Shown here: positions 1 to 41,537 of the stretch, piece after piece
Layout of the letters: the number at the start of each line of letters is the position of its first letter
Numbering within the stretch: position 1 is the first letter of the stretch
Assembly (NCBI GenBank): GCA_050261575.1
Contig: JBLNDL010000075.1
Location: forward strand, 1-41,537
Direction of reading: 5' to 3'
Source of the DNA: Sphingomonadaceae bacterium
Lineage (GTDB): Bacteria > Chloroflexota > UBA6077
DNA: 41,537 bases
The notes under the pieces: generated by a model
The model's input: only the letters and a program-made list of their open reading frames with translations
What the model was told of the DNA's origin: nothing
The model's database searches: none
Program-made: the position numbers and the translations under genes

Positions 1-691
1 TATTGGCTCCCACTCCGGCCCCGTCCCCGCCCCCGGGGGCGCGGGGGTAAGCAGTGGCGGGGGCAGGGGGTGCGCCCCTGCCGCCCGCTTCGAAGGGGTC
101 GAAGAGGGCCGGCGAGCCGGGGGCAATGGCGTTGGGTAGGTAGACCACCCGCCGCGCTCCGGCCCTCAGGGCCATCTTCTCCAGGGCACGGCTGGCGACC
201 GTGACGGCGTCGGCGTGCCGCAGCGACCACAGCTCCTGTTGGGCAATCAACCCCTTCAGCCATCCTGGGAAGGGCTGCCTCTCGTTCCATCCCCCCTCGC
301 CCTCCCAATCGTCAGTGTCGAGGAGGACCGCCCCCCGGTAGATCCCGAGCCCACGGAGCAGCCAGAAGAGAAGGAGCACGGCTCCGGAGTAGGCGATCGG
401 CTTGAAGCAGTAGAGGACCTCCGGGTGGGAGTGCCAGCAGTGGTGGGCGAGCCAGAGCAGTTGCCAGAGTTCAGTGAGGATAGGCTGACGGGGACCTCGA
501 CCGACGTAGGTGATCGTCACGCCGTCGCTGCGGCTCGGGGCTGCCTGTTCGCCGGAATCGCGCACGGGAAGGACGAGAGAGACGACGTGCCCGCGGACAG
601 CCAGGGCCTCGGCGAGCGGCAGGGCCCGCATGGCCATCGTCTGCTTCCCAGTGAGTCCGAAGTTGCCCACCATCGTTATGCGCAAGCCCAC
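1..691 (-). CDS. Glycosyltransferase family 4 (GT-B), 5' part; runs off the window edge
   Basis: Not in the ORF track because it has no stop in the window. Manual translation from GTG at 691 (RBS GAGGAG upstream): MGLRITMVGNFGLTGKQTMAMRALPLAEALAVRGHVVSLV...CFKPIAYSG...DTDDWEGEGGWN...ADAVTVASRAL...VVYLPNA, typical of a GT4 N-terminal domain. Confidence 0.85.
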   Translation of the reverse strand, partial: MGLRITMVGNFGLTGKQTMAMRALPLAEALAVRGHVVSLVLPVRDSGEQAAPSRSDGVTITYVGRGPRQPILTELWQLLWLAHHCWHSHPEVLYCFKPIAYSGAVLLLFWLLRGLGIYRGAVLLDTDDWEGEGGWNERQPFPGWLKGLIAQQELWSLRHADAVTVASRALEKMALRAGARRVVYLPNAIAPGSPALFDPFEAGGRGAPPAPATAYPRAPGGGDGAGVGAN

Positions 692-736
692 GGCGCGCTC
701 CTCACTGATGGATCGTCGCGGAAGGAAAGGGCGGCC

Positions 737-975
737 GGGCACAAGACCCCGCCCCACGACAGGATCAGGGACCGAGCGGCGGGGCACATGACGTGTGATG
801 CACACCGCCGCGCAACGCATTCGGAGACCCCTGGCGGTTGTGAGGGCGGACCGGCGTGTTCGCGCGCCCACCCCTACCAGGTACCGGCCGCGTCCGTATG
901 GGCAGACCTATCTGTCCGCCCCTGGCGAACACAGCGTTGCACGAGCGGGCGCGGCCTCACGGGCACGGCCCCTAC
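737..975. repeat. Cluster of degenerate REP-like palindromes between glmS and the GT4 gene
   Basis: GC-rich short palindromes headed by GTAG/GTGG/GTAT at 737-757, 843-877, 896-921 (GTATGGGCAGACCTATCTGTCCGCCC) and 947-975 (ends GGGCACGGCCCCTAC). Confidence 0.55.
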
Positions 976-1056
976 TGACGGACCGGTGATGCCAGCGTGC
1001 ATCGATCGTGCAAGATCGTCCCACGGTGTAGCGGATCGGCACCTGCGCGTCCGCCT

Positions 1057-2907
1057 CTACTCGACGGTCACGCTCTTGGCCAGATTCCTCGGCTGGTCCA
1101 CGTCGCAGCCGCGGCTCACAGCGGCGTAGTAGCTAAACAGTTGCATCGGAACGACGTTGACGAAGGGAGATATCAGCTCGGCCACCCTGGGAACGTAGAT
1201 CACCTCGTCCACGTGCTGCCGGATCTCCTCATCACCCTCGGAGGCGATGGCGATCACGCGAGCACCACGCGCCTTCACCTCCTGGATGTTGCTGACCATC
1301 TTCTCGTAGGTCCTGGACTGCGTCGCAACGGCGAGGATCGGCATGGAGGGATCGAGCAGCGCGATGGGACCGTGCTTCAACTCGCCCGCCGGATACCCCT
1401 CCGCGTGGATGTAGCTGATCTCCTTCAGCTTCAAGGCGCCCTCCATGGCGGTGGGGTAGCCCACGCCCCGCCCGATGAACAGCAGGTGTGCCACGTTCGC
1501 CACGGAGTAGGCGATTCGGGCAGCTTCGTCGTTCGTCGCCAGCGCCCGCTCGATCAACTCAGGGGTCTTGGCCAGTTGGGCGACGACCGCCCCGGCCTCC
1601 TCCTGTCCCATCGTGCCGCGGGCCCTCGCTATGTGCAAACCCAACAGCATCAGCACCGCCAACTGGCCGGTGAAGGTCTTGGTGGCCACCACCCCGATCT
1701 CTGGTCCAACCTGCAGGTAGAGGACGGCGCTGGCACCCACGGTAATGGCACTTCCCACCGAGTTGGTAATGGCCACGGTCTTCGCCCCCTGCGCCTTCGC
1801 CTGTTCGAACGCCGCCAGGGTGTCGGCCGTCTCACCGGACTGCGTCACGGCGACGAAGAGGGTAGCCCCGTCCAGAGCGGGGTCGGCGTAGCGGAACTCC
1901 GAGGCGATGGCTATCTCCACGGGCAGGCGCGTCCACTCCTCGAAGGCGTACTTGGCGATCATGCAGGCGTAGAGGGAGGTGCCGCAGGCCGTCATAACGA
2001 TCCGGTTGACCCCGGAGAGGTCCAGGTCGGCCAGCTCCGTCAGCAGCCCTGCCTGCCCGGTTCGCCCAACCAGCGCGTTCCGCACAGCCTCGGGCTGCTC
2101 GTTGATCTCCTTCAAGACGAAGTGGGGGTACCCGCCTTTCTCGGCGGCGCTCTGGTCCCACTCCACCTGCACCACCTGGGCATCGACCCGCTGGCCCGCC
2201 GGGTCCCAGACAGATACCTCGTCCGGCGTAAGCAGAGCGATCTCGCCCTCGGCCAACCGGATGATCCTCCGCGTCCTGGGTAGCAGAGCAGGAATATCCG
2301 ATGCCAGGTAGTTCCCCTCCTCTCCCAGCCCGACGATCAGGGGCGCGCTCTGCCTGGCGCCCACCACCGACCTGGACTCGTCCAGGCTCAGCACCGCGAT
2401 GGCGTACGCACCTCGCACCTGGGCGAGCGCCAGCCGAACCGCGGTCACCAGCCTCGAGCGAGCCCCATCCTCACCGAGCCGCTCCAGACGGGACAGCTCG
2501 TCCTCTATCAGGTGAGCCAGCACCTCGGTGTCCGTCTCACTGTGGAACTGATGTCCCCTCTCCTTGAGGGCTCGCCGGAGGGTGGTATAGTTCTCGATGA
2601 TGCCGTTGTGCACCACGCACAGCCGGCCGGAGCAGTCGGTGTGCGGGTGGGCGTTCTCCGTCGAGGGGCGACCGTGAGTGGCCCACCGGGTGTGCCCTAT
2701 CCCCACGGTGCCCTCGGGGCTGGAGCGCTCCAACTCCGACGCCAGGTTCACCAGCTTCCCCGCCGCGCGGCGGATGGAGAGGCTCCCATCCGGACAGATC
2801 ACCGCCACCCCCGCGGAATCGTAGCCCCGGTACTCCAGCCGCCTCAATCCATCCATCAATATCGGTACGACCTGCGAACTACCGACGTAGCCGACTATCC
2901 CACACAT
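1057..2907 (-). CDS. glmS: Glutamine--fructose-6-phosphate aminotransferase (isomerizing)
   Basis: N-terminal MCGIVG, LEYRGYDSAG, GHTRWATHG, HNGIIEN, SIS domains and C-terminal PRNLAKSVTVE. Confidence 0.99.
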   Translation of the reverse strand: MCGIVGYVGSSQVVPILMDGLRRLEYRGYDSAGVAVICPDGSLSIRRAAGKLVNLASELERSSPEGTVGIGHTRWATHGRPSTENAHPHTDCSGRLCVVHNGIIENYTTLRRALKERGHQFHSETDTEVLAHLIEDELSRLERLGEDGARSRLVTAVRLALAQVRGAYAIAVLSLDESRSVVGARQSAPLIVGLGEEGNYLASDIPALLPRTRRIIRLAEGEIALLTPDEVSVWDPAGQRVDAQVVQVEWDQSAAEKGGYPHFVLKEINEQPEAVRNALVGRTGQAGLLTELADLDLSGVNRIVMTACGTSLYACMIAKYAFEEWTRLPVEIAIASEFRYADPALDGATLFVAVTQSGETADTLAAFEQAKAQGAKTVAITNSVGSAITVGASAVLYLQVGPEIGVVATKTFTGQLAVLMLLGLHIARARGTMGQEEAGAVVAQLAKTPELIERALATNDEAARIAYSVANVAHLLFIGRGVGYPTAMEGALKLKEISYIHAEGYPAGELKHGPIALLDPSMPILAVATQSRTYEKMVSNIQEVKARGARVIAIASEGDEEIRQHVDEVIYVPRVAELISPFVNVVPMQLFSYYAAVSRGCDVDQPRNLAKSVTVE

Positions 2908-4235
2908 CGCCCACTCCCAAACAAGGTAACCTGCACCAGTTCCTGGCAGGTCGCCACCACCGACACCGGTGCTGTGGCCACTCCGCCCATCTCCTGGAGG
3001 GTCATATCGTCCAGCGTTCGCTCCCGTGTGGCATCGAACATCACCCTCGGCAGTACCCAGCAGTCCACCTGCTCGCGCTGCATCAGCGGAACCACGTCAG
3101 ACCCGGTCAGCAATCCCGACACCGTCACGGTCGAGCCGAAGAATCGGTTCTCCACGGGATAGACCTCCACAGTCATCCCCGCCACCCTATTCACGTCGTC
3201 GGCTAGCCGTCGAAGTGTGGCCAACGGAGAGGTTCCGCAGATCCACCCCACCCGTCTCGGCCGTGGCACCGACGCCGGTAGGTGCCGCCGGCAATTGGCC
3301 CACGAAGAAAGCAAACGACGTACCAATCCGACTCCGTTGTCCAGTTGAGGATAGCCCTCGTACCAGGCCGCTGGTGGCACCCGGGCGCCGATCATCGTGT
3401 AGAACTCGTCGCCCAGATGGACGAAGGAGCGGCCAAGCTCCCGTCGGAACTGACGCTGCATCTCCGTGACCTGCCGCACCACCTCCCGAGCCTCCTCGGG
3501 ACGGTAGGTGCGCTCCGCGTTCGTCCGGTAGAACCGGGTGAGGCCGACCGGCACCACAGCCACCGACACCACGTGTCGAGACCGCGCTGCCAGATCCCGA
3601 ACCGTGCGCTCCAGGTGCGGCCCGTCGTTAACCCCCGGGCAGAGCACCACCTGGGCGTTGATCTCTATCCTCCGGCGCCCCAGATCGTCTATCTGCTCCA
3701 GTATGTCGGGAGCCTCAACGGCCAGCAGCCGGTTCCGTAGCTCTCGCTCCGTGGCGTGGACGGAGACGTACAGCGGGCTGAGCCGTTGCTCCTCGATCCG
3801 ATCGAACTCCGCCCCGCCCAGATTGCTCAGCGTTATGAAGTTCCCGAACAAAAAGGAAAGCCGGTAGTCGTCGTCCTTGACGTACAGCGACCTTCGCAGG
3901 CCGCGAGGAAGGTTCTTCACGAAGCAGAAGGTGCAGTTGTTCCGGCAGCGGCGAATGTCGTCGAAGAGCGGGTTGTCGAAGTCGATCCCGAGCCCTTCAT
4001 CCCACTCCTTCTCCACCAGCACCTCGTGCTCCACCCCCTCGCGGGCGAAGACCACTGCCAGCTCGGTGGTTGCCAAGTAGAACCGGTAGTCGATGATATC
4101 CCTCAGGCGGTGTCCATCCAGAGAGACCAGCCTATCACCAGGCCGGATGCCGCACTCGTCCGCGATGCTTCCGGGGGTCACCGAGCTGACCAACCCGCCG
4201 GGGTAGCTGTCGTGTGTAGTCAACGGATGCTTCAC
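2895..4235 (-). CDS. DUF512 family putative radical-SAM/Fe-S protein with PDZ-like N-terminus
   Basis: GSIADECGIRPGD (PDZ-like), CRNNCTFC (CxxxCxxC), LYVKDDDYRLSFL, YPQLDNGVG. Start reassigned to GTG 4235, which overlaps the plsC stop (GTGA). Confidence 0.9.
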   Translation of the reverse strand: MKHPLTTHDSYPGGLVSSVTPGSIADECGIRPGDRLVSLDGHRLRDIIDYRFYLATTELAVVFAREGVEHEVLVEKEWDEGLGIDFDNPLFDDIRRCRNNCTFCFVKNLPRGLRRSLYVKDDDYRLSFLFGNFITLSNLGGAEFDRIEEQRLSPLYVSVHATERELRNRLLAVEAPDILEQIDDLGRRRIEINAQVVLCPGVNDGPHLERTVRDLAARSRHVVSVAVVPVGLTRFYRTNAERTYRPEEAREVVRQVTEMQRQFRRELGRSFVHLGDEFYTMIGARVPPAAWYEGYPQLDNGVGLVRRLLSSWANCRRHLPASVPRPRRVGWICGTSPLATLRRLADDVNRVAGMTVEVYPVENRFFGSTVTVSGLLTGSDVVPLMQREQVDCWVLPRVMFDATRERTLDDMTLQEMGGVATAPVSVVATCQELVQVTLFGSGRCVG

Positions 4236-4867
4236 CCTTGCTGGTCGGTGTCGCCGTAGAACCCGCGCAGCTCCTCCGGGAGCAGTGCCGCGACCCTCGA
4301 CATCATGACGCCGGTCAGGGCGTCCAGATCCGGCTTGCCCTCCCTCCCCTTCTGCAGGGTGAAGGGCTTGCCCACCCGCACGGTGATTTGCGGCCGGTTG
4401 AGCAGTGATAGAGGCGACTTCACCAGGTCGGTGCCGACGAGAGCCACCGGCACGATAGTGGCATTGGCCAGAAGAGCGACGAGCGCGGCGCCGGGCTGGC
4501 CCCTGTTCAACCGCCCAGTCTTGCTCCGGGTCCCCTCCGGGAAGACCCCCAAGACTCCCCCTCGGTTGAGGACGGCGATGGCGCGCCGCAGCGCCTCCCT
4601 GTCCGGTTGGCCGCGCCTCACGGCGAATGCGCCGTACCACCTCACGACCCAACCCAACAGGGGGACCCTGAACAGCTCATCCTTGGCCATGAAGGTGATC
4701 TTGCGGGGCAGCAAGGCACCCAGCACGGGTGGGTCTATCAGGTTGAGGTGGTTGGCCACCAGCAGGAAGGGGCCGCCGCGCGGCAAGTTCTCGAGCCCCT
4801 CCACCCGGCTGCGAGTCAGCAGCACCAGGAGGAAACGCACGGCCATCGAGGCAATCGAGTAGAACAT
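4232..4867 (-). CDS. plsC: 1-acyl-sn-glycerol-3-phosphate acyltransferase
   Basis: NHLNLID (HxxxxD) and FPEGTRS motifs. Start at ATG 4867 (MFYSIAS). Confidence 0.93.
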   Translation of the reverse strand: MFYSIASMAVRFLLVLLTRSRVEGLENLPRGGPFLLVANHLNLIDPPVLGALLPRKITFMAKDELFRVPLLGWVVRWYGAFAVRRGQPDREALRRAIAVLNRGGVLGVFPEGTRSKTGRLNRGQPGAALVALLANATIVPVALVGTDLVKSPLSLLNRPQITVRVGKPFTLQKGREGKPDLDALTGVMMSRVAALLPEELRGFYGDTDQQG

Positions 4868-4878
4868 GATTGGGGAGC

Positions 4879-5589
4879 CTACACCTGCCGCGAAGGATCG
4901 ACCTTCGTGCCAGTCCTCCGTTGCACCACATCGAGGACCTTCTCGACCACCTGCTCTATGGTCAAGTCCGTCGTGTCCACGGTCACGGCGTCCTCGGCGG
5001 GCTTCAGGGGGGCGACCGCGCGGCCGCTGTCGTAGGCGTCGCGTCGGCGCAGTTCGGCCAGGACGGTATCGAAATCCAGGTGGGTCCCTTGCTCCTCCGC
5101 CTGGCGCTGCCTTCGGCGCGCCCGCTCCTCGTCGCTGGCGACGAGGAAGATCTTCACCTCGGCCTCCGGCCACACCACCGTGCCGGTGTCCCTGCCGGCC
5201 AGAATCACGCCGCCCTTGTCAGCGACGGAGCGCTGGACGTCGATCAGGGCGAGGCGCACCTCCGGGTGGGCCGACACTTCCGAGACGTTGGCGTCTACCT
5301 GGGGACTGCGGATCGCCAGGGAGACATCGTCACCGTCTGCCAGCACGACTGTCTGGCGAGGGTCGCCCGAGGGTGCAGGCTTCACCTCGATGGTCATCTC
5401 CTCCGCCAGCTTCGCCAGCCCCTCCCCGTCGTCCGGCGCGATACCCCTCTCGATCGCCACCCACGTGACCGCACGGTATAGCACCCCAGTATCCAGGTAG
5501 AAGAAGCCGAGCTCATCCGCCAGTACCCTGGCGATGGTGGTCTTGCCCGACGCGGCGGGTCCGTCAATGCAGATTACCGGAGCCTTCAC
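4879..5589 (-). CDS. cmk: Cytidylate kinase
   Basis: IDGPAASGKTT P-loop, LDTGVLYRA, GRDTGTVVWP, RRDAYDSGRAVAPL. Confidence 0.97.
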   Translation of the reverse strand: MKAPVICIDGPAASGKTTIARVLADELGFFYLDTGVLYRAVTWVAIERGIAPDDGEGLAKLAEEMTIEVKPAPSGDPRQTVVLADGDDVSLAIRSPQVDANVSEVSAHPEVRLALIDVQRSVADKGGVILAGRDTGTVVWPEAEVKIFLVASDEERARRRQRQAEEQGTHLDFDTVLAELRRRDAYDSGRAVAPLKPAEDAVTVDTTDLTIEQVVEKVLDVVQRRTGTKVDPSRQV

Positions 5590-6364
5590 ACCCTGTCCTC
5601 TTCAACGTTCTTACCTCGGCCGGAGTCAGCGCCCTGTATGCCCCTTTCGGCAGCGATCCCAGCCACAACGGCCCTATCCTCATCCGCACTAGCCGCTCCA
5701 CGCTGTAGCCCAACGCGTGCAGCATCCGGCGGATCTGACGGTTGCGCCCCTCGTGAATGGTCATGGATAGCCACGTGCTCCGGCCATCGGAGTTGAGGAC
5801 CCGCACTTTCGCAGGCGCGGTCTTTTGCCCGTCGATCACGACCCCATCACGCAGCGTCCGCAGGTCCTCTTCCTTGACCGTCCCCGGCACCAGCACGTGG
5901 TACTCCTTCTCGTAGGAGTACCTGGGGTGCGACAGGAGGTTGGCGAACTCGCCGTCGTTAGTGAGCAGGATCAGCCCTTCGCTGTTGGCGTCCAGACGGC
6001 CCACAGGGTAGATCCTGCCGTTGTGCGGCACCAGGTCCATCACCGTGGGACGGTGCTCCGGGTCGCTCACCGTCGTGATGTACCCCGCCGGCTTGTTGAG
6101 CATGAGATAGGTCTTCTTCACGCGGCGCGGGATCGGTCGCCCGTCCACAGTGATGCTGTCGTGCTCGGGGTCCACCTTGGTCCCGAGCTTGGTGATGACC
6201 TGACCGTTGACGGCCACCCGCCCGGCGAGAATCATCCCCTCCGCGGCACGACGTGAGTCGATCCCCGCGCGAGCCAAGACCTTGTGGAGACGCTCCAGCC
6301 TGCTGTTACCCTCGTCGCCGCTGCCCTGCGGCGATCCCCCATCAGTGGACGATACCTCAGCCAT
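5564..6364 (-). CDS. rluB: 23S rRNA pseudouridine synthase (RluB/RsuA family)
   Basis: S4 domain ERLHKVLARAGIDSRR, LNKPAG, catalytic PVGRLD, EGRNRQIRRM. Start is ATG 6364 or GTG 6382. Confidence 0.9.
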   Translation of the reverse strand: MAEVSSTDGGSPQGSGDEGNSRLERLHKVLARAGIDSRRAAEGMILAGRVAVNGQVITKLGTKVDPEHDSITVDGRPIPRRVKKTYLMLNKPAGYITTVSDPEHRPTVMDLVPHNGRIYPVGRLDANSEGLILLTNDGEFANLLSHPRYSYEKEYHVLVPGTVKEEDLRTLRDGVVIDGQKTAPAKVRVLNSDGRSTWLSMTIHEGRNRQIRRMLHALGYSVERLVRMRIGPLWLGSLPKGAYRALTPAEVRTLKRTGCEGSGNLH

Positions 6365-6419
6365 GACCCTCGTAGAAACCACCCGGACTTGCCCAAGCGT
6401 TGACCATGCGTCGATACTG

Positions 6420-6493
6420 AGCAGGTATCTCTAGATAGGGTACACCTTTCCCGCTAGAGACGTTGATACGAACTAGAGATACCTGCTTAGCTC
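6420..6493 (-). repeat. Unknown 73-nt hairpin element, copy A
   Basis: Perfect 15-bp inverted repeat AGCAGGTATCTCTAG (6420-6434) / CTAGAGATACCTGCT (6473-6487). 61/73 ungapped identity to 14236-14308 by manual alignment. Confidence 0.9.
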
Positions 6494-7611
6494 CCCGCTT
6501 CGTACAACGGGATCTCCGCAACCTTTTTGCCGAACAGGAAGTAGGTCACGGACCCCGCTGACCCGTCGGCACTCCCCGACTCGTCCCCAGGAGAGAAGAA
6601 CCAGCGTAGATAGGGTTTCTGCCAGGTAGGGAACACGGCAGTGACTTCCCCCCTCGCTACAGTGCGTATCTCCTCGCCCTCTCTCGTGTAGCTGCCGAGA
6701 GGGACTTCGGCGGCGCCCAGGGTGCTCCGAGTGAAGCTCGAGAAGAAGTAGGTCAACAGGTCGGCTGAATCGCCAATCGTGTCGCCGCTGTCCAGCACCA
6801 CCGAGATCGCCCTGTGGCCGTCTCGGGTCGCCGAAGAGACCAAGCACCTTCCCGCGTTATCAGTATACCCCGTCTTCACCCCGTCCGCACCAGGGTAGAA
6901 GCCCAACAGCCTATTGCTGTTCTTGAAGACCCATCGAACGGGGCCCTCGATTCGGTACTCCTGGGTCCTCACGATCCTCTCGAAGACCGGGTTCCGCATC
7001 GCGGCCCGCGCCGTCAGCGCCAGGTCGTAGGCGCTGGAGTAGTGGCCATCGGCATCGAGGCCGTGAGGGTTCACGAAGTGAGTGTCCTCGAGACCCAGCT
7101 CCGCCACCTTCGCATTCATCATCGCCGCGAACTGCGGGATCGATCCTCCCACGTGGTCGGCGAGCGCTATAGCTGCGTCGTTCCCCGATGGCAACAACAG
7201 CCCATAGAGTAGCTGCTCCACCGTCAACTGGTCTCCAGGTTCGAGGCCGATGATGGACGGTTCCACCTGAACGTCGTTGCCGGCTCGCACGACGTCCGTG
7301 AGCTGAGCATTCTCCAAGGTGACAAGAGCGGTCATGATCTTGGTGGTGCTGGCAGGAGCACGCCGCTCGTGAGCGTTCTTCTCGTAGAGCACCTGCCCCG
7401 TGTCAGCGTCAAGCACCACCGCGGCCTCGGCCAGGATCTCCGGCGGACGCCCCGCATGCATCAGCCGCAGCACTCCTGGGCTGACCGGGGTGACGGCGGA
7501 GTCCGACTCGACGAGGGTCGGGGGACCAAACCCTGTGATGGCCGCGGACACGGCCAACAGGCAGGCGACCAGCAGTAGCCTAGCCCGCGAACTCACCGCC
7601 CTAGCCCCCAT
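6487..7611 (-). CDS. D-alanyl-D-alanine carboxypeptidase (peptidase S11)
   Basis: Signal-peptide-like N-terminus; PASTTK (SxxK), SGND (SxN), NPHGL, KTGYT. Confidence 0.95.
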   Translation of the reverse strand: MGARAVSSRARLLLVACLLAVSAAITGFGPPTLVESDSAVTPVSPGVLRLMHAGRPPEILAEAAVVLDADTGQVLYEKNAHERRAPASTTKIMTALVTLENAQLTDVVRAGNDVQVEPSIIGLEPGDQLTVEQLLYGLLLPSGNDAAIALADHVGGSIPQFAAMMNAKVAELGLEDTHFVNPHGLDADGHYSSAYDLALTARAAMRNPVFERIVRTQEYRIEGPVRWVFKNSNRLLGFYPGADGVKTGYTDNAGRCLVSSATRDGHRAISVVLDSGDTIGDSADLLTYFFSSFTRSTLGAAEVPLGSYTREGEEIRTVARGEVTAVFPTWQKPYLRWFFSPGDESGSADGSAGSVTYFLFGKKVAEIPLYEAGS

Positions 7612-7987
7612 CGGCCACTACACCGGCGACGGCGTCCTCGAACCGCTCCAGACGCACCAACTCACCCTCCGGGCCCAACTCCACGGCGATCAGGTCCACT
7701 CGCCACGGCCGTTCCTCCTGGCCGTGGGAGGTCACATACCACTCGGCCAGCTTCGCCAGCCGACGCGCCTTGGACGTCGTTATGGTCTCCTCAGGCAACA
7801 CGAGGCAGGGCTGCCGCTTGGTGCGGACCTCGACGAAGATCAACCCTTCCGGCCCCTCGACCACCAGGTCGAGTTCCCCGACCGGGCATCGGTAGTTGCG
7901 AGCCGCAACGCGGTATCCCTTCCCCTCCAGGTAGCGCGCCGCCAGTTCCTCACCCAGCCGCCCCGTGTTCTGCCTGCCCCCACTCAT
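7601..7987 (-). CDS. yraN: YraN family (UPF0102) putative endonuclease
   Basis: GRLGEELAARYL...RNYRCPVGELDLV...FVEVRT...WRVDLIAV. ATG 7987 overlaps the rnhB stop; rnhB-yraN is a classical gene order. Confidence 0.92.
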   Translation of the reverse strand: MSGGRQNTGRLGEELAARYLEGKGYRVAARNYRCPVGELDLVVEGPEGLIFVEVRTKRQPCLVLPEETITTSKARRLAKLAEWYVTSHGQEERPWRVDLIAVELGPEGELVRLERFEDAVAGVVADGG

Positions 7988-8658
7988 AGCAGCGTCTCCA
8001 ATCGCAAGCGAAGGGGCTGATAGGAGAGGCGATGAAACGCACAAGGGCCCATAGCGTGCAAGGCCCTCCGGTGCGACTCCGTTCCGTAGCCCTTGTTCTC
8101 ACGGAATCCGTACCCTGGGAACAGGGCGTCGGCGGCCCGCATCAGCTTGTCCCTGCTGACCTTGGCGACGATGGACGCGGCGGCGATGGAGAGAGAGTGG
8201 GCGTCGCCGCGGACTATCGCCCGTTGATGGAGGGAGCATCCTCGCAGGGTGAAGGCGTCCAGCAGCAGGCAGTCAGGGGGCTCGGCCATGTCCTCGACAG
8301 CCCACTGCATCGCCATCTGCCCGGCTCTGGCCAGGCCGACGCGGTCGATCGTCGCTGCGGAGACGACCCCGATCCCGACGTCGATGGCGCATCTCAGAAC
8401 GACCTCGTACAGCTTGGCCCTCTTGGCCGGGGGGAGCTGCTTGGAATCTCTTACCCCCTCCAAGGCGAGCAGGAGATCCTCTCTGGGGGGGGGCAGCCGA
8501 ACGGCGGCGGCCACCAGTGGCCCCGCCCACGATCCACGCCCCGCTTCGTCGACGCCGACTATGCGGCGGAAGCCTCGAGAGGCGAGAGAGTATTCCTCTG
8601 TGAGAGTAGGGGATTGAAGGGGAGTGCTATGGGGAGATGTGCGGGGACGCACGCGCAC
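7984..8658 (-). CDS. rnhB: Ribonuclease HII
   Basis: GVDEAGRG, DSKQL, IAAASIVAKVSRD, NKGYGT, HRLSY. Confidence 0.97.
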   Translation of the reverse strand: MRVRPRTSPHSTPLQSPTLTEEYSLASRGFRRIVGVDEAGRGSWAGPLVAAAVRLPPPREDLLLALEGVRDSKQLPPAKRAKLYEVVLRCAIDVGIGVVSAATIDRVGLARAGQMAMQWAVEDMAEPPDCLLLDAFTLRGCSLHQRAIVRGDAHSLSIAAASIVAKVSRDKLMRAADALFPGYGFRENKGYGTESHRRALHAMGPCAFHRLSYQPLRLRLETLL

Positions 8659-8667
8659 CCCCGCACC

Positions 8668-9057
8668 TTACGCCTTTTCGCCCTCGGCGACTGAGCGACG
8701 AACCACACTAGGCGGACGCTTCTCCTTGATGCGCGCCGCCTTCCCCACCAACTCGCGCAGGTAGTAGAGCCGCGCTCGCCTCACCGCTCCGCGCCTGACC
8801 ACGTCGACCTTGTCGACCCGCGGGGAGGCGAATGCGAAGGTCCGCTCCACACCGACGCCATGGGTGACCCTTCGCACGGTAAAGGTGCCGTCGGGCTGCC
8901 GAGGCCTCGACAGGCGAATCACCACGCCCTCGAAATTCTGAAGGCGCTCGCGGCCGCCTTCGACGACCTTAACACCAACCTTGACCGTGTCGCCCGGGCC
9001 GAAGTCCGGGATGTTCGGGTTGCGCTCAACTTCCAGAGCCTGATTGGGTCTGATCAC
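8668..9057 (-). CDS. rplS: 50S ribosomal protein L19
   Basis: [35 protein letters not shown]. Confidence 0.98.
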
Positions 9058-9101
9058 TGGTACCCCCTGGACAGCACTACTTGCGCACGGAATGTCGCAC
9101 G

Positions 9102-9131
9102 ATTATAGCACGCCCCGCGCCCCACCAACAA
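9102..9131 (-). promoter_or_regulatory. Sigma70-type promoter of the rplS operon
   Basis: Minus strand TTGTTG-18nt-TATAAT with extended -10 (TGC-TATAAT). Confidence 0.7.
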
Positions 9132-9148
9132 CTCGATGTACTCGACTA

Positions 9149-11113
9149 CTACTCCGTCGATTGCATCCGCTTATGTGCGGCCCGCACCTTTCGGGATACC
9201 TCCTCCGCCTCCTCGGGCCCCAACGCGTTCTCCAGCCACCTGACCGCCTCTGCCCCCATCCCGAGATCGGCCCCCTCTGGCAACGAGCGCAGCAGCTTGA
9301 GCGCGAAGAGGCTCTCGCGCAGCACGGCGGGATCACCCAGCGCTCGACGCGCCCCCTCGCGGCGCACACTCGGGTCAAGCCGCGGCCGCTGCCCGGCCTT
9401 GCGCAGCGCCTCCACCAACTGCCACACCCGCTCGGGGATCACCCTGTAGTCCCTGGGCCCAAGCCGCGACTCCAAGCACACCGCCACGCCTGGCAGCGCG
9501 AACACGGCGTCCGCGTCCTCCGCCGTGGCCGCGGACAGGATCGTGCCTGCACCCAGGGTGAAGCGGCCGTGGTCGGCCTCCCAGACATCTATCTCCTGTC
9601 GTATGCCGTCCGGCAGGCTCGCCCCGGTCGCCCATTCCAGCAACTCCCTCAACTCGTCCCAGGAGCCCCCAGCCTCGATCCCCGCCAACGCCGATTCCCT
9701 CGTCAGGCGGTAGCTGCTCGCCCTGCCTCGACGGATCAGTTGCAGGTAGGGCTCCAGGCGGAGGAGGAGACCCAGGTCCATCCCCTCCGGCGACTCCACC
9801 TCACCACCAGGTCCCAGGGACAGCCGTGCACCAGGGGTTGGACGAGCCGCCATTATGGGGGACACGCCGCGCGACCAGGGGATCGAGGGCTGCCGAGACG
9901 GGCCTGGGGAGCCGTCGAGGGAGCCGAGGCCGCGGTCGGTGGTGGACAACGGAAGGGCCCGGAGCTGGAACCCTACCGCCCTCCCACCAGTGGAGAGACC
10001 CCACCGCACCACGCCCAGCCAATACAGCGGTCCCCGGAGCACGTACCGCAGCCATTCCCGCTCCACCCTGCCCCAACTGTCGGGGCCGCGCAACTCCACC
10101 CCAGTCTCCAGGTCCAGGACGGCCCAGGATAGGGAGGCGTGGTCCTCCCGCAAAAAGTCGGGGTTCAGCCGCCACAGCGCCTCACAGAAGCGATCCTCGT
10201 CTACCCACCCCTCGTCAGCCACCTCCACCAAGTGGTGCACCAGTAGCTGCCGTCCCGCCGCCTCGTCGATCTGTCTGCCGCCCAACGGCTGGCGCACCTT
10301 TCCCGCCGCCGCCAAGTCACTCCAGCCACGGTCCTTGAGATAGCGCTCCAGCAGCCTCGCGCGCACCTCCTCCGGCCCTCCCGACAGCAGCCGAGCCGCC
10401 CGTCTGGACGGCACCAGGGCCACCCCGCGCCGCATCACCCAACCACCGCTCGCGCAGAGGTGGAGCAGGAACCGCCACCTCTCCTCCCACCTGTCTGCGG
10501 CCACATCCACGGAGCCGGGGCCAGCCTCCTGCTCCAGCTTCGCCAACTCCAGCCGTGGCAGCACGCCGCGCACTGGGCGACGCGGCTCCCTCGACAGGAA
10601 TGAGAGAAGGCAGAAGACGTCGAAGGCTGGATCCCGCTCCACGACGATCTCCGGCTCGCGCTCCGGACCCAAATCGGGCAGCGTCGCCTCCTCTTGCGGC
10701 GGCAGAGAGGCGTCCACAGCCGGCCGCAACTCCTCGGGCACGAAGTACACCTCGCCGCGCCACGAGCCGATCGCAGCAAAGGATCGGAACAGCAGCCCCT
10801 TCTGGAGGAGGGAGAGGGTGGGGCCGGGTTCGGCACCCCCCGGCACCGTCGGCCTCGGCTGAGGGAATCGCCTCTCCAGCACGAACGACTTCGCCATCCA
10901 GCCCTGGTCACGCACCGCCTGGAGCAGCGACCGCTCTTCCGAAGAGAGGTGGGAAAGGAAACCCGACAGATGGGCCGGCGACTGCAGCCGGTGCAGCAGC
11001 AGATCGGCCAGCTCACCGCGAAGGGTGGCGTCCTCCACCACCACCCCGTGGTTGGTGGCGATCCTCCGCAGCAGCGCCAGGGTGCATTCCTGTAGCGAAC
11101 GGTCGAGCTTCAC
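9149..11113 (-). CDS. Helicase-associated domain protein (XPB/Ssl2 N-terminal-like, Helicase_C_3); no helicase ATPase motifs
   Basis: YRLTRESALAGIEAGGSWDELRELLEWATGASLPDGIRQEIDVW matches the remembered Helicase_C_3 signature; GPLYWLGVV. No Walker A or DExH motif seen. Confidence 0.7.
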   Translation of the reverse strand: MKLDRSLQECTLALLRRIATNHGVVVEDATLRGELADLLLHRLQSPAHLSGFLSHLSSEERSLLQAVRDQGWMAKSFVLERRFPQPRPTVPGGAEPGPTLSLLQKGLLFRSFAAIGSWRGEVYFVPEELRPAVDASLPPQEEATLPDLGPEREPEIVVERDPAFDVFCLLSFLSREPRRPVRGVLPRLELAKLEQEAGPGSVDVAADRWEERWRFLLHLCASGGWVMRRGVALVPSRRAARLLSGGPEEVRARLLERYLKDRGWSDLAAAGKVRQPLGGRQIDEAAGRQLLVHHLVEVADEGWVDEDRFCEALWRLNPDFLREDHASLSWAVLDLETGVELRGPDSWGRVEREWLRYVLRGPLYWLGVVRWGLSTGGRAVGFQLRALPLSTTDRGLGSLDGSPGPSRQPSIPWSRGVSPIMAARPTPGARLSLGPGGEVESPEGMDLGLLLRLEPYLQLIRRGRASSYRLTRESALAGIEAGGSWDELRELLEWATGASLPDGIRQEIDVWEADHGRFTLGAGTILSAATAEDADAVFALPGVAVCLESRLGPRDYRVIPERVWQLVEALRKAGQRPRLDPSVRREGARRALGDPAVLRESLFALKLLRSLPEGADLGMGAEAVRWLENALGPEEAEEVSRKVRAAHKRMQSTE

Positions 11114-11197
11114 TGGAGACTCCTGCCCTTGACTGTGCGGGCAGCGCCGGTGGAGAATTGGCCCGCGACGAATCTGGAGAATGGGCGGTGTATATCC

Positions 11198-11830
11198 ATG
11201 TCGAACAGCAAGGCTGAAGTCACCACGCTGGTGCTAGGGCCTCTCCAAACGAACTGCTACCTGGTGGTATGCCCCACCACCCGCGAGGCACTCGTCATCG
11301 ATCCGGCCGATGCCCCCAACAGCATCCTCAAGGCGGCACAAGACAGGAACGCCCACATCGGCCGCATCCTGCTGACCCACACCCATCCAGACCACCTGGG
11401 TGGACTGCCTGGGTTGCGGCAAGCCACGGGAGCCCAGCTTCTGGCCCACCGCAAGGACGCGGAGATGATCCGGCAGCACGGCAGCTTTTACGGACTGACC
11501 GAGGCGCAGATCACCCAACTGGCGCCCGACGTCGAACTGGAGGGTGGCGAGGAGATCCAGATCGGCCAGTTGACCGCGAAGGCGATCCACACGCCCGGAC
11601 ACACGCCCGGGGGCATCACTCTGCAGGTTGGCGACGTCCTCTTCACCGGGGACACCCTCTTCGCCCAGGGCATAGGCAGGGTGGATCTTCCCGGAGGCAA
11701 CCTCGATCAGTTGCTGAACAGCATACAGAGGCTTTTCGAGCTGCCCGACGAGTGCGCCGTCTTCCCGGGGCACGGCCTCTCCTCGACCATCGGCACCGAG
11801 AAGCGGGACAACCCGTACGTATCACGGTAG
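11198..11830 (+). CDS. MBL-fold metallo-hydrolase (glyoxalase II/YcbL-like)
   Basis: GPLQTNCY, THTHPDH (HxHxDH), TPGHTPG, GDTLF, PGHG, TIGTEKRDNP. Confidence 0.93.
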   Translation: MSNSKAEVTTLVLGPLQTNCYLVVCPTTREALVIDPADAPNSILKAAQDRNAHIGRILLTHTHPDHLGGLPGLRQATGAQLLAHRKDAEMIRQHGSFYGLTEAQITQLAPDVELEGGEEIQIGQLTAKAIHTPGHTPGGITLQVGDVLFTGDTLFAQGIGRVDLPGGNLDQLLNSIQRLFELPDECAVFPGHGLSSTIGTEKRDNPYVSR

Positions 11831-11846
11831 ATGCTCAATACCCGGT

Positions 11847-11891
11847 GCTGCGTGCTGAGTGGTCCTGAGCACTCAGGATTCAGCACGCAGC
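11847..11891. terminator. Hairpin built of heptamer-like units between convergent genes
   Basis: GCTGCGTGCTGAG...TCCTGAG-CA-CTCAGGA-TTCAGCACGCAGC between the MBL and ppaC stops. No U-tract. Confidence 0.55.
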
Positions 11892-11900
11892 GATCTCGAT

Positions 11901-13544
11901 CTACGGTGTGCGCGCGCGGATCTCGTCCCGAATGGTGGGAAGCAGGGGCACTATCTGCTTCTTCCGAGAGAGGATCCCGGGAAACTCCATGCGGTGTCCG
12001 TCCTCGAGATCGCGGCCCAGTGCCTCGGCCACTTCCCTCTCGTGACCTTCGACCAGCAACTCCGTCCGCTCGTGGGCTATGTCCATCACCATCAGCAGAA
12101 CGCTGGCGTACCGCCTTTCCTCCCGCAGACTCAGCATCTCCCGCAGCAACTGCTCGCGCATCGCTGCCACCGCTGAGGCGTTGACCGTCTCCACACTGGA
12201 GACCCCGAAACGCAGGTCCCCGAGGGCGAACTCCTTGAAGTCGGCCAGCAGCAGCTCCCTGGGCGCCTTGCCTGCCACGTCCGACGCTGCCGACAGAACC
12301 GCCCGCCCCAACTCGTTCACGTCGACCCCGGCCCGCTCGGCCAGCACCTCCGCCGCCCGCCGGTCCTCCTGAGTGCAGGTGGGGGACTTGAACAGGATGG
12401 TATCCGTGAGGATCGCCCCGAGCATGATCCCCGCGATCGCCCGGGGGATCTGGACCATGTTCTCGCGGAACATCTTGTAGATTATGGTGTTGCTGGAGCC
12501 CAGAGGCTCGCACCGCACGTAGATGGGTGCATCGGTTCGGATGTCGTAGATCCGGTGGTGGTCGACGACGGCCACGACCTCTGCCTCCTCCAGCCCCTCC
12601 ACCGACTGGCTTCGCTCGTTGTGATCGACCAGGGCGACCCTCTGCCGTGGAGGTCTCAGGACCCCGCTCCGGGAAACGACCCCCACCACCTTCCCCTCGG
12701 GGTCGACCACGGGCAGGATGGGCTGCCTCGCCAGCAGGGGTCTCGCATCGTCCAGCAGCTCGTCCTCCTCGGCCGTCAATACGTCCGTGGTCATCACGTG
12801 GCGCACAGGAATGCTCAGGTTCAACAACTGCACGGTTTTGAAGGTGTGGTGCCGAGAGCTGATGATGGTGACCTGCCGCTGGCGGGCAAGGTCCAGGATC
12901 TCCGCCTGGACGGGAAAACCACCCGTCACGACGATGGCGCTGATCCCACCCTCGATGGCCAGCTTCTGAGCATCGGTTCGATCCCCGATCACCATCAGGG
13001 AATCCGGCTCGACCCGGTGGACCATGGACTCCAGGCTCATGGCGCCGACGAACACCTTGTCCCACAGCCTCCGGCCATTGCCCTCCACCAGGACCTGTCC
13101 GCCCAGCGCCCTCACGACGTTCTCAAGGTTCAGGGGTATCTCCTCGCTCACCGACAGACCAACCCCGCCCATGAAGAGGGTCGCGAAGCTCTCGATCTGG
13201 ATCAACCCGCACAGCCGGCCGTCGTTGTCCACCACCGGCAGAGCCGGAAGCCCCCGCTCCTGCAGCACCCACCCGACGTCGTACAGGGAATCCTCCTTGT
13301 TCACAGTCAGGGCAGGCTGCACCATAACGTCGTCGACGCGGGCCTTCACATCCTTTATGTAAACCGGCGGCGGAACCGAGAAGCGGTCCAGCAGGTACTC
13401 CGTCTCCTTGCGCAACTCACCCTGCCGAGCGGCTACCGCGTCCTCCTGCCCCATTGCTCGCAGAAGGTAGGCGTAAGCGATGGCCGAGCATATCGCGTCG
13501 GTGTCGGGGAACTTGTGACCAACGACGTAGAGACGCCTCGCCAT
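11901..13544 (-). CDS. ppaC: Family II Mn-dependent inorganic pyrophosphatase with CBS-DRTGG-CBS insert (CBS-PPase)
   Basis: GHKFPDTDAICSA, CBS (ALPVVD), DRTGG-type IGDRTD...VVTGG, second CBS, LVDHNE, DHH, DFKEF, SRKKQIVP. Confidence 0.95.
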   Translation of the reverse strand: MARRLYVVGHKFPDTDAICSAIAYAYLLRAMGQEDAVAARQGELRKETEYLLDRFSVPPPVYIKDVKARVDDVMVQPALTVNKEDSLYDVGWVLQERGLPALPVVDNDGRLCGLIQIESFATLFMGGVGLSVSEEIPLNLENVVRALGGQVLVEGNGRRLWDKVFVGAMSLESMVHRVEPDSLMVIGDRTDAQKLAIEGGISAIVVTGGFPVQAEILDLARQRQVTIISSRHHTFKTVQLLNLSIPVRHVMTTDVLTAEEDELLDDARPLLARQPILPVVDPEGKVVGVVSRSGVLRPPRQRVALVDHNERSQSVEGLEEAEVVAVVDHHRIYDIRTDAPIYVRCEPLGSSNTIIYKMFRENMVQIPRAIAGIMLGAILTDTILFKSPTCTQEDRRAAEVLAERAGVDVNELGRAVLSAASDVAGKAPRELLLADFKEFALGDLRFGVSSVETVNASAVAAMREQLLREMLSLREERRYASVLLMVMDIAHERTELLVEGHEREVAEALGRDLEDGHRMEFPGILSRKKQIVPLLPTIRDEIRARTP

Positions 13545-14215
13545 CAGTTGCTCTCTCTCTCCACCCTCGCTCTACGAGCTATCTCCAGCAGCTCCCTGGT
13601 CGCATCGGCGATGCTGGGCCGAGCGAACACCGCCCGCACCACCGCCACGGCGTCCGCCCCGGCCCTAAAGACGGTGCCTGCGTTCAGGGCGTCTATCCCT
13701 CCGATGGCCACCAGCGGCCGCTTCACGCGCCACCTTACCCTCTCCAGCAACTGCAGCCCGCCCAGTTCGGCGTCGGTCTTCGTGGGGGTGGCGAAGATGG
13801 CTCCCACTCCGATGTAGTCCACCCCCTGCCGATCCGCCTCCAGCGCTTCCTCGAGAGCCGAGATCGACAGGCCGATCAGCTTCTCCGGTCCGAGCAGTCT
13901 ACGGGCCTCTTCTACCGGCAGGTCATCCTGCCCCAGGTGCACCCCATCGGCGTCAGCCGCCCAGGCTAGCGCCACGTCGTCGTTGACGATGAAAGCCGCC
14001 CCACGCGCCTCGCAAAGCGCCTTCATGGAGCGCGCCTCCTCCAACAGTCTGCGCTTCGGCGTGCGCTTGTCCCGAAGCTGGACTATTCGGGCCCCGGCGG
14101 AGAGGGCCTCATCCACGGACCGTAGACGCCCCTCCGCGGCCACAGCATCCTCGGTAACCAGGTACACGCCGCTGTTCACCAGCAGCCTCAGCATTTCCTG
14201 CTTGCTCAAAGCCAT
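13544..14215 (-). CDS. thiE: Thiamine-phosphate synthase
   Basis: VQLRDK, IVNDD, DGVHLGQDD, GAIFATPTK, AIGGI. Start ATG 14215; stop overlaps the ppaC start (TGATG). Confidence 0.95.
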   Translation of the reverse strand: MALSKQEMLRLLVNSGVYLVTEDAVAAEGRLRSVDEALSAGARIVQLRDKRTPKRRLLEEARSMKALCEARGAAFIVNDDVALAWAADADGVHLGQDDLPVEEARRLLGPEKLIGLSISALEEALEADRQGVDYIGVGAIFATPTKTDAELGGLQLLERVRWRVKRPLVAIGGIDALNAGTVFRAGADAVAVVRAVFARPSIADATRELLEIARRARVERESN

Positions 14216-14234
14216 CGTTGCACCAGAACTCCAA

Positions 14235-14308
14235 AACAGGTATCTCCAGATAGAGTACACGTTTCCCGCCAGAAAAGTCGACACGAACCAAAGATACCTG
14301 CTTAACTC
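14235..14308 (-). repeat. Unknown 73-nt hairpin element, copy B, in the thiE 5' leader
   Basis: 61/73 identity to 6421-6493. The four stem differences relative to copy A all give G-U pairs on the minus strand. Confidence 0.9.
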
Positions 14309-14322
14309 TACTCACACGATCG

Positions 14323-14352
14323 ATTATATGCCTCGCCACGAAACGGTTTCAA
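14323..14352 (-). promoter_or_regulatory. Sigma70-type promoter for thiE-ppaC
   Basis: Minus strand TTGAAA-18nt-TATAAT. Confidence 0.75.
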
Positions 14353-14357
14353 CGACG

Positions 14358-14400
14358 CAACCCGAGGGGAGCCGAGATGGCCTCGGCTCCCCTCGGGTTG
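14358..14400. terminator. Perfect 19-bp stem-loop downstream of the wHTH gene
   Basis: CAACCCGAGGGGAGCCGAG-ATGGC-CTCGGCTCCCCTCGGGTTG. No U-tract. Confidence 0.6.
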
Positions 14401-14442
14401 TCAAACCTACCCTGTTACCTTGCGGAGGCCATGGCGCCCGCT

Positions 14443-14859
14443 CTACCCGGAACCGGCGGCGGTTCGCCGGGTCGATCCCTCGGTGGACTGAGCCTTGCGT
14501 GCCCTGCGCAGCGACTTGGCTGCCAGTCGCTCTACGATCGCTCCGTAGTGGCTGCTGAAGCTGAGCCGGTACATCCTGGTCACGAGATCCCGCTTCGCCG
14601 GATCGCTATTCAGGCCGTACACGGGCTCGTCGTCCTCCGCCCTACGCACCCTCACCAGCAGCCCGGCCCGCGTCAAGGCCTCCAGGGCCTCCCCCGTTCT
14701 CTCCGGGCTTCTCAACCCCAGTTCGTCGGAGAAATGGGCGACGCTACCCCACACCTGCGGCCTCTCGTGAAGGTATCGGAGGATGTTGTATCTTGCCAAG
14801 TCATCGACTTCGCGATCGAGCAACTCTTCTAGATCGGGATCCAACCTGACACTGAGCAT
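14443..14859 (-). CDS. Small hypothetical protein with predicted winged helix-turn-helix fold
   Basis: Strong RBS AGGAGGTG before ATG 14859. Pattern RYNILRYLHE...SVAHFSDELGL.SPERTGEALEALTRAGLLVRV...VYGL resembles wHTH helices plus wing. Confidence 0.7.
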   Translation of the reverse strand: MLSVRLDPDLEELLDREVDDLARYNILRYLHERPQVWGSVAHFSDELGLRSPERTGEALEALTRAGLLVRVRRAEDDEPVYGLNSDPAKRDLVTRMYRLSFSSHYGAIVERLAAKSLRRARKAQSTEGSTRRTAAGSG

Positions 14860-15018
14860 GAAGCCGTGCACCTCCTAGCTGTTTGCTGATAGGTGGCGAG
14901 GCCTACACGCCGGAATGGCGCCTGTCGAAGGAAACCGCTCGGGGAGGTGGCAAGAGGGGATACACCTCGCCAGACAGTTCGTCTCACCGCTGCCCGACGA
15001 AGGCGTGTCACTTCGCTC

Positions 15019-15143
15019 GTCCTCTTTCCCGCGCCTACGAGGTTAGCTGACGGGCTTGGGCTGAAAGAGTAGCCCTACATGCGAAACCGCACGATTCGCC
15101 CCAAGAAGGTGGTTCCCCCGCTCCCTGAGACAGGAACTCGGCC
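15019..15143 (-). ncRNA. Cyclic di-AMP riboswitch (ydaO/yuaA class)
   Basis: Minus strand GGCCGAGTTCC...GGAGCGGGGGAACC...TTGGGGCGAATC...GTAGGGCTACTCTTTCAGCCCAAGCCCGTCAGCTAACCTCGTAGGC...GAAAGAGGA carries the hallmark blocks in the right order. Confidence 0.95.
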
Positions 15144-15176
15144 TAAGACGTACGCTTCTGTTGTCGATGCAAGGGC

Positions 15177-15204
15177 ACTATACCACGCACCAAGTGGTTG
15201 TCAA
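15177..15204 (-). promoter_or_regulatory. Sigma70-type promoter upstream of the c-di-AMP riboswitch
   Basis: Minus strand TTGACA-16nt-TATAGT with extended -10 (TGG). Confidence 0.8.
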
Positions 15205-15250
15205 GCACCCCGCGTCGGAGTGGCACCGCTATCCTAGGCCGGGTCGCCAG

Positions 15251-15482
15251 GGCTCTCAGCCTGCGGGTCGGCCTCCGCGCACGACCCGCCTGTCTCTCCC
15301 CAGCAAACTCCGTGCCTTCTACATGATGGCAGTGGGAGGTTGACCCGTGGCAGGGTTGCACTTGGGCGAGCCAGGAAAAGTGAGGCTGAGAGTCAAGGCT
15401 CGCCCTCGCAATTGCCACCACGTCTCATCCCCGCGTGGACGATCCCGCCAGCACGAGACAGAATCTCCCGGCACGGGGTTTG
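15251..15482. other. Candidate structured non-coding element (long irregular hairpin)
   Basis: 13-bp closing stem 15304-15316/15470-15482, inner stems GTGGCA/TGCCAC and GGGCGAGCC/GGCTCGCCC, apical loop complementary to 15251-15262. Confidence 0.45.
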
Positions 15483-15548
15483 ACCATCAATGGACACACC
15501 GAGGACAATAGAATCGTGTCGCCCAGCACCTGCCCGGAAGGAGATCGG

Positions 15549-16037
15549 ATGCCCGCAATCGAGCGATCGATCCTGGTCGAAGCCCCGATCGACGAGGTGT
15601 TCGCCTTCGTCGCAGACTACCGCAACACCACGATGTACCAGAGGCAGTTCTCCCATTTCGCCCCCATCATCGACTCGCCCACCCACGGTTTGGGAATGAC
15701 ACTGGACGTGCGCGGTCGCTTCAAAGGACTCCCCATCCGCGCGAAGCTGCGGGTAACCGACTTCGTACCGAACGAGCTCATCCTCTCGCGCTCCATAGAG
15801 GGGCTGGAGAGTACCGCTGAATGGCGCTTCGCGCCGGAGGGAGGCGGCACGAGGGTTACCTTCGCCGCCAGGTACGCCTGGCCGATCCCGATCCTCGGTC
15901 GAACGCTGCGAAAGATGCTCGAGGCCGAGCTAGCATCAATGACGACGACCTCCCTGCGTGAGTTGAAGCGCCTGGTGGAGGCCACGCAGAGCGTTCGGAG
16001 ACAGCCCTCGGCAGAAGGTAGTCTCGATTCTGACTAG
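15549..16037 (+). CDS. SRPBCC (polyketide cyclase/START-like) family protein
   Basis: IERSILVEAPIDEVFAFVAD...WRFAPEGGGTRVT...SLRELKRLVE. RBS AAGGAG before ATG 15549. Confidence 0.88.
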   Translation: MPAIERSILVEAPIDEVFAFVADYRNTTMYQRQFSHFAPIIDSPTHGLGMTLDVRGRFKGLPIRAKLRVTDFVPNELILSRSIEGLESTAEWRFAPEGGGTRVTFAARYAWPIPILGRTLRKMLEAELASMTTTSLRELKRLVEATQSVRRQPSAEGSLDSD

Positions 16038-16086
16038 TCGTTGGGTAGGACGCGAAGGGGCGCCCCATCGGGTCTAACTCCGCGGT

Positions 16087-16116
16087 TTGTCAAGATCGGA
16101 AGCGCTGTGCTATACT
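16087..16116 (+). promoter_or_regulatory. Promoter of rpsO-pnp
   Basis: TTGTCA-18nt-TATACT with extended -10 (TGC). Confidence 0.7.
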
Positions 16117-16175
16117 CCGCACATATCGAGAACGTTGAGAAGAGGGACACCCAGATTCCCCAGGAGGTTGTCAAG

Positions 16176-16445
16176 GTGCCACTAGCCAGGGAAGTCAAGC
16201 AGGCTACCATCGAGAAGTTCAGAGTTCACGAGGGTGATACTGGCTCCTCTGAGGTGCAAGTCGCACTCCTTAGCCGTCGCATCGAGCAGTTGGTGGAGCA
16301 TCTGAAGACCAACAAGCACGATCACCACTCGCGCCGGGGACTGCTTATGCTCATCGGACAGCGTCGGCGCCTCCTCGCCTACCTCAGCCGCAAGGACTAT
16401 CGCAAGTACCAGACTCTGATAGCGGAGCTTGGCCTCCGCAAGTAG
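16176..16445 (+). CDS. rpsO: 30S ribosomal protein S15
   Basis: 89 aa from GTG 16176 (RBS AGGAGG): [26 protein letters not shown]. Confidence 0.99.
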
Positions 16446-16511
16446 GGGTCGCGCACCTTGGCTTCCTGATTCGAACGGGGAATAGGTCTGGGCTTCACCA
16501 GAGGAGTGGCA

Positions 16512-18758
16512 ATGTCGGAGATCTTTGAGACCGTCCTTGGCGGAAGGCGGTTGTGCATCGAGGTCGGCAAGGTGGCGCAGCTTGCCGACGGTGCGGCCAT
16601 GGTGCGCTATGGCGACACCATCGTCCTGGCGACTGCCGTCAGTTCCGATCAACCCCGTGAGGGCGTGGACTTCTTCCCCCTCACGGTGGATTACGAAGAG
16701 AAGATGTACGCCGCCGGGAAGATCCCCGGCGGTTTCATCAAGAGGGAAAGCCGGCCGAGCGAGCAGGCGATCCTCGCGGCGAGGCTAACCGATCGCCCTA
16801 TTCGGCCGCTGTTCCCCAAGGCGTATCGCAACGACGTGCAGGTCATCCTCACCGTCCTGTCGGCGGACCAGGAGAACGACCCCGCCATCGTCGGGACCAT
16901 CGCTGCATCCAGTGCCCTGTCCATCTCGGACATCCCATTCTTCGGGCCAGTGGCAGCGGTCAAGGTGGGGTACATCAACGACGAATTCGTCCTCAACCCC
17001 ACCCTCCCACAGCTAGGGTACAGCCGCCTCGACCTGACGGTGGCCGGAACTGCGGATGCAGTCATGATGGTCGAGGCAGGTGCGCAGGAGCTCCCCGAAG
17101 ACGTGGTCCTCGAGGCGATCCAGTTCGCCCACCGAGAGATGCAGCCGATCATCGAGCTGCAGCAGCGGCTCGTCGAAGCCGTCGGCAAGCCGAAGAGGGC
17201 CTATTCCGAGGTGGAGATTCCCCAGGAGACCGCGGAGGCCGTGGAGGCGTTCGTCGAGGGCCGGCTATCGGCAGCCGTGAGCAGTCCAGACAAGGCCACA
17301 CGAGAGCAGGCCACCTCCGATCTCAAGCGCGAGACCATCGAGGCGCTGATGGATGACCACGATCCCATCTTGGTGGCCAAGGTCTTCGACGCACTGCACA
17401 AGGAGGAGGTTCGCACCGCCATTCTCGAGCGGGGCATCCGGCCGGATGGTCGCGGCACGACCGAGATCCGCCCCTTGAGCGCCGAGGTTGGCCTGCTGCC
17501 TCGAACCCACGGATCAGGTTTGTTCACCCGCGGTCAGACCCAGGTGCTCTCCGTGGCCACTCTCGGCTCTGTGTCCGAGGAGCAGATCATCGACGGCATC
17601 GGGATCGACGTCTCGAAGCGCTACATGCACCACTACAACTTCCCACCCTTCTCGACGGGCGAGGTTCGACCCCTGCGCGGCGCTTCCCGTCGCGACATCG
17701 GGCACGGGCATCTGGCCGAGAGGGCCCTGGCCGCGGTGGTTCCCGACGAGTCCGACTTCCCGTACACCATCAGGGTCGTGTCCGAGGTGCTCTCCTCCAA
17801 CGGTTCGACCTCGATGGCCAGCGTCTGCGGCAGCACTCTGGCCCTCATGGACGCCGGAGTGCCGATCAAGGCCCCGGTGGCGGGCATCGCCATGGGCCTG
17901 GTGATCGGTGAGGGGAAATACACCATCCTCACCGACATCCAAGGTATCGAGGATGCCCTGGGCGACATGGACTTCAAGGTCGCAGGCACCTCGAAAGGCA
18001 TCACCGCCCTGCAGATGGACATCAAGGTCAAGGGAATCACTCCCGAGATCATGGGAAAGGCGCTGGCCCAGGCTCACGAGGCCCGCGAGAAGGTGCTCGG
18101 CGTGATGCTGGAGACGATCTCACGGCATCGGCCTCAGCTCTCTCCCTATGCCCCTCGGATGATCAAGATCCAGATCAACCCAGATAAGATCCGAGAGGTC
18201 ATCGGCCCAGGCGGCAAGATGATCCGCAAGATCATCGAAGAGACCAAGTGCACCATCGACATCGAAGACGATGGCACCGTGATCATCGGCTCCACCAGCA
18301 AGGATAACGCCGATAAGGCCATCAAGATGATCGAGCGGCTGACCCGCGACGTGGAGGTGGGTCAGACGTACACGGGCACCGTGACCCGGATCCTGCCTTT
18401 TGGCGCCTTCGTCGAGGTGCTTCCAGGCAAGGAAGGGCTCATCCACATCTCGGAGCTGGCGGACCAGCGAGTGGCACGCGTCGAGGATGTGGTCAACGTG
18501 GGTGACCAGGTCACAGTGGTGGTGACTGAGATCGACCGCCAGGGACGAATCAACCTGTCGCGGCGGCAGGCCCTCCCCGGTGCCAAGCCCCGCCCCACAC
18601 CTTCGCCTGCTGCACCGAGAGGTGGCCCCGGCCCCTCCGGGCGTCCACGTGGCCACGAAGGTGAGGGTCGAGGGCCCGAGCGTCCACGCCGTCCCGAGCG
18701 GCGAGACTTCCACGAAGGGCCCGAAGGGCCATCGCGACATTCCGGCGATAAGCGCTAG
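16512..18758 (+). CDS. pnp: Polyribonucleotide nucleotidyltransferase (PNPase)
   Basis: [43 protein letters not shown] and S1 domains; follows rpsO. Confidence 0.99.
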
Positions 18759-18765
18759 TTTTCTG

Positions 18766-18811
18766 ACGGGTGCGGATCAGGGCATGCATTCCTACTGATT
18801 CGCACCCGTTT
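18766..18811 (+). terminator. Stem-loop after pnp
   Basis: ACGGGTGCGGATCAG / CTGATTCGCACCCGT, 15-bp stem with one G-U and a short T run. Confidence 0.6.
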
Positions 18812-18944
18812 GCATAGGTTCAACCCCACTTCGTGTAAGCAGCAGTTGCGACGCAGCCGTGTGTGCCCCGCGGACGAAGACGACGGAAGCCGTCGCCATA
18901 CAGCATCAGGGCACCACTTCTGCATGCGGAGGGAGGCCAAAGGT

Positions 18945-19754
18945 ATGGCAGCGAACGCGCCCATCAAGGTGGTGGTTTCGGGTGCGATGGGCAGGATGGG
19001 CAAAGAGGTAGTGGCGGCCGTCTGCGCAGACCCACAACTGGACATGGCTGGCGCCGTCGACAAGAAGGCGGTGGAGGAATACCTCTCGCTGCCGGGCGGG
19101 CTGGGCCTGATCCCGATCAGCAAGGACGTCGAGCCGATGCTGCTGCGGGTGAAACCTCACGTCATGGTGGACTTCACCCACCCGGAGTCGGTTATGGACA
19201 ACGTCCGGTGCGCCATTCGCCACAGGGTGGTCCCTGTGGTGGGCACCACCGGGTTATCCCAGCAGAACCTGCAGGAGATCGATGCCCTCTGTCGCCAGCA
19301 CGACACCGGCGCCATCGTCGCCCCAAACTTCGCCGTCGGCGCGGTGCTGATGATCTACTTCGCGCGGATCGCCTCCAAGTACTTCCCGGCCGCGGAGATC
19401 ACCGAGCTTCACCACGATGCCAAGGCCGACGCCCCTTCCGGCACGGCCCTGCGCACGGCCGAGCAGATGATGGAGGCCCGGGGAGGGCGCTTCCAGGACG
19501 GGCAGACGACCAAGACGTTGCTCGAGGGCGCTCGCGGCGGCGAGATGGGAGGCATCCACATCCACAGCGTGAGGCTGCCAGGGCTGGTGGCACACCAGGA
19601 GGTGCTGTTCGGCGGCCAGGGCCAGACGCTGTCGATCCGGCACGACTCCATCAACCGCGAGTCCTTCATGCCGGGCGTGGTCATGGCAATCAAGCAGGCT
19701 CCCGCGACCAGAGGTTTGGTTTACGGCCTCGATCGACTGATGGGCCTCGAGTGA
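18945..19754 (+). CDS. dapB: 4-hydroxy-tetrahydrodipicolinate reductase
   Basis: GAMGRMG, DFT, GTTG, APNFAVG, ELHHDAKADAPSGTA, HSVRL. Start ATG 18945 after GGAGG. Confidence 0.98.
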   Translation: MAANAPIKVVVSGAMGRMGKEVVAAVCADPQLDMAGAVDKKAVEEYLSLPGGLGLIPISKDVEPMLLRVKPHVMVDFTHPESVMDNVRCAIRHRVVPVVGTTGLSQQNLQEIDALCRQHDTGAIVAPNFAVGAVLMIYFARIASKYFPAAEITELHHDAKADAPSGTALRTAEQMMEARGGRFQDGQTTKTLLEGARGGEMGGIHIHSVRLPGLVAHQEVLFGGQGQTLSIRHDSINRESFMPGVVMAIKQAPATRGLVYGLDRLMGLE

Positions 19755-19764
19755 GGTGAATGAG

Positions 19765-20778
19765 ATGGCTGGCTACCGCGTGGCTATCCTCGGCGCGACC
19801 GGCATGGTCGGCCGAGAGTTCGTGAAGATCCTGCAGCAACGTCAGTTCCCCGTGTCTGACCTGGTGCTGCTCGCCTCCGACCGATCGGCTGGCAAGACCG
19901 TGCCCTTCGGATCGAAGCAGATAGTAGTGCAGGAGACCACCCCCGAGTCCTTCAAGGGCGTCGACATCGTTCTGGCCTCGGCGGGTGCGGAGATCAGTCG
20001 GGAGTTCTCCCCAATTGCGGCGGCCTCCGGCGCCGTCGTCGTCGACAACAGCCGAGCCTTCCGCATGGAGCCGGACGTCCCCCTGGTCGTGCCAGAGGTG
20101 AACCTCGAGGACGCCAAGGAGCACCACGGCATCATCGCCAACCCCAACTGCTCGACCATCCAGATGGTGGTGGCGCTCAACCCGATCCACAAGGTGAATC
20201 CGATACGAAGGATCATAGTGGACACCTACCAGGCGGTCTCCGGCACTGGCACCCCGGCCGTGGACGAGCTGCTGACCCAGAGCCGCGTCGTCCTCGACGG
20301 CGGACAGGCGGAGCCGAAGGTGTACCCGCATCAGATCGCCTTCAACCTCCTCCCACACATCGAGCCGTTCCAGGAGAGCGGCTACAGCAGGGAAGAGGAG
20401 AAGATGCTGTACGAGACCCGAAAGATCATGCACGCCCCGGAGATCCTGGTTTCGGCCACCACCGTCCGGGTGCCTGTCCAGATCGGCCACGCCGAGGCGA
20501 TCCATATCGAGCTGGCCAATCCCATGACTCCCGCCGAAGCGCGGGAGATCCTATCCAAAGCCCCCGGCGTCGTGGTGATGGACGATCCATCCAACAACGT
20601 CTACCCAACCCCGTGGTACGCCGCAGGGAGGGACGAGACGTTCGTCGGCAGGATTCGGAAAGACCTCTCCCACCCGAACGGCCTCGCCATGTGGGTCGTC
20701 GCCGACAACATCCGAAAGGGCGCGGCGCTCAACGCCGTGCAGATCGCCGAGGCGCTGATCCAGCGCGGCTGGCTCTGA
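19765..20778 (+). CDS. asd: Aspartate-semialdehyde dehydrogenase
   Basis: GATGMVG, DNSRAFRM, ANPNCST, TYQAVSG, DNIRKGAALN. Confidence 0.98.
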   Translation: MAGYRVAILGATGMVGREFVKILQQRQFPVSDLVLLASDRSAGKTVPFGSKQIVVQETTPESFKGVDIVLASAGAEISREFSPIAAASGAVVVDNSRAFRMEPDVPLVVPEVNLEDAKEHHGIIANPNCSTIQMVVALNPIHKVNPIRRIIVDTYQAVSGTGTPAVDELLTQSRVVLDGGQAEPKVYPHQIAFNLLPHIEPFQESGYSREEEKMLYETRKIMHAPEILVSATTVRVPVQIGHAEAIHIELANPMTPAEAREILSKAPGVVVMDDPSNNVYPTPWYAAGRDETFVGRIRKDLSHPNGLAMWVVADNIRKGAALNAVQIAEALIQRGWL

Positions 20779-20805
20779 CGAGTGATGGGTCATGAGTAGT
20801 GGCAG

Positions 20806-20840
20806 CCGATGACTGAAAGCTGAAGGCTGACATCTGATAG
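20806..20840. repeat. Degenerate tandem heptamer repeat
   Basis: CCGATGA CTGAAAG CTGAAGG CTGACAT CTGATAG. Confidence 0.55.
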
Positions 20841-20861
20841 CTTCTTGGAAGGGGGGCAACG

Positions 20862-21758
20862 ATGGCGACATTTGGACGCGTCCTGACGGCTATGGCAACC
20901 CCTTTTGACGAGGCCGGCCAGGTGGACTACCAGCAGGCTCGACGGCTGGCCGTGGCCCTCGTCGAAAGCGGCTCCGATGGTCTGGTGGTCACTGGCACCA
21001 CGGGAGAGTCTCCAACCTTGAGCGCGGATGAGAAGCTTCGGCTGTACGCCGAGGTGAAGGCTGCCGTCGGTGATCGGGCGTCCGTCATCGCCGGCACCTG
21101 CAACTACAACACGGTGGAGAGCATCGAGCTCAGCCTGGAGGCACAGAAGAGAGGGGTCGACGGGATCCTCGGCACGGTGCCCTACTACAACAAGCCCCCT
21201 CAGGAGGGCCTCTACCAGCACTTCAGGGCCATCGCCGAGGCGGTGCCACTCCCGATGGTCCTGTACAACGTCCCCACCCGCACCGTCACCAACATGCTGC
21301 CCGACACCACCATCCGCCTAAGTGAGGTGGACAACATAGTCGGCATCAAGGAGGCGAGCGGCAACTTCGAGGGGATCGCCAAGATCATCCAGAACTCGCG
21401 ACCCGGCTTCCTCGTATGGAGTGGCGACGACAGCAGCACCCTGCCGATCCTTGCCATCGGGGGCTACGGCATCGTCAGCGTGGCAGCCCACCTGGTCGGC
21501 AAGCAGATTCAGCGCATGATCGGGAGCTTCCTGGCAGGAGACGTCGCCTCCGCTGCAGCCCTACATCGCCAGATGCTGCCCCTCGTCAACTCCCTCTTCG
21601 TCGTCACCAACCCAATCCCCCTGAAGTACGCACTCAACAAGGTCGGCTTTAGGGTGGGCAAGCCTCGCCTTCCGCTAGTGGAGATCGACGCGAAGTCTGC
21701 GGCGGTGGTGGATGCCGCCCTGGCATCGGCATCGATCGATCTCCCGATTCCGGCCTAG
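20862..21758 (+). CDS. dapA: 4-hydroxy-tetrahydrodipicolinate synthase
   Basis: GTTGES, PYYNKP, LYNVP, GIKEAS, NPIPLK. Confidence 0.98.
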   Translation: MATFGRVLTAMATPFDEAGQVDYQQARRLAVALVESGSDGLVVTGTTGESPTLSADEKLRLYAEVKAAVGDRASVIAGTCNYNTVESIELSLEAQKRGVDGILGTVPYYNKPPQEGLYQHFRAIAEAVPLPMVLYNVPTRTVTNMLPDTTIRLSEVDNIVGIKEASGNFEGIAKIIQNSRPGFLVWSGDDSSTLPILAIGGYGIVSVAAHLVGKQIQRMIGSFLAGDVASAAALHRQMLPLVNSLFVVTNPIPLKYALNKVGFRVGKPRLPLVEIDAKSAAVVDAALASASIDLPIPA

Positions 21759-21784
21759 CCGTCCTCCGGGCATTGTACTTCCTC

Positions 21785-21813
21785 CTAGGGGCGGGTCTTC
21801 GACTCGCCCCTAG
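21785..21813. repeat. REP-like palindrome between convergent genes
   Basis: CTAGGGGCGGGTC-TTC-GACTCGCCCCTAG; it supplies the stop codon of the deacetylase fragment. Confidence 0.7.
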
Positions 21814-22295
21814 AGCGTCTCATTGCCCTTCGCAGGGAAGAACTGCTCGATCTTCCAGGCGAAGGCCGCCGCCGTGTCGAAGCCGCTTGTCCTAACCCTG
21901 GGCAGCGCCATCGTCTTCCCAAGCTCGTGGAGGGCTCCCGGCCGTGTGGTGACCGCTACCGCGTAGCCCGCCTTCCGGGCTGCGGATATCGCTTCCTGGT
22001 TGTACGCGCCCCCTTGGTAGGATAGCGCCCTCACAGCAACCCCCAGGTTGCCCTCCAGTACCCGCTTCGGCTCCTCCAACTCCTTGGCCCTCGTCGCGGG
22101 TGACACCTGGGCCAGGTCGACGTGAGAGATGGTATGGGCACCCACCTCCATTCCCGAGTCCACTAGATCCCTCAGGTTCTGCCAGCTCATGTAGTCACCC
22201 TGGCCGGTGAACCACGTGGTAACGAAGAAGGTGCCCTTGCACCCGTACTGCTTCAGAAGGGGCAAGGCAAACTGGTGGTTGTCGGCGTGACCGCC
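21810..22295 (-). pseudogene. 5'-truncated polysaccharide deacetylase (NodB/CE4)
   Basis: GHADNHQFALPLLKQYGCKGTFFV...MSW...GAHTISH...LPRVR is retained. The catalytic TFDD motif and the N-terminal part are missing, and an in-frame TAG lies just upstream. Confidence 0.75.
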
Positions 22296-22433
22296 AGGGC
22301 ACGAAGAAACCTGTCGCTACGACGCGACGCAAGAGGGCGTTCTCCTGCTTACCGAATGATGTTGGGAAGAAAGTGGGGTGGTGTCCTCAGTGGAGGGCAA
22401 CGGCGGCAGTTGTACGAGATGCCCGGCCGCAGG

Positions 22434-24875
22434 TCAATGTGCGTCCCGAGGCCGACGGACAGCTCGCAGGAGCCCCGGCCACGCCGACGCCGCCAGAGCC
22501 GCGGGGAGTCCGACGGCCGACAGCATCAGCCCGAGCTTGAAAGAAAGGGGGTCGTAGACGAAGCGCACCTCGTGGTCGCCTGGCTCCAGGTGAACGGCGC
22601 GAAGGAGGTAGTTCGCGCGAAGCAGCCGATCTTCCCGGCCGTCCACGTACACCTTCCACCCGGGATAGTACGAGTCGCTCAGCACCAGGAAGCCGGGCTG
22701 CTCCAGGGATGCCTTCACCACAACCTCGTTGGTGCCGTCGCGTACCATGGACACCTCGTCCCTCCCAGTCCGAGGGGGATCCTCGTGTTCCACCTCCTGC
22801 TCCAGCACCACCGTCTCCCGCAGGTCTAGTCCCCGCAACGCATCCAACTGGCCCTCCTCGTCCGCGACGACCCTGTGCCGGTGGACCACGTAGGCTCGAG
22901 GGAGGGCAGCGGTGTTGCGCAGCACCCGAACGGACGACGATTCTGGGGTCTCGTCTACCCAACCCTGGTCGAACCCAGGGGTGTCGCGGTTCACCAGCAG
23001 GCGATCCACCCCAAGGTAGCCGAGTAGCCTGCTGTCTGGAACCATCCCGGCGGCCGCCCGCATTGTGAGATCCGGCTTGTACTCCTTCGCACCCAGCAGG
23101 AATTGCTTCAGCTTCGCATACCGTCGGGTTGGCAGCAGCCCTCCATCGTAGCCGTCCAGACTGCGAATCGAGAAGGCCATCGCGACGTTCGGCTCCAGCG
23201 CCTCCTTCAGCTTGGCGTAGTTCAGATAGTCCTCGACTCTACCCTTCTCCAGTGAAGAGGAAAGCGCACCCCGCAGCCTGCCCTCGTCCACCAGCGCGAT
23301 CTTCGTCGTAGCCAGGCTGAGCGCCCTGCCGGACCGATCGGGCAGGAGGCTCGAGTAGACCGGACGGGGATCGGTGTAGAGGGAGGCAACTGTTGGCCTG
23401 GCGTGCTCCAGGGGTTCCGCTGCCAGATACAGATCCACCATGAGCAGGGCCGCGAGGCAGCCGACGAGCAGCCTCGACCCACGTCTGGAGAAGGTGAGCA
23501 GCACCACGGCCGTCCCCGCCGAAGAGAAGAGCCACCAGTTCAGGACGATCCGGGGGTGCGGAAGATCCAGTTCCTGATCTAGGCCCCCCAGCCAGAACCT
23601 AAGTCCGACCAGTGCCGCCACCGCAACGGCCAGGCCGATAGCGTACCGACCCAGCCAGCGCCGTGGATCGACGGTCGCGGAATGCCCTCTCACAGCCTCC
23701 ACCGCGACACCCACCAGCACCGACATCGAGAAGCAGTACAGGAAGAGCCACCGGCCCGGCGCGCGGAAAAGATCGAAGCCCGGCACGACGCCGAAGAGCC
23801 AGCCATAAACTCGGCTGTCGTTGCCGACGCTGAGGAGCAAAGCCAGAAGCCCGAGCCCCAGGAAGAACCACTGGTGCGAGGTCTTGCATCTCGCGGCCAG
23901 CGCGGCAGGCCAGAGCACCAGAGAGATGACACCCGTGTATCCCGTGACCTCGACGTAGGGGGCATAGGCGTACAGCGGCACTAGTGCGCTCAACAGCTCC
24001 TTGAGCCGCACCGAGAAGGCCACCGCCTCCGCAAAGGGGATCCCACCCGACCGATAGGACTCCCTAGCCAGCTCCAGGCTGGGGAGCAGTTGCGCGCCCG
24101 CGATGGACAAACCCACCGCTAGCATCCCCAGCAGGGTCCAGAGGGGGCGCAGTCTCTCCCTGCCGCTGGATGCCCCGAAGACAGCCAGGTAGAGGGCATA
24201 CAGGCCGAGTGCCCACACGGAGTAGTACACCTCCTGGGTGTGGCCGGCCAGCACCTGCACCGCGAAGGCCACCGCCCCCAGAGCGGCAGCCCTGACGCTT
24301 CGCCTTTCGACAGACCACTCCAGGCACAGGAGAAGGAGGGGAAGCCAGACCGCTGCGTGAAGCTGGTTCGGGTGCCCCACCCGCGCCCCAACGAAGCCGC
24401 CGAAGGCGAACACGGCGCCGCCCAGCCAGGCGGAGACTGGCGACAGCCGCAGAGTGACCCGACCGAAGAGGTAGGTGAATGCACCCGCCAGGAAGACGTG
24501 CAGAAACGTGCTGTAGCGCAGCGCGTCGGTGGTGGGGAGAAGGTAGAACAGAAGGTCGGCAGGATAGAGCACCGCCGCCTGGATGTTGCCCAGGAGGGGT
24601 ACCCCCATGAAGATCATCGGGTTCCACAGGGGGAACTCTCCGCGGCGCACTACCTCCGCCAGGTATGCTTTGTATGGATAGAAGTAGGCGAACAGGTCGT
24701 ATCCGACCGGAACCAGTCCCAGCACCACGATCCGCCAGAAGAAGGCTGCCGTCGCGGCCGCGTAGGCGCACACTGCCACCATGTCGGGCCAATGGGCGGC
24801 GAGGACGCGGGCCGCACCCTCGCGGTAGGCAGCGCCGAGGAAGTGACGAGAGTCTCCCCTATCTGCTACATCCAA
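22434..24875 (-). CDS. YfhO-like multi-pass membrane protein (putative GT-C glycosyltransferase)
   Basis: PLWNPMIFMGVP, LAGHTQ, FRAPGRW, many TM segments, C-terminal LVLSDSYYPGWKVYVDG...RANY...GDHEVRF. Probable TTG start 24875 after AGGAG. Confidence 0.88.
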   Translation of the reverse strand: MDVADRGDSRHFLGAAYREGAARVLAAHWPDMVAVCAYAAATAAFFWRIVVLGLVPVGYDLFAYFYPYKAYLAEVVRRGEFPLWNPMIFMGVPLLGNIQAAVLYPADLLFYLLPTTDALRYSTFLHVFLAGAFTYLFGRVTLRLSPVSAWLGGAVFAFGGFVGARVGHPNQLHAAVWLPLLLLCLEWSVERRSVRAAALGAVAFAVQVLAGHTQEVYYSVWALGLYALYLAVFGASSGRERLRPLWTLLGMLAVGLSIAGAQLLPSLELARESYRSGGIPFAEAVAFSVRLKELLSALVPLYAYAPYVEVTGYTGVISLVLWPAALAARCKTSHQWFFLGLGLLALLLSVGNDSRVYGWLFGVVPGFDLFRAPGRWLFLYCFSMSVLVGVAVEAVRGHSATVDPRRWLGRYAIGLAVAVAALVGLRFWLGGLDQELDLPHPRIVLNWWLFSSAGTAVVLLTFSRRGSRLLVGCLAALLMVDLYLAAEPLEHARPTVASLYTDPRPVYSSLLPDRSGRALSLATTKIALVDEGRLRGALSSSLEKGRVEDYLNYAKLKEALEPNVAMAFSIRSLDGYDGGLLPTRRYAKLKQFLLGAKEYKPDLTMRAAAGMVPDSRLLGYLGVDRLLVNRDTPGFDQGWVDETPESSSVRVLRNTAALPRAYVVHRHRVVADEEGQLDALRGLDLRETVVLEQEVEHEDPPRTGRDEVSMVRDGTNEVVVKASLEQPGFLVLSDSYYPGWKVYVDGREDRLLRANYLLRAVHLEPGDHEVRFVYDPLSFKLGLMLSAVGLPAALAASAWPGLLRAVRRPRDAH

Positions 24876-24991
24876 CTTACGAGATCTCCTGTGAGCCCAG
24901 GTCTGTCGCCTGCGCGAGCCGGCGAGGGCGACGGCGCCGCATCCGGGGCAAGCCGGCCCAGTATAGCACGGGTGGCGGCGCAACCCGGCTT

Positions 24992-25020
24992 TTGATCGGC
25001 TAGCAGCGCCATGCTATGAT
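24992..25020 (+). promoter_or_regulatory. Promoter of the AOR gene; a divergent extended -10 for the YfhO gene lies at 24960-24968
   Basis: TTGATC-17nt-TATGAT with TGC extension. Minus-strand TGC-TATACT nearby. Confidence 0.7.
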
Positions 25021-25109
25021 AGTCGTCGCCTTACCTCTCGATGCCACCGTGATACCGACCTTCGGGTCGAGCAGGTGACCCGCAAAGTACTCTACTGGGG
25101 GTAGCAAAG

Positions 25110-26957
25110 ATGCCTGACGGCTACATGGGAAAGCTTCTTGAGGTCGACCTCACTTCCCGAACCCACCGCATCGTGCCCTTGGACCCGGCAGTAGCCAGGA
25201 AGTACGTCGGGGGCAGCGGCCTGGCAGCCCACATCATGTTGCAGGAGGCCTCCCCGAGCCTGGATCCCCTCGGGCCGGATAACACCCTCTTCCTGATGGC
25301 AGGCCCGATGACAGGCACCGTCATCCCAACCTCCAACCGCTTCGCCGCCGTCGCCAAGTCGCCCCTGACAGGAGCCTTCGGCGAATCGGACTGCGGAGGA
25401 AGCTGGGGCGCGGAGTTGAAGCGGGCCGGCTTCGACGGGATAGTGATCCGCGGCAGGGCCGACTCCCCGGTATACCTCTGGGTTCACGACGAGCAGGTCG
25501 AGATTCGGGATGCGGGACGCCTGTGGGGTCGGGATACCTGGGAAACCGATGCCCTGGTCAAGCAGGCGACCGACGAGAGGGCCAGCGTGGCCTGCATCGG
25601 TCCCGGCGGCGAGCAGTTGGTCCGTTTTGCGGCCATCATGAACGAGGGCAAGGATGGGCGTGCAGCCGGGCGCTCGGGCATGGGGGCCGTGATGGGCTCC
25701 AAGCGGCTGAAAGCCGTGGCCGTGCGCGGCTCCGCCAACGTTCCCGTGGCCGACGCGGCGGCGCTGAGGGCCGCGGTGAAGGAGTGGTCGCCCAAGTTGC
25801 GCCAGGGCGCGGAGGGAATGCACAAGTACGGCACCTCCGGTGGGACTCCGACCCACGACAAGATGGGGAACCTTCCGACGCAGAACTGGCAGATGGGATC
25901 CTGGCCCGAGGGCGCAGAGAAGATATCCGGCGTCACCCTGGCCAACCGCGGTATCCTGGTGGATACCTACGCCTGCCGCGGCTGCGTCATCGGCTGCGGC
26001 CGCGTGGTCCAGATCGCGGATGGCCCGTACGCAATGGAGAGGAGCGCGGGCCCCGAGTACGAGACCGTCGCGATGCTCGGGTCCAACTGCCTGGTGGACG
26101 ATCTGGAGGCCGTCTGCAAGGGCAACGAGCTGTGCAACCGCTACGGCATCGACACCATCTCCACCGGCGCCGTCATCGCCTTCGCCATGGAGGCGCGCGA
26201 CCGTGGGCTGCTCTCGGACGACCGGGTGGATGGCGTCGACCTGCGTTGGGGCAGCGGTGAGGCCCTCGTGGAGATGATCAAGCGGATCGGGGAGCGCAGG
26301 GGAATCGGCAGGCTTCTGGGCGAGGGGGTGCGCCGCGCGGCTGCGGAGCTGGGCCAGGGTGCCGAAGCCTTTGCCCTCCACGTAAAGGGGCAGGAACCAC
26401 CTGCGCACGATCCGAGGGCCTTCTTCGGCAACTCCATCGCCTTCGCCACCTCCGCCCGGGGCGCGTGCCACCTCTCCTCCTTCACCCACGGATTCGAGCG
26501 GGTCCTCGCCATGCCGGAGTTCGGCTACGATGCACCCGTCGATCGATTCGCCTCCGAGCCGAAGCCCCTGCTGGTGGCGAATGGACAGAATCTCATGGGC
26601 ATGTTCGACGCCCTGAAAGCCTGCAAGTTCCTCCTCTTCGGTGGAGCCAGAACCCCGCAGTTGGTGGAGTGGCTGAACTACGTCACCGGCTGGGGCATGG
26701 ACCAGGCGGAGTTCCTGACGACCGGGGAGAGGATCTTCAACGTCAAGAGGCTCTACAACCTCCGCTCTGGCCTGAGTGGCAAGGACGACACCCTGCCGAA
26801 CCGCTTCCGCAAGGAGCCGCGACCCGACGGTGGAGCCGCCGGCAAACTGCCGCCCTTCGAGCCCATGCTGGCGGAGTACTACAGGATCCGCGGTTGGGAC
26901 GCCGAGGGAGTGCCGCTCCCCCAGAAGCTGGCAGAGTTGGGACTGCCAGCCAGGTAG
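25110..26957 (+). CDS. Aldehyde:ferredoxin oxidoreductase family (tungstopterin, 4Fe-4S)
   Basis: GYMGKLLEVDL, KSPLTG, AAGRSGMGAVMGSKRLKA, CRGCVIGC, EYET, GIDTIS, GACH, YYRIRGWD. Confidence 0.95.
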   Translation: MPDGYMGKLLEVDLTSRTHRIVPLDPAVARKYVGGSGLAAHIMLQEASPSLDPLGPDNTLFLMAGPMTGTVIPTSNRFAAVAKSPLTGAFGESDCGGSWGAELKRAGFDGIVIRGRADSPVYLWVHDEQVEIRDAGRLWGRDTWETDALVKQATDERASVACIGPGGEQLVRFAAIMNEGKDGRAAGRSGMGAVMGSKRLKAVAVRGSANVPVADAAALRAAVKEWSPKLRQGAEGMHKYGTSGGTPTHDKMGNLPTQNWQMGSWPEGAEKISGVTLANRGILVDTYACRGCVIGCGRVVQIADGPYAMERSAGPEYETVAMLGSNCLVDDLEAVCKGNELCNRYGIDTISTGAVIAFAMEARDRGLLSDDRVDGVDLRWGSGEALVEMIKRIGERRGIGRLLGEGVRRAAAELGQGAEAFALHVKGQEPPAHDPRAFFGNSIAFATSARGACHLSSFTHGFERVLAMPEFGYDAPVDRFASEPKPLLVANGQNLMGMFDALKACKFLLFGGARTPQLVEWLNYVTGWGMDQAEFLTTGERIFNVKRLYNLRSGLSGKDDTLPNRFRKEPRPDGGAAGKLPPFEPMLAEYYRIRGWDAEGVPLPQKLAELGLPAR

Positions 26958-26963
26958 GTCGAA

Positions 26964-26990
26964 GTAGGGGCAGCGGACCGCTGCCCCTGC
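26964..26990. repeat. REP-like palindrome after the AOR gene
   Basis: GTAGGGGCAGCG-GAC-CGCTGCCCCTGC. Confidence 0.65.
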
Positions 26991-27014
26991 ACCGTCCCAT
27001 CAGCGAACCGTTTC

Positions 27015-27086
27015 TTGACCGAGTAACACCCCTTTGCTACCATGCGCCGGTGGACGGACGGGTCGAGCCGATCCGGTCCGTCCACC
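27015..27086 (+). promoter_or_regulatory. Promoter of the GT2 pair followed by a 5' hairpin
   Basis: TTGACC-17nt-TACCAT (TGC extension), then GGTGGACGGAC...GTCCGTCCACC (27049-27086). Confidence 0.65.
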
Positions 27087-27146
27087 CCAACGATGTACCC
27101 CACGGACCATCCGCTATGCAACTGCTGCGGTCGGAGGAGATCATCA

Positions 27147-28163
27147 GTGTCGAAGCCGCCCCCAGTGGTCTCCGTCGCCATCGTCTCGTTCAACACGCGG
27201 GAGCTGCTGCGGCGTTGCCTCGCCTCGGTGGTGGAGAACCCTCACCACCGGATCGTGACGGGGGCGGCCTGGGCGCTTACCCCTTCGCCGCCGCGGCCCT
27301 CTTCGGTCACCGGTGGTGGACCTCCACACCACCGATCGCCTCTGCCCATTGAGATCGTCGTCGTCGACAACGGCTCTGCCGACGGCAGCGCCGACATGGT
27401 CGAGCAACAGTTCCCCCAGGTCCGTCTCGTTCGAGCGGGGGAGAATCTCGGGTTCGCCAGAGCCACCAACGCCGGCCTCAAGCGGTGCCACGGAGGACTG
27501 CTCCTGCTGCTGAACCCCGACACCGAGGTAATCGGTGATAGTCTGGTGCGCATGGCCGACTTCCTGGCTGCCCACAAGCTCGTCGCTGCCGTCGGTCCTT
27601 CGCTGCTCTACCCGGATGGTCGCCCTCAACACGGTGCCTTCAGCTTCCCAAACCTGTGGATGAGCTTCTTCGACTTCTTTCCCCTCAATCACCGTCTGAC
27701 AGAATCCAGGATCAACGGGCGGTATCGCACCCCCGCCAACGGGAGCCCGTTCTCCATCGACCACCCACTTGGGGCAGCGATGATGGTGAGGAGAGAGGCA
27801 CTAGTGGACGTTGGGCTGCTAGACGAAGGCTTCTTCATGTACTGCGAGGAGATAGACTGGTGCCTCCGGGCCAAGCGACGCGGCTGGAAGATCTATCAGG
27901 TCCCCTCTGCGCGGGTGATCCACCATGGGGGCCAGAGCACGGGCCAGTTTCGAGAGGAGATGTTCGTCGAACTGCACCGCAGCCGGTACCGACTGTTTGC
28001 GAAGCACTACACACCTTCGTTCGTCACCGGCCACCGAATCATCACCAGGATCGGGCTCGCCAGGGAGATGGCTCGCGCCCACTGGCGGGCTTTCCGTGGG
28101 GTCATCGGCCGGGACGAGTTGGCGCGCCGCCTCCAGGCTTACCGTGCCATCTGGAGCATGTGA
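27147..28163 (+). CDS. Glycosyltransferase family 2 (WbbL-like)
   Basis: VSVAIVSFNT, VVDNGSADGS, NLGFARATN, LLNPD, FFMYCEEIDWC. GTG start after GGAGGA. Confidence 0.93.
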   Translation: MSKPPPVVSVAIVSFNTRELLRRCLASVVENPHHRIVTGAAWALTPSPPRPSSVTGGGPPHHRSPLPIEIVVVDNGSADGSADMVEQQFPQVRLVRAGENLGFARATNAGLKRCHGGLLLLLNPDTEVIGDSLVRMADFLAAHKLVAAVGPSLLYPDGRPQHGAFSFPNLWMSFFDFFPLNHRLTESRINGRYRTPANGSPFSIDHPLGAAMMVRREALVDVGLLDEGFFMYCEEIDWCLRAKRRGWKIYQVPSARVIHHGGQSTGQFREEMFVELHRSRYRLFAKHYTPSFVTGHRIITRIGLAREMARAHWRAFRGVIGRDELARRLQAYRAIWSM

Positions 28164-28164
28164 A

Positions 28165-28929
28165 TTGGCCACCATTTGTGGCGCCATCATAGCCCGAGAC
28201 GCAGCCGACACCATCGAACGCTGCCTGGCGAGCCTAGCGTGGACCGACGGCCAGGTGGTGGTGGTGGACGACCGGACCGCGGACGCGACGGCGGAGATCG
28301 CCGCCCGCCGGGGAGCACTGGTCGACGTGAGGCCGTTCGTCGACTTCGCTCGCCAGCGCAACGCCGCGCTCCAGCTCGCGGCCACGGACTGGGTCCTCTT
28401 CGTGGACGACGACGAAGTCGTGACCGATGAGCTGGCGGCGGAGATCCGCGCCACCATCGAGAGCCCCAAACCCGCTGCCGGATACTGGATCCCCCGCAAG
28501 AACCTGCTCTTCGGCCGCTGGGTCCGCCACGCAGGATGGAGCCCCGACTACCAACTCCGGCTCCTGCGCCGGCAGGACGCCCACTATCGGGAGGACCGCA
28601 CCGTACACGAACTGGTGGATCTTCGCGGCGAGGCGGGCTATCTCCGCAATCGGCTGGTCCACCACAACTACTCGAGCCTCCACGAGTTCCTCGCACGCCA
28701 GCGAACCTACGCGGCAATGGAGGCGGCGGACATGTTCCGGCGCGGGGTGCGCGTCAAGCCTCGCAACTACCTCCTGCAGCCGTGGCGCCAGTTCTGGCGT
28801 CGGTACGTGACCTGGCAAGGGTATCTGGACGGGGGACTGGGGCTCCTGCTCTCCCTGTTGATGGGCTACTACGAGTTGAGGACCTACCTGGAACTCGGGC
28901 GGATGTGGCGTTGCGCCCGAAACGGCTAG
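28165..28929 (+). CDS. Glycosyltransferase family 2 (beta-1,4-glucosyltransferase/KdtX-like)
   Basis: IIARDAADTIERCL, FARQRNAAL, WVLFVDDDE, PDYQLRL, VHE, GYLDG. TTG start right after the upstream stop. Confidence 0.9.
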   Translation: MATICGAIIARDAADTIERCLASLAWTDGQVVVVDDRTADATAEIAARRGALVDVRPFVDFARQRNAALQLAATDWVLFVDDDEVVTDELAAEIRATIESPKPAAGYWIPRKNLLFGRWVRHAGWSPDYQLRLLRRQDAHYREDRTVHELVDLRGEAGYLRNRLVHHNYSSLHEFLARQRTYAAMEAADMFRRGVRVKPRNYLLQPWRQFWRRYVTWQGYLDGGLGLLLSLLMGYYELRTYLELGRMWRCARNG

Positions 28930-28952
28930 CCCCCGCAGCGAGGGAGGCACGA

Positions 28953-28990
28953 AGAGCACGGAGCCCCTCGCCGGCCGACTCCGTGCTCTC
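28953..28990. terminator. Hairpin between convergent GT2 and ADH genes
   Basis: AGAGCACGGAG...CTCCGTGCTCT, 11-bp stem. Confidence 0.5.
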
Positions 28991-29036
28991 CGCGCCCCCG
29001 TGCTCCCGCTCGGCCTCCGGCCCCTCCGCCGCCCGT

Positions 29037-30179
29037 CTATCCCGCTACCTGCGTGGACGCAGGGGTCTCCAGGACGATCTTCACGTGCTGCCCCTGCTTC
29101 TGATCGTACTCGCGGTAGGCGTCGGGCGCCTTCTCCAGGGGCAAGCTGTCGGTGACGATGAAGCTGGGGTCGACGGTGCCGTCTTGCACCGTCCGCATCA
29201 GCAGGGGAATGTACTTGCGGTGATTGCAGTTGCCCGCGCGAAGGGTGAGGTTCTTCTGCTGAATCATGTTCAGCGGGAAGTCCTGCATCTTGTCGGGGTA
29301 GAGCCCGACGATGCTCAGCGTGCCTGCCTTCTTCGCGCACCGCGCCTCCCACTCGATGGCCTGGACGGAGCAGTCGTGCCCGGCACTGGGGGCGTGGCCC
29401 ACGGCGCATCGCGCATCCACCCCGACGGCATCGATGACGCAGTCCACCCCGCTACCGCCCGTTAGATCCATGATCTGCTGGACGGGGTCGCCATCGGCGA
29501 AGTTGATGGTCTCGAACCCACGTTGCGCCGCCATATCCAGGCGGCCCTGGACGTTGTCCACAGCGAAGACCCGCCCCGCGTCCATCAGCTTGGCGCTCTC
29601 CATCGACATGAGCCCGACCGGACCCGCGCCGAAGACCGCCACGGCGTCCCCGGGGCCGACGTTGGCCAGATCGGCCGCGAAGTAGCCGGTGGGGAAGATG
29701 TCCGTCAGCACGATCGCCTGCTCGTCGGCGACCTCATCGGGGACTTTGAGCGGTCCCACCGTGGCGAAGGGGACGCGCACGTACTCGGCCTGCCCGCCCT
29801 GGTATCCCCCCGCGTCGGCGGGGCCGCCGAAGAAGGCGGTGGAGTGGGTCATCGGATTCGCGTTCTCGCACTGGGCATAGAGTCCCTGGGTGCAGAAAGC
29901 GCAGTAGCCACAGGCGATGGTGGAGGGAACCAGCACCCGATCCCCTACCCTAAGGTTCTTCACCTTCTCCCCGCACTCCTCCACCACACCGACGAACTCG
30001 TGTCCCAGGATGGTGCCAGACTGCATGCCGGGCATCGTGCCTCTGTAGGGGTGGAGATCGGTGCCGCAGATGGAGGCGAGGGTGACCCTCAGGATGACGT
30101 CCTCGGGGGACTGAAGTATGGGCTTTGGAACGTCGTCGACCCGCACGTCGTGCGGGCCGTGGTAGACCACGGCTTTCAT
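29037..30179 (-). CDS. Zinc-dependent alcohol dehydrogenase (formaldehyde-dehydrogenase-like MDR)
   Basis: ICGTDLH, GHE, CGYCAFC...C, GGQAEYVRVP, DIFPTGY, GAGPVG. Confidence 0.93.
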   Translation of the reverse strand: MKAVVYHGPHDVRVDDVPKPILQSPEDVILRVTLASICGTDLHPYRGTMPGMQSGTILGHEFVGVVEECGEKVKNLRVGDRVLVPSTIACGYCAFCTQGLYAQCENANPMTHSTAFFGGPADAGGYQGGQAEYVRVPFATVGPLKVPDEVADEQAIVLTDIFPTGYFAADLANVGPGDAVAVFGAGPVGLMSMESAKLMDAGRVFAVDNVQGRLDMAAQRGFETINFADGDPVQQIMDLTGGSGVDCVIDAVGVDARCAVGHAPSAGHDCSVQAIEWEARCAKKAGTLSIVGLYPDKMQDFPLNMIQQKNLTLRAGNCNHRKYIPLLMRTVQDGTVDPSFIVTDSLPLEKAPDAYREYDQKQGQHVKIVLETPASTQVAG

Positions 30180-30347
30180 AGCCTCTCAACTCCTCGTCGA
30201 TTGTGCTCGCAGTCACGCTCCGCATCGGCGCGGACTGCGCCCTTGCAGCAACATGTGGGCCAGCGCGACGGGGGTTCGGCGTGTTGACTCTGCGGCGAGG
30301 CAGGAACGCGATCGCCGAGGCAGCCCGCATACTTAACTACGGCAATA

Positions 30348-30392
30348 ATCGGGGTTTCCCCTGATGGACATCTCCGCTTAACCTGGTAAAGT
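30348..30392 (+). promoter_or_regulatory. Palindromic operator abutting the -35 of the DoxX promoter
   Basis: ATCGGGGTTTCCCCTGAT (30348-30365), then TGGACA-16nt-TAAAGT with TGG extension. Confidence 0.5.
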
Positions 30393-30467
30393 ACCTCCGC
30401 CTGGGGCGGACGGTCGCCCCGAATAGCGAATCACATGCACTCGTAATTCACAGGAAGGAGTCCATCG

Positions 30468-31067
30468 ATGTCCTCCACAACCAAACGCCAGACGGTCGTC
30501 GAAGACCCCCCTCTGGCCAAGGCCCTCTTTGGCGATACCAGGCTGTCCTGGCTCTGGCTACTGGTCCGCCTGTACGTGGGCTATTCCTGGATCACCTCCG
30601 GCCTCGGGAAGCTGAGCAACCCGGCCTGGATGGACACCGGAGCCGCACTAAAGGGGTACTGGACCAGCGCCGTGGCGATCCCCGCCACCGGCAAGCCCCC
30701 CATCACCTTCGACTGGTACCGCGACTTCCTCAACATGTTGCTCGCCGGAAACCACCACGTCTGGTTCGCCAAGCTCGTGGCCTTCGGTGAGATGGCCGTG
30801 GGCCTCGCCCTGATCCTGGGCGCTTTCGTGGGGATCGCCGCCTTCTTCGGCGGCTTCATGAACTGGAACTTCATGATGGCGGGCACGGCCAGCACCAATC
30901 CGGTGATGTTCAGCCTCGCCATCGCCCTGATGCTGGCCTGGAAGACCGCCGGTTACCTCGGCGCCGACCGAGTCCTCCTGCCGCTGCTCGGCACGCCGTG
31001 GCGGCGCGGCCAGGTCTTCGGCGAGGCGGCGGTCACCGAAAGGGCATCCTCGTCGTCCAAGGCGTAG
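30468..31067 (+). CDS. DoxX/DoxD family membrane protein
   Basis: WLLVRLYVGYSWITSGLGK, WYRDFL, GEMAVGLALILG, NFMMAGTASTNP, GADR. RBS AAGGAG. Confidence 0.9.
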   Translation: MSSTTKRQTVVEDPPLAKALFGDTRLSWLWLLVRLYVGYSWITSGLGKLSNPAWMDTGAALKGYWTSAVAIPATGKPPITFDWYRDFLNMLLAGNHHVWFAKLVAFGEMAVGLALILGAFVGIAAFFGGFMNWNFMMAGTASTNPVMFSLAIALMLAWKTAGYLGADRVLLPLLGTPWRRGQVFGEAAVTERASSSSKA

Positions 31068-31092
31068 GAACCCTCCGCGGCCCAGGACCGAA

Positions 31093-31124
31093 AGAAGGGG
31101 CCGGCTCCCCTGCCGGCTCCTTCT
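31093..31124. terminator. Probable bidirectional terminator
   Basis: AGAAGGGGCCGGC-TCCCCT-GCCGGCTCCTTCT between convergent stops. Confidence 0.6.
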
Positions 31125-31130
31125 CCCATC

Positions 31131-34031
31131 CTACCCCTGCCTCAGCGCCATCTGGATCACCTGCGCCAAGTGCAGCGCCCGTCGGTCCGTGCACTGGGCT
31201 ATCTGCTCCCTGCAACTGAAGCCGTCCGCCACTATCAGGCTGTCCCTGGGGGCGCTCCTCACCGCAGGCAGCAACACCCGCTCCCCGATTTGGACCGACA
31301 GCTCGTAGTGTCCCTTCTCGAAGCCGAACGGCCCGGCCATGCCGCAGCAGCCGCTGTCGAGCAGGGTGAACTCCAGGCCCAACCGGTCGAGCAGCGCCTC
31401 ATCGTGGCCCATCTGCATGATGGACTTGTGGTGGCAATGGCCGTGCACCACGGCCTTCCGCTCCAGTCGAGGCATGCGAAAGCCGCCAGCCTCCCGCTCC
31501 AGGAATTCGCCGAGCAGATAGCTCTGCCGGCTCAGCCTCGCGGCCCTCTCCTCCTCGGGGAACAGCGCAGGCAGCTCGTCACGGAAGACCGATAGGCAGC
31601 TCGGCTCCAGTCCCACAACCGGCACACCAGCGTCGATGTCGGGGCCGAGGGCGTCCATCACGCGCTCGAGCAGCCGCCGGGCCAGCCCGAGCATGCCGTA
31701 GTCGTAGAGGGGACGGCCACAGCAGAGGTCGCTCTTCGGCAGCACCACCTGGAAGCCGGCGGCCTCCAACACCTCGACTGCCGCCCGTCCAACCTCGGGG
31801 TCGAAGTGGTTGTTGAACGTGTCGGGCCACAGGATCACCCTGGGCATCCCGTGGTTGCGAGGCGCCCTCTTTCTGAACCACTGCTCGAAGGTCTGAGAGG
31901 CAAATGCGGGGATGCTGCGCTCCGGGGCGATGCCAGCAGCGACCTTGGCCAGATCCCGCAGGAGGGGCGTCTGGGTGAAGAAGTTGGCCACACCGGGGGC
32001 ACGAGAGGCGAGGCGTGCCCAGTACATGATCAGGCCGAAGACATAGGCGCTCCTCGGCCGCAGCCGGCCCTCGTAGTAGTGGGAGAGGAACTCCGCCTTG
32101 TAGGTGGCCATGTCCACGTTCACCGGGCAGTCGCCCTTGCACCCCTTGCAAGCCAGGCAGAGGTCCAGAGACTCCTTCACCCGCTCGTCCCTCCACCCGC
32201 CGGTGATCACGTCACCGCGCAGCATCTCGAACAGCAGGCGAGCGCGACCGCGAGTGGAGAATCTCTCCTCCCGCGTCGCCATGAAGCTGGGGCACATGGT
32301 CCCGCCGTCCAGCCGCCTGCACTTGCCCACCCCGACGCATCGCAGGGAGGCTTCGGCGAAGCTGCCGTCCTCCTCGGGAAATCGAAAGTGGGTCTTTGGC
32401 CGCCACGGCCGATAGTCAGCACCGAGGCGAAGGTTCTCGTCCGCCTGGTACGGATCCACCACCTTGCCGGGGTTCATCTTCCCGACCGGATCCCACAACC
32501 CTTTGAACTCGCGGAACGCTCCGACCAGATCGTCACCGAACATCTTGGGAAGCAGCTCTGCGCGAGCCTGGCCGTCGCCGTGCTCGCCAGAGAGGGAGCC
32601 TCCGTACCTGACCACGAGGTCGGCCCCCTCCTGGAGGAACGAGCGGAACTTGGAGATGCCCTCCGCCGTGGCGAGGTCGAAGTCGATCAGGGCGTGGACG
32701 CACCCTTGGCCATAGTGGCCGTAGAAGCCGCCGTGGTAGCCGTACCCATCCAGTAGACGGCGCAGCTCGCGCAGGTAGTCGCCAAGCCTCTCCGGGGCGA
32801 CTGCCGAGTCCTCCCAGCCCGGCCAGGTGTTCCTCATGCCGGGCACGTGGGCGGAGGCGCCAAAGCCCGATTCCCTCAGGGCCAGCATCATCTGGCGCCC
32901 GGCACGGTCCGCGAACACCTTCATCCCGGTGACGGTCCCGCGTCGCCCAAGGCGGTCCATCGCCTCACGAGCGCGGTCGTTGGCGTCCGCTTGGGTCTCG
33001 CCGCCGAACTCCACCAGGAACCAGCCGTCCCCCTCGGGCAGGAGTGCCACGTTGTCCAGCAGTATCCGCTTTCGATGCATGTACTCGACCAGCCGGTCGT
33101 CCAGGCCCTCCAGCCCAATGGGCCCGTGAGCCATCACCTCCATCACCTCGTCGCTGGCGCGGAAGATGTCGGGGAAACCAAGCACCAGCAGCGTCCGCCC
33201 TGGAGGGCTCGGCACCAGCCGAAGAGTGGCCTCCAGCACAGTCACGCAGCTCCCCTCTGTGCCCACCAGCGCACGCGCGACGTTGAACCCCTTCTCCGGC
33301 AGCAGTTGGTCCAGGTTGTAGCCAGAGACCCTCCTTGGGATCCGCGGGTAGCGGTCCCTGATCAGTTCGGCGTAGCGGTCGCGCAACGACTTCAGTCCGG
33401 CGTAGATCTGACCCCGCCTGCCCCCGGCCTGAATGATGGTGTCCAGGTCCTGCTCGCGGGTCGGCCCCACCCGGAGCCGCAGGCCGTCGTACGTCAGGAC
33501 CTCCAACTCCTCCACGTTGTCCACGGTGTTGCCGGCCATGACGGAGTGGACGCCACAGGAGTTGTTCCCGATCATCCCACCCAAGGTGCAGCGGTTGTGC
33601 GTGGAGGGATCGGGCCCAAACGTGAGTGCGTGGCGCTCGGCGGCGTTCCGCAGGTCGTCCAGGATGGTTCCGGGCTCCACCCGCGCGCGCCTACCCTGAG
33701 GGTCGAGGTCGATCACACGGTTGAGGTACTTCGAGAAGTCCATGACGACCGCCACGTTGCAGCACTGCCCGGCCTGGCTCGTGCCCGCGCCGCGGGGAAG
33801 GATCGGGGCACCGAAACGCCGGCAGACCTCCACCGTCTCGACCACGTCCTCGACGGTGCGAGGGATCACCACTCCGATGGGCACCTGCCTGTAGTTGGAC
33901 GCGTCGGTCGAGTAGAGGGCCCTGCTCCCGAGGTCGAACCTCACCTCGCCCCGAATCCTGCGTCTCAGTTCAGTGGCCAACTCCTCGGCATCGCCAAGGA
34001 AACGTCGGGCATCGCGGTTGGTGTGCTCCAT
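31131..34031 (-). CDS. FAD-linked oxidoreductase with 4Fe-4S and CCG domains (YdiJ/D-2-hydroxyacid dehydrogenase-like)
   Basis: YSTDASNY, RGAGTS, GGMIGNNSCG, SGEHGDG, CVGVGKC, CLACKGCKGDCP, CCGRP, HGHCH, CCGMAG. True start ATG 34031 (MEHTNRD). Confidence 0.93.
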   Translation of the reverse strand: MEHTNRDARRFLGDAEELATELRRRIRGEVRFDLGSRALYSTDASNYRQVPIGVVIPRTVEDVVETVEVCRRFGAPILPRGAGTSQAGQCCNVAVVMDFSKYLNRVIDLDPQGRRARVEPGTILDDLRNAAERHALTFGPDPSTHNRCTLGGMIGNNSCGVHSVMAGNTVDNVEELEVLTYDGLRLRVGPTREQDLDTIIQAGGRRGQIYAGLKSLRDRYAELIRDRYPRIPRRVSGYNLDQLLPEKGFNVARALVGTEGSCVTVLEATLRLVPSPPGRTLLVLGFPDIFRASDEVMEVMAHGPIGLEGLDDRLVEYMHRKRILLDNVALLPEGDGWFLVEFGGETQADANDRAREAMDRLGRRGTVTGMKVFADRAGRQMMLALRESGFGASAHVPGMRNTWPGWEDSAVAPERLGDYLRELRRLLDGYGYHGGFYGHYGQGCVHALIDFDLATAEGISKFRSFLQEGADLVVRYGGSLSGEHGDGQARAELLPKMFGDDLVGAFREFKGLWDPVGKMNPGKVVDPYQADENLRLGADYRPWRPKTHFRFPEEDGSFAEASLRCVGVGKCRRLDGGTMCPSFMATREERFSTRGRARLLFEMLRGDVITGGWRDERVKESLDLCLACKGCKGDCPVNVDMATYKAEFLSHYYEGRLRPRSAYVFGLIMYWARLASRAPGVANFFTQTPLLRDLAKVAAGIAPERSIPAFASQTFEQWFRKRAPRNHGMPRVILWPDTFNNHFDPEVGRAAVEVLEAAGFQVVLPKSDLCCGRPLYDYGMLGLARRLLERVMDALGPDIDAGVPVVGLEPSCLSVFRDELPALFPEEERAARLSRQSYLLGEFLEREAGGFRMPRLERKAVVHGHCHHKSIMQMGHDEALLDRLGLEFTLLDSGCCGMAGPFGFEKGHYELSVQIGERVLLPAVRSAPRDSLIVADGFSCREQIAQCTDRRALHLAQVIQMALRQG

Positions 34032-34221
34032 GCGGCTCGACCACCCCTTCTTCCATTGAGTGCGGTTGGGCCGACGGCGGCCCGAGACGGCAATCGCGAG
34101 GTGTCGCGGTGCGGGTTGGGGAGGCTGGTTCCGAACCCTCCAGGCACGGACCCAGTCGGCCGCAGCCTGGCCGGGGCTCCAGGGAAGATGAAGAGGCAAG
34201 AGGCATGCCATCCCTCCCTCC

Positions 34222-34250
34222 TTGACCGTCATCAGGGTAGCTAGTAAACT
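34222..34250 (+). promoter_or_regulatory. Promoter of the kinase/ANTAR operon
   Basis: TTGACC-17nt-TAAACT. Confidence 0.65.
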
Positions 34251-34295
34251 GCCACTCGGTAAGAAACCGTCCAGTGCGATGGGGCACGCAAATCG

Positions 34296-35426
34296 ATGCT
34301 TCGTGGAGCCATTGGCCGCATCGTCGAGATCCTCGTCCGCCACGCCCTCACCACAACCGCCAACTGGCTGGAGGAGAACTCCGACCTCGTCGTGGCGACG
34401 TGGGGCGAACGGCTTCACCTGTCCATGCCCAGCTACGTCCCCCTGATTCCGGAGATGCAGGGGTGGGGCACCCGGAGCCTCGGCCTCCTGGTGCAGATGC
34501 TTCGAGCTCGGGAGGATCCGGAGCGCGACAGGATCACCTCGGAACTCGAGCGTGTCGGGCGCGAAATGGCCTCGCTTCACCTGGAGCGCGGCATCCCACT
34601 CTACGAGATCCTCAGGGCAGCGTCGCTCTTCCGGCTCTCTGTCCTCAACGCGGTCGAGAGGATGCTGCGCAGCCGGATGTGGATCGCCTTTCCCCTGGAC
34701 ATCCTCAAGGCCGAAGATGTGATCAACATGGCACTCGACAATCAGATGCTGATCACCTCCGAGTCCTACCTGGAGGAGCGCGACCGGATCATCCAGCACA
34801 GCCAGTCCGAACTGGAGGCAACCAACCACCAGTTGAAGGTGCTCGTTCAGGAGATGCACCACCGGATCAAGAACAACCTTCAGACTGTCGCGGACCTGCT
34901 GACCCTGGAGATCCACAGCGGCCGCAACATCCCGACGGAGATGGCCCTCAGGGAGAGCATCTCTCGCGTCAGGAGCATCGCGGCCGTTCACGAGCTGCTG
35001 TCGGCGGAGAACATCCGGGTCGCGGACATCAAGGAGCTCGCGGAGCTGATCACCGAGAACTGCGCCAACAGCATGGCGGGCTCTCACGGCCGCGTGAAGT
35101 GCATCGTGCAGGGAGAGAGCATCCTCCTCCCGTCGAAGCAGGCGACGGCGTTGGCGCTGGTAATGACCGAGCTGGTGAACAACGCCCTGGAGCACGCCTT
35201 CAACGGCGATACCGGGACCCTGCTTCTCTCCCTCGTCGAGCAGGACGGAGAGGTGAGGGTCTCGGTGCGGGACAACGGGAAGGGCCTTCCACCCGGCTTC
35301 GACGTGGAGACCGGGTCCAATCTCGGGCTACAGATAGTGCGCACCCTGGTGACGAAGGATCTCAACGGCACCCTGGAACTGCATTCTGATGGTGGAACCA
35401 CCGCAACAGTGAGGTTCGCAAAATGA
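34296..35426 (+). CDS. Soluble sensor histidine kinase (HisKA_2 type) with helical RsbRD_N/globin-like N-terminal domain
   Basis: EMHHRIKNNLQ H-box, ELVNNALEHAF, DNGKGLP, LGLQIV. No TM helix. The sensor-domain assignment is pattern-based (VGREMASLHLERGIPLYEILRA). Confidence 0.88.
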   Translation: MLRGAIGRIVEILVRHALTTTANWLEENSDLVVATWGERLHLSMPSYVPLIPEMQGWGTRSLGLLVQMLRAREDPERDRITSELERVGREMASLHLERGIPLYEILRAASLFRLSVLNAVERMLRSRMWIAFPLDILKAEDVINMALDNQMLITSESYLEERDRIIQHSQSELEATNHQLKVLVQEMHHRIKNNLQTVADLLTLEIHSGRNIPTEMALRESISRVRSIAAVHELLSAENIRVADIKELAELITENCANSMAGSHGRVKCIVQGESILLPSKQATALALVMTELVNNALEHAFNGDTGTLLLSLVEQDGEVRVSVRDNGKGLPPGFDVETGSNLGLQIVRTLVTKDLNGTLELHSDGGTTATVRFAK

Positions 35427-36004
35427 TGGAGACCTTGAGGGTCGTTCTGGCCGACGACGAGAGCATCCGGCTCATGAGTCTCAAGACCCAGTTGGAGTCG
35501 CTGGGACTTCAGGTGGTAGGAGAGGCGGTCAACGGCAAGCAGGCCGTCGACCTGGTCTGTCGGCTCAAGCCCGATCTGGCTATCCTCGACATCAAGATGC
35601 CGGAGATGGACGGGTTGGAGGCCGCAAAGGCCATCGCCGCCGAGTATCCCATCCCGGTAATCGTGCTGACAGCTTACAGCGAGCGCTCTCTGGCCGAGAG
35701 GGCGATCGAGGCAGGGGTCTTCGCCTACCTCATGAAGCCGGTCTCCGAGGATGATCTCCTCCCGACGATCCTCCTCGCGAAGTCCCGCTTCCAGGAGTTC
35801 CAGGATCTCCGCAGGGGAATCAGCGATCTCAAGGAGGCGCTGGAGACCCGCAAGCTGATCGAGCGCGCCAAGGGGATCCTGATGGAGAGGCGCAACCTCA
35901 CGGAGGCGGAGGCCTTCCGCCGAATGCAGATCCAGAGCCAGAACGAGAACAAGAAGCTGGCGGAGATCGCCCAGGCGATCATCATGGCCGACCGGATGCT
36001 GTAG
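35423..36004 (+). CDS. ANTAR-domain response regulator (PdtaR/EutV-like RNA antiterminator)
   Basis: REC: LADDE, LDIKMP, LTAYS, YLMKP. ANTAR: LETRKLIERAKGILM...EAEAFRRMQ...AEIAQAII. ATGA overlap with the kinase. Confidence 0.95.
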   Translation: MMETLRVVLADDESIRLMSLKTQLESLGLQVVGEAVNGKQAVDLVCRLKPDLAILDIKMPEMDGLEAAKAIAAEYPIPVIVLTAYSERSLAERAIEAGVFAYLMKPVSEDDLLPTILLAKSRFQEFQDLRRGISDLKEALETRKLIERAKGILMERRNLTEAEAFRRMQIQSQNENKKLAEIAQAIIMADRML

Positions 36005-36039
36005 CGACTCCCTCACATCCTAGAAGGGCATCTTCCCCA

Positions 36040-36711
36040 ATGAGCCAGAGAAGGAAGCTGAGCAACCTCCGAGCCGACCCCAACACCGGCGGGAAGCCCG
36101 GAACTCGCCCCGCGGAACGAAGCCGGAGATCGCCGGCCCGCGCGCGGGCCGAGAGCCGCCGCCGCATCACCTTCGGCATCGTCGCCGTTGGGTTCCTCAT
36201 CGCGGTGTGGGTGCTCACCATGAGTCTCCGCCCGGATTCGGGCGTCGCGAGCCCTCAGTCCTCCCAAACCCAGGCCGGAACAGACACGGCGAGGCTGGAC
36301 GCTGCCATCGCACGCCTCCAGGAGCGGTTGCGGCAGAACCCGAACGACGTTGTCGCGATGGTGGAGTTGGGCAACGCCTACTACGACAGCGGCCGGTGGG
36401 GAGAGGCGATCCCATGGTACGAGCAGGCACTGCAGTCGATCCCCGCCAACACGGACGTGCGGACGGACCTTGGAACGGCCTACTTCTACTCCGGGAACCT
36501 GGAGAAGGCGAAGGAGGAGTGGTTCAAAGTGCTGGAGCAGGAGCCGAACAAGGTGCAGACCCACTACAATCTCGCGGTCCTCTACTCCCACATGACACCG
36601 CCGGATACAGAGAACGCGGCCAAGGCGTGGGAGACGGTGATCCGAGTGGCACCCGGCTCGGAGCAGGCGAAGGCCGCGGAGAAGCGGCTGAAGGACCTTG
36701 GCAGACGGTAG
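36040..36711 (+). CDS. Membrane-anchored tetratricopeptide repeat protein
   Basis: One TM helix (ITFGIVAVGFLIAVWVL), then TPRs: LGNAYYDSG...AIPWYEQAL, DLGTAYFYSG, HYNLAVLY. Confidence 0.88.
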   Translation: MSQRRKLSNLRADPNTGGKPGTRPAERSRRSPARARAESRRRITFGIVAVGFLIAVWVLTMSLRPDSGVASPQSSQTQAGTDTARLDAAIARLQERLRQNPNDVVAMVELGNAYYDSGRWGEAIPWYEQALQSIPANTDVRTDLGTAYFYSGNLEKAKEEWFKVLEQEPNKVQTHYNLAVLYSHMTPPDTENAAKAWETVIRVAPGSEQAKAAEKRLKDLGRR

Positions 36712-36738
36712 ACGCCCAGTCTTTCGTGTAAGAGACCG

Positions 36739-36766
36739 TTGACAGCCGGGCAACCGGGTGTATAAT
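36739..36766 (+). promoter_or_regulatory. Consensus sigma70 promoter of the rex operon
   Basis: TTGACA-16nt-TATAAT. Confidence 0.9.
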
Positions 36767-36780
36767 CACTGTGAACCGTT

Positions 36781-36818
36781 TCACCAATGCTGGTGATGCG
36801 GGGGAATAGACGGGGCTG
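36781..36818 (+). promoter_or_regulatory. Candidate ANTAR target RNA (dual hexaloop hairpins)
   Basis: P1 TCACC-AATGCT-GGTGA, 10-nt linker, P2 TAG-ACGGGG-CTG. Both loops have A1 and G4. Confidence 0.55.
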
Positions 36819-36821
36819 ACG

Positions 36822-36869
36822 AAGGGCTCTGTGGTCTCCTCTGGCGGGAGGCGCAGAGCCCTTTTTGTT
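36822..36869 (+). terminator. Intrinsic terminator (attenuator) inside the rex operon leader
   Basis: AAGGGCTCTGT-G-GTCTCCT-CTGGC-GGGAGGC-GCAGAGCCC-TTTTTGTT, downstream of the promoter and upstream of rex. Confidence 0.85.
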
Positions 36870-37092
36870 GGCCCGGTTCGTGCGCGTCTTCACGAAGCCA
36901 TCCGTGCAGTGGCTCACGGGTACGTGGAAAGGGACCGTTCCGTGAACGGTAGCGGCACAGCGCGGAGGATCCGATGAAGGCGCTTTTCTATGTGCAAGTC
37001 TGTGCAGCACTTCACAGATATGTTTGTGCAGGTCTTCACAGAATGCCCTCTCGGACCGAACCCGGGTGGGCGACGCCGCATGGAGGTGAACG

Positions 37093-37794
37093 GTGAGAGT
37101 CCCGCACATCTCCCCGGCAACCGTTGCACGGCTTCCCATCTACATCCAGGGCCTCGAGAGACTGCTGCAACTCGGCGTCCGACTCGCCTCCTCGCAACGT
37201 CTCGCCCACGTCACGGGCATCGAGGCCGCCCAGATCCGAAGGGACCTCTCCTATCTCGGCGCCTTCGGGACACCGGGTGTCGGCTATGACGTTCCCGGCC
37301 TCCACCACGAGCTGTCCCACTACCTCGGCATCTCCCAGGTCTGCCCTATCGCTCTGGTGGGCTACGGCAACCTCGGCTCGGCCCTCGCCAGTTCCAGCGC
37401 CCTGCGGGAACGCAACTTCCACATCGCCGCCATCTTCGACGTCGCCCCGGACAAGGTCGGCAAGGCGGTCGGCGGCCTGCTGATCGAGCCGCCCTCCAGG
37501 ATCACATCAGTCATCAGGGATCTCGGCATCGAGATCGCCGTCCTGGCCACGCCCCCAGACGCAGCTCAGGAGCTCGCGGGGCGTCTGGTTGAGGCCGGCG
37601 TCACCGCCATCCTCAACTTCGCACCCGTCACCCTGAGGGTCCCACCGCACGTCTCCGTCAGAAACATCGACGTCGCCGCGGAGATGCAGATCCTCTCCTT
37701 TGCTGAACGTATGAAGCACGCCCAGCCCCCGGCTTTCGGCGCCAGGCGCGCCGTTCGGAAGCATTTGGGCAGACAGTTGAAGGAGAAGCACTGA
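37093..37794 (+). CDS. rex: Redox-sensing transcriptional repressor Rex
   Basis: ATVARLPIY, QIRRDLSYLGAFGTPGVGYDV, LVGYGNLGSAL, AILNFAP. RBS GGAGGTG. Confidence 0.97.
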   Translation: MRVPHISPATVARLPIYIQGLERLLQLGVRLASSQRLAHVTGIEAAQIRRDLSYLGAFGTPGVGYDVPGLHHELSHYLGISQVCPIALVGYGNLGSALASSSALRERNFHIAAIFDVAPDKVGKAVGGLLIEPPSRITSVIRDLGIEIAVLATPPDAAQELAGRLVEAGVTAILNFAPVTLRVPPHVSVRNIDVAAEMQILSFAERMKHAQPPAFGARRAVRKHLGRQLKEKH

Positions 37795-38183
37795 TGCGAA
37801 TGGCCGAGATCGCCCGGCTGCTGAATGCCAGATCTCTGTCTCTCCCGAATGGCGGCGGACCCGACGTGCAATCGGCCTTCGCCTCCGATCTGATGAGCGA
37901 CGTTCTCGCCCTATCCAGACCGGGGTCCCTGCTCCTGACCGGCCTCACCAATCCCCAGGTCGTCAGGACATCGGAGGTCGCAGGGGTGGCAGCGATCGTC
38001 TTCGTTCGCGGCAAGCACGTCCCACCCGAAACGGAGCGGCTGGCCCGAGAGGCGGGCATCCCGTTGGTGGAAACCCCGCTCACCCTCTTCGAGGCGTGCG
38101 GACGGCTCTACAGCGCGGGCCTCAGGGGGTGCGACCCCGCCAGCTACTCCACACTTCCCGCTGAGCGCGAGGTCCAGAGGTGA
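37794..38183 (+). CDS. DRTGG domain protein
   Basis: FASDLMSDVLA...LLLTGLTNPQVVRTSEV...FVRGK...FEACGRLY. Confidence 0.9.
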   Translation: MRMAEIARLLNARSLSLPNGGGPDVQSAFASDLMSDVLALSRPGSLLLTGLTNPQVVRTSEVAGVAAIVFVRGKHVPPETERLAREAGIPLVETPLTLFEACGRLYSAGLRGCDPASYSTLPAEREVQR

Positions 38184-39289
38184 AAGCCATCAAGGTCGGA
38201 CATTACCGAGCCTCGGAATCGGAACTGACCAAGATCCAGGAACTGATGTACGAACTCCGGGTCGAGGAGATCATGACGCGACCCGTCTTCACGATTCGGC
38301 CCGACGTATCGATGAGGCAGGCCAAGGAGGTGATGCGCTTCCGGCGCATCTCCGGACTGCCGGTCGTCGAGGGCAGCGCCATGGTCGGCATCGTCAGCGT
38401 GGAAGATGTAATCAGGTGGTTGGAGCACGGGGCCCGAGATGCGGCAGTCCGCGACTGGATGACCACACGAGTCTACACCGTCCGGAGCCACGAGCCAGCG
38501 GTTCAAGCCATCAACAGATTCAGCTCCTACAAGGTGGGTCGCCTTCCCGTCCTGGATCGCCAAGGGGAGCTGGTGGGGATCGTCACCCCCGGCGACGTCA
38601 TCAACCAGGTCCTGCGGATCCTGGACACCCTCTATCGGGAACAGGAGAGCCACCGCCCCCGCGTCGGCTGTACCCTCCGCGATCTGGTGTCCGACACCAC
38701 CACCGTGACCCTCCGCTTCGAGGTTCCGGCCGGCGATTTCCAGCGGGCCGGGGCTGCCGCCACTCGGGTCAAGCGGATACTCGACGGCCTCGGGGTCGAT
38801 CCGGCCATCGTGCGCCGGGCCGGAATCGCCGCCTACGAGGCGGAGATGAACCTGGTGATGCACACCTCCCATGGGGGGCGGCTGGTCGTCGAGATCGATC
38901 CACAACGGCTGCTGGTCCAGGCGCAGGACGACGGCCCGGGCATCGAGAGCGTGGAGCAGGCCCTCACCCCCGGGTTCTCCACCGCGCCAGATTGGATCAG
39001 GGAACTCGGCTTCGGGGCAGGCATGGGCCTCGACAACATCCGGAGGTGCGCGGATCACTTCTCTATCGAGTCCGAGGTCGGCAGGGGAACGACGGTGCGC
39101 GCCACGATCGCGGTGGACACCCCGAAGGATGCCGCAACCGGCGGAGGACACCGTCCGGACTGGAGCCCACAGCAGTCGGGGGTGGGGATCGAGGTGGGAA
39201 GCCAGCTAGCGGGTGGGTCCCAGGCAGGTGAGGTGGCCGCCAGTTACTGGAGGTCGCTGCAGGGCTCGGCGTGCCTCGGTCAGGCATAG
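38180..39289 (+). CDS. Tandem CBS domains fused to an RsbT-like anti-sigma/Ser-Thr kinase (HATPase_c)
   Basis: CBS pair (ISGLPVV, VGRLPVL), then DFQRAGAAA, AYEAEMNLVMH, DDGPGI, GFSTA, GFGAGMGLDNI, ESEVGRGT. Confidence 0.9.
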   Translation: MKAIKVGHYRASESELTKIQELMYELRVEEIMTRPVFTIRPDVSMRQAKEVMRFRRISGLPVVEGSAMVGIVSVEDVIRWLEHGARDAAVRDWMTTRVYTVRSHEPAVQAINRFSSYKVGRLPVLDRQGELVGIVTPGDVINQVLRILDTLYREQESHRPRVGCTLRDLVSDTTTVTLRFEVPAGDFQRAGAAATRVKRILDGLGVDPAIVRRAGIAAYEAEMNLVMHTSHGGRLVVEIDPQRLLVQAQDDGPGIESVEQALTPGFSTAPDWIRELGFGAGMGLDNIRRCADHFSIESEVGRGTTVRATIAVDTPKDAATGGGHRPDWSPQQSGVGIEVGSQLAGGSQAGEVAASYWRSLQGSACLGQA

Positions 39290-39357
39290 AGGGGAGGCTG
39301 GCGGACCACACCTGGCGCCTCCAGGCATCGGAAGGCGAGTCCAGTTCGGGAGGAAAC

Positions 39358-39708
39358 ATGGTTACCGTGAGGGATGTGGTGGAGAGGCTGCCGGTCAAGG
39401 TTGTGGCGGGGGATAGACGGCTCAGCCGGGAGATCACCAGCGGCTACGTGGGGGACCTCCTCAGCCTGGTGATGGCGCGAGCCCCCTTCGGCAGTGTCTG
39501 GGTAACGGTCCAGGGCCACCCCAACGTCGTTGCCGTGGCCGTCCTGGTGGGGATCTCCGCCATCATCGTGTCGGAGGGGGCGAGGATCGACGCCGCCACG
39601 CTGGAGAAGGCGGACCAGGAGGGCATTCCTATCCTGTCGAGCGCGGCCACCTCCTACGACCTGGTTGCCGAGTTGTCCGGCCTGGGGCTGAAGGGCGCCC
39701 CGCTCTGA
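39358..39708 (+). CDS. DRTGG domain protein
   Basis: GYVGDLLSLVMA...WVTVQGHPNVVAVA...KADQEGIPIL. ATG 39358 after GGAGG. Confidence 0.9.
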   Translation: MVTVRDVVERLPVKVVAGDRRLSREITSGYVGDLLSLVMARAPFGSVWVTVQGHPNVVAVAVLVGISAIIVSEGARIDAATLEKADQEGIPILSSAATSYDLVAELSGLGLKGAPL

Positions 39709-39928
39709 GTTCTTCGGCGCCACGCCCGGCGCGCGCTCGCACGCCCAGAGTGAAGGGGACGCCACCAGGTGCGAGGCAGGTAACGCACCGCACGGCATCA
39801 CTCTCCCAGAGTCGACGGTGAGCAGGGATGCGGGACGGAGCGGCAAGCGGCAGGGGCGTCCCGGGAAAGCGCCCCCAAGGGCAAACGGGGCGATCGCCCC
39901 GATGCCGACGCTAATGGAGGACGGGCTC

Positions 39929-40408
39929 ATGAACACGATCGCATCGGAGCATCTCGATCTCAGACGGGTAGACGCGATCCTGGAGGGCAGGAAGGCAGAG
40001 AAGGGAGCCATCATCCCGATCCTCCAGGAGGTTCAGGAGGCCTACGGTTACCTGCCTAGGGAGGCGCTGGCTCGCATCGCGGACTCGATAGGGGTTCCAT
40101 TCAGCCGAGTCTACGGAGTCGCCACCTTCTACTCCCAGTTCTACCTCACCCGCAGAGGCAAGAACGTGATCAAGGTGTGCGACGGGACCGCCTGCCACGT
40201 TCGGGGCGCGACCCACAACATCAACACCCTTCGCCATCACCTGGGGGTCGAGCCTGGCCAGACCACGGAGGACTACCAGTTCACCTACGAGGTGGTCTAC
40301 TGCCTGGGGGCCTGCGCACTCGGCCCGGTCGCCGTCGTGAACGGACAGGTGAAGGGGAAGTGTACCGCGGAACGGATGCACAGGATCGTGGAGGAGTTGA
40401 GGGCTTAG
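39929..40408 (+). CDS. NuoE/HydC-like 2Fe-2S subunit
   Basis: IPILQEVQEAYGYLP, VATFYSQF, CDGTAC, CLGAC. ATG 39929 after GGAGG. Confidence 0.93.
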   Translation: MNTIASEHLDLRRVDAILEGRKAEKGAIIPILQEVQEAYGYLPREALARIADSIGVPFSRVYGVATFYSQFYLTRRGKNVIKVCDGTACHVRGATHNINTLRHHLGVEPGQTTEDYQFTYEVVYCLGACALGPVAVVNGQVKGKCTAERMHRIVEELRA

Positions 40409-40419
40409 AGGAGGAACCG

Positions 40420-40794
40420 ATGCCTAGGTTGGGCAGTCTGGAGGAGCTGAGGCGGCTGAAAGAGGAAGCCCAGAGGGTGATCAAGGTCCGGGGCGACACC
40501 GGCACCCGGATCACCGTGGGAATGGGCACCTGCGGCATCGCCGCCGGAGCCCGGGAGACGATGCATGCCATCATGCGGGAACTCGAAGTGCGCAACATAG
40601 AAGCGAACGTCGTCACCGTGGGCTGCATAGGGCTGTGCGCGCAGGAGCCGCTGGTCGACATCGAGCAGGCCGGGGCCCCGCGAGTCACCTATGGCAAGGT
40701 GACATCGGACATGGTCCCTACCCTGATCAACGAGCACCTGGTCAACGGCCGCATAGTGACGGAGTGGGTAGTGGCGAAGGGTCCCACCATGTAG
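40420..40794 (+). CDS. Thioredoxin-like (2Fe-2S) ferredoxin-domain subunit (HndB/HydD-like)
   Basis: ITVGMGTCGIAAGA, GCIGLCAQEPLV, YGKVT. Confidence 0.9.
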   Translation: MPRLGSLEELRRLKEEAQRVIKVRGDTGTRITVGMGTCGIAAGARETMHAIMRELEVRNIEANVVTVGCIGLCAQEPLVDIEQAGAPRVTYGKVTSDMVPTLINEHLVNGRIVTEWVVAKGPTM

Positions 40795-40803
40795 CGGTCC
40801 CGA

Positions 40804-40861
40804 CCGAGGACTGAGGACAGAGGACTGGGGCCCAGGTGCAGGGCGGGTCTCGGACCCGCCC
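40804..40861. repeat. Heptamer tandem repeat followed by a REP-like palindrome
   Basis: CCGAGGA CTGAGGA CAGAGGA CTGGGGC, then GGGCGGGTC-TCG-GACCCGCCC. Confidence 0.6.
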
Positions 40862-40932
40862 CTTGACCCGGGGCTCGGAACCCATATGCAGGACGCGCTC
40901 AGCATTGCTGAGGAGGATAAGGAGTGCGTGAT

Positions 40933-41537
40933 ATGGCACACCCCTTCTACCGGGCCCATGTTCTGACCTGCGCCGGTAGCGGTTGCAAGGCATCGGGGTC
41001 GGCCCAGGTGATGACCGAACTGGATGCCGAGGTCAGGCGCAGAGGGCTTCAAGATGAGGTGAAGTTGGTTCAGACGGGCTGCCGTGGCTTCTGCGCCATG
41101 GGCCCCGTCATGATGATCTACCCGGAAGGCATCTTCTACTGCCTGGTCCAGCCCGAGGATGTCCCGAAAGTGGTGGAGGAGACCCTCATCAAGGGTCGTC
41201 CCGTGCAGAGACTCCTCTACAGGGAGCCCGAGACGGCCAGGACCCTGCCATTCTACAAGGACATCCCGTTCTACGGCAGGCAGATGCGGATCGCCCTGCG
41301 CAACTGCGGCTTCATCAACCCGGAGGACATCGACGAGTACATCGCCAAGGGCGGCTACGAGGCGCTGGCGAAGGCTCTCTTCGAGATGACACCGGAACAG
41401 ATCATCGACACGGTCGAGAGGGCTGGTCTGCGCGGTCGTGGCGGCGCAGGCTTCCCCACCGCTCTCAAGTGGGACTTCTGCCGCAAGGCCCCAGGCGATG
41501 TCAAGTACGTCATCTGCAACGCCGACGAGGGTGACCC
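40933..41537 (+). CDS. NuoF/HydB-like FMN/NADH-binding subunit with N-terminal 2Fe-2S domain, 5' part
   Basis: Not in the ORF track because it runs off the edge. Manual translation: [18 protein letters not shown]...[11 protein letters not shown]...[10 protein letters not shown]...[12 protein letters not shown]...CNADEGD. Confidence 0.95.

Follow-up and report, generated by a model that had tools for sequence, protein, structure and literature searches.

Antitermination leaders that respond to ANTAR proteins have been described for the EutV/EutW system at the eut locus of Enterococcus faecalis, for NasR-nasF and for AmiR-amiE. The small RNAs EutX and Rli55 work in trans under the control of a B12 riboswitch. 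ANTAR regulons of actinobacteria also include lipid and other pathways and, to our knowledge, almost no RNA regulation has been characterized in the Chloroflexota. Known and predicted ANTAR regulons belong mostly to nitrogen and ethanolamine metabolism (PMC3369931, Table S2), and the word "hydrogenase" does not occur in the main text and seven text supplements of that report. The eut locus has four terminators (PMC8934654), and actinobacterial ANTAR RNAs are described as overlapping mostly ribosome-binding sites rather than terminators (PMC8164766). With regard to recognition, EutV-dependent induction was reported to need A1 and G4 of both hairpin loops (PMC3369931); G4 is given as EutV's only base-specific contact, and a single hexaloop as the minimal ANTAR site (PMC8934654). 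For the redox regulator Rex, an operator of the form TTGTGAA-W4-TTCACAA has been reported (PMC2883068), and hydrogenase genes are named as Rex targets in Caldicellulosiruptor bescii (PMC6391272).

Here, we compare these systems with a locus from a soil member of the Chloroflexota, in which a conserved leader lies between the genes of an ANTAR regulatory pair and a rex-hydrogenase operon. The whole stretch of DNA analysed, called the window below, is 41,537 nucleotides long, and the segment at 36739-36869 would comprise the promoter of the rex-hyd operon together with its 5′ leader, one of six predicted transcription attenuators specific to this lineage. The six leader copies were found in four of the five genomes of one soil Chloroflexota family. 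All of them stand before [FeFe]-hydrogenase-type (HydABC-like) operons and are co-directional with the hyd operon downstream. They comprise the copy in the window, a second one in the same genome that precedes rex2 (contig C24), two in genome G003 (G003a and G003b) and one each in G001 and G004. Three leaders come directly after ANTAR or ANTAR-TPR genes, and three lie farther along the same locus, upstream of a second hyd operon or of its structural genes. As at the eut locus, there can thus be several leader copies per locus.

A covariance model built from three copies retrieved exactly these six leaders from 66 genomes of the class, with scores of 73.7 to 32.8 bits against 27 bits for the best other match. 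With the rebuilt model the six scored 57.7-74 bits, and the next match (30.1 bits, in G011) lay in coding sequence. On inspection, the weaker matches (27 bits or less with the first model, 30.1 bits with the rebuilt one) fell in coding or featureless DNA and were set aside. A scan of genome contigs for the exact pattern of TATAAT, a gap and the first hairpin gave 11 loci. Ten of these were chance matches in A+T-rich or coding DNA, and the one leader, L065, is identical in sequence to the G003 copy. Allowing one mismatch in the pattern of the first hairpin gave eight matches in the 66 genomes, three of which are leaders, while the other five have no promoter or terminator nearby and were rejected. 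Searches of Rfam 15 returned no family at E ≤ 10 over the window leader or at E ≤ 1 over the other five. In all four genomes that have the leader, it is in physical linkage with a kinase/REC-ANTAR pair specific to the lineage, and this pair heads a DRTGG/CBS-HATPase/HydC/HydB locus in G003, G001 and G004 as it does in the window. Conservation of the leader and of synteny in relatives, named in a preliminary description of this DNA as a check on its proposal, is found in four of five family genomes. Sequence comparison shows the leader to be a genuine, conserved cis-element rather than a pattern that arose by chance.

In the window, transcription is predicted to start at about 36773, downstream of a sigma-70 promoter on the forward strand (36739-36766). 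This promoter has TTGACA at 36739-36744, a 16-nt spacer and TATAAT at 36761-36766, and it matches the consensus at 12 of 12 positions both on reading and in a promoter scan, as the preliminary description had it. It is the sole promoter-like site in 35900-37300, where 0.1 such sites would be expected from shuffles. Near-consensus promoters with spacers of 16 or 17 nt occupy the equivalent place in all six copies. Over the predicted start, 3 nt 3′ of the −10 element, lies the Rex box that had also been noted before, TGTGAACCGTTTCACC (36770-36785; box 1). It is an inverted repeat of the type TGTGAA-N4-TTCACA, matched at 11 of the 12 specified positions, and it is among only six sites with that score in the 3.72-Mb genome, where 390 sites reach at least 9 of 12. 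The corresponding positions in the other copies score 11, 10, 9, 9 and less than 8 of 12, giving a Rex-like box 3 nt past the −10 element in five of the six leaders. Binding of Rex to the boxes of the leader region is our prediction. As in Rex systems of Gram-positive anaerobes, an operator-type inverted repeat covers the start site, and rex, as the first gene of the operon, would be autoregulated. In contrast to Gram-positive operators, the left half-sites here are often TGTGC instead of TGTGA, and a half-site doubles as the arm of an RNA hairpin: the right half of box 1 encodes the 5′ arm of the first hairpin (36781-36785), as had been proposed. Such a Rex operator superimposed on hairpin-encoding DNA also sets the locus apart from ANTAR leaders.

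This first hairpin, P1 (36778-36799, forward strand), has a core at 36781-36796 in which UCACC (36781-36785) and GGUGA (36792-36796) enclose the loop AAUGCU (36786-36791), and two extra pairs lie beyond a U-U mismatch. It had been put forward as an ANTAR hairpin with an A1/G4 hexaloop, and it proves to be a real, conserved hairpin with covariation: pairing is kept in 46 of 48 cells across the six copies, and two pairs are altered on both sides. A1 and A2 are present in every hexaloop and G4 in all except that of G003b (AAGAUG); the loops with both A1 and G4 are AAUGCU, AAUGGU, AAUGCU, AACGUG and AAUGUC. The first-loop pattern of ANTAR-target RNAs (a hexaloop with A1 and G4) is thus found in five of six copies. 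Stems of P1 and of the second conserved hairpin, AT, have 5-9 pairs each in the six copies, which agrees with the dual-hairpin stems described for ANTAR RNAs (PMC3369931, PMC8164766). The linker from the extended P1 to AT contains A/U and is 7-11 nt long, a limited length as in ANTAR leaders. By comparison, the eut linkers are given as 5-12 nt (PMC3369931), and linkers of 2-25 nt were accepted for actinobacterial ANTAR RNAs (PMC8164766). Since P1 does not overlap AT, it would serve as a platform and not as a competitor, as in ANTAR leaders. A search by eye for a complement of the P1 loop in the downstream sequence, as in a pseudoknot, found none. A leader peptide was also considered and rejected; on reading, the 10-codon frame that begins with the ATG at 36787 lacks a ribosome-binding site.

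AT (36810-36832, forward strand) consists of ACGGGGCU, the loop GACGAAG (36818-36824) and GGCUCUGU, and its 3′ arm (36825-36832) shares sequence with the 5′ arm of an intrinsic terminator, T. Its pairing holds in 46 of 54 cells over the six copies; in slid controls, with which P1 was compared as well, the figure is 40-56%. RNAalifold picked the same helix when given three copies aligned with MAFFT. The preliminary description had listed a hairpin at 36812-36830 as an alternative that would compete with the terminator; it was correctly placed and, when extended, becomes AT. The second ANTAR hairpin which that description favored was P2 (36807-36818, forward strand), formed by UAG (36807-36809), the loop ACGGGG and CUG (36816-36818). 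P2 is indeed present in the window, nested within the 5′ arm of AT, and fits the A1/G4 hexaloop rule there and, with a 2-bp stem, in G003a. However, it is not conserved, since its pairing (9 of 18 cells over the copies) is at the background level of slid controls, and it does not touch T: its end lies 5 nt, and not 3 nt as had been stated, before the core terminator stem. Because P2 and the conserved AT are mutually exclusive, an ANTAR protein holding P2 would favor termination and not prevent it. The comparison of copies thus points to AT, not P2, as the true antiterminator.

The identity of AT as the second helix affects the loop rule. The AT loops are 7 nt long (GACGAAG, GACGGGA, CACGAAG, GACGAGA, GAUGUAA and, in G004, AUGCUUA) and follow the pattern N-A-Y-G-N-N-N, in which the first base is G or C and the fourth is G. 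Unlike the second loop of ANTAR leaders, the conserved one here therefore has 7 nt, lacks A1 and has A at position 2, with G4 kept. The earlier claim that both loops are A1/G4 hexaloops holds for P1 and fails for the second hairpin, and enumeration of other A1/G4 hexaloop registers for this hairpin in each copy gave none common to the copies. P1 and AT loops do have A-Y-G in common, its G being the fourth base counted from the 5′ closing pair; the register in G004 is our choice.

T (36824-36869, forward strand) is made up of a stem-loop (36824-36861) and the U-tract TTTTTGTT (36862-36869). The window hairpin has 10 stem pairs, 7 of them G-C, and folds at −29.7 kcal/mol; with the U-tract, these are the features of an intrinsic terminator, and we predict termination here. 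The U-tract ends 224 nt before the rex start, in line with the strong U-tailed terminator reported earlier at about 220 nt. T has a long inner stem, too long for the loop limit of the standard terminator scan, and was therefore absent from it, whereas a separate scan gave the 10 pairs; a listing of the standard scan at 36998-37019 is really the palindrome of a Rex box. The T stems vary in sequence among copies, yet all fold at −22.6 to −33.2 kcal/mol. A U-tract follows T in four of six copies, while the T hairpins of G001 and G003b have none, and for these two the label of terminator is uncertain. AT folds at −9.4 kcal/mol in the window and at about −7 to −13 kcal/mol over the copies. Being far weaker than T in every copy, it would need a stabilizing factor. 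Its 3′ arm is wholly within the T 5′ arm in five copies and overlaps just the lowest two G-C pairs of the T stem in G003a, so that the second hairpin and the terminator, as in ANTAR leaders, would exclude each other fully in five copies and partly in the sixth. The whole window leader folds with z = −7.1, and none of 200 shuffles folded equally well. One of four DNA sequencing runs spans 36791-37046 and differs at one position, 36935, which offers no informative variation. As read from these elements, the layout is ANTAR-like (P1, linker, antiterminator overlapping the terminator) with a non-canonical second loop.

The covariation score of P1 and AT together was reached by 9 of 500 shuffles, and their three pairs with double-sided changes by 267 of 500, both weak statistics in that the six copies come from four related genera with two paralog pairs and the alignment was fitted to the P1+AT model. 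The dual A1/G4 hairpin pattern as such is common. It occurs 928 times in the genome when both strands are counted and lies just upstream of 2 of 1556 terminator-like sites, which is not above a rough chance estimate of about 5. Since the bare pattern occurs at chance level, it proves little alone, and the evidence for the leader is its conservation. The chance frequency would also suit an explanation by Rex regulation only, in which P1 and AT are incidental and 36824-36869 is the terminator of the upstream kinase-ANTAR-TPR operon. T does sit downstream of the TPR gene and, in G003, 150 nt past the ANTAR stop. We nevertheless regard this explanation as very improbable. Every copy has a near-consensus promoter (12 of 12 in the window) after the stop codon of the preceding gene and ahead of the terminator; the C24, G003b and G001 copies follow hyd genes and not the regulator operon; and the sequences of P1 and AT have been conserved, whereas those of the terminator stems vary freely.

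The regulatory pair consists of a cytoplasmic histidine kinase with HisKA_2 and HATPase_c domains by Pfam (34296-35426, forward strand) and a REC-ANTAR response regulator (35423-36004, forward strand), our candidate antiterminator. Both had been placed less than 1 kb upstream, which is right for the regulator, whose gene ends 735 nt upstream of the promoter, and wrong for the kinase, which ends about 1.3 kb upstream. As in ANTAR antitermination systems, the genes for response regulator and kinase come first in the locus that they would regulate. Between regulator and leader lies a gene for a TPR-repeat protein (36040-36711, forward strand), present also in G004 and G002 and absent from G003 and G001. 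The N-terminal sensor part of the kinase, about 185 aa, matched no Pfam family at E ≤ 10, and kinase orthologs of 73-85% identity head the equivalent locus in G001, G003 and G004. The regulator scores 99.3 bits for PF00072 and 80 bits for PF03861 (cut-offs 30.2 and 27.3), and its best solved relatives are Rv1626 (1s8n, E = 1.3e-45) and EutV. Rv1626 of Mycobacterium tuberculosis belongs to a pair of HisKA_2-type kinase and REC-ANTAR regulator known as PdtaS/PdtaR, and the pair in the window resembles it in kinase type. Regulator orthologs of 88-96% identity occur in all five genomes of the family and nowhere else, and the ANTAR domain is almost invariant among them. The next-best regulators, 65% identical, are found in unrelated contexts in G321 and G358; with no adjoining hyd genes or leader, they were not counted as the same system. 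A second, widely conserved kinase/REC-ANTAR pair is encoded on contig C82 of the window genome, to whose copy the window pair, a lineage-specific paralog, is 49% identical.

EutV residues were mapped through an alignment with 6wsh, with a 2-residue offset that we worked out from the heptad residues which the EutV paper names. The contacts R142, K143, E146, K149, E160 and N173 are kept, K147R, R177K and Y164F are conservative, and R168Q, M172Q and R175N are changed. Unlike EutV, the regulator thus has Phe at Tyr164 and Gln at Met172, the "plug" residue, which has been reported as essential in EutV; C82, Rv1626 and EutV all have Met there. These differences bear on the possibility that the P1/AT/T attenuator operates as described but with AT stabilized by some other RNA-binding protein, by a small ligand as in a riboswitch, or through transcription kinetics. 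The ANTAR pair would then act elsewhere or on hyd by another route. Such an arrangement would fit an AT loop that breaks the A1/G4 hexaloop rule and a regulator with no equivalents of Met172 and Arg175, the link between regulator and leader being solely one of gene neighborhood. It would also fit G002, where the kinase-ANTAR-TPR genes are present and no leader was found (in a genome 85% complete, in 620 contigs), and G001, where the leader lies 3 kb from the regulator with none between ANTAR and the next gene. Upstream of the G001 kinase there is likewise no leader, only a promoter-like site, TTGACC-17-TAAACT. On the other hand, two hairpins with similar A-Y-G loops, separated by 7-11 nt, are more in keeping with a dimeric protein that binds loops than with a ligand pocket, no Rfam family matches the leaders, and no other RNA-binding domain was found in the loci. 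The near-invariant ANTAR domain across the five genomes and the equally narrow distribution of regulator and leader also speak for the regulator, and we consider a different factor unlikely.

Downstream of the leader, the preliminary description had recognized rex and a HydBC-type operon, and profile matches bear this out. The first gene, rex (37093-37794, forward strand, GTG start), reaches 253 bits with NF003992, whose cut-off is 226, and is also identified by Pfam. It is followed on the same strand (37794-41537) by genes with matches to DRTGG, CBS-HATPase, DRTGG, NuoE-like (HydC) and NuoF-like (HydB, cut by the contig end), which make up the sensory and structural part of a HydABC-type locus. 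The orthologous operon of G003 ends with an [FeFe]-hydrogenase (Fe_hyd_lg_C). The genome carries three rex paralogs. Rex homologs in 41 related genomes are at most 46% identical outside the window's own genome, with no ANTAR gene within 1.5 kb, and a search of metagenome contigs with the Rex protein gave two loci only (39-43% identity), useless for leader comparison.

Four Rex-like boxes lie between 36879 and 37040. The first, CGTGCGCGTCTTCACG (36879-36894), is directly 3′ of the terminator, and the second (36903-36918) was found by reading; each scores 8 of 12. The others, TGTGCAGCACTTCACA (37001-37016) and TGTGCAGGTCTTCACA (37025-37040), score 11 of 12, so that three of the six genome-wide sites of this quality fall within one 270-nt stretch here. 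A Rex-like box of 8-10 of 12 stands 112-118 nt from the end of the −10 element in all six leader copies, and such extra boxes past the attenuator, at a fixed distance, distinguish the locus from Gram-positive Rex systems. These boxes raise the question of whether the predicted RNA of about 96 nt could be a free-standing, Rex-repressed sRNA, perhaps a decoy titrating the ANTAR regulator as EutX/Rli55 do for EutV, with rex and hyd transcribed from a Rex-controlled promoter of their own past the terminator. Like EutX/Rli55, it would be a short RNA with an ANTAR-type hairpin, its own promoter and an end at a terminator. A strong promoter followed by a strong terminator would be expected in that case, and ANTAR proteins can use a small RNA with just one hexaloop as their site (PMC8934654). 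By reading, weak hexamers (TTGGCC/TTGGTC/TTGGCA-17-CACGAA/CACAAT) were found 3′ of the terminator, overlapping the first box, in three of the six copies. However, they are missing from the other three, and the promoter scan gave no sigma-70-like site of at least 9 of 12 between terminator and rex (36870-37092). In the C24 copy only 85 nt, with no recognizable hexamers, separate the terminator from rex2. Moreover, two of six copies have no U-tract and hence no clean sRNA end, and a conserved antiterminator overlapping the terminator would be purposeless in a decoy. Unlike EutX/Rli55, each copy here lies in cis before an operon. We therefore think a free-standing sRNA quite unlikely.

Based on these observations, we consider ANTAR-mediated read-through under Rex control the best reading of the leader, and a somewhat probable one. 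Of the Rex-plus-ANTAR switch first proposed, much stands: the leader is conserved and tied to an ANTAR pair, P1 has its A1/G4 loop, and the Rex box recurs in five of six copies. Its second hairpin does not stand, and the Rex-like boxes downstream, present in all six copies, and the second leader copy had been missed. Counting against ANTAR read-through are the second loop, which is no A1/G4 hexaloop, and the Gln in place of M172. For it speak the P1 A1/G4 hexaloop and the second hairpin overlapping the 5′ arm of an intrinsic terminator, both shared with ANTAR leaders. Mechanistically, the near-consensus promoter would give rise to an RNA whose first structure is P1, with a hexaloop A-A-Y-G-N-N. 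After the linker, the weak AT would form, its 3′ arm being the 5′ arm of the stronger T; with no factor bound, T would prevail and the RNA of about 96 nt would be released. The adjoining REC-ANTAR protein, presumably the read-through factor, would when phosphorylated bind P1 and then the AT loop, keeping AT closed while polymerase crosses the U-tract and thus allowing transcription into rex and the hydrogenase genes. Rex would be the second layer, acting at the operator that overlaps the start site and encodes the P1 5′ arm, and the boxes beyond the terminator could act as blocks to elongation or as repressor sites for a weak second promoter. We infer that the two layers may work as an AND gate combining NADH/NAD+, sensed via Rex, with kinase activation.

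A broader and more tentative reading, possible but on balance doubtful, joins these features: an ANTAR subclade with Gln for Met would read a hexaloop A-A-Y-G-N-N plus a heptaloop N-A-Y-G-N-N-N and control tandem [FeFe]-hydrogenase operons in Chloroflexota, with doubly used Rex/P1 nucleotides and a three-input gate. The same nucleotides would then be an operator half-site for Rex in the DNA and an arm of the ANTAR landing hairpin in the RNA, and a 130-nt module would be gated by Rex at initiation, by ANTAR at termination and by Rex at elongation.

In conclusion, this locus differs from the ANTAR systems of nitrogen and ethanolamine genes in its [FeFe]-hydrogenase operons and in its phylum. If our reading is true, an ANTAR-gated hydrogenase locus would extend the ANTAR family to hydrogen/redox metabolism and to the Chloroflexota. 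The variant AT loop, together with the changed plug residue, would offer a natural test case for how ANTAR proteins choose loop size and sequence, a question that the EutV-RNA structure did not settle. The overlap of Rex operator and P1 would be a compact case of one sequence read as both DNA and RNA, and would make the interplay of NADH sensing and kinase signal testable on a template of about 130 nt. Should the regulator not act here, the leader would remain a new conserved attenuator of bifurcating-type hydrogenase operons.

Our analysis confirmed the promoter, Rex box, P1, P2, alternative hairpin and terminator that a preliminary description had placed in the leader (36739-36869), the promoter-to-terminator element preceding rex. 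The promoter, TTGACA-16-TATAAT (36739-36766), matches the consensus at 12/12 positions and is the sole promoter-like site in 35900-37300, where 0.1 would be expected from shuffles. It is followed by a Rex box, TGTGAACCGTTTCACC (36770-36785), that agrees with the Rex operator in 11 of the 12 positions specified, the first hairpin, P1 (36781-36796), the proposed second hairpin, P2 (36807-36818), an alternative hairpin (36812-36830) and a terminator, T (36824-36861), with a 10-pair lower stem and then TTTTTGTT. The predicted fold of this leader is far better than that of shuffled sequences (z = -7.1), none of 200 being equally good. The terminator (36824-36869) is absent from the consensus scan because its inner stem is long; the only terminator-like call of that scan in 35900-37300, at 36998-37019, is really the palindrome of a Rex box at 37001-37016.

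Upstream of the leader lie genes for a HisKA_2 kinase (34296-35426), a REC-ANTAR protein (35423-36004; the regulator) and, between regulator and leader, a TPR protein (36040-36711). The kinase had been described as less than 1 kb upstream, but it is more than 1 kb away. A 1354-aa ORF (31131-35195, minus strand) overlaps the kinase gene antisense. Its Pfam domains (FAD_binding_4, FAD-oxidase_C, Fer4 and CCG, as in a GlcD/GlcF-like fusion) do not start before residue 439; its real start is probably near 33900, the N-terminal part being an open-frame artefact of G+C-rich DNA. Downstream, rex (37093-37794), which scores 253 bits where the cut-off is 226, is followed by DRTGG, CBS-HATPase, DRTGG and NuoE-like genes and a NuoF-like gene truncated by the contig end.

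Published descriptions of ANTAR RNAs, as far as the parts consulted go, specify two hairpins of at least 3 pairs with A1/G4 hexaloops and a short linker, the second hairpin competing with a terminator (PMC3369931, PMC8164766). We scanned the window genome for two stems of at least 3 pairs with A1/G4 hexaloops and a linker of 3-14 nt (the published minimum), and found 928 instances on both strands. Among the 1556 terminator-like sites of the genome, a P2-like hairpin occurs at the stem or immediately ahead of it in 122 and the hairpin pair in two, of which the window's pair is the better; rough chance expectation is about five. The dual-hairpin pattern alone is not beyond chance, and the case therefore depends on comparison with relatives.

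ANTAR regulators are present (E <= 1e-30) in 198 of 401 genomes from the phylum (Chloroflexota), but nearly all are about 45-58% identical to the window regulator, which is also the identity level of a second, housekeeping-type pair on contig C82 of the same genome. Close orthologs (88-96% identity) were found only in the window's own family, in G001, G002, G003 and G004, and thus in 5/5 family genomes with the window included. In G003, G001 and G004, kinase and regulator head a DRTGG, CBS-HATPase, HydC, HydB locus as in the window. The G003 locus includes an [FeFe]-hydrogenase gene and then continues as a second hydC-hydB-hydA operon. In G002 (85% complete), the kinase, regulator (94% identical) and TPR genes (L087 1-3385) precede an unrelated gene with a receiver domain, and neither a leader nor a close HydC was found; either the hyd locus has been lost or the assembly has a gap there. 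The TPR gene is present in the window, G004 and G002 and absent from G003 and G001. G003 HydB (L043 753-3815, minus strand) is a 1020-aa fusion of NuoF-like (Complex1_51K, NADH_4Fe-4S) and GltD-like (Fer4_20, Pyr_redox_2) parts, a hint of NADPH, or of a second pyridine-nucleotide site, for that hydrogenase. Rex as query yielded no relatives useful for leader comparison, and DNA sequencing runs over the window held no useful variation.

Two further leader copies were recognized in these genomes. That of G003 (G003a) begins 18 nt after the regulator stop codon and has TTGACA-16-TATAAT, a P1 identical to the window's and the conserved GGGCU-N-ACGAAGGG, with a different terminator stem. The other, on contig C24 of the window genome, sits between the tail of a hydrogenase-like gene and a rex2-DRTGG-CBS/HATPase-DRTGG-PHP-HydC-HATPase-HydB operon. 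The window genome thus has two paralogous rex-hyd operons, with a leader before each. These are probably in tandem, as in G003, with the assembly broken on the repeat, since both contigs break within the NuoF-like gene (the window at 41537; C24, L066 1-5807) and C24 starts in the end of the hydrogenase-like gene. A covariance model built from these three copies and searched against 66 genomes of the class added three more: one in G004 (order kinase, regulator, TPR, leader, hydC), one ahead of the second hyd operon of G003 (G003b), and one within the G001 locus that precedes hydC at 3 kb from the regulator. The six scored 73.7, 73.6, 69, 36.1, 33.5 and 32.8 bits; the best non-leader match, in featureless sequence, reached 27 bits. 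After rebuilding with all six the scores were 57.7-74 bits, the next match (30.1 bits) being coding sequence. Within the five family genomes, no further copy turned up at E <= 0.1 and none in G002, and no Rfam family matches any of the six. Leader and synteny are thus conserved in 4/5 family genomes (four related genera), a hyd operon lying ahead and co-directional in every case. That the element is a mere terminator of the upstream operon seems very improbable.

In a six-copy alignment, extended P1 was paired in 46/48 cells, both partners having changed in two of its pairs, and the extended alternative hairpin, AT (36810-36832 in the window; ACGGGGCU, loop GACGAAG, GGCUCUGU), in 46/54, against 40-56% in slid controls; 9/500 shuffles reached the covariation score. 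The alignment was fitted to this structure and is therefore biased towards it; given three copies simply aligned with MAFFT, RNAalifold picked the same two helices. P2, taken earlier for the second hairpin, is not conserved: 9/18 cells paired, which is background, and its A1/G4 loop occurs in 2/6 copies. P2 lies inside the AT 5′ arm, so the two are mutually exclusive. The suggested competition with the terminator holds for AT, whose 3′ arm lies inside the T 5′ arm in 5/6 copies, the G003a overlap being limited to the bottom two G-C pairs. AT has a weak predicted fold (-6.7 to -12.9 kcal/mol) and T a strong one (-22.6 to -33.2 kcal/mol). P1 does not overlap AT, and the linker between extended P1 and AT (7-11 nt) has a conserved AUA. 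T lacks a U-tract in two of the six copies (G001 and G003b). In all six, the AT 5′ arm and loop (36813-36823) are complementary to the U-tract and following GGCC(C/U) (36862-36875), so that read-through RNA could form a far longer hairpin, as in MFE structures. This complementarity might serve processing or stability, or reflect a -35-like TTGGCC.

The leader resembles published ANTAR RNAs in layout, linker and P1, whose loop has A1 throughout (6/6 copies) and G4 in all but one (5/6) while positions 3, 5 and 6 vary. The claim of two A1/G4 hexaloops thus stood for P1, but not for the conserved second loop, which has 7 nt (N-A-Y-G-N-N-N) with G fourth and G or C first; in G004 its register is our choice. 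A-Y-G is common to both loops. In the EutV-RNA structure of Enterococcus faecalis, according to the sections consulted, G4 makes the sole base-specific contact and A1 none, the minimal site consists of a single hexaloop, and the loop size that is accepted may be set by Met172 (PMC8934654). Mapping EutV contacts through a 6wsh alignment, with an inferred numbering offset, indicated that the regulator retains R142, K143, E146, K149, E160 and N173, with conservative (K147R, R177K, Y164F) and other (R168Q, M172Q, R175N) changes. At the Met172 "hydrophobic plug", regulator residue 173 is Gln in 5/5 family orthologs, whose ANTAR domains are nearly invariant, and in 65%-identical relatives (G321, G358); Met is retained in the C82 paralog, Mycobacterium tuberculosis Rv1626 and EutV. 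The altered plug alongside an altered loop size is suggestive but falls short of evidence for binding. That the same attenuator answers to another factor appears unlikely.

The window genome (3.72 Mb, 65.4% G+C) has 390 Rex sites of at least 9/12 as background but only six at 11/12, three of them within 36770-37040. The Rex-like box 3 nt after the -10 scores 11/12 in both copies of this genome, 10/12 in G003b, 9/12 in G004 and G001 and below 8/12 in G003a. Its right half always encodes the P1 5′ arm; U-G pairs, both in G001 P1 and in the extension, speak for selection on P1 as RNA rather than solely as a DNA repeat. The G004 promoter (L085) has an extra Rex-like repeat, TGTGTGTATAATCACA (9/12), spanning the -10 hexamer. 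All copies have a second Rex-like box (8-10/12), 112-118 nt from the -10 end and 15-16 nt past the terminator stem; in the window, further boxes are found at 36903-36918 (8/12, by reading) and starting at 37001 and 37025 (11/12 each). Over the first downstream box, TTGGCC/TTGGTC/TTGGCA-17-CACGAA/CACAAT can be read in 3/6 copies, and because of these hexamers there may be a weak, Rex-controlled second promoter. A stand-alone small RNA under Rex control, perhaps acting as a decoy, would fit such a promoter, but it seems quite unlikely: the window has no promoter-like site of at least 9/12 between terminator and rex, the 85 nt from terminator to rex2 on C24 lack recognizable hexamers, every copy is directed into a hyd operon, and a conserved antiterminator is sensible only in cis.

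The preliminary remark that ANTAR control of a rex/hydrogenase-type operon is undescribed agrees with our literature search (word searches and seven text supplements of PMC3369931), which found no ANTAR link to hydrogenase or Chloroflexota. We infer where transcription starts, together with every protein-nucleic acid contact. On balance, we lean towards a Rex-controlled promoter, one of three rex paralogs being encoded beside it, that would feed an ANTAR-type attenuator of the hydrogenase operons, with P1 and the alternative hairpin acting as a protein-stabilised antiterminator.
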